Assembly: GCA_900314905.1 (NCBI GenBank)
Contig: OMXA01000004.1
Span: 16,316-80,315 of the forward strand
Direction of reading: 5' to 3'
DNA: 64,000 nucleotides
Source of the DNA: an uncultured Erysipelotrichaceae bacterium
GTDB taxonomy: Bacteria > Bacillota_I > Bacilli_A > Erysipelotrichales > Erysipelotrichaceae
Of this stretch, positions 1 to 64,000 are shown in pieces; the first letter of the stretch is position 1, and every line of letters begins with the position of its first letter. A program made the position numbers and the translations under genes. The notes under the pieces were generated by a model. That model did no database searches. It had not been told where the DNA came from and saw only the letters and a program-made list of their open reading frames with translations.

Positions 1-399
1 GCCCTCGATGATCGTAACCTGGTCTTCATCGGCAATGGCGGCGGTCGCATCATTGAGGGTCGTGAAGATCTCTTCGACACTCATGCTCGAATTCAGCGGA
101 TAATCACCTGCCTTGATATCCGAGAGATGGTTCACTCTTGCATAGAATGCAGCAAACAGCGCATTGCGCACGAGCTTCTCACTCTGAAGATGTTCGGCAA
201 CTGCCTTCAGAGAGTCCCCCGAATTCACGGTGAATACCACATCTTCCCCATTCCTGCTGACCGGTTTCAGCGAAGACCGATAGCCCGCATAGATCCCTCC
301 GAGGATGAGCATGAAAAGAATCAGGATCAGCGCAATGAGTCTTCCGACTCGGAGTCTTCTCTTCTTTCTGCGTTTTCCTGACGTTTTATGCTTCGCCAT
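1..399 (-). CDS. mltG: Endolytic transglycosylase MltG, N-terminal part (runs off the window edge)
   Basis: Manual translation from ATG at 399: MAKHKTSGKRRKKRRLRVGRLIALILILFMLILGGIYAGY...VVFTVNSGDSLKAVAEHLQSEKLVRN...IKAGDYPLNSSMSVEEIF...QVTIIEG. It has a basic N-terminus, one TM helix and YceG/MltG-like segments, and follows ruvX-DUF1292 as in the usual Firmicute order. Not in the supplied ORF track. Confidence 0.85.
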   Translation of the reverse strand, partial: MAKHKTSGKRRKKRRLRVGRLIALILILFMLILGGIYAGYRSSLKPVSRNGEDVVFTVNSGDSLKAVAEHLQSEKLVRNALFAAFYARVNHLSDIKAGDYPLNSSMSVEEIFTTLNDATAAIADEDQVTIIEG

Positions 400-649
400 C
401 TTCCTCTTCTTCTTTCTGGAATGCTCCGAGAACTTCCTCGCACATCTCGATCTCTTCGGGATCGGTTACTTCTTCCATCGTGCCGTCTGCCTCATAGCTA
501 TAGGCATAGACGGTTCCGCTCTCGTCATCCGGATCAGTGAACAGCACAAAATGACGGTTCTCATTCCGATCAAACGTCAGAACAATCTCCATCTCGTGTT
601 CCACCCCATCTTCGTCTGTCAGAAACAGACGCTTCTCTTCTTCCAGCAT
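386..649 (-). CDS. DUF1292 domain protein
   Basis: 87-aa acidic ORF (LTDEDGVEHEMEIVLTFD...FVLFT...EEIEMCEEVL) in the conserved ireB-ruvX-DUF1292 position. Confidence 0.85.
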   Translation of the reverse strand: MLEEEKRLFLTDEDGVEHEMEIVLTFDRNENRHFVLFTDPDDESGTVYAYSYEADGTMEEVTDPEEIEMCEEVLGAFQKEEEEDGEA

Positions 650-703
650 GCATGACCTCCTCTGGTTTCTTCATCACGTAAAAGGCGGCGGTGCATCGCC
701 TGC

Positions 704-1117
704 TTACTGATTCGCATCAAGATAATACTGCAGAATCCGCACCGCCGCCATCTGGTCAATCACTTTTTTCCGCTTTTTCCTGGATACATCTGCTTCCAGA
801 AGAATCGCCTCGGAATCCTTCGTGGTATTGCGCTCATCCTGAAGCCTGACCGGGATGCCGGATTCTTTCTCAAGCTGCTTTCCGAAAATCTCGCAGATCT
901 GGGCCCGTTCGCCAGCATCTCCATTTTCCAGAAGAGGATATCCGAGCACGATGAGGTCCGGTTTTTCCCGCTCAATCACCGCAAGGATCTTATCGAGTGC
1001 TGCATCGTAATCATCCGGATGAAACCGGATCGTCTCAACCGTTTCGGCAATGAAGCCTGTTTCGCTTCTGGAGATGCCGCAGGTGACACTGCCAAGATCC
1101 AGTCCGAGATACTTCAT
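704..1117 (-). CDS. ruvX: Holliday junction resolvase-like / pre-16S rRNA nuclease RuvX (YqgF family)
   Basis: Motifs [26 protein letters not shown] and [15 protein letters not shown]. Confidence 0.93.
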
Positions 1118-1389
1118 TCCTTGTTCTTTCCGTTTTCTTCCAGATAGAATCGGACAAGTTCCTCAATGATTTCATGCCGTTCCACCGACTGAATGATGCT
1201 GCGGGCATTCTTGTGACTGGAGATATAAGCAGGATCATTGGAGATCAGATAGCCAGCCAGCTGATTGATCGCATTGTATCCCCTCTCTTCCAGTGCCTCC
1301 TGCACCAGAAGCAGCACCTGACGGATATTTTCACGCCGGATCTGATCTGCATCAAAACTGACTGTCGGAGAAATATCATTCTTTGTCAT
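1114..1389 (-). CDS. ireB: IreB family regulatory phosphoprotein (UPF0297)
   Basis: Motif [32 protein letters not shown]. Start set at ATG 1389, downstream of a GAGGTG SD. Confidence 0.92.
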
Positions 1390-1485
1390 GGGAATCACCT
1401 CGCTTATCCTCATTTTAGAGCAAAAAACGGTAAAAGTATATCTGAAAACAGCGCATTCACTTCAGGGTACGAAAGAGAATCGGCC

Positions 1486-1512
1486 AAAAGAAAAGCGAAT
1501 TGCTCCGCTTTT
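1486..1512 (-). terminator. Intrinsic terminator after alaS
   Basis: Minus strand reads GAAAAGCG-gagcaatt-CGCTTTTC followed by TTTT. Confidence 0.6.
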
Positions 1513-1535
1513 CCTCTGAACTATGTTTCATGCCA

Positions 1536-4181
1536 TCAGGCATTCTGAATTCTCGTGCGCACTTCTTCGAGGGCCGCATCAATCTTTGCGGTATCTCTGC
1601 CGCCAGCCTGAGCCATATCCGGCCGGCCGCCGCCATTGCCGCCCGTCACCTGAGCAGCTGCTTTCACGAGGTCGCCAGCCTTGAGCCCTTTTGCAATCGC
1701 AGCTTTGCTGCAGGCACAGACAAATGTCACCTTGCCGCTGCCTTCATTGGCAAGGAACACGATGCCATCCTGCATTTTATTGCGCAGCGTCTCGGCATAG
1801 TCTTTCATCGCTCCGGTTTCCAGATCTTTCTGCTTCAGGATCAGCACTTCAAGACCTGAGATGGATTCCTTCCTGGAGAGCTGCGCATCCGCATCGGCCT
1901 TCATTGCCTTCTGCTTCTCTGCAGCAACTTCCTTCTTCAGCTCCGCATTCTCTTCCATCAGCTTCGAAATGCGCTCCTTGAGGCCTTCCCAGTTCTTCAT
2001 CTTCAGGATGGCTGCGGTATCTTCGAGATAATCCTGTTCGCGGCGGAAGTCTTCATAAGCTGCCATCTTCGTTTCGCTGGTAATCCGGCGGATCCCGGAG
2101 CCGACGGATTCCTCGCTGATGATCCGGAATACGCCAAGATCACCGGTATTGGACACATGCGTGCCGCCGCAGAACTCCTTGGAGAAATCGCCCATCGAGA
2201 CTACCCGGACGAAGTCTCCGTACTTTTCATCAAACAGCGCCGTAGCCCCGGTCTTTCGTGCTTCCTCGATCGGCAGCACCTGTGTGGTAACCGGAATGTC
2301 TTCCTGAATCTTCTCGTTGACGATCTCTTCTACTCTCTTCAGCTGCTCAGCCGTCGGCTTTTCGAAATGCGTGAAGTCAAAACGAGCATAATCCGGGCAG
2401 TTGTAGGAACCAGCCTGAGCAATATGGCTGCCGAGCACTTCTCTGAGCGCAGCCTGCAGCAGATGCAGCGAGCTGTGGTTTGCCCGGGTTTTCTGACGTG
2501 CTTCATAGTCATAAGCACCTTCTACCTCATCACCGAGGTGCAGAGTTCCTTCCACGTTTTCGATATGATGCAGCGGCTGCTTGTGCGGTGCCTTCTTCAC
2601 ATCGGTCACATCCGCATGGAAGAGATCATTCCAGATCTTTCCTGTATCTGCGCACTGTCCGCCAGACTCTGCATAGAAGCAGGTGCTGGAGAGAATGACA
2701 TCGCCCTCTCCTTCCAGTTCCTCTACCTTCACGCCATTGCGGAACAGGCCGATGACCTTTCCTCTGCAGGTACGATCGCTGTAGCCGGTGAACACAGATT
2801 CTTCCGTGAAGTCCATCAGATCCTCGGACTGACCATGCATGGACTGCAGTTCGCCACGGGCATCTCTTGCCCGCTGCTTCTGCGCAGCCATCTCGCGGTC
2901 GAATCCGGCTTCATCTACGGTATAGCCAGCTTCTTCAGCAATCTCTGCCGTAAGCTCTTTCGGATAGCCATACGTATCATAGAGACGGAATACGACTTCT
3001 CCCGGCAGGTTCTTCGTATCCGCATGTTCCTTCAGAGCTTCCTGAAGGAGCGCCTCTCCATTGGCCAGGGTGCGGTGGAAAGATTCTTCTTCATTCTTCA
3101 CGAGCTTCTCGATCAGCGGAACCTTTTCCTCGACATAGCCGTAGTATTCCTTCATGGCATCTGCTGCGACCTGCACCAGCTTGTACATGAACGAGCCTTC
3201 AATTCCAAGCTTGATTCCATAGCGCACTGCCCTGCGCAGCACTCTGCGCAGCACATAGCCTCTGCCTTCATTCGAGAACATCGCACCATCCGCAATTGCA
3301 AACGTTACCGTGCGGATATGGTCGGCAATGACCCGGTATGCCATCTTGTACTCCGGATCGGAATACGGATGCTTTGCGAACTTCTCTGCTCCTTCGATAA
3401 TCGGCATGAAGAGGTCCGTATCAAAATTGGTTTCCTTGTCCTGAACAAGGCAGACCAGGCGTTCCAAGCCCATGCCCGTATCGATGTTCTTCTGAGGAAG
3501 TTCTTTGTATTCGGTGCGCGGAACTTCGCCCGGGCGGCAGTCATACTGCGAGAAGACGATATTCCAGACTTCTATGTAGCGGTCATTATCCAGATCTTCG
3601 AAGAAGAGCTTCTCACCGATATGATCCGGATCATACTTTTCACCGCGGTCGTAATAGATCTCGGTATCCGGTCCGCCTGGGCCTCTGCCGATTTCCCAGA
3701 AGTTATCCATGGATTTATGGATATGCTTCGGGTTCATGCCGGTTTTCACCCAGATGTCATATGCCTCCTGATCATCCGGATAGACGGTGACATACAGACG
3801 CTCCGGATCGAATCCGATCCAGTCTTCAGAAGTCAGAAATTCCCATGCCCACGGAATGGCCTCTTTCTTGAAGAAGTCGCCGATGGAGAAATCGCCGAGC
3901 ATCTCGAACATCGTGAGATGTCTGGAAGTACGGCCGACATTCTCGATGTCATTCGTGCGGATGCACTTCTGGGCGTTGACGATGCGGTTGCACTTCGGCT
4001 TCTCCGTTCCGTCAAAATACTTCTTCAGGGTGGAAACCCCTGCATTGATCCAGAGCAGCGTCGGATCATTGTGCGGAATCAGGCTGGCACTCGGCTCTAC
4101 CTGAAATCCCTTCTGGGCAAAGAAATCCAGGAACATCTGACGCACCTGATTTCCCGTCGGTACTTTTCTTGTTTCGCTCAT
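1536..4181 (-). CDS. alaS: Alanine--tRNA ligase
   Basis: 881 aa with motifs DPTLLWINAG, RHLTMFEMLG, IDTGMGLER, RVIADHIR, NHSSLHLL, EFCGGTHV and a GGNGGG DHHA1 tail. Confidence 0.98.
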   Translation of the reverse strand: MSETRKVPTGNQVRQMFLDFFAQKGFQVEPSASLIPHNDPTLLWINAGVSTLKKYFDGTEKPKCNRIVNAQKCIRTNDIENVGRTSRHLTMFEMLGDFSIGDFFKKEAIPWAWEFLTSEDWIGFDPERLYVTVYPDDQEAYDIWVKTGMNPKHIHKSMDNFWEIGRGPGGPDTEIYYDRGEKYDPDHIGEKLFFEDLDNDRYIEVWNIVFSQYDCRPGEVPRTEYKELPQKNIDTGMGLERLVCLVQDKETNFDTDLFMPIIEGAEKFAKHPYSDPEYKMAYRVIADHIRTVTFAIADGAMFSNEGRGYVLRRVLRRAVRYGIKLGIEGSFMYKLVQVAADAMKEYYGYVEEKVPLIEKLVKNEEESFHRTLANGEALLQEALKEHADTKNLPGEVVFRLYDTYGYPKELTAEIAEEAGYTVDEAGFDREMAAQKQRARDARGELQSMHGQSEDLMDFTEESVFTGYSDRTCRGKVIGLFRNGVKVEELEGEGDVILSSTCFYAESGGQCADTGKIWNDLFHADVTDVKKAPHKQPLHHIENVEGTLHLGDEVEGAYDYEARQKTRANHSSLHLLQAALREVLGSHIAQAGSYNCPDYARFDFTHFEKPTAEQLKRVEEIVNEKIQEDIPVTTQVLPIEEARKTGATALFDEKYGDFVRVVSMGDFSKEFCGGTHVSNTGDLGVFRIISEESVGSGIRRITSETKMAAYEDFRREQDYLEDTAAILKMKNWEGLKERISKLMEENAELKKEVAAEKQKAMKADADAQLSRKESISGLEVLILKQKDLETGAMKDYAETLRNKMQDGIVFLANEGSGKVTFVCACSKAAIAKGLKAGDLVKAAAQVTGGNGGGRPDMAQAGGRDTAKIDAALEEVRTRIQNA

Positions 4182-4197
4182 ATCTTCCTCCTATGAA

Positions 4198-4420
4198 ATA
4201 AAAAACCTGCAGAAATCTCTGCAGGAACGCTCTTCACGCGGTACCATCCTGATTCATGCTCCCTAGCACGGAACACACCCTTCATTCTGATCATAACGCC
4301 GATCCCGCGGCATGGATTGGATGCCTCTCCGAAGCAGCTTCATAAACGCCTTCCTGGAAGCTTTCACCAGCCGCTTCCTCTCTTTTTCAGGATCTGCGCT
4401 TATTACTCGTCTTCTTCACC
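4198..4420 (-). promoter_or_regulatory. Ala T-box riboswitch leader of alaS
   Basis: Minus strand shows AGAGAGG...GGTGAAA stem-I motifs, a GAA-GCT (Ala) specifier at 4336-4341, the T-box TGGTACCGCG at 4237-4246, and the terminator CCTGCAGA-gatt-TCTGCAGG followed by TTTTT at about 4200-4225. Confidence 0.9.
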
Positions 4421-4505
4421 GAGTTCCTGCATATCCTATCACGAAACGATTTTCAAGAAAAGCGGAAATCCCGCAGGAAAGCAGGCGGTTCAGAAGACTT
4501 TCGGA

Positions 4506-4544
4506 TTGACGAAATGCATATGATGCAATATATTTCATATATTG
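4506..4544 (+). promoter_or_regulatory. SigA-type promoter with overlapping palindrome upstream of the ABC operon
   Basis: TTGACG (4506)-17 bp-TATATT (4529). The perfect inverted repeat CAATATAT-ttc-ATATATTG (4526-4544) covers the -10. Confidence 0.6.
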
Positions 4545-4565
4545 TAAGAAATTACAGCAAGGGGA

Positions 4566-5603
4566 ATGAAAACTATGAAGAAATTTACAGCAGCACTTCT
4601 GAGCTCCGTATTGTGTACGAGTCTTGCAGGATGCGGTTCCTCCGCTTCCTCTGCTACTGCTGCAGCATCTGCTGCAGCTTCTGAAACACCAGCCGCATCG
4701 GCTGCAGCAGATACCGCTGGCAGGACCTATACGATCGGAATCGTTCAGCTTGTTCAGCATGTCGCCCTCGATGCAGCAACCCAGGGCTTCCAGGATGAAG
4801 TGAAAAAAGAACTTGGCGAAGATGCAGTCACGTTCGATGTGCAGAATGCAGCTGGCGATTCAGCAACCTGCACGACCATCGCCAACCAATTCGTCACCGA
4901 GGGGGTCGACCTGATTCTTGCGAATGCTACGCCTGCTCTTCAGGCAGCCGCCGCGGCTACCAATACGATTCCGATTCTCGGAACTTCCGTCACGGAATAC
5001 GGAACCGCACTTGGCATTTCCGATTTCAGCGGGACAGTCGGCGGCAATATTTCCGGGACGTCTGATCTGGCGCCGCTGGATCAGCAGGCCGCAATGTTCG
5101 ATGAACTGCTTCCGGATGCACAGAAGATCGGAATTCTGTACTGCTCTGCCGAGGCAAATTCCGTCTATCAGGCAGATGTAGTCCAGAAAGCTCTGGAAGA
5201 TGCCGGCAAGACGGTCACAATCTACACCTTCACGGACTCTAATGATGTCGCTTCAGTTACGAGATCCGCCTGCTCAGAGAATGACGCGCTCTACATCCCG
5301 ACCGATAATACAGCTGCTTCCTGCGCCGAGTCCATCAATAACGTCGCCTCGGAATCCAGTACTCCGATCATTGCTGGAGAAGAAGGAATCATGAGCGGCT
5401 GCGGAATTGCTTCGCTTTCCATCGACTACTATGAGCTTGGCGTGACGACCGGAAAGATGGCAGTCAGGATCCTGAAAGGCGAGGACGATATCAGCACCAT
5501 GCCGATTGAATACTATGCCAACCCAGTCAAGAAATATATGCCGGAGCGCTGCGAAGCATACGGAATCAGTGTTCCGGATGATTACACTGCATACGAGGGC
5601 TGA
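4566..5603 (+). CDS. ABC transporter substrate-binding lipoprotein (ABC_sub_bind family; possibly aromatic amino acids)
   Basis: Lipobox LAGC, Ala-rich linker, and motifs IGIVQLVQHVALDAATQGF, DLILANATPA, GGNISGTSD, YIPTDNTAA. Confidence 0.88.
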   Translation: MKTMKKFTAALLSSVLCTSLAGCGSSASSATAAASAAASETPAASAAADTAGRTYTIGIVQLVQHVALDAATQGFQDEVKKELGEDAVTFDVQNAAGDSATCTTIANQFVTEGVDLILANATPALQAAAAATNTIPILGTSVTEYGTALGISDFSGTVGGNISGTSDLAPLDQQAAMFDELLPDAQKIGILYCSAEANSVYQADVVQKALEDAGKTVTIYTFTDSNDVASVTRSACSENDALYIPTDNTAASCAESINNVASESSTPIIAGEEGIMSGCGIASLSIDYYELGVTTGKMAVRILKGEDDISTMPIEYYANPVKKYMPERCEAYGISVPDDYTAYEG

Positions 5604-5609
5604 TTCAGG

Positions 5610-6566
5610 ATGGTTTCTCTTGTAGCAGTTTATCCAGCCCTTGATCCTGCCAAGCTTCTGGCTTCGATGCCCGCTGGCATTGCCCAGGGGCTGATCTGGG
5701 GCATCATGGCCCTCGGGGTCTATATTACGTTCCGGATGCTTGATTTTGCAGATATGACGGTAGACGGCACCTTCACGACCGGGGGTGCGGTCACCGTCAT
5801 GCTGATCTTAGCGGGATGGAATCCATGGGCTGCAATGCTGATCGCAGCTGCCGCCGGAATCGCAGCAGGCCTTGTCACCGGACTGCTGCATACTGCGCTT
5901 GGGATTCCCGGGATCCTTTCCGGGATCCTGACCCAGTTTGCACTGTATTCGATCAATCTTGCGATCATGGGCATGTCTGCAAATAAAGCACTGAGCGTGG
6001 ATCAGTATACTCTGGCAGTGACTTCGAGAGAGGTTCCTTCGGCAATTCTGATCGGTGTTTTTCTCAGCGTGATCATGGTTGCTCTTCTCTACTGGTACTT
6101 CGGCACGGAACACGGCTCGGCCATGCGTGCAACCGGCTGCAACCCTGAAATGGCGAAAGCCCAGGGCATTTCCATCAATGCGATGAAGGTCATCGGCCTT
6201 GCCCTTTCCAACGGTCTGGTTGCCTTCTCGGGCGGACTGATGGCCCAGTTCCAGGGATTCTCTGATATCAACATGGGCCGCGGTGCGATCGTCATCGGCC
6301 TGGCAGCAGTCATCATCGGCGAGGTCATTGCGTCAGCGGTCAATCCGAAGAAGTTCAATTTCGGCTTCAGACTTCTGCTGATTGTCCTGGGCGGGGTTAT
6401 CTACTACCTCGTCGTCGTGCTGGTTCTATGGATGAAGCTTCCTTCCAACTACCTCCGGCTGTTCACGGCAGTGATTGTTGCAGTTTTCCTGGCAGTTCCG
6501 AATCTTCAGGCAAGAAGCAGAAGCTCGTTTGCCAAAGCAGCAAGACAAGCCAAGGAGGTACGCTGA
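5610..6566 (+). CDS. ABC transporter permease (BPD_transp_2 type)
   Basis: Hydrophobic, with motifs DMTVDGTFTTGGA, AMRATGCNPEMAKAQGI and DINMGRGAIVIGLAAVIIGE. Confidence 0.9.
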   Translation: MVSLVAVYPALDPAKLLASMPAGIAQGLIWGIMALGVYITFRMLDFADMTVDGTFTTGGAVTVMLILAGWNPWAAMLIAAAAGIAAGLVTGLLHTALGIPGILSGILTQFALYSINLAIMGMSANKALSVDQYTLAVTSREVPSAILIGVFLSVIMVALLYWYFGTEHGSAMRATGCNPEMAKAQGISINAMKVIGLALSNGLVAFSGGLMAQFQGFSDINMGRGAIVIGLAAVIIGEVIASAVNPKKFNFGFRLLLIVLGGVIYYLVVVLVLWMKLPSNYLRLFTAVIVAVFLAVPNLQARSRSSFAKAARQAKEVR

Positions 6567-6567
6567 T

Positions 6568-7374
6568 ATGACCGCAATGCTGGAACTGAAGCGGATCTCC
6601 AAAACCTTTAATCCGAAGACGATTACCGAGAAACACGCACTGGAGGAAATCAGCCTCACGATGGAAGAAGGAGATTTCGTCACTGTCATCGGATCCAACG
6701 GAGCCGGAAAGAGCACGATGCTCAATGCGATTGCCGGGGTATGGCCGGTGGATGCAGGAAAGATCGTGATTGCAGGTCAGGATGTGACCGGACTGCCTGA
6801 TTACAGGCGGGCAGGGCTGATCGGACGGGTCTTCCAGGATCCCATGACCGGAACGGCTGCGACCATGCAGATAGATGAGAATCTTGCCCTGGCGGCCAGA
6901 CGCGGCCATCGGCGCACGCTGAAATGGGGTGTGACTGCGGAAGAACGTCTGCAGTATCAGAAGATGCTGGAAGAACTCGGACTCGGCCTGGAAGATAGGC
7001 TGAGCGCGAAAGTCGGGCTGCTGTCAGGCGGACAGAGACAGGCCCTCACCCTTCTGATGGCAAGCCTTCAGAAACCGAAGCTCCTGCTGCTTGATGAGCA
7101 TACGGCAGCTCTTGATCCTAAGACTGCCCGCAAGGTTCTTGACCTGACAGATACCATTGTTCAGCGGGACCACCTGACTGCGCTGATGGTGACGCATAAT
7201 ATGAAAGATGCGATTCAGCGCGGCAACCGGCTGATCATGATGCATGAAGGCCGGATTATCTTCGATGTCCGCGATGAAGCAAAGGCTTCTCTTACCGTAG
7301 AAGATCTATTGCGGAAGTTCGGCGAGGCAAGCGGCGAAGAGTATGCCGATGATCAGGCATTGCTGACGAAATAA
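6568..7374 (+). CDS. ABC transporter ATP-binding protein
   Basis: Walker A GSNGAGKST, signature LSGGQRQ, Walker B LLLLDEH. Start ATG 6568 follows an AAGGAGG SD. Confidence 0.93.
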   Translation: MTAMLELKRISKTFNPKTITEKHALEEISLTMEEGDFVTVIGSNGAGKSTMLNAIAGVWPVDAGKIVIAGQDVTGLPDYRRAGLIGRVFQDPMTGTAATMQIDENLALAARRGHRRTLKWGVTAEERLQYQKMLEELGLGLEDRLSAKVGLLSGGQRQALTLLMASLQKPKLLLLDEHTAALDPKTARKVLDLTDTIVQRDHLTALMVTHNMKDAIQRGNRLIMMHEGRIIFDVRDEAKASLTVEDLLRKFGEASGEEYADDQALLTK

Positions 7375-7380
7375 GCAAAT

Positions 7381-7408
7381 GAAAAGGACAGCCTGTGCTG
7401 CCCTTTTC
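7381..7408. terminator. Bidirectional terminator between the ABC operon and recD2
   Basis: Imperfect hairpin GAAAAGGacagc-ctgt-gctgcCCTTTTC between convergent genes. Confidence 0.55.
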
Positions 7409-9605
7409 ATATGGAATGACTATTCTGTGCCTGGATCAGCTTTTCTTTCAGCCCGGTATTGCGCACATGACGCTCCAGCGTGCTGATGCCCTGCAGAAAA
7501 GCTCCCTTCTCTCCTAAAAGGACCAGTGACTGTCTTGCCCGGGTGACTCCGGTATAGATCAGTTTTCTCTGCAGCATGTAGTAATACTGATACGTCATCG
7601 GCATGATCACGATCGGGTATTCGCTGCCTTGTGCCTTGTGAATCGAAATGCAGTATGCAAGCGTGATATTCCGGAATCCTTCCGGATTGTATTCGACATA
7701 GTTGTCGTCTTCGAAGCGGACTACGAGAGCTGGCTCATGATTTTCCGTTTCCGTCTTGTCATAGATCTCGACGAGTTCTCCGATATCCCCATTTGAAATA
7801 CCGTCATCAGGCTGATTCTTCAGCTGCAGAATCTTGTCATGAAGCCGGAAGGTCAGATATCCGACTTTCAGTTCAGGCTTGGATATTTCAGGCGGATTGA
7901 AGCACTGCTGCAGAGCATTGTTCAGCACGTCAATGCCAGCCGGACCGCCATAGATGGGACTGAGCACCTGGATATCGTTCATCTCATAGCCTTTTTCAAG
8001 TGCACTCTTCACGACCGCAAGAACCCGGTCTCTGATCTCATACCTGGAACATTCCAGAAACTTCACATCATGGCTGAGATCACTGAAATCAGCAGTGCCA
8101 TCATGAATCTCATGGGCGAGCCGGATGACATCGCTGCCTTCTTTCTGGCGGTAGATATGGGTCAGGCGGATCAGCGGAAAGCAGCTGCTTTCAATCAGAT
8201 CGCGCAGCACGCTGCCAGGTGAAACAGAAGGCAGCTGGTCTTCATCGCCGATGACGCAGATCCTGCGGACATGGCGGGAGGCTTTCAGAAGGTTATAGAA
8301 CAGCCAGTTATCAACCATCGAGAACTCATCGATGATCAGGAGATCCGCATTGAGCGGCTCTTCTTCATTGACTCCGAAGGTATTGGTTTCAAGATCCCAC
8401 TTGAGCAGAGAATGAATCGTGACTGCTTCCGTTTCCGTTGTTTCAGCAAGATGCTTTGCGGCTCTTCCAGTCGGAGCGGTGCAGACGACATTGCTGCCTG
8501 GATAAATCATTCTGAACAAGGTCACAAGAGCCCGTACCACCGTCGTCTTTCCGGTTCCGGGGCCGCCGGTGAGAATCAGAAACGGGTTCTTGAAGAACGT
8601 ATGAACTGCTCTTCGCTGGGAATCATCATAAGCAATCTGAAATCGAGTCTCGAGATCGCTGAGGTAGCCATTCACGGCTTCTTCCGGAGCCGGATCCAGC
8701 TGTTCTTCCGGGAATGACGCAAGAAACGTGCTGATAAAGGATTCAGACTGATACTGCGAGATCGGATAGACGCGATTTTCTTCCAGAACGAGCTGATTGC
8801 GGAATACTGCCCTGGACAGAAGATCATCGAAATCATATGCCAGGCCGCTCATCGCTTTCTCAAATCTGGCTTCGAGAGTCTCTTTCAGAACATAGGAGTC
8901 TCCCGAAGAGACGCAGAGATCCATGCATAGCGAAACCAGATAGGCATAAAGCCTGCGTGCATCATCCTGAGCAATTCCGAGGGAACCGGCAATCTTGTCA
9001 GCAGTTCTGAAGCCGAAGCCGTCACATTCTTCAATGACCCGGTACGGGTTTTCACGGATTTTCTCAAGGGCATCCTTCCCATAGGCGCGATTCAGCCGGA
9101 TCAGGTTTCTCTGTCCGAGACCGTGGATATTCAGAAAGCGAACCAGATCCTGCATGCCGTCGGACTCTTTCTGCAGTCCTTCGGCAATGACCTGGATTCT
9201 TTCTTCGGAAAGCCCGGAAACCTGATGCAGAATATCCGGATTTTCCCGGATTTCCTTCAGACAGTCTTCGCCGAGGGCACTGACGATCGCCTTGGCTGTT
9301 TTCTTTCCGATGCCGGGAAACTGAAGGCCGGAAAGATAGCGGATGATTCCCTCTTCTTCATCCGGAAGCAGTCGTTCCATCGACTGGATGGAAAACTGCA
9401 TGCCGTATTTGGGATGTTCGACATAAGTCCCGTAAAGCCGGACCAGAATATCGGTTTCCACCGAAGGAAGAATGCCGGTGCAGGTGATGACCTTCTCGGT
9501 TTCATCCTGGAGCCGGAACTTCATCACGGTATACATCGAAGCATCATTCCGGTAGACGACATAAACGATTTTGCCAGTCAGTTCGATCAGCTTTCCATCA
9601 TCCAT
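7407..9605 (-). CDS. recD2: ATP-dependent RecD2-like SF1B helicase
   Basis: HhH N-terminus and motifs GGPGTGKT, APTGRAA, IIDEFSM, GDEDQLPSV and AYCISIHKAQGSE. Confidence 0.95.
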   Translation of the reverse strand: MDDGKLIELTGKIVYVVYRNDASMYTVMKFRLQDETEKVITCTGILPSVETDILVRLYGTYVEHPKYGMQFSIQSMERLLPDEEEGIIRYLSGLQFPGIGKKTAKAIVSALGEDCLKEIRENPDILHQVSGLSEERIQVIAEGLQKESDGMQDLVRFLNIHGLGQRNLIRLNRAYGKDALEKIRENPYRVIEECDGFGFRTADKIAGSLGIAQDDARRLYAYLVSLCMDLCVSSGDSYVLKETLEARFEKAMSGLAYDFDDLLSRAVFRNQLVLEENRVYPISQYQSESFISTFLASFPEEQLDPAPEEAVNGYLSDLETRFQIAYDDSQRRAVHTFFKNPFLILTGGPGTGKTTVVRALVTLFRMIYPGSNVVCTAPTGRAAKHLAETTETEAVTIHSLLKWDLETNTFGVNEEEPLNADLLIIDEFSMVDNWLFYNLLKASRHVRRICVIGDEDQLPSVSPGSVLRDLIESSCFPLIRLTHIYRQKEGSDVIRLAHEIHDGTADFSDLSHDVKFLECSRYEIRDRVLAVVKSALEKGYEMNDIQVLSPIYGGPAGIDVLNNALQQCFNPPEISKPELKVGYLTFRLHDKILQLKNQPDDGISNGDIGELVEIYDKTETENHEPALVVRFEDDNYVEYNPEGFRNITLAYCISIHKAQGSEYPIVIMPMTYQYYYMLQRKLIYTGVTRARQSLVLLGEKGAFLQGISTLERHVRNTGLKEKLIQAQNSHSI

Positions 9606-10734
9606 GCGCGCGCTCCCGGATCTTTTCCATCAGATCTTCGCCGCCAGAGAATACCTGATCGATCACCCCGCCGCCGATGACCCGGCTGCCATCATAGAAG
9701 ACCGCTTCCTGGCCCGGCGTCATGGAACGGATCCGCTGCGGGTAGGTCACTTTCAGCGTCGTGTCATCCAGGCGTTCGATCCGGCATGCCTGATCCGGCT
9801 GCCGGTAGCGGAACTTGCCATGGCAGTCAGATGGAACGGAAAAATCCATGAGCCAGTTCATGTTCTTCACGATGCACGAATCGCTGTAAAGCCATTCCGG
9901 ATGTGCTTCATCGGTCACATACAGCTCGTTGGCAAAGATATCTTTGCCGACGACGTAATACGGCCCGGTGCCGCCGATATCAAGTCCTTTTCTCTGCCCG
10001 ATCGTGTAGTAGAGAACGCCTTTATGCGTGCCGACGGTTTTTCTGTCAGCGATATCAATGATCTTTCCTGGTTTCATCGGAAGATAGTTGCTCAGAAATT
10101 CCCGGAACTTCCGCTCCCCGATGAAGCAGATGCCGGTGCTGTCCTTTTTCTCAGCAACGCTGAGCCCGAGATCCTGTGCAATTCTGCGTACTTCCGGCTT
10201 CTCAATGGATCCAAGCGGGAACTGCACATGGTCAAGCACGTCCCTGTGAATCTGGCAGAGGAAGTAGGACTGGTCCTTGTTGAGATCCTCCGCCTTCTCA
10301 AGGACATGAACCCCCCTGAAGGTACCGAGCTTTGCATAATGGCCGGTTGCGACGACATCAAAACCATGTTCTTTCCCGAACTTCATGAAGCTGTCGAATT
10401 TGATATAGCGATTGCAGAGAATGTCCGGATTCGGCGTTCTTCCCTTGCGGTATTCGGACAGGAACGTTGCAAATACGTCATTCCAGTATTCCTGGATGAA
10501 ATCCACTCTCAGCAGCGGCAGACCGAGCTTTTCCGCTACGGACTGCGCATCAGAATAATCCGCTTCCTGGGTGCAGACCGGATCATTCAGCGTCGGGTTT
10601 CCCTGGATATCATCATTGGTCAGAGAATCCCAGTTGCGCATGAACGCACAGGTAACCTCATATCCCTGCTGCTTCAGAAGATAAGCGGCGACTGCAGAGT
10701 CGACGCCGCCTGATAAACCAACCATCACTTTCAT
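9598..10734 (-). CDS. mnmA: tRNA 2-thiouridine(34) synthase
   Basis: Motifs VGLSGGVDSAV, TPNPDILCN, ATGHYA, KDQSYFL, KKDSTGICFIG and PGQEAVFY. Start at MKVMV. Confidence 0.97.
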   Translation of the reverse strand: MKVMVGLSGGVDSAVAAYLLKQQGYEVTCAFMRNWDSLTNDDIQGNPTLNDPVCTQEADYSDAQSVAEKLGLPLLRVDFIQEYWNDVFATFLSEYRKGRTPNPDILCNRYIKFDSFMKFGKEHGFDVVATGHYAKLGTFRGVHVLEKAEDLNKDQSYFLCQIHRDVLDHVQFPLGSIEKPEVRRIAQDLGLSVAEKKDSTGICFIGERKFREFLSNYLPMKPGKIIDIADRKTVGTHKGVLYYTIGQRKGLDIGGTGPYYVVGKDIFANELYVTDEAHPEWLYSDSCIVKNMNWLMDFSVPSDCHGKFRYRQPDQACRIERLDDTTLKVTYPQRIRSMTPGQEAVFYDGSRVIGGGVIDQVFSGGEDLMEKIRERAHG

Positions 10735-10764
10735 AACGCAATCAGTATAAAACAAAACTGAGGC

Positions 10765-11232
10765 TTATGCCTCAGCCTTTGCTGCGGATCCTGCCTTCTG
10801 CAGGACAGTTTCTCTGACATGTCCGCACCCATCGAAATGAATGCAGTCCCTGGAACACGGAGTATCCGCAATCCTTCTCAGCTCTTCCGGAATGAATACC
10901 CCGATCTCCTCGGAATCATATCCTACCTGGAAGCTCCTTTCATTCAGGATGATCGGGCGCTTCAGAACACTCGGATTCTTCTTGATGAATTCAATCAGCT
11001 CATCTGTCGTCATCGAATCGATATCGATATGATTCTCCTGGATGACTTTGGACCGCTTGGAGACGATATCATCTGTACCGTTCTCACTGCGCATCAGCAG
11101 ATGCTTGATCTCATTGTCATTCAGAAGAGTCTTGAAGATATTTTTCTCAATGAACGGAAGGTTCCGGTCTTTGAGCCATTGTTTCACTTTTCTGCAGCTG
11201 GAGCATCCAGGTGAAGTATATACCACTATCAT
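10765..11232 (-). CDS. spx: Spx/MgsR family RNA polymerase-binding regulator
   Basis: N-terminal YTSPGCSSCRK redox motif, conserved Gly in SENG, and KRPII. Has an extra Cys-containing C-terminal tail. Confidence 0.9.
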   Translation of the reverse strand: MIVVYTSPGCSSCRKVKQWLKDRNLPFIEKNIFKTLLNDNEIKHLLMRSENGTDDIVSKRSKVIQENHIDIDSMTTDELIEFIKKNPSVLKRPIILNERSFQVGYDSEEIGVFIPEELRRIADTPCSRDCIHFDGCGHVRETVLQKAGSAAKAEA

Positions 11233-11304
11233 TCCATTGCCTCCTTTTATGCGTCAGTATAGCATTTCTTTCTTCAGTTTTGATGTGCAAACCGGCAGTT
11301 CTGT

Positions 11305-12675
11305 CTAAACTGGAATATGAAGCACCGCCGTGGAGATTGAAAAGTAGACCAGCAGCGAAATCGCATCGATGATCGTCGTCAGCATCGGCGAAGCAACCAC
11401 CGCCGGATCCAGACCGAGCCTTGAGACGACCAGCACAAGCGTCGCAGCGATGCACTTGGAGAAGAACACCGCACAGATAATCGTCATGCAGACGGCAAAT
11501 GCCACTGCACTGCTGACTCCGTCCAGGAGCATGCATTTGGCAAAGTTTGCTGCGGCAAGCGTGATTCCGCAGAGCAATGCCACCCGCATCTCCTTGAAGA
11601 CGACTTTCCAGTAATCGCTGAAATGCACTTCATCCAGCGACAATGCACGAACGACTTCCACCGAAGCCTGGGAACCTGCATTTCCGCCGGTATCCATCAG
11701 CATCGGAATATAGGACGACAGCACGATATGAGCACTCAATGCAGTCTCGAAGCTCGTGATGATCTTGCCGGTGAAGGTCGCAGAAATCATCAGCAGCATC
11801 AGCCAGGGAACCCGTTTCTTCCACGTTTCGAACACCCCGGTCTTCAGATACGGCTTCTCTGTGTCGCTCGGGACGATGCCGGCCATCTTCTCGAGGTCTT
11901 CGGTCGTCTCCTCTTCCATGATGTCCATGACATCATCGACCGTGATGATGCCGACCATCCGGTTCTCCCGATCCACGACCGGCATCGAAGTCAGATCATA
12001 CTTCTTGAACTGCCGGGCAACTTTCTCCTGGTCAGTATTCGTATTGACGGAAATGACATCCTCTTCCATGATGTCTTCAATCGGCTGCTCTGGCTTTGCC
12101 AGAACCAGCGACCGCAGGGACACCATACCCAGAAGCAGACGCTTTTCGTTGAGCACATAGCACGTATTGACCGTCTCGGAGTCCATCCCGATCGAACGGA
12201 TCCGGTCCAGTGCCTGCGCAACATCCATCGAAAGCTTCAGATCCACGAATTCGACCGTCATCACCGATCCGGCAGAATCATCCGGATACTGAAGCAGATG
12301 ATTGATGTCATTCCGGGTTTCCGGCTTGGCATTGGCAAGCAGCTTCTTCACGACACTGGCGGGCATCTCCTCCAATAGATCTGCCGCATCATCGGCATAC
12401 AGGTTATCGATGATGGTTCCTGCTTCCTTCTCGGAAAGCGAGGTGATGATATACTGCTGACTGTCCTGCTCAAGCAGGGAAAAGACATCTGCAGCGAGTT
12501 CTTTGGGAAACAGACGGAACATCTTCAGCATGTCTTCGTCTTCCATCTGCTCCAGCATCGCTGCCAGGTCTGCTTCATTCATATCCTGCGCCCGCCCGCG
12601 CAGAGCTGCATACTGCTTGTTTTTCAGAAGTGAACGGAACAGTTCAAGTTCCTTTTTCTCTTCCAGTTCATCCAT
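11305..12675 (-). CDS. mgtE: Magnesium transporter MgtE
   Basis: MgtE_N plus CBS pair (DSAGSVMTVEFV, GIITVDDVMD) and TM motifs MDTGGNAGSQ, DPAVVASPMLTTIID. Confidence 0.97.
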   Translation of the reverse strand: MDELEEKKELELFRSLLKNKQYAALRGRAQDMNEADLAAMLEQMEDEDMLKMFRLFPKELAADVFSLLEQDSQQYIITSLSEKEAGTIIDNLYADDAADLLEEMPASVVKKLLANAKPETRNDINHLLQYPDDSAGSVMTVEFVDLKLSMDVAQALDRIRSIGMDSETVNTCYVLNEKRLLLGMVSLRSLVLAKPEQPIEDIMEEDVISVNTNTDQEKVARQFKKYDLTSMPVVDRENRMVGIITVDDVMDIMEEETTEDLEKMAGIVPSDTEKPYLKTGVFETWKKRVPWLMLLMISATFTGKIITSFETALSAHIVLSSYIPMLMDTGGNAGSQASVEVVRALSLDEVHFSDYWKVVFKEMRVALLCGITLAAANFAKCMLLDGVSSAVAFAVCMTIICAVFFSKCIAATLVLVVSRLGLDPAVVASPMLTTIIDAISLLVYFSISTAVLHIPV

Positions 12676-12743
12676 GGCATATTTCCTCCAGACTGTGGTT
12701 TCATGAACGTTCGCAACGGAATCGGACTAGGATCTGTACTCAT
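12624..12743 (-). CDS. Putative proline-rich leader peptide (uORF) overlapping the mgtE start
   Basis: SD GGGAGGTGG precedes ATG 12743. Translation is MSTDPSPIPLRTFMKPQSGGNMPWMNWKRKRNLNCSVHF* (39 aa), out of frame with mgtE. The N-terminus resembles enterobacterial MgtL (MEPDPTPLP...). Confidence 0.6.
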   Translation of the reverse strand: MSTDPSPIPLRTFMKPQSGGNMPWMNWKRKRNLNCSVHF

Positions 12744-12774
12744 GAAAACCACCTCCCTTCGGATGCCTTCTTAA

Positions 12775-12804
12775 ATTTTAATTTTTCCGGTATCGGGAAG
12801 TCAA
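12775..12804 (-). promoter_or_regulatory. SigA-type promoter of the mgtE leader
   Basis: TTGACT (12804-12799)-18 bp-TAAAAT (12780-12775). Confidence 0.6.
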
Positions 12805-12809
12805 CACAG

Positions 12810-12833
12810 AAAAAAAGGGGGCTCCCCTTTTCT
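12810..12833 (-). terminator. Terminator after the YitT-family gene
   Basis: AAAAGGGG-agc-CCCCTTTT followed by a T run, directly after the stop codon. Confidence 0.65.
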
Positions 12834-13718
12834 TCACTCCAATGGTTTCTGATAGTAATTGCCGATGATCTTCTCGACGGAATACATCGTGATGAACGCA
12901 TGCGGATCGGCCGTATGGATCATCTCGATGACCTGCTTGACCTGATAGGTATTCAGCGTGATCAGAAGGAGCCAGTGCGGCTTATCCGTGAATCCGCCTT
13001 CACATGGAATCTTCGTGATGCCATGGCGGCAGGTATGGAATACTGCAGAGCATACCTCATCCGGCATATTCGTCACAACTTTAAGCTCCGTGGAACGATA
13101 GCGCTGATGCATCGTATTGACCATCTGCGTCGAGACGAACTGGAAGATGATCGAATACAGCGCCCGATTCCAGCCGAAGAGGTATCCCGCAATTGCGAGA
13201 ACTGCCGCATTGCCCACCAAAATATAGTTCCATGTAGGCTGGTTGAGCTTCTGCGACAAGAAGATCGCAATGAAGTCTGTTCCGCCGGAACTGGCATTAT
13301 TCCTTAATGCGATGCCGATCGCAAACCCGTTGATGACGCCCCCGAACACGGAGATGAGCATCGGTTCGCTCGTGATCTCCATCGCCGGGAAAATGCCAGT
13401 GAACAAAGAGGTCAGAGAGAACCAGATCAGCGACAGCAGCACGAACTTATGACCGATCCGTTTCCAGACGAATACCGTCGTGACAATATTCAATAGAAAA
13501 TAGATCGGAGAGAACGAGATATGAAACCTGGTGTAGTTGATCAGAACCTGCGAGATCAGCCGGGCAATGCCGGCATAGCCGCTCGGAAACAGGTTCCCGG
13601 ATTTCACGAACGTATTCATGCCGAAGGAATAGATTGCCGAAGAAAGCACCACCATCACGATATAAAGAAGATCTTTCTTCCCGAAACTTTCAATTACCGA
13701 CTGCTTGGAATCACTCAT
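12834..13718 (-). CDS. YitT family membrane protein (DUF161 + DUF2179)
   Basis: Motifs GNLFPSGYAGIA, NNASSGGTDFIA and a C-terminal HGITKI...DPHAFI segment. Confidence 0.9.
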   Translation of the reverse strand: MSDSKQSVIESFGKKDLLYIVMVVLSSAIYSFGMNTFVKSGNLFPSGYAGIARLISQVLINYTRFHISFSPIYFLLNIVTTVFVWKRIGHKFVLLSLIWFSLTSLFTGIFPAMEITSEPMLISVFGGVINGFAIGIALRNNASSGGTDFIAIFLSQKLNQPTWNYILVGNAAVLAIAGYLFGWNRALYSIIFQFVSTQMVNTMHQRYRSTELKVVTNMPDEVCSAVFHTCRHGITKIPCEGGFTDKPHWLLLITLNTYQVKQVIEMIHTADPHAFITMYSVEKIIGNYYQKPLE

Positions 13719-13729
13719 ATCGTATTACT

Positions 13730-14173
13730 TCAGGCAGCCTGATCTGCTGCCAGAACCCCTTTCAGAAATTGTCTGCATCGCTTCATCTGCAGCCGCAGAA
13801 CCTTCGGACTGACTTCTGCATCGATTGCAGTTCCATCCGTAAACAGGATCCTCATATGCCAGCGATCCAGGGAACGGACTTTCAGTATCTCCTCGTAGGA
13901 AATCCAGAGACAGTCCGGATTACGTTCGGGAGAAAGCATAGGCATCAGCAGAACTACCGGATTTACCGAGACCAGTACCGGAATCTTCTGCTTTGCTCCG
14001 GTATAGTACCGGAAGGATTCCCTCCGCCCTTCCAGAGAAGAACCGCACATAAGACACCAGTCTGCAATCAGTGAACAGGAAGACTGTTCATGGAATTCCT
14101 CAGACCCGCCATGATACAGAACTCTGGTTTTCTGTGTGTCTGGATCGAACTGAACCGTCAGAACCCGTCTCAA
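13730..14173 (-). CDS. ComK family protein (competence transcription factor-like)
   Basis: Motifs CLMCGSSLEGRRES, KQKIPVL and PMLSPERNPDCLWISY match the ComK family pattern. TTG start with SD GAGGGGAG. Confidence 0.72.
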   Translation of the reverse strand: MRRVLTVQFDPDTQKTRVLYHGGSEEFHEQSSCSLIADWCLMCGSSLEGRRESFRYYTGAKQKIPVLVSVNPVVLLMPMLSPERNPDCLWISYEEILKVRSLDRWHMRILFTDGTAIDAEVSPKVLRLQMKRCRQFLKGVLAADQAA

Positions 14174-14185
14174 GCAGAAGCTCCC

Positions 14186-14386
14186 TCAGTCCTCATAGTA
14201 AGGACCCTTCTCTTCTTCATCGCTGTCATCATCCGCATCTTCATAATACTGGTAATAACGTGCCTCCATGCGGCGGATCCTCGCTTCCCGGTGCTTGACG
14301 GATGCTGCATAAAGCTCATAGAACCCGAAGATCACCAGCGCTGCAAGGACAGCCACCGAAAGAAAATCACTCACATTTTCAATCAT
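14186..14386 (-). CDS. Small single-pass membrane protein with acidic tail, function unknown
   Basis: 66 aa: hydrophobic N-terminal helix, then HREARIRRMEAR and EDADDDSDEEE. Fills the gap between trmL and the comK-like gene. Confidence 0.65.
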   Translation of the reverse strand: MIENVSDFLSVAVLAALVIFGFYELYAASVKHREARIRRMEARYYQYYEDADDDSDEEEKGPYYED

Positions 14387-14395
14387 ACGAGCACA

Positions 14396-14911
14396 TTATA
14401 GCACGGCAGAATGCAGCAGAAAGTCACTGCCCTTCTGGACTTCTTCTCTCGAAAGTCCGGGAAAGCCTAGCTGGCGTTCCACCTCATACATGCAGATGGC
14501 AGCAGTATTCGAAACGTTCAGGCATCTGGCCTCCGCTTTCATCGGAATCCGCATGCATCGATCCAGATGATCTCTGAGAATCTCCTTGTCAATGCCGGTG
14601 CTCTCTTTCCCGAAGACCAGATACAGGTCCTTTTCCGCAGGATAAGAGAAAGAATCCGGAGTTTTCGTTCCATAGCGGGTTGTGAAGTAATATTCGCCCG
14701 CATTGCTTTCATAGAACGTTTTCCAGTCCGGCCAGACGTGATATTCCATTTTTGAGATATAATCCATGCCTGCCCGCTTCAGATGCGCCTCATCCAGATA
14801 GAAGCCAAGCGGCTCAATCAGATGCAGCACCCAGCCGAAAGCTGCGCAGGTCCGCATGATATTGCCGGTATTCTGCGGAATCTCAGGTTCAAACAGGACT
14901 GCGTTTCTCAT
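14396..14911 (-). CDS. trmL: tRNA (cytidine(34)-2'-O)-methyltransferase (SpoU family)
   Basis: Motifs LFEPEIPQNTGNIMRTC, KRAGMDY, LVFGKESTG and RIPMKAEARCLNVSN. Confidence 0.93.
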   Translation of the reverse strand: MRNAVLFEPEIPQNTGNIMRTCAAFGWVLHLIEPLGFYLDEAHLKRAGMDYISKMEYHVWPDWKTFYESNAGEYYFTTRYGTKTPDSFSYPAEKDLYLVFGKESTGIDKEILRDHLDRCMRIPMKAEARCLNVSNTAAICMYEVERQLGFPGLSREEVQKGSDFLLHSAVL

Positions 14912-15594
14912 GTCTTCTCCCCCTTTCTGACCCGGTAAATCAGAACCCAGGATACACCCAGAATCAATAAAAACAAGAAGATGATGCGGAACACAAGATC
15001 ACGGAAGAAATTCTCAGGATACAGGTTGACCATGATGCTGACATTCGGATCCAGCAGCCAGAAATCATTGTCAAAGAAAAACTCATGGAAAGAAGTCCAG
15101 AACGAGGTGAAGTCTGCGGCCCCATACAGGCCGATTGCACCGACCAGCATCAGCACGAGCAATGCTCCGTTCTGAAACCCGAGCCGAAGCAGCCTCAGGA
15201 GGCTGATCCGCCTCCGATTCGCAGAATACAGGCAGGCAAGGATTCCGGCTCCGGCAATCACGATCCCATTCCGAAAAGCGATCGCATGACGGTAAAGCGT
15301 CCGGACATCTTTCATATGAATGGTTTCCCGTTCATCATAGACTTCCCGCATCGTGCCATTCACTTCAGCTTCAAAGACAATATCATCCCGCTTTCCGCGC
15401 AGATAGTCGAGCAGCACATCGGAAGCCGCAAGATTATCCTCAGCGCTCATGCCGGTCAGAGAACTGGTCTCGTTGTCATGGAATTCCTTCACGTAAAACG
15501 AATGATCAAAGCTGCAGACATCGATCAGGGTGATCAGAAGCCCGAGAACCAGACAGAAACATGCAAGAGAAGATGCAGACTTAGTGATCTTCAT
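14908..15594 (-). CDS. TIGR01906/DUF1461 family membrane protein
   Basis: Motifs ERETIHMKDVRTL, FTSFWTSFHEFFFDNDFWLLDP and MVNLYPENFF; several TM helices. Start position uncertain (15594 or 15609). Confidence 0.85.
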   Translation of the reverse strand: MKITKSASSLACFCLVLGLLITLIDVCSFDHSFYVKEFHDNETSSLTGMSAEDNLAASDVLLDYLRGKRDDIVFEAEVNGTMREVYDERETIHMKDVRTLYRHAIAFRNGIVIAGAGILACLYSANRRRISLLRLLRLGFQNGALLVLMLVGAIGLYGAADFTSFWTSFHEFFFDNDFWLLDPNVSIMVNLYPENFFRDLVFRIIFLFLLILGVSWVLIYRVRKGEKT

Positions 15595-16174
15595 GAAGCC
15601 ATTTCTCAAGTTTGCGCAATGCCTTTCCCCGATGGGAGATCGAATTCTTCTCTTCCTTTGTCATCTCCGCCATGGTCTTCTTCAGAGGAGGATAATAGAA
15701 GATCGGATCATAGCCGAAGCCATTGTCGCCTTTCGGCGCTTCCGCAATTTCTCCCTCTACCGTATCCTCGAAAACCTCAGGTTCCTGACCAGGTCTTGTG
15801 ATCGCAATGGCACACACATACCGGCATCTTCTGTCAGCAGCACCTTTCAGATTCTCGAGAACAACCTGATTCTTATAGGAGTATGGCGTATCATGACCAA
15901 GCCATCTTGCGCTATGGACGCCTGGCTCATCATTCATGGCCCTGATCTGGATCCCGGAATCATCTGCAATCGCTTCAATTCCGAACTGATCCGTCACAGC
16001 CTTTGCCTTGATGATCGCATTCTCCGCAAACGTGGTTCCCGTTTCTTCCGGCTCAATATATCCCGAAAGATCCTGAATGCACTTCACGGTATACCCTTCC
16101 GGTTCCAGCATCTGTCTGAATTCCCGGATCTTCCCCTCATTTCCAGAGGCTACTACAATTACTTTCTCACTCAT
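15581..16174 (-). CDS. rdgB: Non-canonical purine NTP pyrophosphatase (RdgB/HAM1)
   Basis: Motifs ASGNEGKIRE, ETGTTFAENA, ADDSG, PGVHSAR, GFGYDPIF and KNSISHRGKA. Confidence 0.96.
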   Translation of the reverse strand: MSEKVIVVASGNEGKIREFRQMLEPEGYTVKCIQDLSGYIEPEETGTTFAENAIIKAKAVTDQFGIEAIADDSGIQIRAMNDEPGVHSARWLGHDTPYSYKNQVVLENLKGAADRRCRYVCAIAITRPGQEPEVFEDTVEGEIAEAPKGDNGFGYDPIFYYPPLKKTMAEMTKEEKNSISHRGKALRKLEKWLHEDH

Positions 16175-17165
16175 ATTCTGATTTCTCCCTCATATAGATT
16201 TCAAATGATTCCCGGCGATATTCTTCCAGCGCCTGACGGAACGATTCTTCTTTCCTGGAAAGTCTGATCCCATTGATCAGCGGATCGATCATCCGCTTCT
16301 TGCAGGACACTTTCAGCCATCCTTCTGCTTCTGTTCCATGATCCGAGAATTCGAGTTCATGGAGGGCGGTAAACGCTTCCCATTCCCGCTTCAGACCGCC
16401 CTGCTTCAGCTTCGCAATCACTTCCGGCTCAGCAGTCATGAAATCTTTCCGGGTCAGAACTCCTTCCTGAAGCGCATGCTTCAGAAGCCTGGCAAGACGT
16501 TCCATGCCATAACGGTCTTCCGGCGCACTGTAGACTCGAGAGCACTTCAGCGCAAGCATTCCGAATTGCAGACATCGTTCTTCTGTCCTGAACCCGTATT
16601 CCGGATTTCCGCGTTCGTCCTGCTGAATGGAAAGATCTTCCAGGAACTTTCCAGCCAGTTCCTCCTCTGCAAACTGATAATGGATCATGTTGCCGAGCGT
16701 GTATTCGAGCCGATCAGCATTCAGCTGCATGGAAGGATTATCGGCCAGCGGGTACTGGTGATAATCTTCGACGGCAGAGACCGGAATGCTCTCCTCTTCC
16801 AGAATCGCACAGAGCTCTCTGCTGTGTTCGATCAGACTTCCGGTCAGAGCTTCTGTCGATTCCTGAGTCTCATAATCCCCATTCAGAAAATCAATCACAT
16901 GCGAGAAGACTGGTGAAGCTATGTCATGAAATAAGCCTGCGTAGGAGAGCGTGAGATCGTGAGCAGTCTTCCAGAGAATCCAGGCAGTCCCGATCGAATG
17001 CTCCAGACGCGAATAAGGGGGAATGTGAGCAAACAGTGGATAGGAAGTGTAATTCATGCCGCAGTTCATATCCACAGAACCGATCCGCTGCATCGCCTTA
17101 GAACAGATCGCTTTCTGAAGACCGGCAGGCAGTTCATAGAGCATGCATTCATACCGGGCATTCAT
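16167..17165 (-). CDS. HD-domain phosphohydrolase (YdhJ-like)
   Basis: Motifs SRLEHSIG, AGLFHDI, FSHVIDF and LNADRLEY. Confidence 0.85.
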   Translation of the reverse strand: MNARYECMLYELPAGLQKAICSKAMQRIGSVDMNCGMNYTSYPLFAHIPPYSRLEHSIGTAWILWKTAHDLTLSYAGLFHDIASPVFSHVIDFLNGDYETQESTEALTGSLIEHSRELCAILEEESIPVSAVEDYHQYPLADNPSMQLNADRLEYTLGNMIHYQFAEEELAGKFLEDLSIQQDERGNPEYGFRTEERCLQFGMLALKCSRVYSAPEDRYGMERLARLLKHALQEGVLTRKDFMTAEPEVIAKLKQGGLKREWEAFTALHELEFSDHGTEAEGWLKVSCKKRMIDPLINGIRLSRKEESFRQALEEYRRESFEIYMREKSEYE

Positions 17166-17869
17166 GCGATCGTGCTCCAGATCATGGCAACTGCCAGTGC
17201 CGGAAGAAGGTTTGCGACCCGGATCTTATGCCCGAACAGAAGGTTCACGCCGACACAGAAGATCAGCACGGACCCGACTGTGGAAAGAGACCGGATCATG
17301 GCTTCGCTGATTGAGGCGGCTGCAGCATGGGCAGCCAGAGTCATGATGCCTTCGAAGATCCCGACCGGCAGAGCAGAAAAGATGCATCCTCTGCCCATTG
17401 CCGCGGTCATGATCAGGATGATCATGAAATCGAGCACCGCCTTTGCGGCAAGGATTGAATAATCGCCCTGCACCCCGTCTTTAATCGAACCGACCACAGC
17501 CATTGCGCCGATGCATACGGTAAGGCTGGACGTCACAAACGCATTCACAAACGCCTGATCGTCCGCATTGCCGGTTTTCTTCTTCAGCCATTCCCCGAAT
17601 GACTGCATGCGGTCTTCCAGGTTGATCCACTCCCCGAGAATGGATCCGGCTGCCATCGAACCGATCAGCATCATGGTCCCATGCGCAGCAATCGTTCCGT
17701 TCTCGATTATCAGCAATCCTTCCAGAGAACCTGAGATTCCGAGAAACATCGTGCTGACGCCGACTGCACTGATCAGGGTCTCCTGCATGCGCTTGGGAAA
17801 ACGGGAGCCGGAAAACAATCCGATCAGTCCGCCGAGAATGATTGCTGCAACATTAATCAGGGTTCCCAT
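17162..17869 (-). CDS. DUF554 family membrane protein
   Basis: Motifs GTLINVAAIILGGLIG, CIGAMAVVGSIKDG, AKAVLD and IRVANLLPAL. Confidence 0.9.
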   Translation of the reverse strand: MGTLINVAAIILGGLIGLFSGSRFPKRMQETLISAVGVSTMFLGISGSLEGLLIIENGTIAAHGTMMLIGSMAAGSILGEWINLEDRMQSFGEWLKKKTGNADDQAFVNAFVTSSLTVCIGAMAVVGSIKDGVQGDYSILAAKAVLDFMIILIMTAAMGRGCIFSALPVGIFEGIMTLAAHAAAASISEAMIRSLSTVGSVLIFCVGVNLLFGHKIRVANLLPALAVAMIWSTIA

Positions 17870-18392
17870 TGCGGACCTCGATCTGACAGGAACGCATCGT
17901 ATCGAGGGCTTCCTGATGGCTTGCCGGAGTTACTCCGGCACAGCAGGACGCATCAACGGAAATTGCTGTCTCCGGCATATTTGCCTTCAGAAGCAATGCG
18001 TTGCTGACGACGCAGATGTCCGTGCATAGACCTACCAGCTCGATTGAGATCGGTTCTTTCTGATTCAGCTCTTTCAATTGCTCTGCCAGGATCAATGAAC
18101 CGAAGGTCGGCTTATCGATGATGATGGCATTCTTTTCCTTCAGCGCTTCTGCAACTTCCGGGACAATCTCCCAGCCTGGTGTACTGCGGATGCAGTGTGC
18201 GACCGGAAGATTTCTTCCTTCCTGAGTTTCGAGATAATCAGTTTCATGGGTATCTCTGGTTGCGTAGACCGGACCTTTCCAGTTCAGGATCTTATCTGCC
18301 ACTGCAGAGACAATGCCTTCCGCTTCTTCTGTTCCAAGCGATCCGTTCACGAAATCCACCTGCATATCGATGACTGCAAGAACCTGCTTCAT
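17853..18392 (-). CDS. Cysteine hydrolase, isochorismatase/nicotinamidase family
   Basis: Motifs VIDMQVDFVNGSLG, TRDTH, HCIRSTPGW, IDKPTFGS and GLCTDICV. Confidence 0.9.
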   Translation of the reverse strand: MKQVLAVIDMQVDFVNGSLGTEEAEGIVSAVADKILNWKGPVYATRDTHETDYLETQEGRNLPVAHCIRSTPGWEIVPEVAEALKEKNAIIIDKPTFGSLILAEQLKELNQKEPISIELVGLCTDICVVSNALLLKANMPETAISVDASCCAGVTPASHQEALDTMRSCQIEVRNGNPD

Positions 18393-18452
18393 GTCACATT
18401 TTCCTCCTGGTCATGTCTATCATTCTACTGCGATTCTGCAGGAAATTTGTAC

Positions 18453-18480
18453 TTGCATTCCTGCCTTTACCCGGTATAAT
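18453..18480 (+). promoter_or_regulatory. Promoter of tRNA-Gln
   Basis: TTGCAT-16 bp-TATAAT, 13 nt before the tRNA. Confidence 0.6.
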
Positions 18481-18493
18481 AGTTTTTGCGCAT

Positions 18494-18569
18494 TGGGATA
18501 TAGCCAAGCGGTAAGGCAACTGGCTCTGAACCAGTCATTTCGGGAGTTCGAATCTCTCTATCCCAGCCA
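18494..18569 (+). tRNA. tRNA-Gln (anticodon CTG)
   Basis: Cloverleaf: acceptor TGGGATA/TATCCCA, anticodon arm ACTGG-CTCTGAA-CCAGT, T-loop TTCGAAT, encoded CCA, U1-A72 pair. Confidence 0.95.
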
Positions 18570-18582
18570 TATCTTCATGAAA

Positions 18583-18609
18583 CGGACCTGACCGCAGGTT
18601 CGTTTTTTA
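18583..18609 (+). terminator. Terminator after tRNA-Gln
   Basis: ACGGACCTG-accg-CAGGTTCGT followed by a T run. Confidence 0.7.
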
Positions 18610-18683
18610 TATGCTCCCTATTTCATTGAATCCCCTGGCCTTTCAGAGTAAAATTACCATGTTTGAAAAGGAGTTCAGAAAAG

Positions 18684-20147
18684 ATGGCTATTCGTACAAG
18701 ATTCGCCCCAAGTCCGACCGGTTACATGCATATCGGCAACCTGCGTACGGCATTGTGGGCATATCTCATTGCAAAGAAAGACCCTCAGGGTGTTTTTATT
18801 CTGCGGATTGAAGATACCGACCAGGGACGTCTGGTCGAAGGTGCTACTGACATCATCTACCAGACGCTTGCAGCATGCAATCTGAAACATGATGAAGGAC
18901 CGGATGTCGGCGGGCCGGTCGGACCATACGTGCAGTCCGAGCGGGTTAAGAGCGGTCTCTACATGAACTATGCAAAGGAGCTCATCCGTCTTGGCGGAGC
19001 ACACTACTGCTTCTGCGATGAATCGATGATTCAGGCCCAGAAAGAAATCCAGGAAGCCCGCGGAGAGTCGTTCAAATATGATGATCCGTGCAAGAATCTG
19101 ACGATCGAGGAGGCGGAAGCACGCATTGCTGCCGGAGAGAAGTTCGTCATCCGCCAGAGCATTCCGCTGACCGGAACTACCTCTTTCGATGATGAAGTCT
19201 TCGGGCATATTACTGTTGAGAACAGCACGCTGGATGAATCCATCCTGATCAAGAGCGATGGCTTCCCTACTTACAACTTTGCCAATGTCGTCGATGACCA
19301 TCTGATGGGCATCACGGATGTTGTCCGCGGAATGGAATATCTTTCCTCCACTCCGAAGTACAACCTGATCTATGAAGCATTCGGCTGGGATATTCCTCGT
19401 TATATCCACTGTCCGCCTGTCATGAAGGATGAGCATCAGAAACTATCCAAGCGAAATGGCGATGCCAGTTTCCAGGATCTGGTTGCCAAGGGCTATCTCC
19501 CGGAAGCAATTCTGAATTACATTGCAATGCTCGGCTGGTCGCCGGAGAACAACCAGGAAATCTTCACGCTGGAGGAACTTGTTCAGGCATTCAATGTGAA
19601 GCATATCGGCCAGTCCGGAGCAATCTTCGATCCGGTGAAGCTTACGAGCATCAACGGCATCTGGCTGCGGAACATGGATCTTGACACCTACTTCAATCTG
19701 ATTCACCCGTATATCGATGAAGCCGTCAAAGGAGACTTCGACAAGAAGAAGATCGCAAAAGTAGTCCAGCAGCGTGCCAACACGCTCAATGAGATCCCAG
19801 GCATGCTGGATTTCTTTGATACTTTCCCTGCTTATTCCGATGATCTGTATGTCAACAAGAAGATGAAGACGGATCAGACAGTTGCACTGGAATCCCTGAA
19901 AGCAAGCAGAGAAGTACTCGAGGCGATTCCGGAAGCAGAATGGACCGAAGACCACCTGCATGCAAAGCTCATGGAGCTGCCAGCGAAGCTTGGCCGCAAG
20001 AACGGCCAGGTGCTGTTCCCGCTCCGTCTTGCAATCACCGGCAAGCAGTTCACCCCGGGCGGTGCGATTGAAATCGCAGACATTCTCGGCAAGGAGCGGA
20101 CGCTGGCACGTCTTGATCAGTCGATTGCTCAGCTGGAGCAGAAATGA
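18684..20147 (+). CDS. gltX: Glutamate--tRNA ligase
   Basis: Motifs RTRFAPSPTGYMHIGN (HIGH), RIEDTD and KLSKR (KMSKS). Upstream promoter TTGAAT-17-TAAAAT. Confidence 0.97.
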   Translation: MAIRTRFAPSPTGYMHIGNLRTALWAYLIAKKDPQGVFILRIEDTDQGRLVEGATDIIYQTLAACNLKHDEGPDVGGPVGPYVQSERVKSGLYMNYAKELIRLGGAHYCFCDESMIQAQKEIQEARGESFKYDDPCKNLTIEEAEARIAAGEKFVIRQSIPLTGTTSFDDEVFGHITVENSTLDESILIKSDGFPTYNFANVVDDHLMGITDVVRGMEYLSSTPKYNLIYEAFGWDIPRYIHCPPVMKDEHQKLSKRNGDASFQDLVAKGYLPEAILNYIAMLGWSPENNQEIFTLEELVQAFNVKHIGQSGAIFDPVKLTSINGIWLRNMDLDTYFNLIHPYIDEAVKGDFDKKKIAKVVQQRANTLNEIPGMLDFFDTFPAYSDDLYVNKKMKTDQTVALESLKASREVLEAIPEAEWTEDHLHAKLMELPAKLGRKNGQVLFPLRLAITGKQFTPGGAIEIADILGKERTLARLDQSIAQLEQK

Positions 20148-21376
20148 ACTATGAACTGATCCAGGATCGCAGCATTCTGGATGAATTCGTGAAGTCTTCC
20201 GGATCCGTGCATTACATGAAGACTTCGATGTGGGGAGAATTCCGCAGGAAAACCGCAAAGGAAACCTATGAGATGCTTGGCTTCTATGACGAAGACGGCA
20301 CGTTCAGAGCAACCGCAATGGTCCTGCTTGGGTCGTTTCTGGGGCATTCCTATGCGTATATCCCCTGGGGCCCGGCGATGGACTACACGGATCAGCAGCT
20401 GCGCAGAGAAGTATTCAGGCTGCTCAGGCAGTATGCAGAGCAGAAGCAGGTAACCTTTCTCAGAACAGATCCGAATGTAATCCGCTGCCATCATCAGATT
20501 GACGGAACTGTGATCGATGACGGCTTCTCCAATGAAGCAGTGACGGAAGAGCTGAAGCAGCTCGGCTATCGTCATAAAGGATATGGCTATGCCTATAATG
20601 GCAGCTGGACCAATCGCTTCACGCTGATCGCTGATCTTTCCGGATCGATGGATGAGATTGTTTCTCATTATGCAAAAGCCAGGAGAACAAGTCTGAATCG
20701 CCATCAGGTCATCGGAATCTCAACCCGGATCGGAAGCGAAGCAGATCTTCCGGAACTGATGGAATTTGAGACGATGCTGGCAGAGCAGGATGGCTTCAAG
20801 CCGCATCCGAAGAAATTCTTCCAGGCCCTTCTCGAGACCTTCGGAGAACATGCAGTTCTCTACGTGACCGAGGTAGATCTGAGGCAGATGGTCCAGGGCA
20901 TTGAGAAGGAACTGAGTTCGGGCAAATATGCCAAAGACCCGGAAGCCAGAGCATCCAAGGAGAAGCAGCTGGCGCATGCTGGCGATCTTCTGTCGGAATA
21001 TGGTGCATCCGTTCCGATCGCCTGCGGCTTATTCATCCGGTATGGCCGCATGTCCTGGGACCTGTATACCTACAACCACAAGGAATTCAGTTTCATTCAG
21101 CCGGTCGATAACCTTCATCGCTTTGCAATGGAAGATATGAAGGCACATGGCGTAATCAGGTATGACATGTGCGGCTTCTCCGGGGTCACATCAAAAGACG
21201 ATCCGGAATATGGCCTGTATGCCTACAAGAAGAGCTTCGGCCCGGAATTCATTGAGCAGATCGGAGAATTCGATTATCCGGTGAAAGCGAAAGGATATGA
21301 ATCTTTCCTGAAAGAGAAGGATCTCGAAGTAAGGGCACGCCATAAATGGTGGAAGATCGCCTATCGCAGAAAGTAA
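20144..21376 (+). CDS. FemAB/MurM-family peptidoglycan aminoacyl transferase
   Basis: Motifs YAYIPWGPAMDY, FLRTDPN, LGYRHKG, YDMCG and GLYAYKKSFG...EQIGEFD. Overlaps the gltX stop (ATGA). Confidence 0.88.
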   Translation: MNYELIQDRSILDEFVKSSGSVHYMKTSMWGEFRRKTAKETYEMLGFYDEDGTFRATAMVLLGSFLGHSYAYIPWGPAMDYTDQQLRREVFRLLRQYAEQKQVTFLRTDPNVIRCHHQIDGTVIDDGFSNEAVTEELKQLGYRHKGYGYAYNGSWTNRFTLIADLSGSMDEIVSHYAKARRTSLNRHQVIGISTRIGSEADLPELMEFETMLAEQDGFKPHPKKFFQALLETFGEHAVLYVTEVDLRQMVQGIEKELSSGKYAKDPEARASKEKQLAHAGDLLSEYGASVPIACGLFIRYGRMSWDLYTYNHKEFSFIQPVDNLHRFAMEDMKAHGVIRYDMCGFSGVTSKDDPEYGLYAYKKSFGPEFIEQIGEFDYPVKAKGYESFLKEKDLEVRARHKWWKIAYRRK

Positions 21377-21419
21377 AAAAATGCGGCTATCTGTCGGAAT
21401 GACAGAAGCCGCGTTTTCT
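21377..21419. terminator. Bidirectional terminator between the convergent Fem genes
   Basis: AAAA-TGCGGCT-a-TCTGTC-ggaat-GACAGA-AGCCGCG-TTTT. Confidence 0.7.
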
Positions 21420-22645
21420 TACCTGCTCCCCCGGATTCTGGCTGCGGTTTTCAGCAGCTTCGGATAGACTTCGTCAAACAGATGATACATCGGCGAATTC
21501 AGAACGAAATTGAATTCCCCGATATATTCTTCGATCTGAATCGGCCAGGCACTTTTGAATTGGGTCAGGCCATCATCCAGCGTTCCTTCAATCCCGCCGA
21601 AGCTGCAGTATGGAATCTTATGCTCGGCACAATAATCAAGAAACTTTGCATAGAGATAGTAGTTTGCCCGCACCCGCATGTATTTCGTATTGTTCCCCAT
21701 GTAGAAGAACTCCATGCGCTTTTCATTGAAGCAGACAAGCTTGCCGCAGAGAACGACCTCGTCTTTCCCTGCTTCCTTCCAGTCGCTCTCGTTCCTCTTC
21801 AGCTCCTGCTCTGCATTATGAAGCTCCTGCGTCAGGCGGGCAGTTTCCTTCTTGCCTAAAGCCTTCTTGAGTTCTTCCGTGCAGCGCTGAATCTCCTGCT
21901 TCAGACGTTCTTCCTGATGGGCAAAATTCAGTGTGGCCACAGCAACAATGGCATGGTCGCCGAACGCATTGACCATGTTCTGAAAATACTCTTCATTGCG
22001 CAAAGCAACCTTCTGCCTCGTTTCAGTGTAATGCATGGCTTCTGCAAACTCATGCAGATACTCATGCCCGAAGTGTACTTCGACTCCCCTTTTTTCGGCA
22101 GTCCGGATGCTCTGACGGGTATTCTTGACGAGCCGGCTGCGCCAGTCGGCATCAACAGTCATCGCGGCATTGAACCGTGGCTGAGTGGCTTCGCTGATCT
22201 TCTTGGTGAAGCCTTTATGCTTCGCTCCGAGGGTCTTCAGATATTCGATGACATCCGTATTCTCATCAGAATGCGGCAGATCCTTCTGTGTGAACGGATA
22301 GCAGCGGCAGAGCAGATCAGGATCAAAGCGAAGATCAATCGCATGATGTGCTCTGGCAAAAGAACAAAGCTCTTTCAGATAGAAGGAAACAAGATCCCTT
22401 CTGGAATAATCCATGACCGGTCCGCGGGGAATATAGGCAAGTGTATGCCATGGGGTCAGACGCCTGAACAGAATCAAGGCAGAAGCAGCCATGACGCCAT
22501 CTTCCGTCACGCTCGTGAAATAGCTTTCCCAATTGCTCTTGACCTTCGCCCATGGGGAAGTCTGATATAAGGTATTCTGATCCGAAGCAATCACAAACGC
22601 ATCCGCTGCAGCAGGATCTGTATCAGTATGAAATGCAAAAGCCAT
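21419..22645 (-). CDS. Second FemAB/MurM-family peptidoglycan aminoacyl transferase
   Basis: Motifs LYQTSPWAKVKSNW, AYIPRGPVMDY, QPRF, coiled-coil insert and GLTQFKSAW...EYIGEF. Confidence 0.9.
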   Translation of the reverse strand: MAFAFHTDTDPAAADAFVIASDQNTLYQTSPWAKVKSNWESYFTSVTEDGVMAASALILFRRLTPWHTLAYIPRGPVMDYSRRDLVSFYLKELCSFARAHHAIDLRFDPDLLCRCYPFTQKDLPHSDENTDVIEYLKTLGAKHKGFTKKISEATQPRFNAAMTVDADWRSRLVKNTRQSIRTAEKRGVEVHFGHEYLHEFAEAMHYTETRQKVALRNEEYFQNMVNAFGDHAIVAVATLNFAHQEERLKQEIQRCTEELKKALGKKETARLTQELHNAEQELKRNESDWKEAGKDEVVLCGKLVCFNEKRMEFFYMGNNTKYMRVRANYYLYAKFLDYCAEHKIPYCSFGGIEGTLDDGLTQFKSAWPIQIEEYIGEFNFVLNSPMYHLFDEVYPKLLKTAARIRGSR

Positions 22646-22662
22646 AGAACAACCCTTTCCAT

Positions 22663-22687
22663 AAAAAAGCACCGGGTTCACCGGTGC
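22663..22687 (-). terminator. Terminator after tRNA-Glu
   Basis: GCACCGG-tgaac-CCGGTGC followed by TTTTTT on the minus strand. Confidence 0.7.
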
Positions 22688-22696
22688 GATATCTGA

Positions 22697-22773
22697 TGGT
22701 GACGAGTACGGGATTCGGACCCGTGAATGTCGCCTTGAGAGGGCGATGTGTTAAGCCGCTTCACCAACTCGCC
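22697..22773 (-). tRNA. tRNA-Glu (anticodon CTC) with non-canonical T-loop
   Basis: Minus strand GGCGAGTTGGTGAAGCGGCTTAACACATCGCCCTCTCAAGGCGACATTCACGGGTCCGAATCCCGTACTCGTCACCA. Anticodon arm TCGCC-CTCTCAA-GGCGA, T-loop TCCGAAT, encoded CCA. Confidence 0.92.
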
Positions 22774-22809
22774 ATGCATAGGAACCAGACGGTTCCTATT
22801 ATACACGAT

Positions 22810-23169
22810 TTACGCAGCTTTGAGTGCGTTTTTTGCAGTCTCTGCGAGATCGGTGAATCCTTTCTCGTCATGGATTGCAATTTCGCTGAGCATCTTGCGG
22901 TTGATATTCACACCAGCAAGCTTCAGACCATGCATCATCTGGGAATAGCTCAGATCATTCAGTCTTGCGGCTGCATTGATTCTGGCAATCCAGAGCTTGC
23001 GCATCTCACGCTTGGTCTGCTTTCTGCCAGCAAACGCATACTTCTGCGAATGCATGACCTGCTCATTAGCTGTCCGGTACAGAAGATGCTTGCTTCCGAA
23101 ATAGCCCTTCGCAAGCTTCAGTACCTTTTTACGACGGTTTCTCGTCGGTGTAGATCCCTTGACTCTCAT
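22810..23169 (-). CDS. rplT: 50S ribosomal protein L20
   Basis: [25 protein letters not shown]...[11 protein letters not shown]...[10 protein letters not shown]. Confidence 0.98.
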
Positions 23170-23187
23170 CTTGCTATGCCTCCCTGA

Positions 23188-23409
23188 TTAACCCTGCAGC
23201 AGCTGACTGTTGCGCTTTGCGTCCGTCTTGTCCAGTCCGGTGTAAGCTGCCAGATGCTTCTTCTGCTTATGCGACTTGTTTGCTGCGAAATGGGATACAT
23301 AGTTGTGACGGACCTCGACTTTGCCGCTGCCAGTGATCTTGGTACGCTTAGCATAAGTCTTCTTGGTCTTCATCTTGATCTTCTTCGGTTTTCTAGCCTT
23401 TGCCTTCAT
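23188..23409 (-). CDS. rpmI: 50S ribosomal protein L35
   Basis: KMKTKKTYAKRTKITGSGKV; position between infC and rplT; SD AGGAGG. Confidence 0.93.
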   Translation of the reverse strand: MKAKARKPKKIKMKTKKTYAKRTKITGSGKVEVRHNYVSHFAANKSHKQKKHLAAYTGLDKTDAKRNSQLLQG

Positions 23410-23426
23410 AGCTGTTTCCTCCTGAA

Positions 23427-23963
23427 CTACTTTCTCTTTGGCGACAGCACGATTGACATCGTATTGCCTTCCATGGCTGGTGCTTTATCCACCTGTGCCA
23501 GATCGGAGATCTGCTCGATGAACTTGTTCATGACAGACTCGCCCACTTCCTTGCGGGTGATCATACGTCCTCTGAAACGCATATCTACCTTGACCTTCTG
23601 GCCATCCTCGATCCAGGCTCTTGCCTGCTTGAGTTTGGTGTCAAAGTCATGCTGGTCGATCACCGGAGAAAGACGAAGCGGCTTGATTTCCGTCACATGC
23701 TGCTTCTTCTTCGCTTCGCGGGCTTTCTTCTGCTCGTTAAAGTGATATTTTCCGAAATCAAGGATCTTGCATACCGGAGGCTTGGCATTCGGCGCAACAC
23801 AGTAAAGATCGAGTCCCATGTCATAAGCCTTCTGAATTGCTTCCCGTCTCAGCATGGTTCCAAGCTGTTCTCCTTCGGGGCCGATTACCAGAACCTCATG
23901 AAAATGAATGTTCTCATTGACCAGTTCCTCAGGGACATTACGTTTCGGTTTAATATACTTCAA
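23427..23963 (-). CDS. infC: Translation initiation factor IF-3
   Basis: Motifs VNENIHFHEVLVI, PPVCKILDFGK and KVKVDMRFRGR. TTG start 5 nt after AGGAGGT. Confidence 0.97.
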   Translation of the reverse strand: MKYIKPKRNVPEELVNENIHFHEVLVIGPEGEQLGTMLRREAIQKAYDMGLDLYCVAPNAKPPVCKILDFGKYHFNEQKKAREAKKKQHVTEIKPLRLSPVIDQHDFDTKLKQARAWIEDGQKVKVDMRFRGRMITRKEVGESVMNKFIEQISDLAQVDKAPAMEGNTMSIVLSPKRK

Positions 23964-23971
23964 GCATTACC

Positions 23972-24090
23972 TCCTGTAAAGAAAGCAGGTACAGAAGCCG
24001 CACCTGCCTGAAATAAACCATACGATTCATCGGCATCGACCCAGACCCCACGGGATCTCGGGTGAGAAGCGGCGCTTCTGCTTTCCGTTT
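23972..24090 (-). promoter_or_regulatory. L20 ribosomal protein leader
   Basis: AGCAGAAGCGCCGCTTCTCACC...AGGTGCGGCTTCTG ahead of infC-rpmI-rplT. Upstream promoter TTGACA (24133-24128)-17 bp-TATCTT. Confidence 0.8.
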
Positions 24091-24142
24091 TCTGTTACTC
24101 GTATAAGATAACAGTCAGCCTCCCGGCTGTCAATCTTTTTTT

Positions 24143-24466
24143 TCAGATTTCAAATCCGATCACGTTGACCGATACTTCAGATGGCTTGAAGCCAGTCATG
24201 AAGACGATATTCTCATAAATGCGGTTCTGAACCAGGCCGCATGTCGCATTGACATTTGCACCGTATTTCACGCGGATATCTGCGCTGATATGGAGCTTGT
24301 TCTTTTCGACCCATACGCTGACCGGCTTGTTGAACTTCGTATCTTTCAGGGAAATATTATCGATATCACGGACCGAAATCTCCGAAATAGACTGGAATAC
24401 AGACTTGCTGATCACGATTCTTCCATATTCCGAGCTGTCTTTCAGTACCACATAATCCTGTGCCAT
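24143..24466 (-). CDS. Asp23/Gls24 family envelope stress protein
   Basis: Motifs GRIVISKSVF, IRVKYGANV and VQNRIYENIVFMTG...VNVNV. Confidence 0.88.
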   Translation of the reverse strand: MAQDYVVLKDSSEYGRIVISKSVFQSISEISVRDIDNISLKDTKFNKPVSVWVEKNKLHISADIRVKYGANVNATCGLVQNRIYENIVFMTGFKPSEVSVNVIGFEI

Positions 24467-24509
24467 AGCATTCACCTCTCTGCCAGTAAATTATAGCAAG
24501 ATTGAAACT

Positions 24510-25880
24510 TCATTGAAACAGCATTGCAATCTGATGCTTCAGCCCGAGCTGCTCATCCGATACCGCCTGACATAGCTGCTGGCAGTCGGAATACTCTGCT
24601 TCTGCTTTCTCTATGGCTCTGCGGAAGACTGATGCAATCTTCAGAAGAGAGTCTTCATGGATGATTTCAATGGTTCCTTGCTGAATCATTCCTTCTGCCA
24701 GTTCTTTTCTGCAGAGTGCCCTTGCCTGTTCTGCTTCTTCGGTATCCCATTGCGCGAATCTGTCTTCATACCATCCAGGCTGGATCAGCAGTCTCGAGAG
24801 AACCTCCGCAAAATCATTCAGGCATTCGAGATTCGGCGCGTCCTGGATCGCAAACAGGACTGTGAAGAAAGCGTGCCATTCAAAATCTGAATTGATCACG
24901 GAGAGAAAATAGGCTCCGATCTGATTGCAGAACGGATCCGGATGCGAAAACTCTCCTTCCATTTCCAGGCTGCTCAGAAAATCCATCGGAGAATTCTTCA
25001 GCATGTTCAGATGTTCCAGGAATTCCACCATCTTCACCTCATTGTTATTTCCATTCAGGAAATAGCGGATATAGATATACTGAGCAAGAATTGCGGAATC
25101 TTTGCGGAAATCGAATGTGAAGCCGACTGATTCTCTCATCTTCATATGCACCAGTTCATTGATGGAATTGGCGGTCATGCGCTTGAAGCCAGTCGCATCC
25201 ATGCCGATCACCGCCCGTTCCGATTCTGCATGGATCTGGGTATACACAAGATCCAGCTGATGGTCGACAACATCCAGGTTGTCTTTGATGGATCCGAGAA
25301 TATTCTTGATGAACCAGTCTTCGGAAAGCATCTCCTGGTTCTTGTAGACAAGTTCATGCTCGATCTCGCTCCAGAAGCGATGGACCAGCGATTTGATCTG
25401 CAGTTCGAAGGTGACTTTCTCTGTTCCAGACGGGAGGCAGTAGCCGTCAATCCGGTAGATTGCATAGCCATTGCGCTGCAGCTGCGGCTGCGGCATATGC
25501 AGATTGAGAAACAGCGGATCGTTGCCTCGGAAACGGGAATATGTTTCCCTGCTGTCGCAGAACTCATAGAAGAGAGTCTGATACAGATCGGTCTCATTGC
25601 GGATAAACTGGCAGTCGATTGTGATGCCGACCAGATCATGAATATTTGCCAGAGCTTCCTGAGGGGTGCTGAAATTCAGGTAGTACTTGTTCCGCAGCAG
25701 CTTTTCACGCAGGGATTCTGCAGACTTCACGCGAGTGCGGATCCCGATGACGGCTGGATTGCCTGCCGTCAGTTCTTCTGCTGCGGTTCGCAGCATTTTT
25801 TCTGCAGAGAAAAGCAGAGGTTTCTCTGCTTCATACAGTTCCATGGTCTGATCGATGAATTGAAATAGCTCGAGTTTCAT
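24510..25880 (-). CDS. RelA/SpoT-synthetase-domain protein (small alarmone synthetase-like) with long C-terminal extension
   Basis: Motifs RVKSAESLREK, HDLVGI, NGY, FELQIKS and FWSEIEHELVYK. The start MKLELF overlaps the rsmF stop. Confidence 0.8.
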   Translation of the reverse strand: MKLELFQFIDQTMELYEAEKPLLFSAEKMLRTAAEELTAGNPAVIGIRTRVKSAESLREKLLRNKYYLNFSTPQEALANIHDLVGITIDCQFIRNETDLYQTLFYEFCDSRETYSRFRGNDPLFLNLHMPQPQLQRNGYAIYRIDGYCLPSGTEKVTFELQIKSLVHRFWSEIEHELVYKNQEMLSEDWFIKNILGSIKDNLDVVDHQLDLVYTQIHAESERAVIGMDATGFKRMTANSINELVHMKMRESVGFTFDFRKDSAILAQYIYIRYFLNGNNNEVKMVEFLEHLNMLKNSPMDFLSSLEMEGEFSHPDPFCNQIGAYFLSVINSDFEWHAFFTVLFAIQDAPNLECLNDFAEVLSRLLIQPGWYEDRFAQWDTEEAEQARALCRKELAEGMIQQGTIEIIHEDSLLKIASVFRRAIEKAEAEYSDCQQLCQAVSDEQLGLKHQIAMLFQ

Positions 25881-27184
25881 TTCAGGCGAAGTTCCTTCGG
25901 GTATCTGTTTTTCAGAATAGTCCCATCTGCTTTTCCGAAACCAAGTGCATGGCCATGCCAGCATACTGCTGCATATCCTTTCCGGGCACATGGAATCGTC
26001 ATGCCGGAAAGATAAGGGCGGACTTCGGAATCCTGCAGTTCCATTTTAACAGGAAACGGGTGACCCGAAGAGAGAAATAATGCATGGTCCGGCTCAAAGC
26101 GATTTTTCTTTGCTTCGCCAAGCAGGACCTGATGGCGAAGCAGTCTGCAGCTGCCCGGGGAGATAAACGGGTATGATCCGCCATAGACTCTGCTGTGATG
26201 CACATAGGTATACGGATAGGAGATCTGCTTCAGGAATTCTTCTGCCGAAGGAGGCAGCGGTTCGCTCTTCAGGACCGCAGGAGAATCGGGATTCTGCGGT
26301 TCTGTTTCTTTTCTGAACGATGCGATGAAGTGTCCTTCGCCGCCATCCATCGGGAAAATTCTACGGCATGCAGAAGTGCCGGTACCAAGTTCAAAGCCAG
26401 GCCGCCCGAACGAAGCAGAGATCGGTTCCAGCTTCATGAACGGGTATTCGCCAAGCAGCCATGACACATTCTCTTCATTTTCTTCCAGTGAGAATGTGCA
26501 GGTGCTGTAAACCAGTCTTCCGCCTGGCTTCAGACATTTCAGCGCACTGTCAAGAATGGTGCGCTGACGCTTTGCGCAGGATAATACGCTTTCCGGGCTC
26601 CATTCTTTCTCGGCATCCGGATTCTTGCGGAACATCCCTTCGCCGGAACATGGCGCATCGCAGAGCACCGCATCAAAGAATTCCGGAAAGGAGTCTGCGA
26701 CATCAGCAGGATCCGCATTGAGAACCATCACGTTCTCTGCACCCCAGCGTTCGATATTCTCAACCAGGATCTTTGCTCTGCCGGGATTGATTTCATTCGC
26801 TGCCAGAAGTCCCTGATTATGCATCAGACTGGCAATCTGGGTTGTTTTGGAACCTGGGGCAGCGCAGAGGTCCAGAACTTTCATGCCGGGCTTAGGATCA
26901 AGCACCGTCACGGCACTAGCCGCACTTGGTTCCTGAACATACAGAAGACCAGCTGCATGGATCGCGGTCGCACCGACTCCGGTCTGTTCCGGAAGGTAGT
27001 ATGCATACTGCGCAAATGGAGTCGGGTTTTCCGGATATCCGGTCAGACGAAAAAACTCTTCTCTGGAAGTTTTCAGAGGATTGATGCGGTAGCCCCTTCT
27101 CGGCGGTTCCTTCAGGGTTGATTCAAATGCCTCATATTCATCCTTCAGAAGTTTCCTCATCCGGATTTCGAATTCCGGTTTCAT
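25877..27184 (-). CDS. rsmF: RsmF/RsmB-NOP family 16S rRNA m5C methyltransferase
   Basis: Motifs YVQEPSA, VLDLCAAPGSKT, DAPCSGEGMFRK and VYSTCTF, plus a PUA-like C-terminus. Confidence 0.9.
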   Translation of the reverse strand: MKPEFEIRMRKLLKDEYEAFESTLKEPPRRGYRINPLKTSREEFFRLTGYPENPTPFAQYAYYLPEQTGVGATAIHAAGLLYVQEPSAASAVTVLDPKPGMKVLDLCAAPGSKTTQIASLMHNQGLLAANEINPGRAKILVENIERWGAENVMVLNADPADVADSFPEFFDAVLCDAPCSGEGMFRKNPDAEKEWSPESVLSCAKRQRTILDSALKCLKPGGRLVYSTCTFSLEENEENVSWLLGEYPFMKLEPISASFGRPGFELGTGTSACRRIFPMDGGEGHFIASFRKETEPQNPDSPAVLKSEPLPPSAEEFLKQISYPYTYVHHSRVYGGSYPFISPGSCRLLRHQVLLGEAKKNRFEPDHALFLSSGHPFPVKMELQDSEVRPYLSGMTIPCARKGYAAVCWHGHALGFGKADGTILKNRYPKELRLK

Positions 27185-28107
27185 GCGTGCTCCAGCTTCC
27201 GGACGGTACGCACATCCTGTTCCAGCTGCATGATCAGATTGTCCTTATTCTGGAAACGGATCTCCGGGCGGAGGTAATGAGAGAAGCGCAGCGTCAGCAT
27301 CCTTCCATAGAGATTGCCGGAATAGTCCAGAATATGTGCTTCCAGAGACAGTCGTTCCGTATAGTTCATGGTCGGATTATGGCCGAGATTGATCATCGCC
27401 GGATGGCGGATCCCGTCAATCTGCACGGATCCGGCATAGACCCCGGGTCTTGGCGTGAGGTATTCCGATGGAATCTGGATATTGGCGGTCGGAAATCCGA
27501 GCGAAGCTCCTTTATGGCGGCCGGGAATGACTTTGCCTTCCATCTCGAACGGATGTCCGAGCAGACGTTCCGCTTCCTCGATTTCCCCATGTTCCAGCAG
27601 ATTCGAGATTCTCGTGCTGCTGATTTTCTCGCTGCCATCAGCAACCTCTTCGACTACTTCAACCCGGAAACTGCCAAATTGCTTCAGCGTGAGCGCATCT
27701 CCTTTTCCAGAACAGCCGTAATGGAAATCATAGCCGCAGACAATCCCGATCAGATTCAGCTGGCCAAGCACCTTCTCGGCAAATTGCTGCGGTGAAAGCG
27801 CCGCCATCTCTTTCGTGAATTCCAGGATGCAGATATTCTCGATCCCATAGGAAACGGCCAGATTGATCCTCTGGCGCATTGTCGTGATATGTTCTGCATC
27901 AGCCGGATTCATGTCTCTGATTGTCACCCACGGGTCCGGCTCAAACGTGATCAGAGCAGATTCGCAATGCAGTTCTTCGGCAAGCTCCTCGGTCCGATGG
28001 ATCAGAGCCTGGTGGCCGCGATGCATGCCATCAAAATAGCCGATGCATGCGGCAAGCGGTATTTTAGGTTTTCTAGGATGTTCCAGATCAATCCGAACGA
28101 TGCGCAT
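27181..28107 (-). CDS. ribF: Bifunctional riboflavin kinase / FAD synthetase
   Basis: Motifs GYFDGMHRGHQ, VCGYDFHYG, KISSTRI, GFPTAN, GHNPT and LEAHILDY. Confidence 0.95.
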   Translation of the reverse strand: MRIVRIDLEHPRKPKIPLAACIGYFDGMHRGHQALIHRTEELAEELHCESALITFEPDPWVTIRDMNPADAEHITTMRQRINLAVSYGIENICILEFTKEMAALSPQQFAEKVLGQLNLIGIVCGYDFHYGCSGKGDALTLKQFGSFRVEVVEEVADGSEKISSTRISNLLEHGEIEEAERLLGHPFEMEGKVIPGRHKGASLGFPTANIQIPSEYLTPRPGVYAGSVQIDGIRHPAMINLGHNPTMNYTERLSLEAHILDYSGNLYGRMLTLRFSHYLRPEIRFQNKDNLIMQLEQDVRTVRKLEHA

Positions 28108-28109
28108 AT

Positions 28110-28955
28110 TCAGAAAAGCCCTCTCTCGCAGTGATAGAGTCCATCCTCACGTTTCTGATATGCCGCCAGGATCTTCTTACTGCCGTCTATGATGATAACC
28201 TCGTTTTCTTCCCGGTCAAGCTTCAGCGGGCGGCCATGCAGGACAGGCTCCGGATCCGGTATGGCAATCAGAGGAAGCGAGGGTTTCAGCACTGTATAAG
28301 GTTCTGCAAAGACCGGGTCGGAAAGCAGCTGCTCAAACGTGTTGGCATCGGCAAGAGAAAGGCCCTCGATGCCTGCCCTTTCCAGAGCGCTCATGGCCGC
28401 ATATTCCCCGATCAGGTTCCCGAGATCTTCAATCAGGGTGCGGATGTAGGTTCCCGAAGAAACAACCGCATCCATGGTCCAGGTGTCTTCATCTTTTTTT
28501 CCGATCGAAAGCGAATTCACCATTACGCGTCTGCCCGGGCGGTCGACCTCTCTCCCTTTTCTTGCATATTCGTAAAGCTTATGACCGCCGACATGGACCG
28601 CGCTGTACATCGGCGGGACCTGGATGATCGGACCGGTCAGCTTTTTGGCAGCCTCATTCATCTCCGCAATGGTATGGGCTGAGCTTTCCTTCTCTGCAAT
28701 CGGCTCTCCGAAGATATCGCCTGTAGAATATCTGTTGCCAAGCCGGAACTCTGCCAGATAGTGCTTATGATCGCAAGCACAGTACGGAGCAAGCTTGGTG
28801 TATTTTCCGAGCAGGATGATCATGAGGCCAGAAGCCTGAGGATCCAGGGTTCCGGTATGTCCTGCTTTTTTTTCATGAAAAATGTTCCGGCAGCGGCGGA
28901 CTGCATCAAAGCTCGTGATGCCAGCCGGTTTCTGAATCAGAAGTATGTTATCCAT
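28110..28955 (-). CDS. truB: tRNA pseudouridine(55) synthase
   Basis: Motifs KPAGITSF, AGHTGTLDP, QVPPMYSA and SSGTYIRTL. Confidence 0.95.
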   Translation of the reverse strand: MDNILLIQKPAGITSFDAVRRCRNIFHEKKAGHTGTLDPQASGLMIILLGKYTKLAPYCACDHKHYLAEFRLGNRYSTGDIFGEPIAEKESSAHTIAEMNEAAKKLTGPIIQVPPMYSAVHVGGHKLYEYARKGREVDRPGRRVMVNSLSIGKKDEDTWTMDAVVSSGTYIRTLIEDLGNLIGEYAAMSALERAGIEGLSLADANTFEQLLSDPVFAEPYTVLKPSLPLIAIPDPEPVLHGRPLKLDREENEVIIIDGSKKILAAYQKREDGLYHCERGLF

Positions 28956-29084
28956 AACCTTGTGCATTATACCTGTTTTCCCTGGGTCTTGTAAAACTGC
29001 TGTTTTCATGAGAATGAATATTTTTTCATAAAACAGGTTGACATTCGCAGTGATTCCGCTATATTAATTCCGTAAAACAAAACA

Positions 29085-29254
29085 GCATAGAGGTAGCGGC
29101 GCAGATGAGTACCGTGCAGAGCCGGCAGGCACTGAAGCATGGGAAAGGCAATCGCCGCCGAACGCAGTCTTCCGGCAGGAAGGCATGCGTGGGAGTGCAG
29201 AGAAGATCTGTACTACTCCTTCAGTTACTGAAGTGGCGCTATCGGATATGGATT
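29085..29254 (+). promoter_or_regulatory. Lysine riboswitch (L-box) aptamer
   Basis: Conserved elements in order: ATAGAGGTAGCG, ATGAGTA, GAAAGG, GCCGAA, TGGG and GTGGCGCTAT. Promoter TTGACA at 29038 upstream. Confidence 0.88.
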
Positions 29255-29265
29255 GAACTCATCAA

Positions 29266-29298
29266 GGCCGTATGTGATAGCATACGGTTTTGTTTTGA
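29266..29298 (+). terminator. Riboswitch expression-platform terminator
   Basis: GCCGTATG-tgatag-CATACGGT followed by TTTGTTTT, before the SD of the SBP gene. Confidence 0.75.
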
Positions 29299-29315
29299 TG
29301 AGGAGGAATGAACTT

Positions 29316-30167
29316 ATGAACCAGATGATCCGTATTTCCGCGATTGCTATGTCCGGTGCGCTTCTGCTTGCCGGATGCGGCTCTTCCAGCACTGCTTCGC
29401 AAGCTGCAGCTTCAGCTTCAGCAGATTCCGGGAAAAAGACCCTTCGGGTCGGCATGGAATGCAACTATGCGCCATTCAACTGGAGCACGACCGACAAGAC
29501 TGATACTGCCCAGCCCATTTCCGATGTGGACTATTGCGATGGGTATGATGTCGTCATGGCAGAAACTCTCGCTGACAAGATCGGCTATGAGGTGCAGATT
29601 GTAAAGCTAGACTGGGACAACCTGATCCTGTCCCTGCAGAATGATCAGATCGATGCGATCATTGCCGGCATGACTGATACCCCGGAACGTGAAGAGGAAA
29701 TTGACTTCACTTCCCCTTACTATGTATCCGAAGAAGTCGTCATTGTCCGTGCTGACAGCGATCTTTCAAAGATCACAGATATCCAGCAGCTTTCCGGCTA
29801 CAAGGTCCAAGGGCAGATGAACACGATCTATGATGAGGTGATCGATCAGATCCAGGGCGTTGATCATCAGCCGGCAGCTGAAACCTTCCCTGCTTCCATC
29901 CAGGCATTGCAGGCAGGTGGAATCGATGCGGTTGTCTCGGAACTTCCGGTCGCTAACGGTGTCGTGGCAGCAAATCCGGATCTTGCCATGGTGCGGTTTG
30001 AGGAAGGCCATGGATTTGAGGCAGATTCTTCTGTTTCCATCGGCGTTGCAAAGAACAATACCGATCTGAAGGACAAGCTCCAGAGTGCACTGGATACGAT
30101 CAGCGAAGACGAACGCCAGCAGATGATGCAGGATGCGGTGGATCGTCAGCCTGCTGCTGAAGAATAG
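29316..30167 (+). CDS. Polar amino acid ABC transporter substrate-binding lipoprotein (likely lysine)
   Basis: Lipobox LAGC and motifs LRVGMECNYAPFNW, GYDV, IDAIIAGMTDTPER, DFTSPYY. Under lysine riboswitch control. Confidence 0.9.
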   Translation: MNQMIRISAIAMSGALLLAGCGSSSTASQAAASASADSGKKTLRVGMECNYAPFNWSTTDKTDTAQPISDVDYCDGYDVVMAETLADKIGYEVQIVKLDWDNLILSLQNDQIDAIIAGMTDTPEREEEIDFTSPYYVSEEVVIVRADSDLSKITDIQQLSGYKVQGQMNTIYDEVIDQIQGVDHQPAAETFPASIQALQAGGIDAVVSELPVANGVVAANPDLAMVRFEEGHGFEADSSVSIGVAKNNTDLKDKLQSALDTISEDERQQMMQDAVDRQPAAEE

Positions 30168-30170
30168 TCA

Positions 30171-30962
30171 ATGAACAGCACGTTCTTCACCAATATCAGC
30201 GATATTCTGAACCGCTACGGCTCCAGCCTCCTGCTGGGTGTGCGGACCACGCTGATTGTCTCGCTGACCGGCACTGCATTCGGCTTTCTGATCGGCCTTC
30301 TGGTCGGCGGATTCCGGGCCGTCAAGCTTGACTATACTGCTTCCAAGCCAGCAAGATTCTTCAAGAAGCTGTTTGATCTGATCGCGAATATCTATATCGG
30401 CATCTTCCGCGGAACACCGATGATGGTGCAGGCGGTATTCATCTACTATGCTCTGCTCAACGTCATTCACTGGGATAATATGAATGCGGCCATCTTCGTC
30501 ATCAGCGTCAATACCGGTGCCTATATGTCTGAGATCATCCGTTCCGGAATCCAGGCGGTGGACCCTGGTCAGAGCGAAGCAGCAAGATCGCTTGGCATGT
30601 CAAACAGCCAGACGATGATGAATGTCGTGCTTCCGCAGGCAATCCGCAATGCGTTTCCTGCCATCGGCAATGAGCTGATCGTAAACATCAAGGATTCTTC
30701 CGTGCTGATGATCATTTCCATCACGGAACTCATGTTCCAGTCGAAATCCATTGCGGGCACGACGTTCCATTTCACTGAAACCTATTTCATCGAAGCGATG
30801 ATCTATCTGATTCTGACGACCATTGCGACGCTGATTCTCAATTATATTGAAGGCCGCCTGAACCAGCGCAAGGTCAGTCTTCCGCAGAGCGATACGGACC
30901 CAAGCAACATGAAGATCGCAGGATCTCTGAAAGATCCGGAAAGGAGCAGGCATGGCTTCTGA
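30171..30962 (+). CDS. Polar amino acid ABC transporter permease
   Basis: Motifs [32 protein letters not shown] and IKDSS. Confidence 0.93.
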
Positions 30963-31698
30963 ATCCTCATCCATGGTAGAAATCAGAAATGTCCATAAGA
31001 GCTTCGGCTCTCTTCAGGTTCTCAAAGGCGTTGATTTTGAGGTCCGGGAAGGAGAAGTCGTCACTCTGATCGGCCGTTCCGGTTCCGGAAAATCCACCCT
31101 GCTTCGCTGCATCAACCTGCTTGAGAAGCCGGATTCCGGAGAGATCCGGGTATTCGGGGAAGATATTCTGCATACGAAGAATGTCAATGCCTACCGGGCA
31201 AAGGTCGGCATGTGCTTCCAGCAGTTCAATCTGTTCCGCAACATGAATGTGCTGCAGAACTGTGTGGTGCCTCAGATGAAAGTGCTTCACCGCTCAAAGG
31301 AAGAAGCAGTGGAAAAAGCGATGGAGCTTCTGAAGCGGGTCGGGATGGACTCCTTCTGCCAGGCAGATGTTTCCCAGATCTCCGGCGGCCAGAAGCAGCG
31401 AGTTGCCATTGCCAGAGCCCTGTGCATGGATCCGAAGCTGATGCTGTTCGATGAACCGACGTCGGCGCTTGATCCGGAGATGGTCAATGAAGTTCTGGCT
31501 GTCATGAAAGAACTTGCCGGAACCGGTCTTACGATGATTATCGTGACTCATGAGATGAATTTTGCCAGAAGCGTATCTGACAAGATTGTCTTCATGGATC
31601 AGGGAATCATTGCAGAACAGGGAAGTCCGGAGCAGATTTTCACCCATCCTGCATCCCAGCGCACAAAGGAATTCCTGTCAGCGTTCCTCCATTCCTGA
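30952..31698 (+). CDS. Polar amino acid ABC transporter ATP-binding protein
   Basis: Motifs [24 protein letters not shown] and [11 protein letters not shown]. Confidence 0.95.
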
Positions 31699-31708
31699 GA
31701 GGCCTATT

Positions 31709-31736
31709 GCGGAGTCCATTGGATTCCGCTTTTTTT
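31709..31736 (+). terminator. Terminator after the amino acid ABC operon
   Basis: GCGGAGTCC-att-GGATTCCGC followed by T7. Confidence 0.75.
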
Positions 31737-31754
31737 CTGCGGTAAACTGTTCTC

Positions 31755-32585
31755 ATGATCCGGCGGGTATATCTTGAAATCACAAATCTCTGCAACCTTC
31801 ACTGTCCCTTCTGCACCCCGGTTTCAAGAAAAGGGTCGATCATGCCAGCAGAACAGGTTTCAAAGCTGCTTCCTGAGATCCGTTCCGTGACTCCTTATCT
31901 CTATCTGCATGTGCGCGGCGAACCGATGACTCATCCTGAGTTCGAGCAGATTCTTTCGCTCTGCGACGATGCACAGATGAAAGTACAGCTGGTGACGAAC
32001 GGAACGCTGCTCTTTCGCCATCCTGACCTCTTTTCTCATTCTTCTCTGCGCAAGCTCTCGGTATCGCTTCAATCCGTCCAGGCCCAGGATCCTGCCCTTC
32101 TTCCTTCCTACCTGGATACCATTGACCGCTTGATCCAGCAGGCTCAGAAAACCGGCCGGCCGATCATTGAGCTGAGATTCTGGCGAAGCGATCAGAACGA
32201 TCTGCCTTCCGCCGCTGCATGCATGAAGTTTCTGAAAGACCGCTATCCATCTGAAGCCACGGACCGCAGCCATAATCTGAGATTAGGCAGAAATCTTTAT
32301 CTGACTTATGACAACATGTTTACCTGGCCAGACGGCACCGCCGATTCTTCAGATACCGGAACCTGCCATGGTGCGGTTCACCAGATTGCCATTCTTTCAG
32401 ACGGTACGCTGGTTCCCTGCTGCATGGACGCTGGTGGCGTCATTCGCCTTGGCAATGTGCTGGAAACTCCGCTTTCCAAGCTCCTGGAGTCCGAGCGCTA
32501 CCTCAGAATGAAAAACGGATTCTGCAATCATCAGATCACAGAACCCTTCTGCAGAACCTGCAGCTTCCGGAAACGCTTCGGCTGA
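31755..32585 (+). CDS. Radical SAM protein with SPASM/twitch-type C-terminal domain
   Basis: EITNLCNLHCPFC (CxxxCxxC), GEP, TNG, and C-terminal Cys set CHG...PCC...FCRTC. Confidence 0.88.
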   Translation: MIRRVYLEITNLCNLHCPFCTPVSRKGSIMPAEQVSKLLPEIRSVTPYLYLHVRGEPMTHPEFEQILSLCDDAQMKVQLVTNGTLLFRHPDLFSHSSLRKLSVSLQSVQAQDPALLPSYLDTIDRLIQQAQKTGRPIIELRFWRSDQNDLPSAAACMKFLKDRYPSEATDRSHNLRLGRNLYLTYDNMFTWPDGTADSSDTGTCHGAVHQIAILSDGTLVPCCMDAGGVIRLGNVLETPLSKLLESERYLRMKNGFCNHQITEPFCRTCSFRKRFG

Positions 32586-32840
32586 TCACAGCATCAGAAA
32601 CGTCATTCCATCTTCCGCTTTCAGACTTCCTAAAGGAACATCCATGTCGCATTGGCATAGATGTTCTTTTTCATAAATGCATGTTTCTTCATCTATCCGG
32701 TACGAAGAACCGATTCCGCTGGAAAGCAGCGGCTTCAGCAGCTTCATGCATTCCCGGAAAGATGCAGAACATGGCAGCACGCACTCAATCCTCTGCATGG
32801 AAACCGGAAATTCCAGAAAAACTCTTACCTGTTCCTGCAT
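32586..32840 (-). CDS. YukD/EsaB-like ubiquitin-fold type VII secretion accessory protein
   Basis: 84 aa directly after essC with SD AGGAG. The pattern RVFLEF...IECVLP...DVPLGSLKAEDGMTFLML fits EsaB/YukD. Assignment rests mainly on size and context. Confidence 0.65.
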   Translation of the reverse strand: MQEQVRVFLEFPVSMQRIECVLPCSASFRECMKLLKPLLSSGIGSSYRIDEETCIYEKEHLCQCDMDVPLGSLKAEDGMTFLML

Positions 32841-32855
32841 CTGCTCTCCTTTCTG

Positions 32856-35800
32856 TCAGATGATCTCCGTGATCTGCATGATGCGGCAGCGCCCATGGGA
32901 TATGAACATCGCCTGATTCCTCTTCAGCGGCTTGCGGTAATGAGAGGAGAATACATACTGTTCCCGGAAGCCTTCTCCGGTATAGATGATCGGTGCAGAA
33001 CTTGCTTCGTGGCGGAGATTCAGCTCCTGATACCTCGAAAAGGGCATTGCCATCATAGCTCCTCTTCCGGCTTTCAGAACCTCTTTCACCTCCGCTTCCG
33101 AAGGATCCAGGATGAGGCCTGGAAACAGAGGCTTCCATGCGTCTCTGAGATGATCCTGTTCTTCCGGATAAGTAGAAAGGATCAGCGCGATGCAGGATTC
33201 AGGAATCGCAATCCATTCATACGTCTCGATATCCATTCCAAGAACAAGATCCTTTCCCTGATACATGGAACGGGAGATGATTTCCGGTACCTGCGGCAGC
33301 ACATACCCTTTTCCGGTACCATGCATTGCGACGGAACGCTCTGCCGCTAAGCCAAGATCGGATTCCGTGATCTTCGGATAATGGACTTCCAGAAGATGGT
33401 CTGCCCGGATCATTGCCGTATACGGATGTGAAACGGTCTTATGGACAGCTGTTTCAAAGATCCCGGTCAGATCCTGCAGGTTGCTGTTGCGAAGGCTGAT
33501 CCGGCATGAAATCAGCGTCAGATCCCGGTAAGAGATTGCCGAAGACCCGGAGACAAACACAATGAAGTGAATATTCAGCTTTTCCGCCTTCTCCAGAAGG
33601 CTGTGCAGATTCTGCTGATTGCTGTCGCCGTTTTCCCGGAAAGCACTGTAGTCATCAATCAGCACATAGCATTCCTGAGGATCGGAAGCCTTGCGCTGGC
33701 AAAGATGACGGAACAGATTGCGGACCAGTTCCTGATCTGAGCTTTCAAAGATATTGGATACCTGCGGAGCTTTCTCAAGCATCTCGAAACCGCCGCTCAG
33801 ATCATCAATCAGGAACAGTTCATCGCCCTGCTTCAGCGTTTTCAGAAGACCATACAGAATCACGTGAAGAAATGACAGGCGATCGCTGCGGTCAATCCCG
33901 AAGACTGCCATTGCGTAGGTCTCCGGTCTCAGCAAGAGAGTCGGCTGGCGGTAATGATAGAAGTCATCAGCACGGCCAAGCACTGCTCCCTCCATCTGAT
34001 CTGCTTCTTCCAGGGTCGGGGCTCTAGCTGCAGGCAGCCAGAGCTTATGAGCCTGAAATCCCCCTCCGAGTTCCAGCACTTCCCGGATCACGGCAGCAGC
34101 CTGGGTTTCTTCACTGCTGCATTCTTCCCGGTTTTCCAGAATGACATGCTTCATGGCATCCAGAATCTGAACTTTCGGCGAAGATTGTTCTTTCGGTGCA
34201 TTGGCATAGCCGCTGGCCGCATGAACCCGCAGCCCATCGCAGAACAGATACAGCTCTCCTGGCTTCCGGATCCAGGCTGCGTCGGGAGAATGGATCATCT
34301 CGATGCTGTCCTGGCGGTCCTGGACTTTCAGACATACTTTGAATCGGCAGTTCGACCAGATCTGTTCGTCAACGACCCCGGAAGGTTTCTGCGTGGCGAG
34401 AATCATATGAATGCCGAGCGATCTGCCTACACGGGCAATGGAGATCAGCTCTTTCATGAACTGGGGTTCTTCTTTCTTCAGTTCGGCAAATTCGTCCACG
34501 AGGATCAGAATGGCTGAAAGATACGGAACCCCATAGCTTTCCCTCCAGATCTTCTGATAGCTTTTCAGATTCATCACCGGTCTTTCAGAAATCCTCGAGA
34601 GCTGCTGAAACAGGATTTCCCTGCGATGGCATTCATTGCGGAATGATACGAGGGCACGTTCCATCTCAGACAGATCCAGGTTGGAAAGCACACCGGCAAT
34701 ATGCGGAACTTCGTAATGATCATTCGCGAAGATCTGGGCTGCTCCCCCGCCCTTGAAATCAATCAGCACAATCTGAAGTTCTCTCGGGCTGTAGGTACAG
34801 ATGAGGCTGAGTACCAGGGTAATGAGAAATTCGCTTTTCCCTGATCCGGTCATGCCGGCAACCAGTCCATGGGGACCATTGCCGGTTTCATGAAGATCAA
34901 GAATCACCGGTTCTCCGCAGGAATCAATGCCGATCCGCGAGCGGATATGATCTCTGACATGATTCGTTTCCCAGGCCGCCCGGATTTTCAGGGATTTCAC
35001 ATCGGCCGCATGATAGAGATCAAAGAAAGATGGACCTGCCTGCATGGAACTGCTACGGACAAGAAGCCTGCATCTGGAAAGAGATGAAAAGAAAGCTTCC
35101 CAGTTTCTTTTTCCGATCAGATCGCAGCAGAATTCCCTGGCTTCCAAATCCGTCTGCAGAATCCCATGGGTCTGATTCACATGAACCTGCAGATCCGTAC
35201 CTGCCGGGATACTGTGATCTTCGCTGAGCTGAATCACAATCGGGTGCACGACATCCAGAAGAGAAATCAGATTCGGCTTCAGAGCGATCACGAGAACGGG
35301 CGGATCTTTTTCCTGATGCAGAGCCATGCAGGCTTCCCGAACCTCGTTCTGCGTCCCTGCAATCAGACGGATTCCTGCTGTTTCGCATTCCGTCTGCGGA
35401 ATCATGCGAAGCCATGGATACGTTTTCTCGCTGCTCTCATCTGCGAGAAACATCATCTTCAGATGATCAGGTCCGAAGTCTTTCGCAATCGAAGCAATCA
35501 TATTCCAGAGGAATTCTTCGTTCTGACTGCCAGCATCGATGACGATGCGGGAATACTCAGCAAGCGGAATCACTGCCGGCATCTGTGGCATAGAACAGAT
35601 CTGTTCCTTCAGATCCTGCAGGAGCTCAGCCAGCGGGTCGTCCCGTTTAAGCCGGAAGGAACGCTTCAGATTCAGCGAAAAAGAGACGGTTCCGATCCCT
35701 GCTCGTACCATGAGCCAGTCTTTCTGGCCGGGTGTCTTCTGGAATACTGCTGCGGGATTCAGAGGCAGAGACAGAAGATGATCCGGATCAGGAAAGCATT

Positions 35801-36785
35801 CCATGCCTTCCATCCGGAACTTCTTCTGTTCTTCCTGAATATCGGAGTGAAGTCCGATCAGGTAGCGTTCATACTGCCTTAGACGAGCTCTGTTCTGTTT
35901 CTTTTCCCGGTGTTTCTCATAAAGCCGCTGCATCGGATTCCAGACCAAGGTGCTGACGACCATGACACCCGGAAGCAGAACCATCGGCAGCATCTCTTCG
36001 ATTCCTCTTCCTGAGAGATAGCCATTGTACATCGCCAGAGCTCCGCTGAAGAGGCTTGCACTCGACATCGTCAGCGCAGGCCCCATCATGAAAATCAGCG
36101 GATTCTTCTGACGTTCTTCCAGCCGGATCGGTTCTTCCAGCTCCATCGACAGTTCCCGCTGAAGCTTCGGTGCCCGCCAGGTCCGCACGATGCGGACCAT
36201 GCCAGCTTCCGGAAGCTTAGCTGCAGGATGCTTCTCGAATCCGGGCAGCGATATCGTCAGATTCCTGCAGGAATTGATCATCAGAAACTCCGGGTGAAAA
36301 ACGATCTGCAGATTCAGAATCCGGAAGCAGCTGCACCAGGAGAAGGTCTGTTCATGCGGAATCAGCGATCCGTTCAGTACTCCCTGGATGCCAGCTTGCT
36401 GGCTGATGCGCATTTTCTTCCGATCAATGGTAATCTGTGCAGCTGTCAGATTCTGATCCGCGATCCGGATCGTATCATCCGGGCTGCAGCCAATCGTCAC
36501 AGCACCATCCGGCCAGCAGCAGCGATGAAAAACTTCATAGCCTTCTTCATACTCACTGAAAGAGAGAGATGCTTTCTTCTTCGTCCGGCTTTCCGTGAGA
36601 AAGATCCGCGTTTCATGGCGGATCTCTTCCGTTTGATTGGCGCGGATGCCGCGGGGAAGCCGGAGATAGATGCGGCCGGAATCATTCAGGATCATCGCAT
36701 CCTGTCCGAATACCTGGAACAGGACTGACCCTTTCGGAATCCGGATCGCCTCTGCATGTTCCGGATCGGCAATCCATGCGATCAT
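32856..36785 (-). CDS. essC: Type VII secretion ATPase EssC/YukB (FtsK/SpoIIIE family)
   Basis: FHA-like N-terminus (VTIGCSPDDTI), two TM helices, and motifs GPHGLVAGMTGSGKSE, LIDFKGG, LVDEFAELK, RVGRSLGIHMILATQKP. Downstream ATPase repeats are degenerate. Confidence 0.9.
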   Translation of the reverse strand: MIAWIADPEHAEAIRIPKGSVLFQVFGQDAMILNDSGRIYLRLPRGIRANQTEEIRHETRIFLTESRTKKKASLSFSEYEEGYEVFHRCCWPDGAVTIGCSPDDTIRIADQNLTAAQITIDRKKMRISQQAGIQGVLNGSLIPHEQTFSWCSCFRILNLQIVFHPEFLMINSCRNLTISLPGFEKHPAAKLPEAGMVRIVRTWRAPKLQRELSMELEEPIRLEERQKNPLIFMMGPALTMSSASLFSGALAMYNGYLSGRGIEEMLPMVLLPGVMVVSTLVWNPMQRLYEKHREKKQNRARLRQYERYLIGLHSDIQEEQKKFRMEGMECFPDPDHLLSLPLNPAAVFQKTPGQKDWLMVRAGIGTVSFSLNLKRSFRLKRDDPLAELLQDLKEQICSMPQMPAVIPLAEYSRIVIDAGSQNEEFLWNMIASIAKDFGPDHLKMMFLADESSEKTYPWLRMIPQTECETAGIRLIAGTQNEVREACMALHQEKDPPVLVIALKPNLISLLDVVHPIVIQLSEDHSIPAGTDLQVHVNQTHGILQTDLEAREFCCDLIGKRNWEAFFSSLSRCRLLVRSSSMQAGPSFFDLYHAADVKSLKIRAAWETNHVRDHIRSRIGIDSCGEPVILDLHETGNGPHGLVAGMTGSGKSEFLITLVLSLICTYSPRELQIVLIDFKGGGAAQIFANDHYEVPHIAGVLSNLDLSEMERALVSFRNECHRREILFQQLSRISERPVMNLKSYQKIWRESYGVPYLSAILILVDEFAELKKEEPQFMKELISIARVGRSLGIHMILATQKPSGVVDEQIWSNCRFKVCLKVQDRQDSIEMIHSPDAAWIRKPGELYLFCDGLRVHAASGYANAPKEQSSPKVQILDAMKHVILENREECSSEETQAAAVIREVLELGGGFQAHKLWLPAARAPTLEEADQMEGAVLGRADDFYHYRQPTLLLRPETYAMAVFGIDRSDRLSFLHVILYGLLKTLKQGDELFLIDDLSGGFEMLEKAPQVSNIFESSDQELVRNLFRHLCQRKASDPQECYVLIDDYSAFRENGDSNQQNLHSLLEKAEKLNIHFIVFVSGSSAISYRDLTLISCRISLRNSNLQDLTGIFETAVHKTVSHPYTAMIRADHLLEVHYPKITESDLGLAAERSVAMHGTGKGYVLPQVPEIISRSMYQGKDLVLGMDIETYEWIAIPESCIALILSTYPEEQDHLRDAWKPLFPGLILDPSEAEVKEVLKAGRGAMMAMPFSRYQELNLRHEASSAPIIYTGEGFREQYVFSSHYRKPLKRNQAMFISHGRCRIMQITEII

Positions 36786-38923
36786 GATCTGGGAGCCTCC
36801 GGAATCCGGACTGTGACGTTGCAGCTGACGGAATATGCCTGATCAGACGTATGGATCCGGATGATCGTGCTGCCCTCCCGGTTCCCGGATACCTTGCCGG
36901 AACTGACGCCGGCAATGCCAGGATTATCTGATTCAAAAACGAGATCGCTGACCGTGTAGCCCTTCGGGATTGCCGTGATCGGAATCACCTCCATTTCGCC
37001 CGGGCTGACAATCAGACTGTATTTAGCAATTCTGATCTGGTCGCTTTCGACCAGATCGGTCTTCTTTTTTGCCTCACGGTCCTTCCTGGTGCACTTTGCG
37101 ACCCACTGTCCGTTTTCCATATGACGCCGTCCGTTCGGAATCAGTTCTCCCTGTCCTTCTTTCAGCAGAGATGTTTTCTTCGTGAACCCCATCTTGCCTA
37201 GCAGGGTTCTGGAGGAATTGAGATTCAGTGAAAGAACCGGGTGAGCACTGAGATCAGCGCAGACCAGCACATCAGGAAACTTCGCTGAAACTTCATCCAG
37301 AAGATCATACGGCAGTTCTCCGGCATCCACTTTCTGGTGAGAGCCTCTGTCGTCATAAAGATGAATCATTGCTCCTGCGGTCAGTTCTGCTCCGCCTTCG
37401 ATATCGATATCCGCAACCCGGATCGCACCGCTGCCGATCCCCATGCCGACGGCAGCACTGACCCCTGTATTCCCTTCAAACATGGTCTTTTCCGAATGGC
37501 CGGTATCATTGATCATCCGCATGACACCATCTTTTACTTCCATTCCGACCGCATGATTCTGGGTGAACGCCACTTCCGCCTTTCCGCTGGCATAGATCCT
37601 GACGTTCAGACGGATGTCGATATCCGTTAGCGGAACTCCGGGAATCGGAATGCGGATCGAAGCGATCGGGAGCGTGATTTCCTTTTCCGGCTTGCTGTAG
37701 ATCGAATTGACTGCCGAAAGAAACGCATTCGATGGAAGGTCATTGCTCACCTTCTTTTCCCAGGCAGTACTCTTCTCCCGCTTGACGCTCAGCTGTTCCA
37801 CCGTTTTGAAATCGACCTTGAAATAAGCATCCCTGATCTTGAGCTTGCTGATATCGACATCATAGGAAGGAGTTACGGAGCTGAGGACTGCACTGCCATG
37901 AATCTTCAGACCATCATCCGTCTTCTTGTCTACCGTGCAGGAGATCGAATCTCTGGTCGTTTTGAAAACGATACTGTAGCCGTGATATTCATGCGGAATA
38001 TTCAGCAGAGGCGCATGGAGTTCACGGACTCCTCCCGCAGGCACATGAATCGAAGCCGGAGCAGACTGTACCACAGTTCCATCGATCAGATCGATGATCT
38101 CTGCCTGGGTGAAGTCGACATCAAAGGACGAATGCGCATTCATATCGCTGATCAGTTCAGAAAACTCCGTTTCGTGTCCTCTGACTTCCAGCGTTTCCCC
38201 GTCTTTTGACCTTTCTGCGGATTCAACGGTCAGGGCATGCCGTTCCCCTGTTTCATCTTCCCATAAGGCAATGGAATTCTCTTTCAATCCAGAGCTGATC
38301 GGGAATACTGCAGTCTGGTTTTCCGGATCGAAACGGATCGGCTCTGCCTCCACCTGTTCGAATGCTTCATTGAACGTAATGGTATTCTCTTCTCCGGAAT
38401 CCTCAAAAGTCCGATTGTTGATGTACTCGACCATCTGATCGAGCAGATTCATGGCTTCTTCTTTTTCCATGACTTCTTTCGGGCGGAACCGGTCATGCTC
38501 ATCCGTATTCATGAACCCGTAAGTCACTGCCGCCTCGATCTGCTTCGGAAATGCGGAAGCACTGCGATCCTTGATTTTCTGACTGCCATCCGATTCGATC
38601 TGTCTTCCGCTCAGATTGATCAAAGTGCTGGCAGCCCATTCCCTGGTCAAGAGAGCAGCCGGATCAAAGCCGGAAGAAGGTTCCAGAACATGCCATTCCA
38701 CGGCAGCCTGAACCGAATCATAATAAGGAGAACCGATCGGTACATTCATGAAATAAGGAGCAGTCTCATGATACTGGCTGATCCCTGCTTTTTCATCGAG
38801 TTCCCTGATCCATTCTCCGAGGCTGATGCCATCTGCAGCCTTCCGGCTGCACCCCTGCAGGAGTACTGCAGGGATGCAGATCAGAAGGAGAAACGCATGC
38901 CTAAGCCTGCATGCCGGACGCAT
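36782..38923 (-). CDS. Lipoprotein with S-layer-homology-like repeats and C-terminal Ig-like (Big_2) domain
   Basis: Signal peptide with lipobox LQGC. SLH-like segments LTREWAAST and FRPKEVMEKEEA; C-terminal FESDNPGIAGVSSGKVSGNREGSTII. Overlaps both neighbouring genes. Confidence 0.7.
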   Translation of the reverse strand: MRPACRLRHAFLLLICIPAVLLQGCSRKAADGISLGEWIRELDEKAGISQYHETAPYFMNVPIGSPYYDSVQAAVEWHVLEPSSGFDPAALLTREWAASTLINLSGRQIESDGSQKIKDRSASAFPKQIEAAVTYGFMNTDEHDRFRPKEVMEKEEAMNLLDQMVEYINNRTFEDSGEENTITFNEAFEQVEAEPIRFDPENQTAVFPISSGLKENSIALWEDETGERHALTVESAERSKDGETLEVRGHETEFSELISDMNAHSSFDVDFTQAEIIDLIDGTVVQSAPASIHVPAGGVRELHAPLLNIPHEYHGYSIVFKTTRDSISCTVDKKTDDGLKIHGSAVLSSVTPSYDVDISKLKIRDAYFKVDFKTVEQLSVKREKSTAWEKKVSNDLPSNAFLSAVNSIYSKPEKEITLPIASIRIPIPGVPLTDIDIRLNVRIYASGKAEVAFTQNHAVGMEVKDGVMRMINDTGHSEKTMFEGNTGVSAAVGMGIGSGAIRVADIDIEGGAELTAGAMIHLYDDRGSHQKVDAGELPYDLLDEVSAKFPDVLVCADLSAHPVLSLNLNSSRTLLGKMGFTKKTSLLKEGQGELIPNGRRHMENGQWVAKCTRKDREAKKKTDLVESDQIRIAKYSLIVSPGEMEVIPITAIPKGYTVSDLVFESDNPGIAGVSSGKVSGNREGSTIIRIHTSDQAYSVSCNVTVRIPEAPRS

Positions 38924-39200
38924 TGCTGGTAATCGTCGTTTCCAGGGAATCGTAAGACTCTACGGTGCGGTCCAGAAATCTTGCATAGCTGTCAATCGTT
39001 TCTTTCTGGGTATCGAATCTTCCCGCAAACTGATTGAAGCGTGTTCTGATTTCCTGTCCGCCGTCTGAGATCCAGGATGCCGCAGTATCGTTCATCTCTT
39101 TCTTCATCTGGTTCAGATCTTCAAACATCTGCTGATTGCAGGAACGGATCTGTCCTGCACATTCGCTGACCTGGGCCAGCGTGATCTTCAGTTCTGCCAT
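38901..39200 (-). CDS. WXG100/ESAT-6-like protein (central WIS variant)
   Basis: 99 aa, predicted helix-turn-helix, central W-I-S-D-G, and a C-terminal YDSLE that resembles HxxxD/E-type tails. Confidence 0.8.
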   Translation of the reverse strand: MAELKITLAQVSECAGQIRSCNQQMFEDLNQMKKEMNDTAASWISDGGQEIRTRFNQFAGRFDTQKETIDSYARFLDRTVESYDSLETTITSNASGMQA

Positions 39201-39216
39201 CTCTTAGTTCCTCCTC

Positions 39217-39516
39217 TTACTGGGCGAGATTCGCTGCCTGAGAAGCAAGATCTTCCTGCATCTGACGATAGGACTTCGCACTGTTTCTCAGAAACTCCGC
39301 ATATTGAGAACAAAGCACTGACATCTCCCGGAAATCTGTCTGGAACTTTGAGATCTGAGTGCTGAACGCGGTGTTGTCCTTTCCCTGCCACCCTGTCTTC
39401 ATCGTATCGACGGCATCGAATAGCTGGGCATACGCCCTGGAATAGTCCTGATTGTGTTCTTCGATTCTCGCTGCACTTGCTTCAAGCTGTTCTGGTTCTA
39501 CTGCAATGGAACGCAT
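39217..39516 (-). CDS. WXG100/ESAT-6-like protein (WQG)
   Basis: 99 aa from ATG 39516 (SD AAGGAGG), MRSIAVEPEQLEASA...TGWQGKD...YRQMQEDL. Confidence 0.9.
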   Translation of the reverse strand: MRSIAVEPEQLEASAARIEEHNQDYSRAYAQLFDAVDTMKTGWQGKDNTAFSTQISKFQTDFREMSVLCSQYAEFLRNSAKSYRQMQEDLASQAANLAQ

Positions 39517-39658
39517 TTCAACATCCTCCTTGTCTGCTTTTCTCATTGCATCAGGAACCAGGTTTCCCCTATTATGCAGAAAAAAAGATCATGGTTCCGG
39601 AAAAAGAACCTCTGCAGGACGGCTTCATAAAAGATCTCTGCATGAAAAACGTGCGGAA

Positions 39659-39686
39659 TAGAAAAAGCACCCGCGAAGGATGCTTA
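39659..39686 (-). terminator. Terminator after the LRR gene
   Basis: AAGCATCC-ttcgc-GGGTGCTT followed by TTTT. It separates the triad from the T7SS operon. Confidence 0.65.
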
Positions 39687-40982
39687 TAGGGAAAAATCAT
39701 CAGAGTCAGAAGGAAGATGTGACGCACTCCATGCAAGCAATGCAGCCGAAGGACCGGGATTTCCGGAGGTCATATGCTGAATGCATTCATCCAGATTATC
39801 TCTGGTAATCAGCCCGCATTCCGCTAGGCGAAGGATCGAATCTGAATCGTCTGCCTCATCTGCAAGCGCACACGCGTCCGCAAGCTTTTCGGAAAGCAGC
39901 CGGGAAAAGGAATCAGAGAATGCCCTGGAAAGTCCTTCTGGCCACCGGAGCCTTGCGCTCAGAAGACGCACCCGTTCCGCACTGAGAAAGGAAACCTTCA
40001 TTGCGCGATCGTATCGGTTCCAGTCAAATAGCGCTCCATTTCTTCCGAAACAGGCAAGGAGTTCCTCTCTCAGCATTTCGTGATGCTGCGGGAACAGGAT
40101 CCGGAATTCTGGAAAGACAGCTTCTTCCAGCTCGCAGTCAAGAAATGCATTCTCCGCAATGCGGATCCTGTCATTCAGAAAGCGGATCGTATGAACAGGT
40201 GCCCGGAAAAACGAAAGCATTTCAATTGCCTCGAAGGAATGATCCAGAATGATTTCCTTCTCCTCGCCCGTATATGCAAGCAGGGTCCTGCGGTCATTTT
40301 CCAGCTGGCAGAGCATGTGATCCTGCACCGCAAAATTCTGATTTCCGGAAGCAATCTGATAATTTCTGATCCCGCGCCGCTTTGCAAATCCGTCTCCCGT
40401 TGCAAAGAGCGCCCCAGGGGCAATCTGTTTCAGGGAGGCAGGAAGGACAAGACTCTGAAGGTGATTCCTTCTATTCAGAGCTTTTGGTTCTATGCATGCA
40501 GTTCCTTCCGGAATGACATAGGACTCTCGATTCTCATCAGGCTGAATTCCGGCAAGCGCAATGCCGCTGTCCGTCTGATGAAAGATTCCGAAGCCATCCG
40601 TCCAGTAGTTCCCTCCTGGCTCGAACTCAAGCCTGAAATCAAGAGCGGAAACTTCATCGATCTCGGCAGCCGAAGAAGGAATCCTCACTTCTTTCAGGCT
40701 GCACATGCCGGCAAACTCACGGCCTAATGAAACCAATCCCTCATTGAGGATCAGATCTTCCAGATCTGCACATCCTTCCAGTGCATCCGCTTCAATCTTC
40801 AGGACTGAGTCAGGAAGCTTCAGCTTTGTCAGGTGGCTTCCTTTCTCAAAGAACATCATCGTGCCAAGCACCCGGACTGGCTTTCCATCAATGGTCTCCG
40901 GAATTTCCAGCTCAGTTTCCGTTCCGCTCCATGCGGTCAGACGGATTCCATCCTGCCATGCTTCATAAGCAAAGGTTCCCAT
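39684..40982 (-). CDS. BspA-type (LRR_5) leucine-rich repeat protein, no signal peptide
   Basis: Repeats LEIPETIDGKPV, LKLPDSVLKIEADAL, VRIPSS, YVIPEG and LVLPASLKQIAPGAL, then a helical C-terminal domain. Confidence 0.82.
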   Translation of the reverse strand: MGTFAYEAWQDGIRLTAWSGTETELEIPETIDGKPVRVLGTMMFFEKGSHLTKLKLPDSVLKIEADALEGCADLEDLILNEGLVSLGREFAGMCSLKEVRIPSSAAEIDEVSALDFRLEFEPGGNYWTDGFGIFHQTDSGIALAGIQPDENRESYVIPEGTACIEPKALNRRNHLQSLVLPASLKQIAPGALFATGDGFAKRRGIRNYQIASGNQNFAVQDHMLCQLENDRRTLLAYTGEEKEIILDHSFEAIEMLSFFRAPVHTIRFLNDRIRIAENAFLDCELEEAVFPEFRILFPQHHEMLREELLACFGRNGALFDWNRYDRAMKVSFLSAERVRLLSARLRWPEGLSRAFSDSFSRLLSEKLADACALADEADDSDSILRLAECGLITRDNLDECIQHMTSGNPGPSAALLAWSASHLPSDSDDFSL

Positions 40983-42526
40983 CAGAGGGACAGATCTCCT
41001 TCTTTTTCAACCGTGCGCTGATACTCATGGACTCTGCGCAGAAGGTCTGCATTGCGATCCTTGACAAGCAGATCCTCGCTTGCCTCGGCATATTCCTTAA
41101 CCGGATGCTGGGCAAGAAATCTAGCACAGTTCGTATTGACCGTGAACTGTGTCACTGCTAAGAGCATCTCTTCTGGCGAAGAGAAATGTTCTTTCAGAAA
41201 CCGGAAGAGATTCGCAAGCTGATTCCGGATCATTTCTGCATTCTGCTTCATCGTATGCACTTCGCGCTGATAGCTCGCTTCTGCACTGAGGAAGCCTTCT
41301 GCTGCATCCCTTGGCCGTTCCAGTTCAACGCCTTTCTTCGTCTGCCTCAGCAAGGCACATTCATAAGCGACGATCCGTTTTTCCCGATCGGTCAGCCCTC
41401 TTGCGTCCTGGACTCTCTTCGCTTCTTCTTCCAGCGAGGTGCAGATCCCTTCGAGCCGTTCCGAAAGATTGACCTCCGGGTGGGCAATGCATTCCTGCTT
41501 CAGCTTGCGCAGCGGATTCAGAAGAGCTCTCAGACCATCTTCCTGCTCCACATTCCTCAGAATGGCAGGCATCACTGCCTCCATCAGCAGACTGGTCACG
41601 CTGATGCACTCATCAAACGAAGCTTCTGAGATCCTCTCTGTGATTTCCGCATCCTGCTTTCCGTCCAGGATCATGGAAATCTGGTAGTCATCCCGGTACT
41701 TCCGGTAAAGGTCATAATACGAAGCGAAATTCTCGGCAGTTTCCGGATCAGAGAGATATTCGTGTATCATCTCCTCATCTGCCCGATATCCCTTTTCTTC
41801 ATAGAGCTGGAGTGCTTCCGAAAGATCTTCCCAGCCTCTGGCAGTCACATACGTTCTTCCCTCCGGGGTGGACTGAATCCGGTAGAAATCATCCGGATGG
41901 ATTTCCAGAAATGACAGAATCGCCTGATGAACCTGCTTCTGCTCCGCATAAGTTCTCCAGACTTCATAATCCGGCTCCACATGCAGCACCTTCAGACGAT
42001 CGAGGGTGGCAATATCGAATTCATGCACTGCCCGGTTGTATTCAGGCGGATTGCCTGCCGTCACAACGACCCATCCTTCGGGAAGCTGATGATTGCCGAA
42101 GGTCTTGTACTGCAGAAACTGCAGCATGCTCGGTCCGAGTGTTTCGGAGACACAGTTGATTTCATCAAGGAACAGAATTCCTTCCTTCTGCCCGCTCTTC
42201 TCCATATTTTCATATACCGCTGCCAGAATCTCGCTGAGGGTATAGATGGACACTTCAAACGGCTTGCCCTGATAGGTACGATGATCGATGAATGGAAGGC
42301 CGAGCGCACTCTGGCGGGTATGATGCGTCATCGAATACGATACCAGCGAGATGCCGAGCTCTTCGGCAATCTGCGCCATGATCGCCGTCTTGCCGATGCC
42401 AGGCGCACCGATCATGAACACCGGCCGCTGCCGTTCTAATGGAATCCGGTAGTTCCCGAATTCATCTTTCATCAGATAAATGCTTACACTGCGCTTGATT
42501 TCTTCTTTTGCGTCCTGAATATTCAT
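40982..42526 (-). CDS. AAA+ ATPase (MoxR/AAA_5-like)
   Basis: Walker A GAPGIGKT, Walker B LFLDEIN, sensor TAGNP and ATLDRL. Confidence 0.88.
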   Translation of the reverse strand: MNIQDAKEEIKRSVSIYLMKDEFGNYRIPLERQRPVFMIGAPGIGKTAIMAQIAEELGISLVSYSMTHHTRQSALGLPFIDHRTYQGKPFEVSIYTLSEILAAVYENMEKSGQKEGILFLDEINCVSETLGPSMLQFLQYKTFGNHQLPEGWVVVTAGNPPEYNRAVHEFDIATLDRLKVLHVEPDYEVWRTYAEQKQVHQAILSFLEIHPDDFYRIQSTPEGRTYVTARGWEDLSEALQLYEEKGYRADEEMIHEYLSDPETAENFASYYDLYRKYRDDYQISMILDGKQDAEITERISEASFDECISVTSLLMEAVMPAILRNVEQEDGLRALLNPLRKLKQECIAHPEVNLSERLEGICTSLEEEAKRVQDARGLTDREKRIVAYECALLRQTKKGVELERPRDAAEGFLSAEASYQREVHTMKQNAEMIRNQLANLFRFLKEHFSSPEEMLLAVTQFTVNTNCARFLAQHPVKEYAEASEDLLVKDRNADLLRRVHEYQRTVEKEGDLSL

Positions 42527-43869
42527 TCCTCAAACTCCGTTTCCGGCAGCACCAGACGGATTGCCCAGGGCGGAACCGCTGGTGCTGCATAGCCATTGCC
42601 GACAAATATGAATGCCGTCTGATACGGCGGTACTTCTTCCGGGAAGATGCCCTTGCCATCCGTAAAGTAAAGAAGACCTCTCAGATTCCGGAAGGCATGT
42701 TCCTCATTCAGCTGCCGGACCCGGGCAAATACCGGTCTGAAATCCGTACCTCCGAATCCCTGCAGCTCGATATTCTTCAGATAATCCCGGAATTCCTGCT
42801 GATTATGCAGCGTCACTTCTTTCTGGATCTTTGCATCGCATTGAATCACATGAACATTCACCTGTTCAAAGAAACTCTTCTCAGAAGACAGGATCTCCCA
42901 GGTCTTCTTCAGGAATGCCTTGACCAGTGCTCCCTGCACGGATCCGCTGGTATCGATGGCAATCACGAAATCCCGGATCCTCGTATCCTCCCGGTATTCC
43001 AGCGGTTCAATCAGAGGCATATTCCCATACAGGCTCATGCCATACGTATAGTAGATATAATCAAACTCATCCGGACTGAGCGAAACCTGTTCTCCGGAAA
43101 CAGCAAACTTTTTCAGAAAACTGCTGTAGTCATAGGAGCGATGAGAATTCAGCCTCAGCCGCTGGGATACCGTGCCAGGCTGATACCCCTGCGTCTTCTC
43201 AAAGGACTGGATCTGGTTCTCCGTTGCCCGCTCAAGTTTCTTCCAGCGGTCGCTGACCTGTGCTTTTGAAGGATATGCCTTCTCCCTCCCGGCGTATTTT
43301 CTTCCTTCGACATCTCTGGTCAGCCAGAGCTCATGGACATCTCTGCGAAACAGCGGTTCCTGTCTCATCAGGTTCCATTTCTGATCCGGATGATGAATCA
43401 GCCAGGAATAGATTCTTTCCGCAGTGACTCCCCGGCAGGTATCCCGCACTGCCGTCAGCTGAGCGAAACGCTCCGCATCACCGGGTACTTCGATCTCTTT
43501 CCAGCCCAGATTCAATACTGCCCCTTCTACCGCCGCATCTGCCGCAAAGTCCCAGGCATCCCGATCCAGCGTCACATACTGAAAGCCATGGAAGAAAAGA
43601 CAGTGCAGAACCATATGAAGATATGCCCGAACCACCAGCATCGGATTGCGTTCTGCATCTCTCAATACCGCCTTGGGCATCACGTAGAGATAAGTGCCAT
43701 CACATCCATAGCCCAGGGTGATCTCATCTGTTTCATGATCCGGCGCATAGAATCTCACCGGCATCGCAAACAATGCCCGATTCAGATATGGCATCCGGGC
43801 AACAATCTGATCCCTTGCCCCCTGCATTACCTCTGCTGCCAGCTCTTCTGCTTGTTTTTCTGTCTCCAT
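42523..43869 (-). CDS. VWA-like domain protein with N-terminal DUF2201 metallopeptidase-like domain
   Basis: N-terminal YLHMVLHCLFFH and WDFAADAAVE. C-terminal MIDAS AIDTSGS, HVIQCDA, GFGGTDFRP and YFTDG. Confidence 0.85.
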   Translation of the reverse strand: METEKQAEELAAEVMQGARDQIVARMPYLNRALFAMPVRFYAPDHETDEITLGYGCDGTYLYVMPKAVLRDAERNPMLVVRAYLHMVLHCLFFHGFQYVTLDRDAWDFAADAAVEGAVLNLGWKEIEVPGDAERFAQLTAVRDTCRGVTAERIYSWLIHHPDQKWNLMRQEPLFRRDVHELWLTRDVEGRKYAGREKAYPSKAQVSDRWKKLERATENQIQSFEKTQGYQPGTVSQRLRLNSHRSYDYSSFLKKFAVSGEQVSLSPDEFDYIYYTYGMSLYGNMPLIEPLEYREDTRIRDFVIAIDTSGSVQGALVKAFLKKTWEILSSEKSFFEQVNVHVIQCDAKIQKEVTLHNQQEFRDYLKNIELQGFGGTDFRPVFARVRQLNEEHAFRNLRGLLYFTDGKGIFPEEVPPYQTAFIFVGNGYAAPAVPPWAIRLVLPETEFEE

Positions 43870-43937
43870 AACGATGAAATTATACCCGGTTCCGCTTCAG
43901 ATTCCTAATGAACTGCAGATAGAAGCGACAATTAAAA

Positions 43938-43957
43938 AGAAGTGCCTGAGCACTTCT
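43938..43957 (-). terminator. Terminator after the alpha-galactosidase gene
   Basis: AGAAGTG-ctcagg-CACTTCT followed by TTTT on the minus strand. Confidence 0.6.
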
Positions 43958-45534
43958 CAGCAATGGAATACGTGTCTGTTTCCATCCAGCAGATACGTGA
44001 TCGATATGCCATGATCCAGCGAAACGGATTCTGTCTTCGCTTCCGTCAGATGGCGGTACTCTCTGTATTTCTGCCTCATTTCTTCAGTGTAGGAGCCAGG
44101 ATCATCACTGGTCAGGAATACCGTTCCGGTCAGAGCGTCCAATGTGGCAAGCTGATTCTTCTGTGCTTCGCTGAGACGGCAGTTATCTTTCCGCAGGAAG
44201 AACACATCCGGATCGCTGCCGAAGACTCTGCCATTCAGCTGTCTTCTGGCCAGATTCGTCTCAATGGCATGTTTCGTGGAATTGCGCTCGCGATGAAAGC
44301 CGCGCATATAAAGCACATCATCAAAATTCAGACTGACATCGCAGCTTGTGCGGCAGTATTCAGTCAGCCCGAAGGCCGGCATCACCGGAACCCCGCAGCC
44401 AAGAATCGGATGGCTGCCGCAGAGTTCTCGCAGAAACTTCATCACCCGGATCATTCTGCCTGCCCGGGATTCTGTTCTGCTTCCGAAGGGAGCCGCTGCA
44501 TACAGGAAATCGAGCTTGACCAGATCAAATCCCCATTCGTCAAATACCCGATGGAATACTTCTTTCAGATAATTCTGAACGCCCGGATGGTCAAGATCCA
44601 GCCCATAGAAGGAAGACCAGTTGCCCCCGCACTTCCACGGCTTTCCTTCGTGTTTCAGGATCCAGTCCGGATGTTTCTGAACCAGTTCTGATTTTTCTTC
44701 GGCCGCAAATGGCGCCAGCCAGAGACCAGCCTGAAACCCAGAGGCATGAATGGCATCTGCCTGTGCTTTCATCCCGGCGGGGAACTTTCCTGCATCCGGA
44801 ATCAGCCAGTCTCCGACCGCAGGCTCCCAGCCATCATCAATCTGAAAGAGATCTCCCCGTTCAAAGATCTTCCTGCATCCATTCAGGTCATTCTGAATGG
44901 ATTGCTCGCTGATATTCTGATACCGGTTGTACCAGCTGGAATAACCATAAAGCTTCTTTGCAGAAAGCGGATGGATTCTGGCAGCTTTGATCCAGCCGTC
45001 AAATACTTCCGCTTCTTTTCCTTCCGCAAGATAGAGATCCAGCAGCGGATAGGATCCATCTGCTTCCACCCCTTCACAGTCTCTCCTGATGCTGAGATTC
45101 CCGGAATCTGCATCATAGAAGAACTGCGTATATCCGCCTTCCTCATCGGTGGAGGCAATCAGGAAATACTGATCTCCGTTGCGGAAATAGCACCAGGATA
45201 CGCCCTGATGGAAGCCATCCCGATATGGATATTCGGTGAAATGATAATCGCCATAGCGATCAAACGAATACTTCTTCAGAAGAAACTGAGGAATGCGGTT
45301 TACCCCTCTGGTTTTCTCTTCAGGCTTCTGTTCTTTGCACCAGGTCCAGGTCTGATAGCCATTCATGAAAATTCTGGTATCTGCGGTCACGGCAATGCGC
45401 ATGACTGCGGTAACGGATTGCAGAACCCCATTCAGACCGCTGCACTTCAGATGGATTTCATGATTGCACGCGCTGCAGGTTCCTTCCTGATGGAAGTTCT
45501 CAGCCGTAACGCTCCAGTTCAGTTCATGCGTCAT
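43957..45534 (-). CDS. Alpha-galactosidase, GH36-type
   Basis: Motifs GYSSWY, FQIDDGW, GLWLAPF, LVKLDFLY and DPDVF. Confidence 0.85.
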   Translation of the reverse strand: MTHELNWSVTAENFHQEGTCSACNHEIHLKCSGLNGVLQSVTAVMRIAVTADTRIFMNGYQTWTWCKEQKPEEKTRGVNRIPQFLLKKYSFDRYGDYHFTEYPYRDGFHQGVSWCYFRNGDQYFLIASTDEEGGYTQFFYDADSGNLSIRRDCEGVEADGSYPLLDLYLAEGKEAEVFDGWIKAARIHPLSAKKLYGYSSWYNRYQNISEQSIQNDLNGCRKIFERGDLFQIDDGWEPAVGDWLIPDAGKFPAGMKAQADAIHASGFQAGLWLAPFAAEEKSELVQKHPDWILKHEGKPWKCGGNWSSFYGLDLDHPGVQNYLKEVFHRVFDEWGFDLVKLDFLYAAAPFGSRTESRAGRMIRVMKFLRELCGSHPILGCGVPVMPAFGLTEYCRTSCDVSLNFDDVLYMRGFHRERNSTKHAIETNLARRQLNGRVFGSDPDVFFLRKDNCRLSEAQKNQLATLDALTGTVFLTSDDPGSYTEEMRQKYREYRHLTEAKTESVSLDHGISITYLLDGNRHVFHC

Positions 45535-46930
45535 GAGCGTGGCGTTCCTTCAGTGCTTCAATCATCTCTTCGCTCTTCTGATCTGTGAGCCTGAACTTCT
45601 TCCGGAACAGAACCATTGCCAATAACAGCCCGAGGAATGGCAGCACCGTCATCAGAAGCCTCAGCCCGAGCAGAGTCGATGCACTCTGAACCGCAATTTC
45701 TCCGGTGGTCTGATTATTTCCGACTAAGCCGATCAGATCGATGCCGACACCGCTGATCAGAACTGCAATGGCAGAGCTGGCCTTCACGACGAAGGTCTGC
45801 ATGCTGAAGATCACAGACTCCTGCCGGCTGCCAGTCGAAAGCTCTCCGTAATCGACGGAGGAAGACAGAAATACCGTCGTCAGCACCGTCAGCATGCCAT
45901 TGGCAAGGAAAACCAGCACCCCAGGAATGCAGAGTACGCCAAGCGATCCGCCGAAACCAGCCAGGCAGGCAGCGAGGATCAGAACATAGCCAGTCATGGA
46001 GAGGGTCAGGCACAGCCGGAAGATCTGTTCATTGGCAAGCTTCTTTCTCAGAAGCGGATACAGCACCATCATGCCGAGAATCTGAGAAGCACCGCCGACC
46101 GTATTGAACAGCGTATAGCTGTCAACCCAGGAAGCACCCCCGAAATCATACTTGAAGAAATAGATCAGAAGATTGGAGGTGATGTACAGGGCACAGTCAA
46201 TCAGAACGATGACGCCTACCACGACCATTGCCTGATCATTGCGGAACAGCGCCTGGAACATCTCCTTCACCGTTGCGGTATGAGAAGCATTCCCGGATGG
46301 CTGACTGCTGAGCTTGCGCTCCTGGATGCTATGAACACAGAGAATCTCAAAAACAGCAAACAGCATTGCGACAATGAGGGCAAGGCGGCTGAAGCCGGCC
46401 CGCTCGCTGCCATTACCAAGCATCGTGACCATCTTCATCGCGAAGACGGTGATCAGGGCATTGCCGATGCCGGCACAGGTTCTGCCGACCACGGAGATCT
46501 TCTCACGATCTGCTGCTTCGCGGGTCACCGCCGGAATCATCGACCAGAACGGGATATCCATCATCGTATAGGTGACTCCCCAGAGCACATAGATAACTGC
46601 AAAGTACGTATGCAGCCCCGTGCCGGATAATGCCTGAGGAGCACTGAATAATGCATACAGCACGAAGGCATTCAGAATCGATCCGGACAGAATCCAGGTG
46701 CTGAACTTTCCGAACTTCGGATTGCTTTTCTCAACCACAATGCCCATGAACGGATCATTCAGAGCATCGAAGACTCTGGCAGCCATCAGCACGATGCCGA
46801 CGAATGTAGCGGAGATTCCGAGAATATCCTGATAGTAATACATGACATAGCTCGCACTGAGCGCGTAGACCATGTCCTTGCCGACGGCTCCCAGGCCATA
46901 GCCGGCGGTCTGACGTTTTGAAAACTGCAT
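45524..46930 (-). CDS. Glycoside-pentoside-hexuronide (GPH):cation symporter, MelB/LacS-like
   Basis: Motifs GAVGKD, RVFDALNDPFMG, YTMMDIPFWSMIP and ESVIFSMQTFVVK. Confidence 0.9.
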   Translation of the reverse strand: MQFSKRQTAGYGLGAVGKDMVYALSASYVMYYYQDILGISATFVGIVLMAARVFDALNDPFMGIVVEKSNPKFGKFSTWILSGSILNAFVLYALFSAPQALSGTGLHTYFAVIYVLWGVTYTMMDIPFWSMIPAVTREAADREKISVVGRTCAGIGNALITVFAMKMVTMLGNGSERAGFSRLALIVAMLFAVFEILCVHSIQERKLSSQPSGNASHTATVKEMFQALFRNDQAMVVVGVIVLIDCALYITSNLLIYFFKYDFGGASWVDSYTLFNTVGGASQILGMMVLYPLLRKKLANEQIFRLCLTLSMTGYVLILAACLAGFGGSLGVLCIPGVLVFLANGMLTVLTTVFLSSSVDYGELSTGSRQESVIFSMQTFVVKASSAIAVLISGVGIDLIGLVGNNQTTGEIAVQSASTLLGLRLLMTVLPFLGLLLAMVLFRKKFRLTDQKSEEMIEALKERHAHDA

Positions 46931-46948
46931 GGAATGTTTTCCCCCTCT

Positions 46949-49297
46949 TCAGTCAATGATGAATGAAACAGAAACAGGTGCCGTCTGATCTGTTTCGATA
47001 TGCAGGACTGCGTTTCCCTTTGCACCGGTGGTGCGCACATAAGTTCCGCTCATGCCTCCTTCGAGGACTGCGACGTCAGGACCGGCAATCTCAATCGGGC
47101 CTTCCGTCGAGAAGCGGACCGGAAGCTGAGCATAGGAAGCAAGATTGTCATTGCTGTCCAGAAGGCGGATGCGGATGGCACTCATATCATAGGTGCCGCC
47201 TTCATGCAGGCATGGATTGCTGTTCTTCACTTCCAGATGCAGCCGGGAATCCGGAGTCTTGACTACGGACTTTATGACCTTCCCGTGGCTTACCGCATCG
47301 AATCTCCATATGGTTGCCTTGCCGCCCCAGTTGCCGACGTAGGTTCCGAACAGCCGGTAGCCATCTTCCATCGTCAGGTGATAATGCTTCATCGCATACA
47401 GCAGCTTGAGCTTGATCGACAGAGGAAGATTGCTCATGCCCTTTTCCTTTGCGGCAAGCAGGCAGTCATGAATCAGCTTCGCTTCCGTTTCCGGAAAATG
47501 CTCATTCTCCTTGATCAGCTCGCCGATCAGGTCATCAATCTTCACAGGCCCGTGCGCCAGGCCATTCCACCCCTCAGAACGGAAGCTCTTTACGAACTGA
47601 TCATTTTTATATAAGCGGATTTCCTCAGCATTCGTGAACGCATAGATCTCCCCGATCTGACCTGCGTTATAGTCGCCGATATCCATCGGGGTGCAGACTT
47701 CAAGCACCGGTTCTGATTCTCCCTGGCTTGCATAAAGCGCTGCGGCAGGCTTCGGATTGCGGAAGCTGTCCATCACGCCATGGTAGCAGATCCGATCTCC
47801 GGAGCCGAAGTCCTGGTGGGTCGGATAATCAAACATGCACCACTGGAAACATCCTGCATGCATGCCATCCTGCATGGCATCGTTCAGCACCCTGGCATGG
47901 CGCAGCGCATGTTCCTGACGGCGCTGCCAACGATCATAAGGCTTCGTCGGAAACATGTGGCCGTTTGCCTCGCTGATCAGCATCGGCTTGTTTCCGTCCG
48001 GAGTGACTTTCTCCTTCGGTCTGACCCCTGCGCTGGTACCGTTATAGGAAAAGTCATTGAATGCATACACATCCTCAAGCAGATGGCTCTTCTCAAGATA
48101 CCTCACGCCGCTCGTCGGACGGTCAGGATCGAGTTCATGGGCGCATGCATTGGTTTTCCGATACAGCTCATCATCATCGAGGCTTTCGTTGATCCTTACT
48201 CCCCAGAGAAAGACGGACGGATGATTCCGGTACTGAAGCACCATCTCTTTCGTATTCGAAACGCACTGATCTCTCCACTTCTGATCCGAGGAGATATGCT
48301 GCCAGCCTGGAATCTCGGTGAACACTGCCAGTCCCATCTCATCGCAGGCATCCAGGAAATACTGGCTCTGCGGGTAATGGGAAGTCCTGACCGCATTGAC
48401 CTGAAGCTCTTCTTTCAGGATTCTCGCATCTTCTCTCTGCAGGCTTTCTGAAGCAGCATAGCCCAGATACGGATAGCACTGGTGCCGATTCAGGCCGCGC
48501 AGGAATACCGGTTTCCCATTTAGCAGGATGTGATTCTGATCCGTGGTGATCGTGCGGATTCCAAGATGCTGATCAACCGTGTCCAGCACTTCTTCTCCTC
48601 TTCTCAGTGATAACTCTGCCTGATAAAGATATGGATCCTCCATCGACCAGAGATGCGCATGATTGATCGTGCATGCATGGGAATGCTCTGATGCAGGCCA
48701 TCTCTCTTCCAGAACTGCCGCTCCTTCTGCATCTCTGATGCACAGCAGAATATCAAGTCCTTCTGCATTTCCGGCAATCTCTGTCTCGGCAATGATCTGA
48801 TCGATCTTCTTAGTTCTGAGATAGACATCCTTCAGATAAGTCTGATTCCGGATATCCAGCCATACATCGCGGTAAATGCCTCCGAACGCAAGATAATCCA
48901 TCACAAATCCGAAGGGCGGAATCTCAGGATTCTCGGTCGTATCAAGCCTGACCGCAATCCAGTTTTCTTCTTCAGGATTCACAAGATCCGTGATATCTGT
49001 CCGAAACGCCGTATAGCCGCAACGATGCTCCGCGCACTTCTTTCCGTTCACGAATACTTCAGCAATATGCGCACATCCGTCAAACTGAAGGATGATTCTC
49101 TTTCCTTCTGCTCCAGGCGGAACGATAAGCTTGTGCCGGTATCCGCACACCATCTGGTACGAGGCAGGATCAGCTTCATGCAGCGGAACTTCCTTCACCG
49201 TATGCGGAAGCCGGATTGCTTCTCCTGTCCCTTTTCCATCCCGGAAGGAGTCACTCCAGACCGGAACAAATTCCCATTCATTGTCCAGTAAAATCAT
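46949..49297 (-). CDS. Beta-galactosidase, GH2 family
   Basis: Motifs FLRGLNRHQ, VRTSHYP, NHPSVFLWGVRINES (acid/base) and MLISEANGHMFP (nucleophile). Confidence 0.9.
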   Translation of the reverse strand: MILLDNEWEFVPVWSDSFRDGKGTGEAIRLPHTVKEVPLHEADPASYQMVCGYRHKLIVPPGAEGKRIILQFDGCAHIAEVFVNGKKCAEHRCGYTAFRTDITDLVNPEEENWIAVRLDTTENPEIPPFGFVMDYLAFGGIYRDVWLDIRNQTYLKDVYLRTKKIDQIIAETEIAGNAEGLDILLCIRDAEGAAVLEERWPASEHSHACTINHAHLWSMEDPYLYQAELSLRRGEEVLDTVDQHLGIRTITTDQNHILLNGKPVFLRGLNRHQCYPYLGYAASESLQREDARILKEELQVNAVRTSHYPQSQYFLDACDEMGLAVFTEIPGWQHISSDQKWRDQCVSNTKEMVLQYRNHPSVFLWGVRINESLDDDELYRKTNACAHELDPDRPTSGVRYLEKSHLLEDVYAFNDFSYNGTSAGVRPKEKVTPDGNKPMLISEANGHMFPTKPYDRWQRRQEHALRHARVLNDAMQDGMHAGCFQWCMFDYPTHQDFGSGDRICYHGVMDSFRNPKPAAALYASQGESEPVLEVCTPMDIGDYNAGQIGEIYAFTNAEEIRLYKNDQFVKSFRSEGWNGLAHGPVKIDDLIGELIKENEHFPETEAKLIHDCLLAAKEKGMSNLPLSIKLKLLYAMKHYHLTMEDGYRLFGTYVGNWGGKATIWRFDAVSHGKVIKSVVKTPDSRLHLEVKNSNPCLHEGGTYDMSAIRIRLLDSNDNLASYAQLPVRFSTEGPIEIAGPDVAVLEGGMSGTYVRTTGAKGNAVLHIETDQTAPVSVSFIID

Positions 49298-49854
49298 CTT
49301 GCTTCAGCTCCTTTCATGAGCAGATCTGCCAGGTATTCAAGTGCTTCATGATACGTGATCCCATACTCCTTGAGACCATCCGTAGACAGGAATGATTCGA
49401 TGCTGGCAGTCACCGTCATCCGGAATACCGGCATCGAAAGATCACTGCGCAATGCACCGGAAGCGATCCCTTCTTCCATCAGCTTCAGAGTCGGTTCCCA
49501 GTTGGTTTCCAGGTTTCTGCGGATGCTTCTGGCAACTGAGGGGTATTTCTCTCCGATTCCTTCCAGCTTCCTGAAATCCAGCATCTGATATTCCTCCGGC
49601 ATTGCAACAATCACGCGCCTGAGCTTCTCTGCAAGAGGTATCTCCTGTTCCAGGATTGCCTGTTTCTGGGCATGGATCTTAGCAAAGCCGGAATCGCAGA
49701 GATCCAGCAGCAGCGCTTCCTTGGATGGGTAGAGATGATAGATCGTCTTCTTGGCAATATGCATTCCCTCTGCCACATCCTGCATGGTGAATTTCAATCC
49801 TTTCAGCGCATAAAGACGTGTTGCCTGATCAAGGATCTCTTCTCTCAGTGACAT
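49294..49854 (-). CDS. TetR/AcrR family transcriptional regulator
   Basis: HTH segment GLKFTMQDVAEGMHIAKKTIYHLYPSKEALL. Overlaps the GH2 start (ATGA). Confidence 0.93.
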   Translation of the reverse strand: MSLREEILDQATRLYALKGLKFTMQDVAEGMHIAKKTIYHLYPSKEALLLDLCDSGFAKIHAQKQAILEQEIPLAEKLRRVIVAMPEEYQMLDFRKLEGIGEKYPSVARSIRRNLETNWEPTLKLMEEGIASGALRSDLSMPVFRMTVTASIESFLSTDGLKEYGITYHEALEYLADLLMKGAEAR

Positions 49855-49868
49855 ACCTTACTCCCTTC

Positions 49869-49926
49869 TGGAAACTGCATTTCTATTTCTGGTTTCCATT
49901 ATAGTGCGATGTAACCGCTTACGCAA
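49869..49926 (-). promoter_or_regulatory. Promoter of the galactoside operon with cre-like site and candidate TetR operator
   Basis: TTGCGT (49926-49921)-17 bp-TATAAT (49903-49898). cre-like TGTAACCGCTTACG at 49910-49923. Inverted repeat TGGAAAC-N16-GTTTCCA at 49869-49898. Confidence 0.7.
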
Positions 49927-50083
49927 TAGCCTGCAGAAAAAAGAATACATACCTGGTAAATATGCCAACCTGCAGGGAGAACTCTTCGTGACTCCATGAG
50001 GAACACGATGCGGCAGAAGAAAAAGGAAACAAGAGAAAATAAAGACGGCCTTCTTTGCGAAAGCCGCCTGGTGAATCAGTTAT

Positions 50084-50440
50084 TCAGTTCTCTTTTTCCT
50101 GCTCATGGATCCGGGCAATCAGCTCATCGATATGCCGGCCATTTTCTTCTGTCCGGTCAATCTCGAAACGGAGCTCTGGGCATCTGCGGATGTCCAGACG
50201 CTGCGCGAGTTCAGAGCGGATGTAGCCTTTAGCTTTCTCAAGCGCAGCCATCGCATCCCGATGGGATTTGTTCCCATAGAATGTCACATAGATCGTCGCA
50301 TAGCTGTGATCGTTTGAGACACGTACATCTGTGACCGTCACATTGGAGACATCCGGATCCTTGACCTGGAACGCGATGATTTCAGTCACATCGCGGCGGA
50401 TGATTCCCTCGAGCCGTTTCTGCTTGACGGTTTTTGCCAT
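50084..50440 (-). CDS. rbfA: Ribosome-binding factor A
   Basis: Motifs VKDPDV, VTVTDVRVSND, LEKAKGYIRSELA and RRCPELRF. Confidence 0.95.
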   Translation of the reverse strand: MAKTVKQKRLEGIIRRDVTEIIAFQVKDPDVSNVTVTDVRVSNDHSYATIYVTFYGNKSHRDAMAALEKAKGYIRSELAQRLDIRRCPELRFEIDRTEENGRHIDELIARIHEQEKEN

Positions 50441-50442
50441 AC

Positions 50443-52326
50443 TCAGGCCTCAGCAGGAACTTCCTGTTCCTGGTATGCTTCGATGACGTCACCGACTTTG
50501 ATGTCGTTATAATTTTCAATCGTGATGCCGCATTCATAACCGGCAAGCACTTCCTTTGCATCATCCTTGAAGCGCTTCAGAGATCCGAGCTTTCCGGTAT
50601 AGATGACAATTCCTTCCCGGATCAGACGGACCCCGCAGTCTCTGGTCAGCTTGCCATCCGTGACCATGCAGCCGCCGATGGTTCCGACCTTGGAAACTTT
50701 ATACGTCTGACGGACTTCCGCCTGGCCAATGACAACTTCGGTATACACCGGTGCCAGCATGCCTTTCATGGCATTCTCCATCTCTTCGGTGACCTTGTAG
50801 ATGATGTTATGCAGACGGATCTCGACGCCGGCATCTTCTGCCTTCTTGCGGATCGTCGCATCCGGACGCACATTGAAGCCGATGATCATTGCTTTTGAAG
50901 CATCCGCAAGCATGATATCGGATTCGGTGATGGCACCGGCTGTCGCATGGATGACATTGACCTTGACGCCCTTGACATCCAGCTTTTCAAGCGATGATCT
51001 GACTGCTTCTGCAGAACCCTGGACATCAGCTTTGATGATGACCGGAATTTCCTTGATTTCGCCGGCTTCGATTTCCTTGGACAGATCCTCAAGGCTCATC
51101 GCAGCTGTCTTGCGCCTCTGCTGTTCCACCTTCTTGCGGTTGCGCCGGTCAGCGACTGCACGTGCTTCTTTCTCATCGTCATAGGCACGGAACAGATCGC
51201 CTGCCTCCGGAACATCATTGAGACCGATGATTTCTACCGGAGAACTTGGTCCGGCACTTCTGAGCTCATTGCCATCTTCATCCGTCATCTTGCGGACCTT
51301 GCCGAAGCAGGTGCCGACCACAATCGGATCGCCGTGATGCAGGGTGCCATTCTGAACGAGCAGAGTTGCGACAGGGCCTCTGCCCTTATCCAGCTTTGCC
51401 TCAATGACAGTACCGGAAGCCAGGCGCTTCGGATTTGCTTTGAGCTCCTTCATGTCCGCAACCGTCAGAATCGTCTCCAGAAGATCGGAAATGCCTTCCC
51501 CCTTCTTTGCAGAAGTCGGAACGAAAATCGTATCGCCGCCCCAGTCTTCCGGCATGATGCCGAGATCCGCCATTTCACTCTTGACGCGGTCCGGATTTGC
51601 CCCTGGCTTGTCCATCTTGTTGACGGCAACGATCATCGGAACATCAGCAGCTTTTGCATGGTCAATGGCTTCCTTGGTCTGCGGCATGACACCGTCATCT
51701 GCAGCGACGACGATGACCGCAAGATCGGTGACTTTGGCACCTCTTGCCCGCATGGCCGTGAAGGCTTCATGGCCTGGTGTATCCAGGAACGTGATCTTGC
51801 GGCCTTTGATGGAAACCTGATAAGCACCGATTGCCTGGGTGATGCCGCCGGCTTCGCCAGCTGCGACTTTCGTCTTGCGGATTGCATCGAGCAGAGTGGT
51901 CTTGCCATGGTCGACATGACCCATGATCGTGACAATCGGAGGACGTTCTTTCAGGAGCTTCGGATCATCCGGTTCTTCATCTTCCAGACTGTCCTCATCC
52001 TTCGGCTTCACTTTCGTAGGTTCGATATCATATTCCAGGCAGACCGTCTCGACCATCTCGTCGTCCAGTGAGCTGTTGATCGTGACCATCTTTCCCTGCA
52101 TGAACAGGATCTTGATCAGATCGCCGGCACTGCGGCCGCACTTCTTTGCAAGTTCGCCGACCGTAATGCCATCCGTGTAAGTGATGGCATGAATCTCCGG
52201 CTGCTGACGGCGCGGAGAGAATCCCTGCGGACGGCTGCTATTGTTTCTTCCGCGGCTGCTGTTATTATTGCGCTTGCGGCTGCTGTTCCGGTTTGCGCCA
52301 GGTTTGAAATTGTTTTTCTTCTGCAT
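50443..52326 (-). CDS. infB: Translation initiation factor IF-2
   Basis: Motifs [26 protein letters not shown] and NKMD. Start MQKK follows an AGGAGG SD. Confidence 0.98.
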
Positions 52327-52392
52327 TGCATTTCCTCCTTTTTCTTCTGCAGACAAGCTTTGCGGGCATCGCCTCTCTTTCTGAATTTTCCG

Positions 52393-52650
52393 CTAGCGGA
52401 TCGCTGCCCGGATTGTATCCCAGAATTCCTCCGGGATCTTCACTTCCAGGGCACGCGCCAGGGAACCATTCTTCTTTGCTTTTTCAACGGCCTCCAGGTC
52501 CTTCTTCAGATAAGCCCCGCGGCCATTCGCCTTGCCGGTCGCATCAACGGCAAGGGTTCCCTCCGGTGTGCGCACGATGCGCAGCAGCTCCTTCTTCGGA
52601 AGCTGCTCGCCCGTAGCGACGCACCGTCTCATCGGTATCTTCTTCGGCAT
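52393..52650 (-). CDS. rnpM: RNase P modulator RnpM (YlxR)
   Basis: Motifs KKIPMRRCVATGE, LLRIVR and GKANGRGAY. Confidence 0.93.
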   Translation of the reverse strand: MPKKIPMRRCVATGEQLPKKELLRIVRTPEGTLAVDATGKANGRGAYLKKDLEAVEKAKKNGSLARALEVKIPEEFWDTIRAAIR

Positions 52651-54452
52651 TACTTGCCTTCCTCGTCCTTGTAGTAGTCTTCGTATTCATCGTAATCGAT
52701 GTCATACTGGCTGTCTTCTTCTGCCTGCTGCTGTGCTTCGATCTCTGCAAGCTCTTCTTCGGTATAGACCGGCTTTGCAGGTTCTGCAGCATTCTGCTTG
52801 CCAAGCTGTTCGAGAAGGACATCATTGCGGACCTTGATGCCATCATCATCCTTGTTCTTCCGCTTTCTGCGGGACGGAGTCTGCTGCTTCGGCTTCGAAG
52901 TGCTGGCCAGCTTCTCAAAGACTGAAACATAATCGTTCTTGCTTGCCATCTCTTCGAGGTCTGCCTTGTGCTTCTTTGCCTTCGGCTCTTCCTGCTTGAC
53001 AATCGCTTCCTTCACCGGCTCTTCTGCTTTTTCTTCTTCGGCAGGGGCAGGAGCTTCTGCCGGTTCTTCGGCTGGAGCTTCGGCTGCCTTCACTTCTTCT
53101 GCAGCAGCAGCTTCTTCAGGCTTGCTTTCTTCTTGCGGGGCGGCAGTTTCATTTGCCATGTCATTGCGGATCTTCTCGCTCATGACTTCCTGCATCTCTT
53201 CCGGAATGGCGTCTTCTTCACGGGCGGCAGCTTCGGCAGCTTCCTTGCTTGCCTTGGCAAGCTCTTCGACCTTAGCCAGACGCTTCGCTTCCGCCTCGCG
53301 GGCTTCACGCTCCATGCGTTCTGCTTCGCGCTTCTCATGTTCCTTGGCAAGCTCTGCTTTGCGCTGCTCTGCTTCCTGCACGAGCTTCTCGTAGTCGACG
53401 CCCATCTCGGTGAGTTCTGCCTTGGTCTTGATATCGATCTTGCGGCCGGTGAGCTTGACAGCAAGTCTTGCATTCTTGCCCTTCTTGCCGATTGCAAGCG
53501 AAAGCTGATCTTCCGCTACGACAACCAGCAGAGAACGCTCATCCTCACCCGGGAGCACTGCTTCGACTTCTGCCGGAGCCAATGCATTCTTGACTAATAC
53601 AGTGACATCTTCACTCCATGGGAAGATATCGATCTTCTCGCCATGCAGCTCTTCGATGATTTCCTGAACCCGGGCTCCTCTCTGACCGATGCAGGCACCG
53701 ATCGGATCGACTTCCGGATTGTAGCTGACGACCGCCATCTTCGTGCGCTCGCCTGGCTCTCTGGCAATGGATTTGATTTCGACAATTCCCTGGGCGACTT
53801 CCGGAACTTCTTTCTCGAACAGACGCTTCACGAGCATCGGGTCGGCCCGGCTGACGAGAACCTGAGAGCCTTTGGTATCCTTGTTGACTTCGGTGATGAC
53901 AACCCGGATCTTCTGTCCTTCCGTCAGATGTTCCTGCGGAATCTGCGCAGACTTCGGCATCAGGGCAGTCGTCTTGCCGAGATTGATCAGAGCGAACTTG
54001 TCCTTGACCGACTCGACGATTCCGATCACCATGTCATAAAGCTGGTCGATATATGCATCATAGACCGCAACCTTCTCTGCTTCGCGGATCTTCTGGCGCA
54101 TGACGTTTCTCGCCAGAGATGCTGCAGCTCTCGACATGCCGTTGATCTCGACTTTGCGGCGGATCACATCGCCGAGATACGTATCGGCTTTGATTTCACG
54201 CGCATCCGGCAGCGAGATCTCAAGCTCATCATCTTCGACATCTTCAACGACATTATAAAGCTGATAGATATCAATCGTCTGATTCTTCTCATTGATCTCG
54301 GCTTCCACATTGATGTCAGAAAGCTCAGCATCTTTCTTGTAAGCTTTTGCCATCGCTTCCTTCAGAGCATCGAGGACGACCTCTTCCGGAATCTTGCGCT
54401 CATCCTCAATGGCATTGAGCGCCCTGATCATATCTTTGTACTTCAGTTCCAT
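52650..54452 (-). CDS. nusA: Transcription factor NusA with long acidic C-terminal tail
   Basis: S1 and KH motifs REPGERTK, DPIGACIGQRG and SLAIGKKGKNARLA, followed by about 250 aa of low-complexity tail. Confidence 0.96.
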   Translation of the reverse strand: MELKYKDMIRALNAIEDERKIPEEVVLDALKEAMAKAYKKDAELSDINVEAEINEKNQTIDIYQLYNVVEDVEDDELEISLPDAREIKADTYLGDVIRRKVEINGMSRAAASLARNVMRQKIREAEKVAVYDAYIDQLYDMVIGIVESVKDKFALINLGKTTALMPKSAQIPQEHLTEGQKIRVVITEVNKDTKGSQVLVSRADPMLVKRLFEKEVPEVAQGIVEIKSIAREPGERTKMAVVSYNPEVDPIGACIGQRGARVQEIIEELHGEKIDIFPWSEDVTVLVKNALAPAEVEAVLPGEDERSLLVVVAEDQLSLAIGKKGKNARLAVKLTGRKIDIKTKAELTEMGVDYEKLVQEAEQRKAELAKEHEKREAERMEREAREAEAKRLAKVEELAKASKEAAEAAAREEDAIPEEMQEVMSEKIRNDMANETAAPQEESKPEEAAAAEEVKAAEAPAEEPAEAPAPAEEEKAEEPVKEAIVKQEEPKAKKHKADLEEMASKNDYVSVFEKLASTSKPKQQTPSRRKRKNKDDDGIKVRNDVLLEQLGKQNAAEPAKPVYTEEELAEIEAQQQAEEDSQYDIDYDEYEDYYKDEEGK

Positions 54453-54475
54453 GATGATTCTTCTTTTTCTCTCCT

Positions 54476-54940
54476 TCAGAATTTGATTGCCAGGCGGATC
54501 TTTTCGATATCTGCTGCAGGAATCTCCGCTTTCCTGACTGCTGCTTTCTCACGGTATTCCAGGCTGATTACACCACCGGAATACTGTTTCACCGTTCCGG
54601 TCAGCTCCATGAGCTTCTTGTAAGGATGCTTCAGCCGCAGGAACACATAAGGCTCATGCATCGTTTCAAGCTCCTTCAGATCACGGATCTCACGCTCTGC
54701 ACCAGGACTGCAGACTTCCAGGGTATAGGCAGACTTGATGACATCCTTCGCATCCAGGAAGTCCGAAAGCTTCGTGCTCACCTCTGCGCACGTATCAAGA
54801 TCCATCGACCCATCCTCGTGCATGATTGAAACTTCCAGCGTATGCTCGCTTCCTCCGGTCCACTTCAGATCATACAGCTTCACGCCGCATTCCTTCAGGA
54901 CCGGTTCCAGCAGTTCTTTCAGCTGACCGGTATTTTCCAT
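54476..54940 (-). CDS. rimP: Ribosome maturation factor RimP
   Basis: Motifs DLDTCAEVS and YTLEVCSPGAER; first gene of the nusA operon. Confidence 0.93.
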   Translation of the reverse strand: MENTGQLKELLEPVLKECGVKLYDLKWTGGSEHTLEVSIMHEDGSMDLDTCAEVSTKLSDFLDAKDVIKSAYTLEVCSPGAEREIRDLKELETMHEPYVFLRLKHPYKKLMELTGTVKQYSGGVISLEYREKAAVRKAEIPAADIEKIRLAIKF

Positions 54941-54963
54941 CGCTCCTCCCAATCAATAATTAA

Positions 54964-54981
54964 GGAGTGCTTCCGCACTCC
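54964..54981 (-). promoter_or_regulatory. rimP leader hairpin
   Basis: GGAGTGC-GGAA-GCACTCC (GNRA tetraloop) between the promoter TTGCAG-16-TATATT (55022-54995) and the rimP SD. It resembles the hairpin commonly found upstream of rimP. Confidence 0.55.
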
Positions 54982-55066
54982 CTGTAACACGATTAATATA
55001 GCAGATTTCCCCGTTTCTGCAAGCAGTTTTCGCAAACTGCGCGCAAAGACTCCGGATGCTCTTTGC

Positions 55067-58000
55067 TCAGAACAGGCTCATCTGATTTTTTTCCTGCAGA
55101 TCGCCCAGGCATCCATAAGCTTTCAGCTTCTTCAGCAGCGTATCGCTGAGCTGCGTGCGCTTGAGCACATCTTCTTCTGACAGGAATTCACCCCTCTCTC
55201 TTGCCTCGACGATGCTTCTGGCAACGTTGGCGCCAAGACCGTCAATTACGGTGAACGGCGGAATGATCGTATGCACATCCTCCCCATCCGTGCAGAATTC
55301 CGTAGCTCTGGACTTGTACAGATCGACCATGGCAATCTTATACCCGCGGGCATACATCTCTTCGCAGACTTCCAGCACATCAAACAGGGCTTTTTCCTTG
55401 TTCGTCACCGGATTGGTAGAATAGCGATTCTGCATGCGGCTCTGAATATCCTGCATGCGGTCTCTGACTGCTTCCAGGCCTTTGCACATGGTTTCAATCT
55501 CATAGGCATCGGAACGGAGCGTGAAGAACTGGATATAGAAATTCCATGGTTCATGAACCTTGTACCAGGCAATGCGGATTGCCATCATGACATACGCAAC
55601 CGCATGCGCCTTCGGGAACATGTACTTGATCTTCTTGCAGGAACCGATATACCAGTCCGGAACATGATGTTCTTTCATCGCCGCTTCCTGCTCCGGAGTC
55701 AGTCCCTTGCCTTTGCGGACTCCTTCCATCGTCTTGAATGCCATCAGCGGTTCCAGACCTTTATTCAATAGATAAGTCATGATATCGTCACGGCATCCGA
55801 TGACCTCAGAGAGCGTGCAGGTTCCTTCCTGGATCAGGCTTTCAGCGTTGCCCGCCCAGACATCCGTGCCATGGGAAAGACCGGAGATGATGACCAGATC
55901 GCTGAAGCATTTCGGCCTGGTCTCTTCAAGTACCTTTCTGGTCGTGCGGGTGCCGAACTCCGGCAGACCGAGGGCGCCAGTCTCCTTCTTGTATACCCGC
56001 GGATCTGCCTTCAGGGCATCATCGCAGTAGAACAGAGATAATACTTCAGGATCATTCATCGGAATGGTGGTCGGCTTGGTCTTCGAGATGTTCTGCAATA
56101 AGCGCATGGCCGTCGGATCGACATGACCGAGAATATCGAATTTCAGGACATTGTCATGAATATCGTGGAAGTCGTAATGGGTCGTCTTCCATTCGCTGTT
56201 GGGATCATTGGCAGGATACTGAACCGGGGTGAAATCCTCTGCGTCATAGCCTTCCGGAATGATGATGATGCCGCCCGGATGCTGACCGGTCGTGCGCTTG
56301 ACATTCTGGCATCCTTTTGCCAGATAATCCTTCATCGGCCGGCGCATGTCGGTGATTTCCATCTTCTCGCAATAGCCGCTGACATACCCATACGCAGTCT
56401 TCTCGGCAACCGTGCCGATCGTGCCTGCCCGGAAGGCATGCTTGTCATTGAAGACTTCCTTGATGAACGCATGTGCATGGGCCTGGTATTCATTGGAAAA
56501 GTTCAGATCAATATCAGGTGTCTTGTCGGCATTGAATCCGAGGAAGGTCTGGAACGGAATATTGTGTCCATTGCCGCGCATGATCGCTCCGCAATGCGGA
56601 CAGCGTTTATCCGGGAGATCAAATCCGGACGCGATTCCCGGATCATCCAGGAACTCGGAATAATGGCATTTCGGGCATAGATAATGCGGCGGCAGCGCAT
56701 TGACTTCGGTGATGCGCGACATCGTAGCAGTAAACGAGGAACCGACAGATCCCCGGGATCCGACGATATAGCCATCGGCATTGGATTTCTTGACGAGCAG
56801 ATGGGCAATGTAGTAATGAACGCCGAAGCCATTGCGGATGATATTCTCTAGTTCGGTATCCAGGCGGTCTCTGACAATGTCCGGAACTTTTCCTTCAAAC
56901 TCATATTCTTCCTTCATCGTTCCGTAGCAGATTTCGCGCAGCTTGTCATCTGAACCAGGAATGGTCGGCGGGTAAGTTCCGGAAGGAACCGGCCGCACTT
57001 CTTCGAGCATGTCAAAGATCTTATGCGGATTCTCGATCACGATGCGATGGACCAGATCCGGGTCTTCCAGCCAGCTGAAGGCATCGAGCATCTCGTCGGT
57101 AAGACGGATATGCTGATCCGGATTCGGGGTCCTGACGCGCAGTGCTTCGTCGCGGATATACAGCGGATGGGTCGCACCGCCGACCCCCTGGGACATGATA
57201 TAGACATCGCGGAAAATCTTCTGGTCCGGTGAACAGTAATGGGCATCGCTGTCGGCAACGACTGGAATGTGCAGTTTGTCCGCCATCGCGATGATGCGCT
57301 TCTGCACTTCTTTCACCCGGTTCATCGAAGGAACATTGCCGAGTGCCACAAACGTCGTATAGTTTGCCAGCGGCTGCAGTTCGACATAGTCGTAGAACCG
57401 CATCGCATTCTCGAGCCGCTGATCGTCGCCATTGCAGGCAAGTTCCCATACTTCGTTATTCTGGCAGGAAGTTCCGATCAGAATATCCGAACGATCTTTC
57501 TGCACAGAAGACCTGAGAATTCTCGGCTCGGCGGCACCGCCTTCCTTGCCAAGCACTGCCAGGGTATCCGTGCAGCTTTCGGTCACCATCTGATACAGCC
57601 GCTTGAGGCCGGCATGGTTCTTGCAGAGAACGATGATATGAGACCTGCGGGCTTTCTTGTAGAAGCCCCGATCCGGAAGCTTGTCCTGCAGGTCATTGAC
57701 CGTCACTGCCCCGAGCTTCTTCGCATCTTTCAGCAGGCAGAGAAATACAGAAGACAGCACTTCAGCATCATAATCTGCACGATGTGCAACTTCTTCATCA
57801 TACGAGATCCGATAGTAATTCGAGATATTCCCTAACCGGTAGAAATGCCGGTCCTTCAGCACGACTCGAGCCAGGTCAAGCGTATCGATGACGCAATTAT
57901 GCAGCGGCGGACGGCCGATTCTTCTCAGTTCTTCGTTCAGGAAGTGGTAGTCGAAGGTCGCATTATGCGCAACCAGGATATCCTCTCCGATCCAGTCCAG

Positions 58001-59416
58001 AATCTCATCGCAGGCTTCCCGGAAAGTCTTGGCATCCTTCACCATCTCATTGGTGATATTCGTCTTATGAGAGATATTGGCAGGAATCGGAAACGGCGGC
58101 TTTAGAAACAGCTGCTTGCGATCCACGACACTGCCATGCTTCAGCCTGACCGCGCCGAATTCAATGATCGAGTCATAATAGCAGGAAAGACCGGTCGTCT
58201 CAAGATCGAATGAGATATAAGTCGCTTCGTCGAGATCCGCATCAATCCGGTTGCGGACAATCTTCGGAGTGTCATCGGCCATGTTCATTTCACAGCCAAG
58301 ACCTACTTTGAATTTCCGGTCGCTGCCTTTCTTCAGGCTCTGGGCGGTATTGAAGGCTTTCACCATTGACTGCACATCGGCATGATCCGTGATGCAGATG
58401 CCTTCATGGCCGAGATTCCATGCATATTTCACGACAGCCTGCGGTTCGCATACCGCATCCATTTCCGACATATTCGTATGCATATGCAGCTCCACCCGCT
58501 TCTCTTCTGCAGGATCCGTGACCTTCTCTTCTTCCAGAATGTCAGTTGCCACGGCCTGCACGACCAGGTCACGGGCGTAATTATCAAAGATCACGGATCC
58601 GTAGATGCGGACCCGCATGCCTTCCTTTACCAGTCCGAGATCTTCTTTCGTGAAGTTTCTTCCTTCAAACCGCTTGACCAGAATCGCATCAGTCCCATCA
58701 TAAACAGACAAGGTCTGGATGGTTTTCTGAGCAGCCTTCGTGACGACTTCTTCCAAGGCAAATACTTTTCCTTCAAACTGGATGCTGTCAACCGGATCAT
58801 GCACATCCTTCAGATGCACAATGGGCCAGTCTTCCCTCTTCTGGCGGAAGAACTTCCGATGAGAATCGGACTGAGGCCGTGCATGCTCCGCCGAGGCTGG
58901 AGCAGAGACCGCCGGTGCAGCCATGAAGACCGTTTCCACCTGCGGAGCTTCCGGCGCTTCAACAGATGCAGTGATCCCGGATACGGAGATTCCGACCTTC
59001 TTCAGATATGCCTCTAAGGAAGGAAGCAGTTCCTGAGCACGATCTCTTGAAACAGAATCAGAAAACCGGTAATCGATGGAACGGGCAGCGTCATCATACT
59101 GAAACACAGCGTCTTTCAATAAGGCACTGTCCGCTTCTTCGTCATAGTAGAGCGTCAGGTACTTATATAATTCATCTCTGCCACAGCTGGAATCCTGCGC
59201 AGAAATGGACACATAGCAAGGACACTTCAGGTACTGCTCGAGCAGTTCCAATAGATCCCGGTAATCCCCGCATGGAAGCGGTCCGGGACTGGAAAGCTCC
59301 AGCTCCACATGAACCGGATTCCTATAAAAGCGCACTGCAGTTACATCTGCTGCACCATAAGCTTCCCGATTTCCTGCCCCGATCAGGTCCAGGATGGATT
59401 TCAGAGTCATGGTCAT
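55067..59416 (-). CDS. polC: DNA polymerase III PolC-type
   Basis: PHP ELHMHTNMSEMD, exonuclease FDLETTGL/AHNATFD/HRADYD, GSRGSVGSS, zinc finger CPKC...CPHC, PDIDLNF and MFPKAHAVAYV. Confidence 0.98.
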   Translation of the reverse strand: MTMTLKSILDLIGAGNREAYGAADVTAVRFYRNPVHVELELSSPGPLPCGDYRDLLELLEQYLKCPCYVSISAQDSSCGRDELYKYLTLYYDEEADSALLKDAVFQYDDAARSIDYRFSDSVSRDRAQELLPSLEAYLKKVGISVSGITASVEAPEAPQVETVFMAAPAVSAPASAEHARPQSDSHRKFFRQKREDWPIVHLKDVHDPVDSIQFEGKVFALEEVVTKAAQKTIQTLSVYDGTDAILVKRFEGRNFTKEDLGLVKEGMRVRIYGSVIFDNYARDLVVQAVATDILEEEKVTDPAEEKRVELHMHTNMSEMDAVCEPQAVVKYAWNLGHEGICITDHADVQSMVKAFNTAQSLKKGSDRKFKVGLGCEMNMADDTPKIVRNRIDADLDEATYISFDLETTGLSCYYDSIIEFGAVRLKHGSVVDRKQLFLKPPFPIPANISHKTNITNEMVKDAKTFREACDEILDWIGEDILVAHNATFDYHFLNEELRRIGRPPLHNCVIDTLDLARVVLKDRHFYRLGNISNYYRISYDEEVAHRADYDAEVLSSVFLCLLKDAKKLGAVTVNDLQDKLPDRGFYKKARRSHIIVLCKNHAGLKRLYQMVTESCTDTLAVLGKEGGAAEPRILRSSVQKDRSDILIGTSCQNNEVWELACNGDDQRLENAMRFYDYVELQPLANYTTFVALGNVPSMNRVKEVQKRIIAMADKLHIPVVADSDAHYCSPDQKIFRDVYIMSQGVGGATHPLYIRDEALRVRTPNPDQHIRLTDEMLDAFSWLEDPDLVHRIVIENPHKIFDMLEEVRPVPSGTYPPTIPGSDDKLREICYGTMKEEYEFEGKVPDIVRDRLDTELENIIRNGFGVHYYIAHLLVKKSNADGYIVGSRGSVGSSFTATMSRITEVNALPPHYLCPKCHYSEFLDDPGIASGFDLPDKRCPHCGAIMRGNGHNIPFQTFLGFNADKTPDIDLNFSNEYQAHAHAFIKEVFNDKHAFRAGTIGTVAEKTAYGYVSGYCEKMEITDMRRPMKDYLAKGCQNVKRTTGQHPGGIIIIPEGYDAEDFTPVQYPANDPNSEWKTTHYDFHDIHDNVLKFDILGHVDPTAMRLLQNISKTKPTTIPMNDPEVLSLFYCDDALKADPRVYKKETGALGLPEFGTRTTRKVLEETRPKCFSDLVIISGLSHGTDVWAGNAESLIQEGTCTLSEVIGCRDDIMTYLLNKGLEPLMAFKTMEGVRKGKGLTPEQEAAMKEHHVPDWYIGSCKKIKYMFPKAHAVAYVMMAIRIAWYKVHEPWNFYIQFFTLRSDAYEIETMCKGLEAVRDRMQDIQSRMQNRYSTNPVTNKEKALFDVLEVCEEMYARGYKIAMVDLYKSRATEFCTDGEDVHTIIPPFTVIDGLGANVARSIVEARERGEFLSEEDVLKRTQLSDTLLKKLKAYGCLGDLQEKNQMSLF

Positions 59417-59485
59417 TCCTAATCTACCTCTTGAGCGTCTCTCATTCTACCATAAGAAAACCGGAAGACTCCGGTTTCCTCTGTG

Positions 59486-60988
59486 CTATTTCAGAAGCCC
59501 TTTAAGGAATTTCTTCGCACTGCGGATGCCGAGATTCATCGCCTCATTCTCAATGCGGTTTCTTGCTTTCCTGGCCAGGCGGTCGCCCCATTCCTTCTGT
59601 TCTTTTTCCTTCTTCAGCGCTTCCCGCTGGGCCTGTCGCTGCTTCTGTTCTTCCAGCTTTGCCAGTTTCCTGTTTTCTGCTTCTTCCTGTTTTTTCTTTT
59701 CTTCCTCGGCTTCCAGATCATCCATGGCTTCATAGGCTGAAGCAGGATCGAAGGACTTCTCATACTTGCCATAGAGACTGTCACCCTCAATGCACCGCTG
59801 AATTGCGTCTGCCGGTGCCATGGCCATCGAAGAGCGCGGCGGCAGGATCTTCGTCTTTTCAACGATGGTCGGTGCCCCTTCTTCATCCAGCACGGAAACC
59901 AGTGCAGTACCGGTCTTCATCGCGGTAATCTCGGCTGCGGCATCCAGATCCGGGTTCGGACGGAAGGATTCCGCAGCGACCTTTGCCTGCTTGATTTCCG
60001 CAGGCGTATAAGCTCTGAGACTATGCTGAATGCGATGGGAGAGCTGTGACATCACCGTGTCCGGAATATCCGATGGACTCTGGCTGATGAAGAAAACACC
60101 TACTCCCTTGGAACGGATCAGCTTCACGGTCTGCTCAATTCTGGTCATCAGCGCCTTCGGCGCGTGATCAAACAGCAGATGGGCCTCATCGAAGAAGAAC
60201 ACCAGCTTCGGCTTCTCAGGATCACCGACTTCCGGCAGCTTCTCATACAGCTCTGACAGCATCCAGAACAGCACGGTGGAATACAGCAGCGGATGCTGGA
60301 ACAGCTTCTGGCACTCCAGGATGTTCATGACACCCTTTCCGCCTTCGCTCGTCATCCAGTCCTCCAGATTCACCTCTGGCATTCCGAAGAAGGATTCAGC
60401 TCCTTCCTGTTCCAGCTGCAGCAGCTTTCTCTGGATTGCGCCAGCCGACTGCTTCGAGACATTGCCATACTTCACGGTATAGTCAGATGCATGCTCGCCG
60501 ACATAAGAAGTCATCGCCTGCAGATCCTTGAGATCGATGAGATCGAGATTCATCTCCTCAGCCGCTCTGAAGACGATGCTGAGCACACCTTCCTGCGCAT
60601 CGGAAAGATCCAGAATGCGGCTCAGAAGCAGCGGTCCCATATTCTGCACGGATGCCCTGAGCGGATGACCCTGCTCTCCATAGACATCAAAGAAATGAAC
60701 CGGATAGCTGCAGCAGTAATTCTCTTCTGATACCTGCAGATCCATGAGCCTGTTATGAATTCCTTCGGCATTGCCCGGCACGATCATGCCAGTCAGATCG
60801 CCTTTGACATCCGCAATGAACGTCGGAACGCCAAGATCCGATAATGATTCAGCAATGACTTTCAGGGTGACCGTCTTGCCAGTCCCGCTTGCGCCGGCAA
60901 TCATGCCATGCCGGTTCATCTGCCCTGGCAGTACATAAACGCTCTTTCCGTCTGCCTTTCCTAAGAGGATCCGATTACCTTCCAGCAT
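59486..60988 (-). CDS. DUF853 / HerA-like ATPase (YjgR family)
   Basis: Motifs NRHGMIAGASGTGKT, DVKGDL, FFFDEAHLLF and LIRSKGVGVFF. Confidence 0.9.
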   Translation of the reverse strand: MLEGNRILLGKADGKSVYVLPGQMNRHGMIAGASGTGKTVTLKVIAESLSDLGVPTFIADVKGDLTGMIVPGNAEGIHNRLMDLQVSEENYCCSYPVHFFDVYGEQGHPLRASVQNMGPLLLSRILDLSDAQEGVLSIVFRAAEEMNLDLIDLKDLQAMTSYVGEHASDYTVKYGNVSKQSAGAIQRKLLQLEQEGAESFFGMPEVNLEDWMTSEGGKGVMNILECQKLFQHPLLYSTVLFWMLSELYEKLPEVGDPEKPKLVFFFDEAHLLFDHAPKALMTRIEQTVKLIRSKGVGVFFISQSPSDIPDTVMSQLSHRIQHSLRAYTPAEIKQAKVAAESFRPNPDLDAAAEITAMKTGTALVSVLDEEGAPTIVEKTKILPPRSSMAMAPADAIQRCIEGDSLYGKYEKSFDPASAYEAMDDLEAEEEKKKQEEAENRKLAKLEEQKQRQAQREALKKEKEQKEWGDRLARKARNRIENEAMNLGIRSAKKFLKGLLK

Positions 60989-61003
60989 ACCCCTGCTCCT
61001 TTA

Positions 61004-62278
61004 CTAGATCAGACGATAGCCGCCTGCATTGCGGATTCTGAGGCAGTAGCATGCCCCTTTTCCGAATGCACTTTCCATGCACTGGATATAGGACCCGGTC
61101 AGATCTTCCGGAACAAATGCCTGGATCGTTCCGGCAAAGCCTCCCCCATGCACACGCCATGCGCCTCTTCCTTCCAGGAGATTCTGGCTCAGGGCAAGGC
61201 CGATCGCAAGCGACTGATGCTGAGGATCAGACGAAGCATATACATTCTGCAGATATTCAAACGAACTGTTTCCGGATTCGATGACCAGCTTCAGGAATTC
61301 TTCCATCGAATTATGTTCCAGCGCATTCACTTCTTCCAGAACCCGATCCGTTTCCTTCAGAAAATGATACGCTCTCAGCCACGCCCGATCGCCGCACTGT
61401 TTCCGTACTTCATCCGTCTTTGCAAGGAATTCCTCCAGGGATACCCTGCTCAGGACTTCTTCGCCAAAGACAGAAGCAGCCGCTTTCATCTCAGAAGGAA
61501 TTCTCGAATATTCCTCACTCAGATCCGCATGGCTTGCCCGGCAGTCGGTCAGGATGATGCGATAGCCGCTGCGATCGAAATCAAACGGAACTTTCCGGAC
61601 GACAGGGGCTTCCCGATGACGGAAATCAATCGTGATGAAGCCGCCGACGGAACAAGCCATCTGATCCATCAGACCAGATGCTTTCCCGAAATACACATTC
61701 TCCGCAAACTGGCCAGCCTTCGCCTGTTCTTCCGCAGAGACTCTTCCATCGTTATAGAGCTCGTTCAGGATCTCAGCGATCAGAATCTCAAACGCAGCAG
61801 AACTGCTCATTCCGGATCCCGGAAGCACATCTGATTCCGCATAGCAGGAGAACCCGCCGATCCCATAGCCAAGCTCATGATACCTTGCTGCAATGCCGCG
61901 GATCAGTGATTCCGTCGTATTGACTTCTTCTGGCTTCTGAGAAAGATCTTCCAGGTCTACCGGCTTTACTTCAAAGGCATCAGAATGATACGTGATGACC
62001 GGTTTTTCTTCCGGAACCACAACCGCAGCCGCATCCAGATCGATCGAAGCTGCCAGGACCCTGCCAAGCTGATGGTCAGTATGATTGCCGCCGACTTCAG
62101 TTCTGCCCGGAGCACTGAACAGACACGCTTCCCGATCGCCATAGAGGTCCGATGCTCTTGCAATGAGCTTCAGGTAGCGTTCTTTCTGCGCCTGGACATG
62201 TTCAGCTCCATACAGGAGCTCAAGCTGGTTCTGCAGCAGATCAGAGCTGACTGCTGCCTTCAGTTCACTAAGTTTCAT
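61004..62278 (-). CDS. galK: Galactokinase (GHMP kinase family)
   Basis: Motifs SAPGRTEVGGNHTDH, GSGMSSSAA, GLMDQ and RVHGGGFAG. Confidence 0.85.
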   Translation of the reverse strand: MKLSELKAAVSSDLLQNQLELLYGAEHVQAQKERYLKLIARASDLYGDREACLFSAPGRTEVGGNHTDHQLGRVLAASIDLDAAAVVVPEEKPVITYHSDAFEVKPVDLEDLSQKPEEVNTTESLIRGIAARYHELGYGIGGFSCYAESDVLPGSGMSSSAAFEILIAEILNELYNDGRVSAEEQAKAGQFAENVYFGKASGLMDQMACSVGGFITIDFRHREAPVVRKVPFDFDRSGYRIILTDCRASHADLSEEYSRIPSEMKAAASVFGEEVLSRVSLEEFLAKTDEVRKQCGDRAWLRAYHFLKETDRVLEEVNALEHNSMEEFLKLVIESGNSSFEYLQNVYASSDPQHQSLAIGLALSQNLLEGRGAWRVHGGGFAGTIQAFVPEDLTGSYIQCMESAFGKGACYCLRIRNAGGYRLI

Positions 62279-62285
62279 GATCTTT

Positions 62286-62966
62286 CTACCTCACTAGTTT
62301 TTCAAACGCATTCTGCGCCGCATTCTGTTCCGCCTGTTTCTTCGAGCTTCCGGTACCAGTTCCAAGTACCAGCCCATCGATCACTGCATTCATCGTAAAC
62401 GTCGGAGCATTGCTCGGGCCTTCTTCGCTGACCAGCTCATAATGCACCGTCCGCCGGTTATCTGCCTGCACATATTCCTGCAGCTTCGTCTTGTAATCCC
62501 GGAATACCTTGACCTCTTTCGGATGGCGGATCTCCGGCAGGAAGACTTCATTCAGGATATTATCCACGGCATCCATCCCCTGATCGAGATACAGCGCGCC
62601 GAGCAGCGCTTCAAACATATCTGCAATGATTGCATCTTTCTCTCTGCCGCCGCTCTTCTCTTCGCCAGACCCAAGCAGCAGGAAGTCATTCAGATGCAGT
62701 TCACGCGCATACATCGCCAGCGCTTTCTCGCATACCAGCTGAGCCCTGAGCCGGGTCATCTCCCCTTCGTTCAGCGGAGGTTCCAGCGGGAAGATATGAG
62801 CCGTGCTCCATAGCTGCAGCACTGCATCACCCATGAATTCGAGCCGCTCATTATCATGATACCGGCGATGTTCATTCACATAGCTCGTATGCATGAATGC
62901 CTGCCGGATCAGATCCTGATTCTCCACTTCGATGCCGCGTTTCCGCAGCCATTCGATACAGTCCAT
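62286..62966 (-). CDS. rnc: Ribonuclease III
   Basis: Motifs DNERLEFMGDAVL and ADMFEALLGALYLD, and dsRBD DYKTKLQE...SKKQAEQNAA. Confidence 0.97.
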   Translation of the reverse strand: MDCIEWLRKRGIEVENQDLIRQAFMHTSYVNEHRRYHDNERLEFMGDAVLQLWSTAHIFPLEPPLNEGEMTRLRAQLVCEKALAMYARELHLNDFLLLGSGEEKSGGREKDAIIADMFEALLGALYLDQGMDAVDNILNEVFLPEIRHPKEVKVFRDYKTKLQEYVQADNRRTVHYELVSEEGPSNAPTFTMNAVIDGLVLGTGTGSSKKQAEQNAAQNAFEKLVR

Positions 62967-62978
62967 TTCTTTCCTCCT

Positions 62979-64000
62979 CTAGTCCGCAAACGAAGCATTG
63001 TTCTCATTCCGTTTCCGCACGGATTCCAGAAGCGGCACATAATCAGGGTTATCAGGATCCGTCACGATCTCTGCGGCATCCTTCTTTGCCTGATTCATGA
63101 TCTTCGTATCTTCCACGAGATTGCCGAGAATGAAATCCGGCACTCCGCTCTGCCTCGTTCCAAGTATATCACCCGGCCCTCTCAGCCGTAAATCTTCCTC
63201 TGCGATCTCAAAGCCGTTATCCGACTTCACGAGCGCATTCAGCCGTTCCAGTGCTTTCTCATCCTTCGATCCGGTCAATAGCCAGCAATATCCCTGGCTG
63301 CTGCCGCGCTGCACGCGGCCGCGCAGCTGATGCAGCTGTGACATTCCGAAGCGGTCCGCATCATAGATGATCATGCCGGTCGCATTGACCACATTCATGC
63401 CGACTTCAACCACAGTTGTTGAAACCAGCACCTGAATCTCATTCTCCAGGAACCGGCGCATGACTTCCTGCTTCTCTTCCGAATTCATCCGGCCATGCAG
63501 AAGCCCCACCTGGTAGTCCGGCGCAAACAGCCTGGAAAGGCTGAGAGCAATATCACTGACAGCTCTGGCATTGAACTCTTCATTGCGATCAACCGCCGAA
63601 CAGATCACATAAAGCTGCCTTCCTTCTCTCAGCAGCGTTCTGACCTTCCCCAGCACGGAGCGGAAACTGTTCTCTTCAATCAGCTCGGTGATGACCGGCT
63701 TTCTGCCCGGAGGCATCGTAACGATCGTGCTGACTGCCATATCTCCGTAAAGCACCGAGGCAAGGGTTCTCGGGATCGGAGTGGCACTCATCAGCAGAAA
63801 ATCAACCCGGGTTCCCTTCTCTCTGAGCGCCCGGCGCTGTTCGACGCCGAAGCGCTGCTGCTCATCGGCCACGACAAGTCCGAGCTTCTGAAACGTAACG
63901 CTTTCCTGCAGAAGACTATGCGTTCCGATCAGGATATCGATGGAACCATCTGCAGCCCCCTGCAGAATCTGCTGCTTCTCAGAAGGTTTCAGGCCGCTGT
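62979..64000 (-). CDS. recG: ATP-dependent DNA helicase RecG, C-terminal part (5' end outside the window)
   Basis: Motifs VADEQQRFGVEQR, MSATPIPRTL, TTVVEVG, QLHQLRGRV and DLRLRGPGDILG. Confidence 0.96.
   Translation of the reverse strand, partial: SGLKPSEKQQILQGAADGSIDILIGTHSLLQESVTFQKLGLVVADEQQRFGVEQRRALREKGTRVDFLLMSATPIPRTLASVLYGDMAVSTIVTMPPGRKPVITELIEENSFRSVLGKVRTLLREGRQLYVICSAVDRNEEFNARAVSDIALSLSRLFAPDYQVGLLHGRMNSEEKQEVMRRFLENEIQVLVSTTVVEVGMNVVNATGMIIYDADRFGMSQLHQLRGRVQRGSSQGYCWLLTGSKDEKALERLNALVKSDNGFEIAEEDLRLRGPGDILGTRQSGVPDFILGNLVEDTKIMNQAKKDAAEIVTDPDNPDYVPLLESVRKRNENNASFAD

Follow-up and report, generated by a model that had tools for sequence, protein, structure and literature searches.

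A conserved overlapping uORF and nested helices upstream of mgtE suggest a ribosome-based leader switch in Erysipelotrichales

Control of Mg2+ uptake in Firmicutes is usually credited to the M-box riboswitch, and enterobacteria are known to sense Mg2+ by means of the ribosome, through the leader peptide MgtL. The mgtE locus in the 64,000-nucleotide stretch of DNA analysed here (the window), from an uncultured Erysipelotrichaceae bacterium, raises the question of what controls a Mg2+ channel gene that is preceded by a short proline-rich reading frame and lacks an M-box. A preliminary description of this DNA had proposed a sensor of translation speed outside Proteobacteria, and a leader-peptide sensor outside that group is also the best reading of the sequence comparisons presented below.

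The mgtE leader and its overlapping uORF

The mgtE gene (11305..12675, minus strand) encodes a protein of 456 aa with MgtE_N, CBS and MgtE domains and has a leader of ~95 nt. The upstream gene, identified as YitT/DUF2179 with Pfam, ends in a terminator-like hairpin, an inverted repeat followed by a T-run (12809..12835, minus strand), which sets the leader apart as the beginning of its own transcript. A promoter-like site, TTGACT-18-TAAAAT (12775..12804, minus strand; 10 of 12 matches), suggests that mgtE has its own promoter with a transcription start at ~12768, and relatives have a -10 box that is equally far from the uORF SD. We found no intrinsic terminator on the coding strand of the leader and nothing terminator-like between the uORF and mgtE.

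Within this leader, an SD (GGGAGG, 12757-12752, minus strand) lies 8 nt 5' of an ATG (12743-12741) that opens a uORF of 39 codons plus stop (12624..12743, minus strand; peptide MSTDPSPIPLRTFMKPQSGGNMPWMNWKRKRNLNCSVHF, stop at 12624). The frame crosses both the SD and the AUG of mgtE (ATG 12675) in another register and stops 52 nt into mgtE, confirming the out-of-frame, 39-aa uORF with a strong SD that had been described earlier; indeed, every sequence feature in the preliminary description was recovered on the minus strand at its coordinates. A GTG at 12752 was discounted as a start codon, since it lies inside the SD. The peptide begins MSTDPSPIPLR, and codons 4-11 (12711..12734, minus strand) form an acidic/proline core, D-P-S-P-I-P-L-R, which peptide comparison and geometry mark as the putative stall site.

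The short proline-rich frame ahead of this Mg2+ transporter gene, within its 5' leader, is kept in relatives, where comparison yielded ~60 distinct leaders of identical layout. In 57/57 leaders no stop codon interrupts the uORF frame before it has passed the mgtE AUG, whereas the other two frames stay open that far in 15/57 and 7/57; all 57 uORFs end 14-59 nt inside mgtE. Differences fall on the three codon positions as 45/31/68 in the uORF frame, the synonymous fraction is 0.36 in this frame and 0.23 and 0.03 in the others, variable positions in the alignment consensus are wobble-spaced, and enrichment of Ser, Pro and Asp is seen in the uORF frame only. The GGAGGTG at the uORF SD is almost invariant. 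A check for conservation in related genomes had been suggested in the preliminary description, and by these measures the uORF is kept at the peptide level. Relative to mgtE, 24 leaders place it at a +1 offset and 34 at +2, and the two offsets rule out a programmed frameshift that would fuse uORF and mgtE.

The conserved part of the peptide is a core of the form [S/T]-D-x(1-2)-[V/I/A/P]-P-[L/G]-[C/R]. When judged by the published density criterion for MgtL-like sequences that destabilise the ribosome (at least 4 of 6 N-terminal residues being D, E or P; bioRxiv 10.1101/2021.02.02.429294), 6/58 leaders qualify, including that of the window (DPSPIP), and most leaders have 2-3 of 6. The core is absent from three leaders (L009, L013 and L078), two of which have no loop proline at all. 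The low density and the leaders without a core both speak against an attenuator that depends on the peptide.

Two helices over two start sites

An inverted repeat had been reported between the uORF start and the region upstream of the mgtE SD, and it is present as described: GUGGUUUUCAUGA (12752-12740), which includes the uORF start codon, pairs with UCAUGAAACCAC (12706-12695), which spans uORF codons 13-16 (12740..12752 and 12695..12706, minus strand). We call this helix P1; it has a perfect core of 8 nt (12740-12747 / 12699-12706) and 12 pairs in full, with one bulged U. The mgtE SD (GGAGGA, 12684..12689, minus strand) begins 5 nt after the 3' arm of P1 ends, and across the leader set it starts at most 9 nt from the end of the paired region. 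The peptide core holds a fixed position relative to the 3' arm and not to the start codon, so that the last proline of the loop lies 13-22 nt (median 17) ahead of the arm while loop length ranges from 11 to 20 codons; in the window this proline (12719-12717) is 13 nt ahead. A spacing of 13-22 nt is compatible with the footprint of a ribosome.

The picture of a single helix proved incomplete, as it missed an outer helix, P0, and it is P0 that closes off the ribosome-binding site of mgtE. Its 5' arm, GGCAUCC (12761..12767, minus strand), lies at the 5' end of the predicted leader, and its 3' arm (12676..12686, minus strand) comprises the GGA of the mgtE SD (12686-12684) and the UGCC immediately before the mgtE AUG (12679-12676). 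The duplex has an energy of -10.2 kcal/mol in the window and also appears in the window MFE; in other clades the 3' arm takes in the mgtE AUG itself. The predicted fold is a two-part hairpin in which inner P1 buries the uORF start codon and outer P0 the mgtE spacer and start region, both SDs are placed in the purine-rich internal loop that separates the helices, and an apical loop of 35-50 nt carries the codons for the conserved N-terminal part of the peptide.

When the stem was checked for covariation, as had also been suggested, P1 was found to covary. Across leaders it joins the tail of the uORF SD and the AUG to codons ~13-19, and on alignment A1 89% of its cells are paired, as opposed to 35-56% when the arms are slid, with three compensatory pairs. 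When alignment A1 was passed to RNAalifold as it came from MAFFT, zero pairs were predicted, since clades vary in loop length and in the register of P0. In its place we compared duplex energies for own and permuted partners and counted pairs on the named structures. Among 26 diverged leaders, own partners scored lower energies than permuted ones for both P1 (-14.3 vs -10.3 kcal/mol, P<5e-5) and P0 (-11.3 vs -7.2 kcal/mol, P<5e-5). Among leaders of the Lachnospiraceae-type clade, in which P0 takes in the mgtE AUG, pairing of this helix reaches 96.9%, with two compensatory pairs, and the MFE of 58/58 leaders contains both helices (mean z -2.8). The mgtE ribosome-binding site is therefore predicted to be sequestered by a conserved helix, P0, which covaries and holds the mgtE spacer and AUG. 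The window leader alone is not stabler than shuffled sequences (z 0.17 and -0.1), so the case that the fold exceeds chance rests on the comparison with relatives. This, together with the weakness of P0 in the window (about -10 kcal/mol), is a point against an attenuator.

Distribution of the element and the missing M-box

The element was searched for with a covariance model, R1, from which P0 was omitted because a single column register for P0 in all clades does not exist. R1 detected one copy per genome in 55/301 sampled Erysipelotrichales genomes, roughly one in six, and the best 30 matches in this order all lie directly 5' of mgtE. The element is rare in Clostridia, where matches down to E ~3e-4 precede mgtE and weaker ones are false; weak matches adjoining unrelated genes (E 9e-5 to 1e-3) were inspected and rejected. 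All matches checked down to that E value directly precede one MgtE clade, in Erysipelotrichales and several Clostridia, and among 399 genomes sampled from the phylum of the window R1 found no match outside Erysipelotrichales. The sole target gene is mgtE; the element never stands before proline, efp or resistance genes. Carriers include cultured strains, such as Stecheria intestinalis. We did not find the element in Rfam or in the literature searched; the 'mgtE motif' of Breaker and colleagues is unrelated and limited to Thioalkalivibrio (PMC11109978).

The leader had been described as lacking a recognisable M-box, and an Rfam scan by E-value agrees, returning neither the M-box (ykoK, RF00380) nor anything else credible. 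The M-box is absent from the whole source genome, in a search that does match control genomes, and it is missing in 37/41 genomes when 40 relatives are included, the remaining four being relatives that match. One of the congeners (G004) has an M-box directly 5' of its mgtE. The two elements share a genomic position and presumably a job, the M-box being found before mgtE or mgtA in Firmicutes. They differ in that the M-box, ~160 nt long, is an aptamer that binds metal without the help of protein and comes with a terminator, whereas the element in the window has ~95 nt and no aptamer, and would depend on a translated uORF. We conclude that the mgtE leader is probably an undescribed ribosome-based switch in the role of the M-box.

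How the leader may work

The reading that we favour, at a probability of roughly one half, is that the mgtE leader is a cis-acting leader-peptide translational attenuator of the erm type, with low cytoplasmic Mg2+ as its likeliest signal. During transcription the uORF ribosome-binding site would be free until the 3' arm of P1 is made, allowing a first ribosome to load. If translation were smooth, this ribosome would travel, out of frame, across the mgtE ribosome-binding site to a stop 14-59 nt into mgtE, and P1 and P0 would close behind it, leaving mgtE off. Slowing or arrest at the acidic/proline core (...D-x-P-x-P-[L/G]-[R/C]) would instead place the leading edge of the ribosome over the P1 3' arm, 13-22 nt downstream. 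With P1 blocked, P0 would have to close a loop of ~100 nt alone and would be too weak to do so, so that the SD and AUG of mgtE would open and mgtE would be translated. Low cytoplasmic Mg2+ would hinder elongation of short acidic/proline nascent chains, as it does for MgtL, and the device would have evolved convergently to take over the function of the M-box riboswitch. Of the earlier proposal of a translation-speed Mg2+ sensor, the leader-peptide part has held up, with a conserved uORF, a covarying stem and a replaced M-box; stalling, which is deduced from sequence, and Mg2+ as the signal are inferences.

A close parallel is the MgtL/mgtA leader (Rfam Mg_sensor), known from Salmonella and E. 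coli. There, too, the 5' leader of a gene for Mg2+ import encodes a short peptide with an acidic/proline N-terminus, and the progress of the ribosome on the peptide decides the RNA structure that is formed, as we propose here. N-terminal DE/P motifs, such as the EPDP of MgtL, lead to more translation abortion at low Mg2+ and switch mgtA on (bioRxiv 10.1101/2021.02.02.429294). The preliminary description had noted that MgtL and the window uORF share a D4-P5-x-P7-x-P9 register. The match is real in the window but does not extend to the family, as it is confined to Stecheria (L001/L002) and the relatives have another core, which itself differs from EPDP. The earlier note had left open whether the likeness is convergent or shared; of the two, convergence is by far the likelier, because the window leader has no homology in sequence or structure to the Mg_sensor leader and gives no Rfam match to it. 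The target there is the MgtA P-type ATPase and here the MgtE channel. MgtL uses alternative stem-loops to control transcription elongation and, in the view of the work on IRD, abortive translation as well, whereas in the window element both ribosome-binding sites are enclosed by helices, uORF and main gene overlap, and the ribosome would have to stall lastingly and not drop off. As P0 hides the mgtE ribosome-binding site, the device would be translational and not a copy of the transcription-attenuation leader of mgtA; moreover, drop-off of the MgtL type without a lasting stall would let the hairpin re-close, so the MgtL mechanism cannot be transferred unchanged. Short ORFs also precede other Mg2+ homeostasis genes, in the mgtP/mgtM leaders of Salmonella mgtCBR and in the E. 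coli corA leader (PMC3641672, PMC11552253); these are proteobacterial, work by transcription attenuation and are unrelated in sequence to the mgtE leader.

The erm/cat/cml leader peptides (ErmCL, ErmBL and others) offer a parallel in mechanism. They too combine a leader ORF that has its own SD with a downstream ribosome-binding site sequestered in a helix, and arrest of a ribosome at a particular codon of the leader ORF blocks that helix and turns translation on, as proposed here. However, they answer ribosome-bound antibiotics, control resistance genes and have leader ORFs that end before the regulated start, whereas the leader ORF in the window has its own start sequestered, reads through the regulated start and likely responds to a metal ion.

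Several other explanations have to be weighed against the attenuator. An unlikely one, though the most serious, is positive translational coupling with sensing at the RNA level, in which mgtE would be translated only once the uORF ribosome unwinds P0 and the regulated step is initiation at the uORF start buried by P1. P1 and P0 would be stabler at high Mg2+, a fall in Mg2+ would raise both uORF initiation and mgtE expression, and the peptide would be of little importance or serve just to tune speed. That 57/57 uORFs pass the mgtE SD and AUG and stop 14-59 nt further on is what a helix-unwinding or reinitiation device would need, and coupling predicts this strict read-through at least as well as the attenuator does. 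The uORF AUG is hidden by P1 in every leader, with a ground state that closes both ribosome-binding sites, and bacterial uORFs are documented to act by coupling as well as by occlusion (PMC13285730). However, coupling leaves unexplained the peptide-level conservation of the loop and the fixed distance from the proline core to the 3' arm despite varying loop length; simple A/U-rich helices sense millimolar changes in Mg2+ poorly compared with the cooperative M-box, and efficient reinitiation does not usually go with an out-of-frame stop 14-59 nt beyond the AUG. It is slightly less probable still that the same stalling attenuator answers another signal, namely general translation capacity (proline or Pro-tRNA supply, EF-P activity or ribosome-targeting antibiotics), and raises Mg2+ import to stabilise ribosomes. 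The core is centred on proline, in P-G, P-L and x-P-x-P contexts, and the R-S-R-L-R found in Oscillospiraceae-type peptides resembles +x+ motifs, which are stall sites of macrolide-bound ribosomes. Salmonella mgtL is reported to respond also to proline limitation and EF-P (PMC6460261, PMC3641672). Restriction of the element to mgtE, with none before proline, efp or resistance genes, and its alternation with the Mg2+-specific M-box 5' of mgtE within one genus argue for Mg2+ instead.

The two remaining possibilities take the peptide either as the product or as an accident. Enterobacterial small proteins such as MgtR and MgtS act on Mg2+ transporters, and a small protein acting in trans, for example as a partner or regulator of MgtE, would fit the strong SD and the conservation of the open frame, with the hairpins merely setting its level. 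We consider this improbable: only the ~12 N-terminal residues are kept, the remainder follows from the RNA arms, the SD of mgtE and the stretch shared with that gene and is read in either of two frames (34 vs 24 leaders), and the peptide varies in length from 26 to 47 aa and is hydrophilic, with no membrane segment and no Pfam match. Least probable of all, at the edge of consideration, is a functionless uORF that arose by chance beside an ordinary hairpin; the window fold, no stabler than its shuffles, would fit, whereas 57/57 open frames, codon-periodic variation, two covarying helices and a single copy per genome, always 5' of mgtE, contradict it.

Under the favoured attenuator reading, sensing of Mg2+ by way of a short acidic/proline peptide that is hard to translate would have arisen independently in Gram-positive gut bacteria. 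The element is compact (~95 nt), with clear parts (the uAUG, eight core codons and two helices) and cultured carriers, and is thus open to testing. Somewhat more tentatively, acidic/proline leader peptides that read ribosome performance may be a general, repeatedly invented control of Mg2+ importers across phyla. The mgtE leader, having spread together with its gene in Erysipelotrichales and Clostridia of gut and rumen, would be the Firmicute version, in which Mg2+ is sensed by the translating ribosome itself and not by an RNA aptamer. Its architecture would be new, as the uORF sequesters its own start and runs into the main gene, and nested helices cover both start sites. A conserved leader-peptide switch at mgtE would explain how the channel is regulated in the source genome and in its mostly M-box-less relatives.

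The mgtE leader in the window

The mgtE gene of the window (start at 12675, minus strand; 456 aa, with MgtE_N, CBS and MgtE domains assigned by Pfam) lies downstream of a YitT/DUF2179 gene (ORF and Pfam evidence) that ends at 12834 on the same strand, a gene order seen again in many Erysipelotrichaceae loci. A hairpin and T-run found by inverted-repeat search (12835-12809, minus strand) follow the YitT/DUF2179 gene, and because an A-run and a T-run (GAAAAAAAGGGG / CCCCTTTTCTTC) border this hairpin, it could terminate transcription in both directions. Next comes a promoter-like site matching TTGACT-18-TAAAAT (12804-12775, minus strand), which gives a leader of about 95 nt, assuming that transcription starts ~7 nt past the -10 box. 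The leader carries an SD, GGGAGG (12757-12752), and a small ORF of 39 codons (uORF; ATG at 12743, stop at 12624, minus strand) that opens MSTDPSPIPLRTFMKPQSGGNMPW..., crosses the mgtE SD (12689-12684) and AUG out of frame and ends 52 nt within mgtE. Its start region lies in an inverted repeat, GUGGUUUUCAUGA / UCAUGAAACCAC (12752-12740 / 12706-12695, minus strand), forming an inner helix, P1, whose 12 pairs include a perfectly matched 8-nt core and leave a single U bulged. The preliminary description had noted this SD, uORF and inverted repeat and the lack of an M-box (RF00380, a Mg2+ riboswitch), all accurately: an Rfam scan of the leader returns no family, even with E-values up to 10 allowed. 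The fold of the window's leader alone is no more stable than shuffled sequence (z 0.17). The genome also encodes a second, distant MgtE paralogue (G000:C73:7495-8808, 24% identity).

Helices and leader peptide among relatives

We gathered mgtE loci from 40 related genomes and added 80 named loci taken from public genomes. Every leader found before an MgtE of ~55% identity or more shows one arrangement: after a -10 box and a short 5' stretch come a strong SD (AAGGAGGTGRTTTT) and the ATG, then 11-20 loop codons, then a stretch that complements the ATG and the tail of the SD; the mgtE SD follows, at most 9 nt from the end of the paired region, and last the mgtE AUG. Carriers include Stecheria intestinalis (MgtE 98% identical to the window's), Erysipelotrichaceae MAGs labelled Solobacterium, Bulleidia and Galactobacillus, a second Erysipelotrichales family, and MAGs labelled Lachnospiraceae, Oscillospiraceae/Ruminococcaceae, Saccharofermentans and Clostridiales. 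Several 'cleanbin' MAGs (loci L055, L069, L075 and L083) are labelled Lachnospiraceae, Bacteroidaceae, Succinivibrio or Anaerovibrio yet have Firmicute-type mgtE leaders, L055 with a peptide of Erysipelotrichaceae type; these labels look unreliable, or the bins mixed. At one Lachnospiraceae locus, L085, a ~55-nt insertion separates the P1 3' arm from the mgtE SD, and the uORF frame is open across it (58 codons).

P1 joins the uORF SD tail and AUG to uORF codons ~13-19. In a MAFFT alignment of the leaders, 89% of its cells are paired, compared with 35-56% when the partner is slid, and three pairs show two-sided changes (AU/GU/GC, UA/AU/CG and CG/AU/UA), so that the stem claimed in the preliminary description does covary across relatives. 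That description missed an outer helix, P0, which joins the 7-12 nt that immediately precede the uORF SD to the mgtE SD-AUG spacer and often to the AUG too. The P0 arms differ entirely between clades (GACAUGA / UCAUGUC in one; GGCAGGAA / UUCCUGCC, UUCCAUGGCAA / UUGCUAUGGAA and CGUAAUUC / GAAUUGCG in others); in the window GGCAUCC pairs with GGA...UGCC at about -10 kcal/mol, and in the Lachnospiraceae-type clade pairing in P0 reaches 96.9%, two pairs being compensatory, and takes in the mgtE AUG. When the duplex energies of 26 diverged representatives were compared with those of permuted partners, own partners gave -14.3 against -10.3 kcal/mol for P1 and -11.3 against -7.2 kcal/mol for P0, values reached by none of 20,000 permutations. 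Both helices appear in the minimum-energy fold of 58/58 leaders (mean z-score -2.8, the window's own leader being the weakest), and both SDs lie in the internal loop that separates P0 from P1. The purine-rich SD stretches GAAGGGAGG and ..GGAGGA (12751-12760 and 12684-12694 in the window, minus strand) face each other across this loop in every clade.

Locating uORF starts by the 5'-arm signature alone, with no stop-codon condition, we found the uORF frame free of stops from codon 13 up to and including the mgtE AUG in 57/57 distinct leaders, while the third frame is open over the same stretch in 15 and the mgtE frame in 7; the uORFs stop 14-59 nt inside mgtE. Between close leader pairs, differences fall 45/31/68 by uORF codon position, and the synonymous share of differing codons is 0.36 in the uORF frame versus 0.23 and 0.03 in the others. 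The alignment consensus has wobble-spaced variable positions (TCn GAn ... CCn GTn CCn), and only in the uORF frame is there an excess of Ser (17.5%), Pro (9.7%) and Asp (8.4%). These patterns argue firmly for coding selection on the uORF. An N-terminal core is common to the peptides across groups: ...S-D-Q-V-P-L-C, S-S-V-P-I-N-L-C and Q-G-P-I-P-L-C in Erysipelotrichaceae, M-E-R-G-T-S-D-N-P-A-P-G-R-S in the Lachnospiraceae type, M-T-R-S-D-S-D-N-P-R-S-R-L-R in the Oscillospiraceae type and ...S-T-D-N-P-L-P-R-S in another group. The window's D-P-S-P-I-P-L-R is consistent with it; three leaders (L009, L013 and L078) lack it, two of them without any loop proline. Conservation at protein level is thus borne out by core, open frames and synonymous bias. 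The register said to be identical to that of MgtL, the enterobacterial Mg2+ leader peptide, is present in the window and elsewhere only in Stecheria, and is not family-wide; the D/E/P content of most family peptides is below the published threshold. Macrolide-bound ribosomes arrest at +x+ motifs, which the R-S-R-L-R of Oscillospiraceae-type peptides (MTRSDSDNPRSRLR/C; L072-L077, L088, L091 and L095) resembles, an analogy that would perhaps point to inhibitors of translation as a signal.

Distribution and alternation with the M-box

R1, a covariance model of the element built on P1 only and ending at the mgtE ATG, gave one match per genome in 55/301 sampled Erysipelotrichales genomes (20/101 genera), the best 30 all directly before an MgtE 54-100% identical to the window's. 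Outside Erysipelotrichales there was no match among 399 sampled genomes of the window's own phylum. Among 399 sampled Clostridia genomes, five matches precede mgtE, four of them new and the fifth from the genome on which the sample was centred; weaker Clostridia matches beside other genes lack the uORF features. By the placement of these matches, the element travels with one mgtE clade, and its scattered occurrence in two classes hints that the gene may spread jointly with its leader.

Another mgtE clade within the same genus (~50-54% identity to the window's MgtE) lacks the element. In G004, a genome of this genus, a canonical M-box (93 bits; L021 2946-3106, equal to L112 and to G004:C84:11363-11523) stands directly before the mgtE of the ~53%-identity clade, so that M-box and uORF leader alternate before mgtE within one genus. 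No M-box was found in the window's genome nor in 37 of the 41 genomes searched (the window's and 40 relatives); the three other M-boxes (in G014, G025 and G033) precede genes that by eye resemble mgtA P-type ATPases. Clostridiales-1 RNA (RF01699) lies near mgtE at two Lachnospiraceae loci without the uORF leader (L061 3874-4004 and L096 3651-3807).

A candidate stalling attenuator

In the folding models, two nested helices close both start sites and, to judge from the alignments, a translated, peptide-constrained uORF starts within P1 and in every case runs on past the mgtE start. The distance from the conserved Pro to the first nucleotide of the P1 3' arm stays at 13-22 nt (median 17) though the loop spans 11-20 codons, which indicates that the motif is positioned relative to the helix and not the start codon. 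The footprint of a ribosome extends some 13-15 nt beyond the first P-site nucleotide in the downstream direction. If a ribosome were held with its P site at the Pro codon or at one of the two codons that follow, it would sit over the first part of the P1 3' arm and keep P1 from forming; P0 would then have to close a ~100-nt loop by itself, and the mgtE SD and AUG beyond would remain open to ribosomes. A ribosome that moved on freely would translate across the mgtE ribosome-binding site in the other frame and end inside mgtE, the hairpin closing behind it. We infer an erm-type logic, in which a stalled leader ribosome frees a downstream ribosome-binding site.

We give a stalling attenuator with Mg2+ as its signal a probability of about 0.5. 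Mg2+ is favored because mgtE is the sole target gene, because the element and the M-box take each other's place before mgtE in one genus, and because acidic/proline N-termini such as MgtL EPDP fail elongation more at low Mg2+, thereby inducing mgtA (bioRxiv 10.1101/2021.02.02.429294). The model requires a real arrest, since drop-off of the MgtL type would leave the hairpin free to close. That the uORF invariably reads on past the mgtE start is accommodated equally well by positive coupling, in which ribosomes on the uORF would open P0 and regulation would act on entry to the uORF start, itself buried; we consider this model unlikely. That the same device answers another translation-related signal than Mg2+ seems a little less probable again, and a trans-acting peptide encoded by the uORF is very improbable. 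The translation-speed Mg2+ sensor proposed in the preliminary description is partly supported, by the conserved uORF and helices; its details are corrected by P0 and by the restriction of the register.

The element resembles MgtL in what it probably senses and erm leaders in its probable mode of action, yet belongs to neither. Its target gene and output level differ from those of MgtL, the Rfam scan shows no homology to the Mg_sensor family (the MgtL leader), and neither MgtL nor the erm leaders share its architecture, in which a self-sequestered uORF overlaps the gene under control. We found no description of it in the Rfam library or the literature searched. Cultured carriers exist, in which the element is directly testable.
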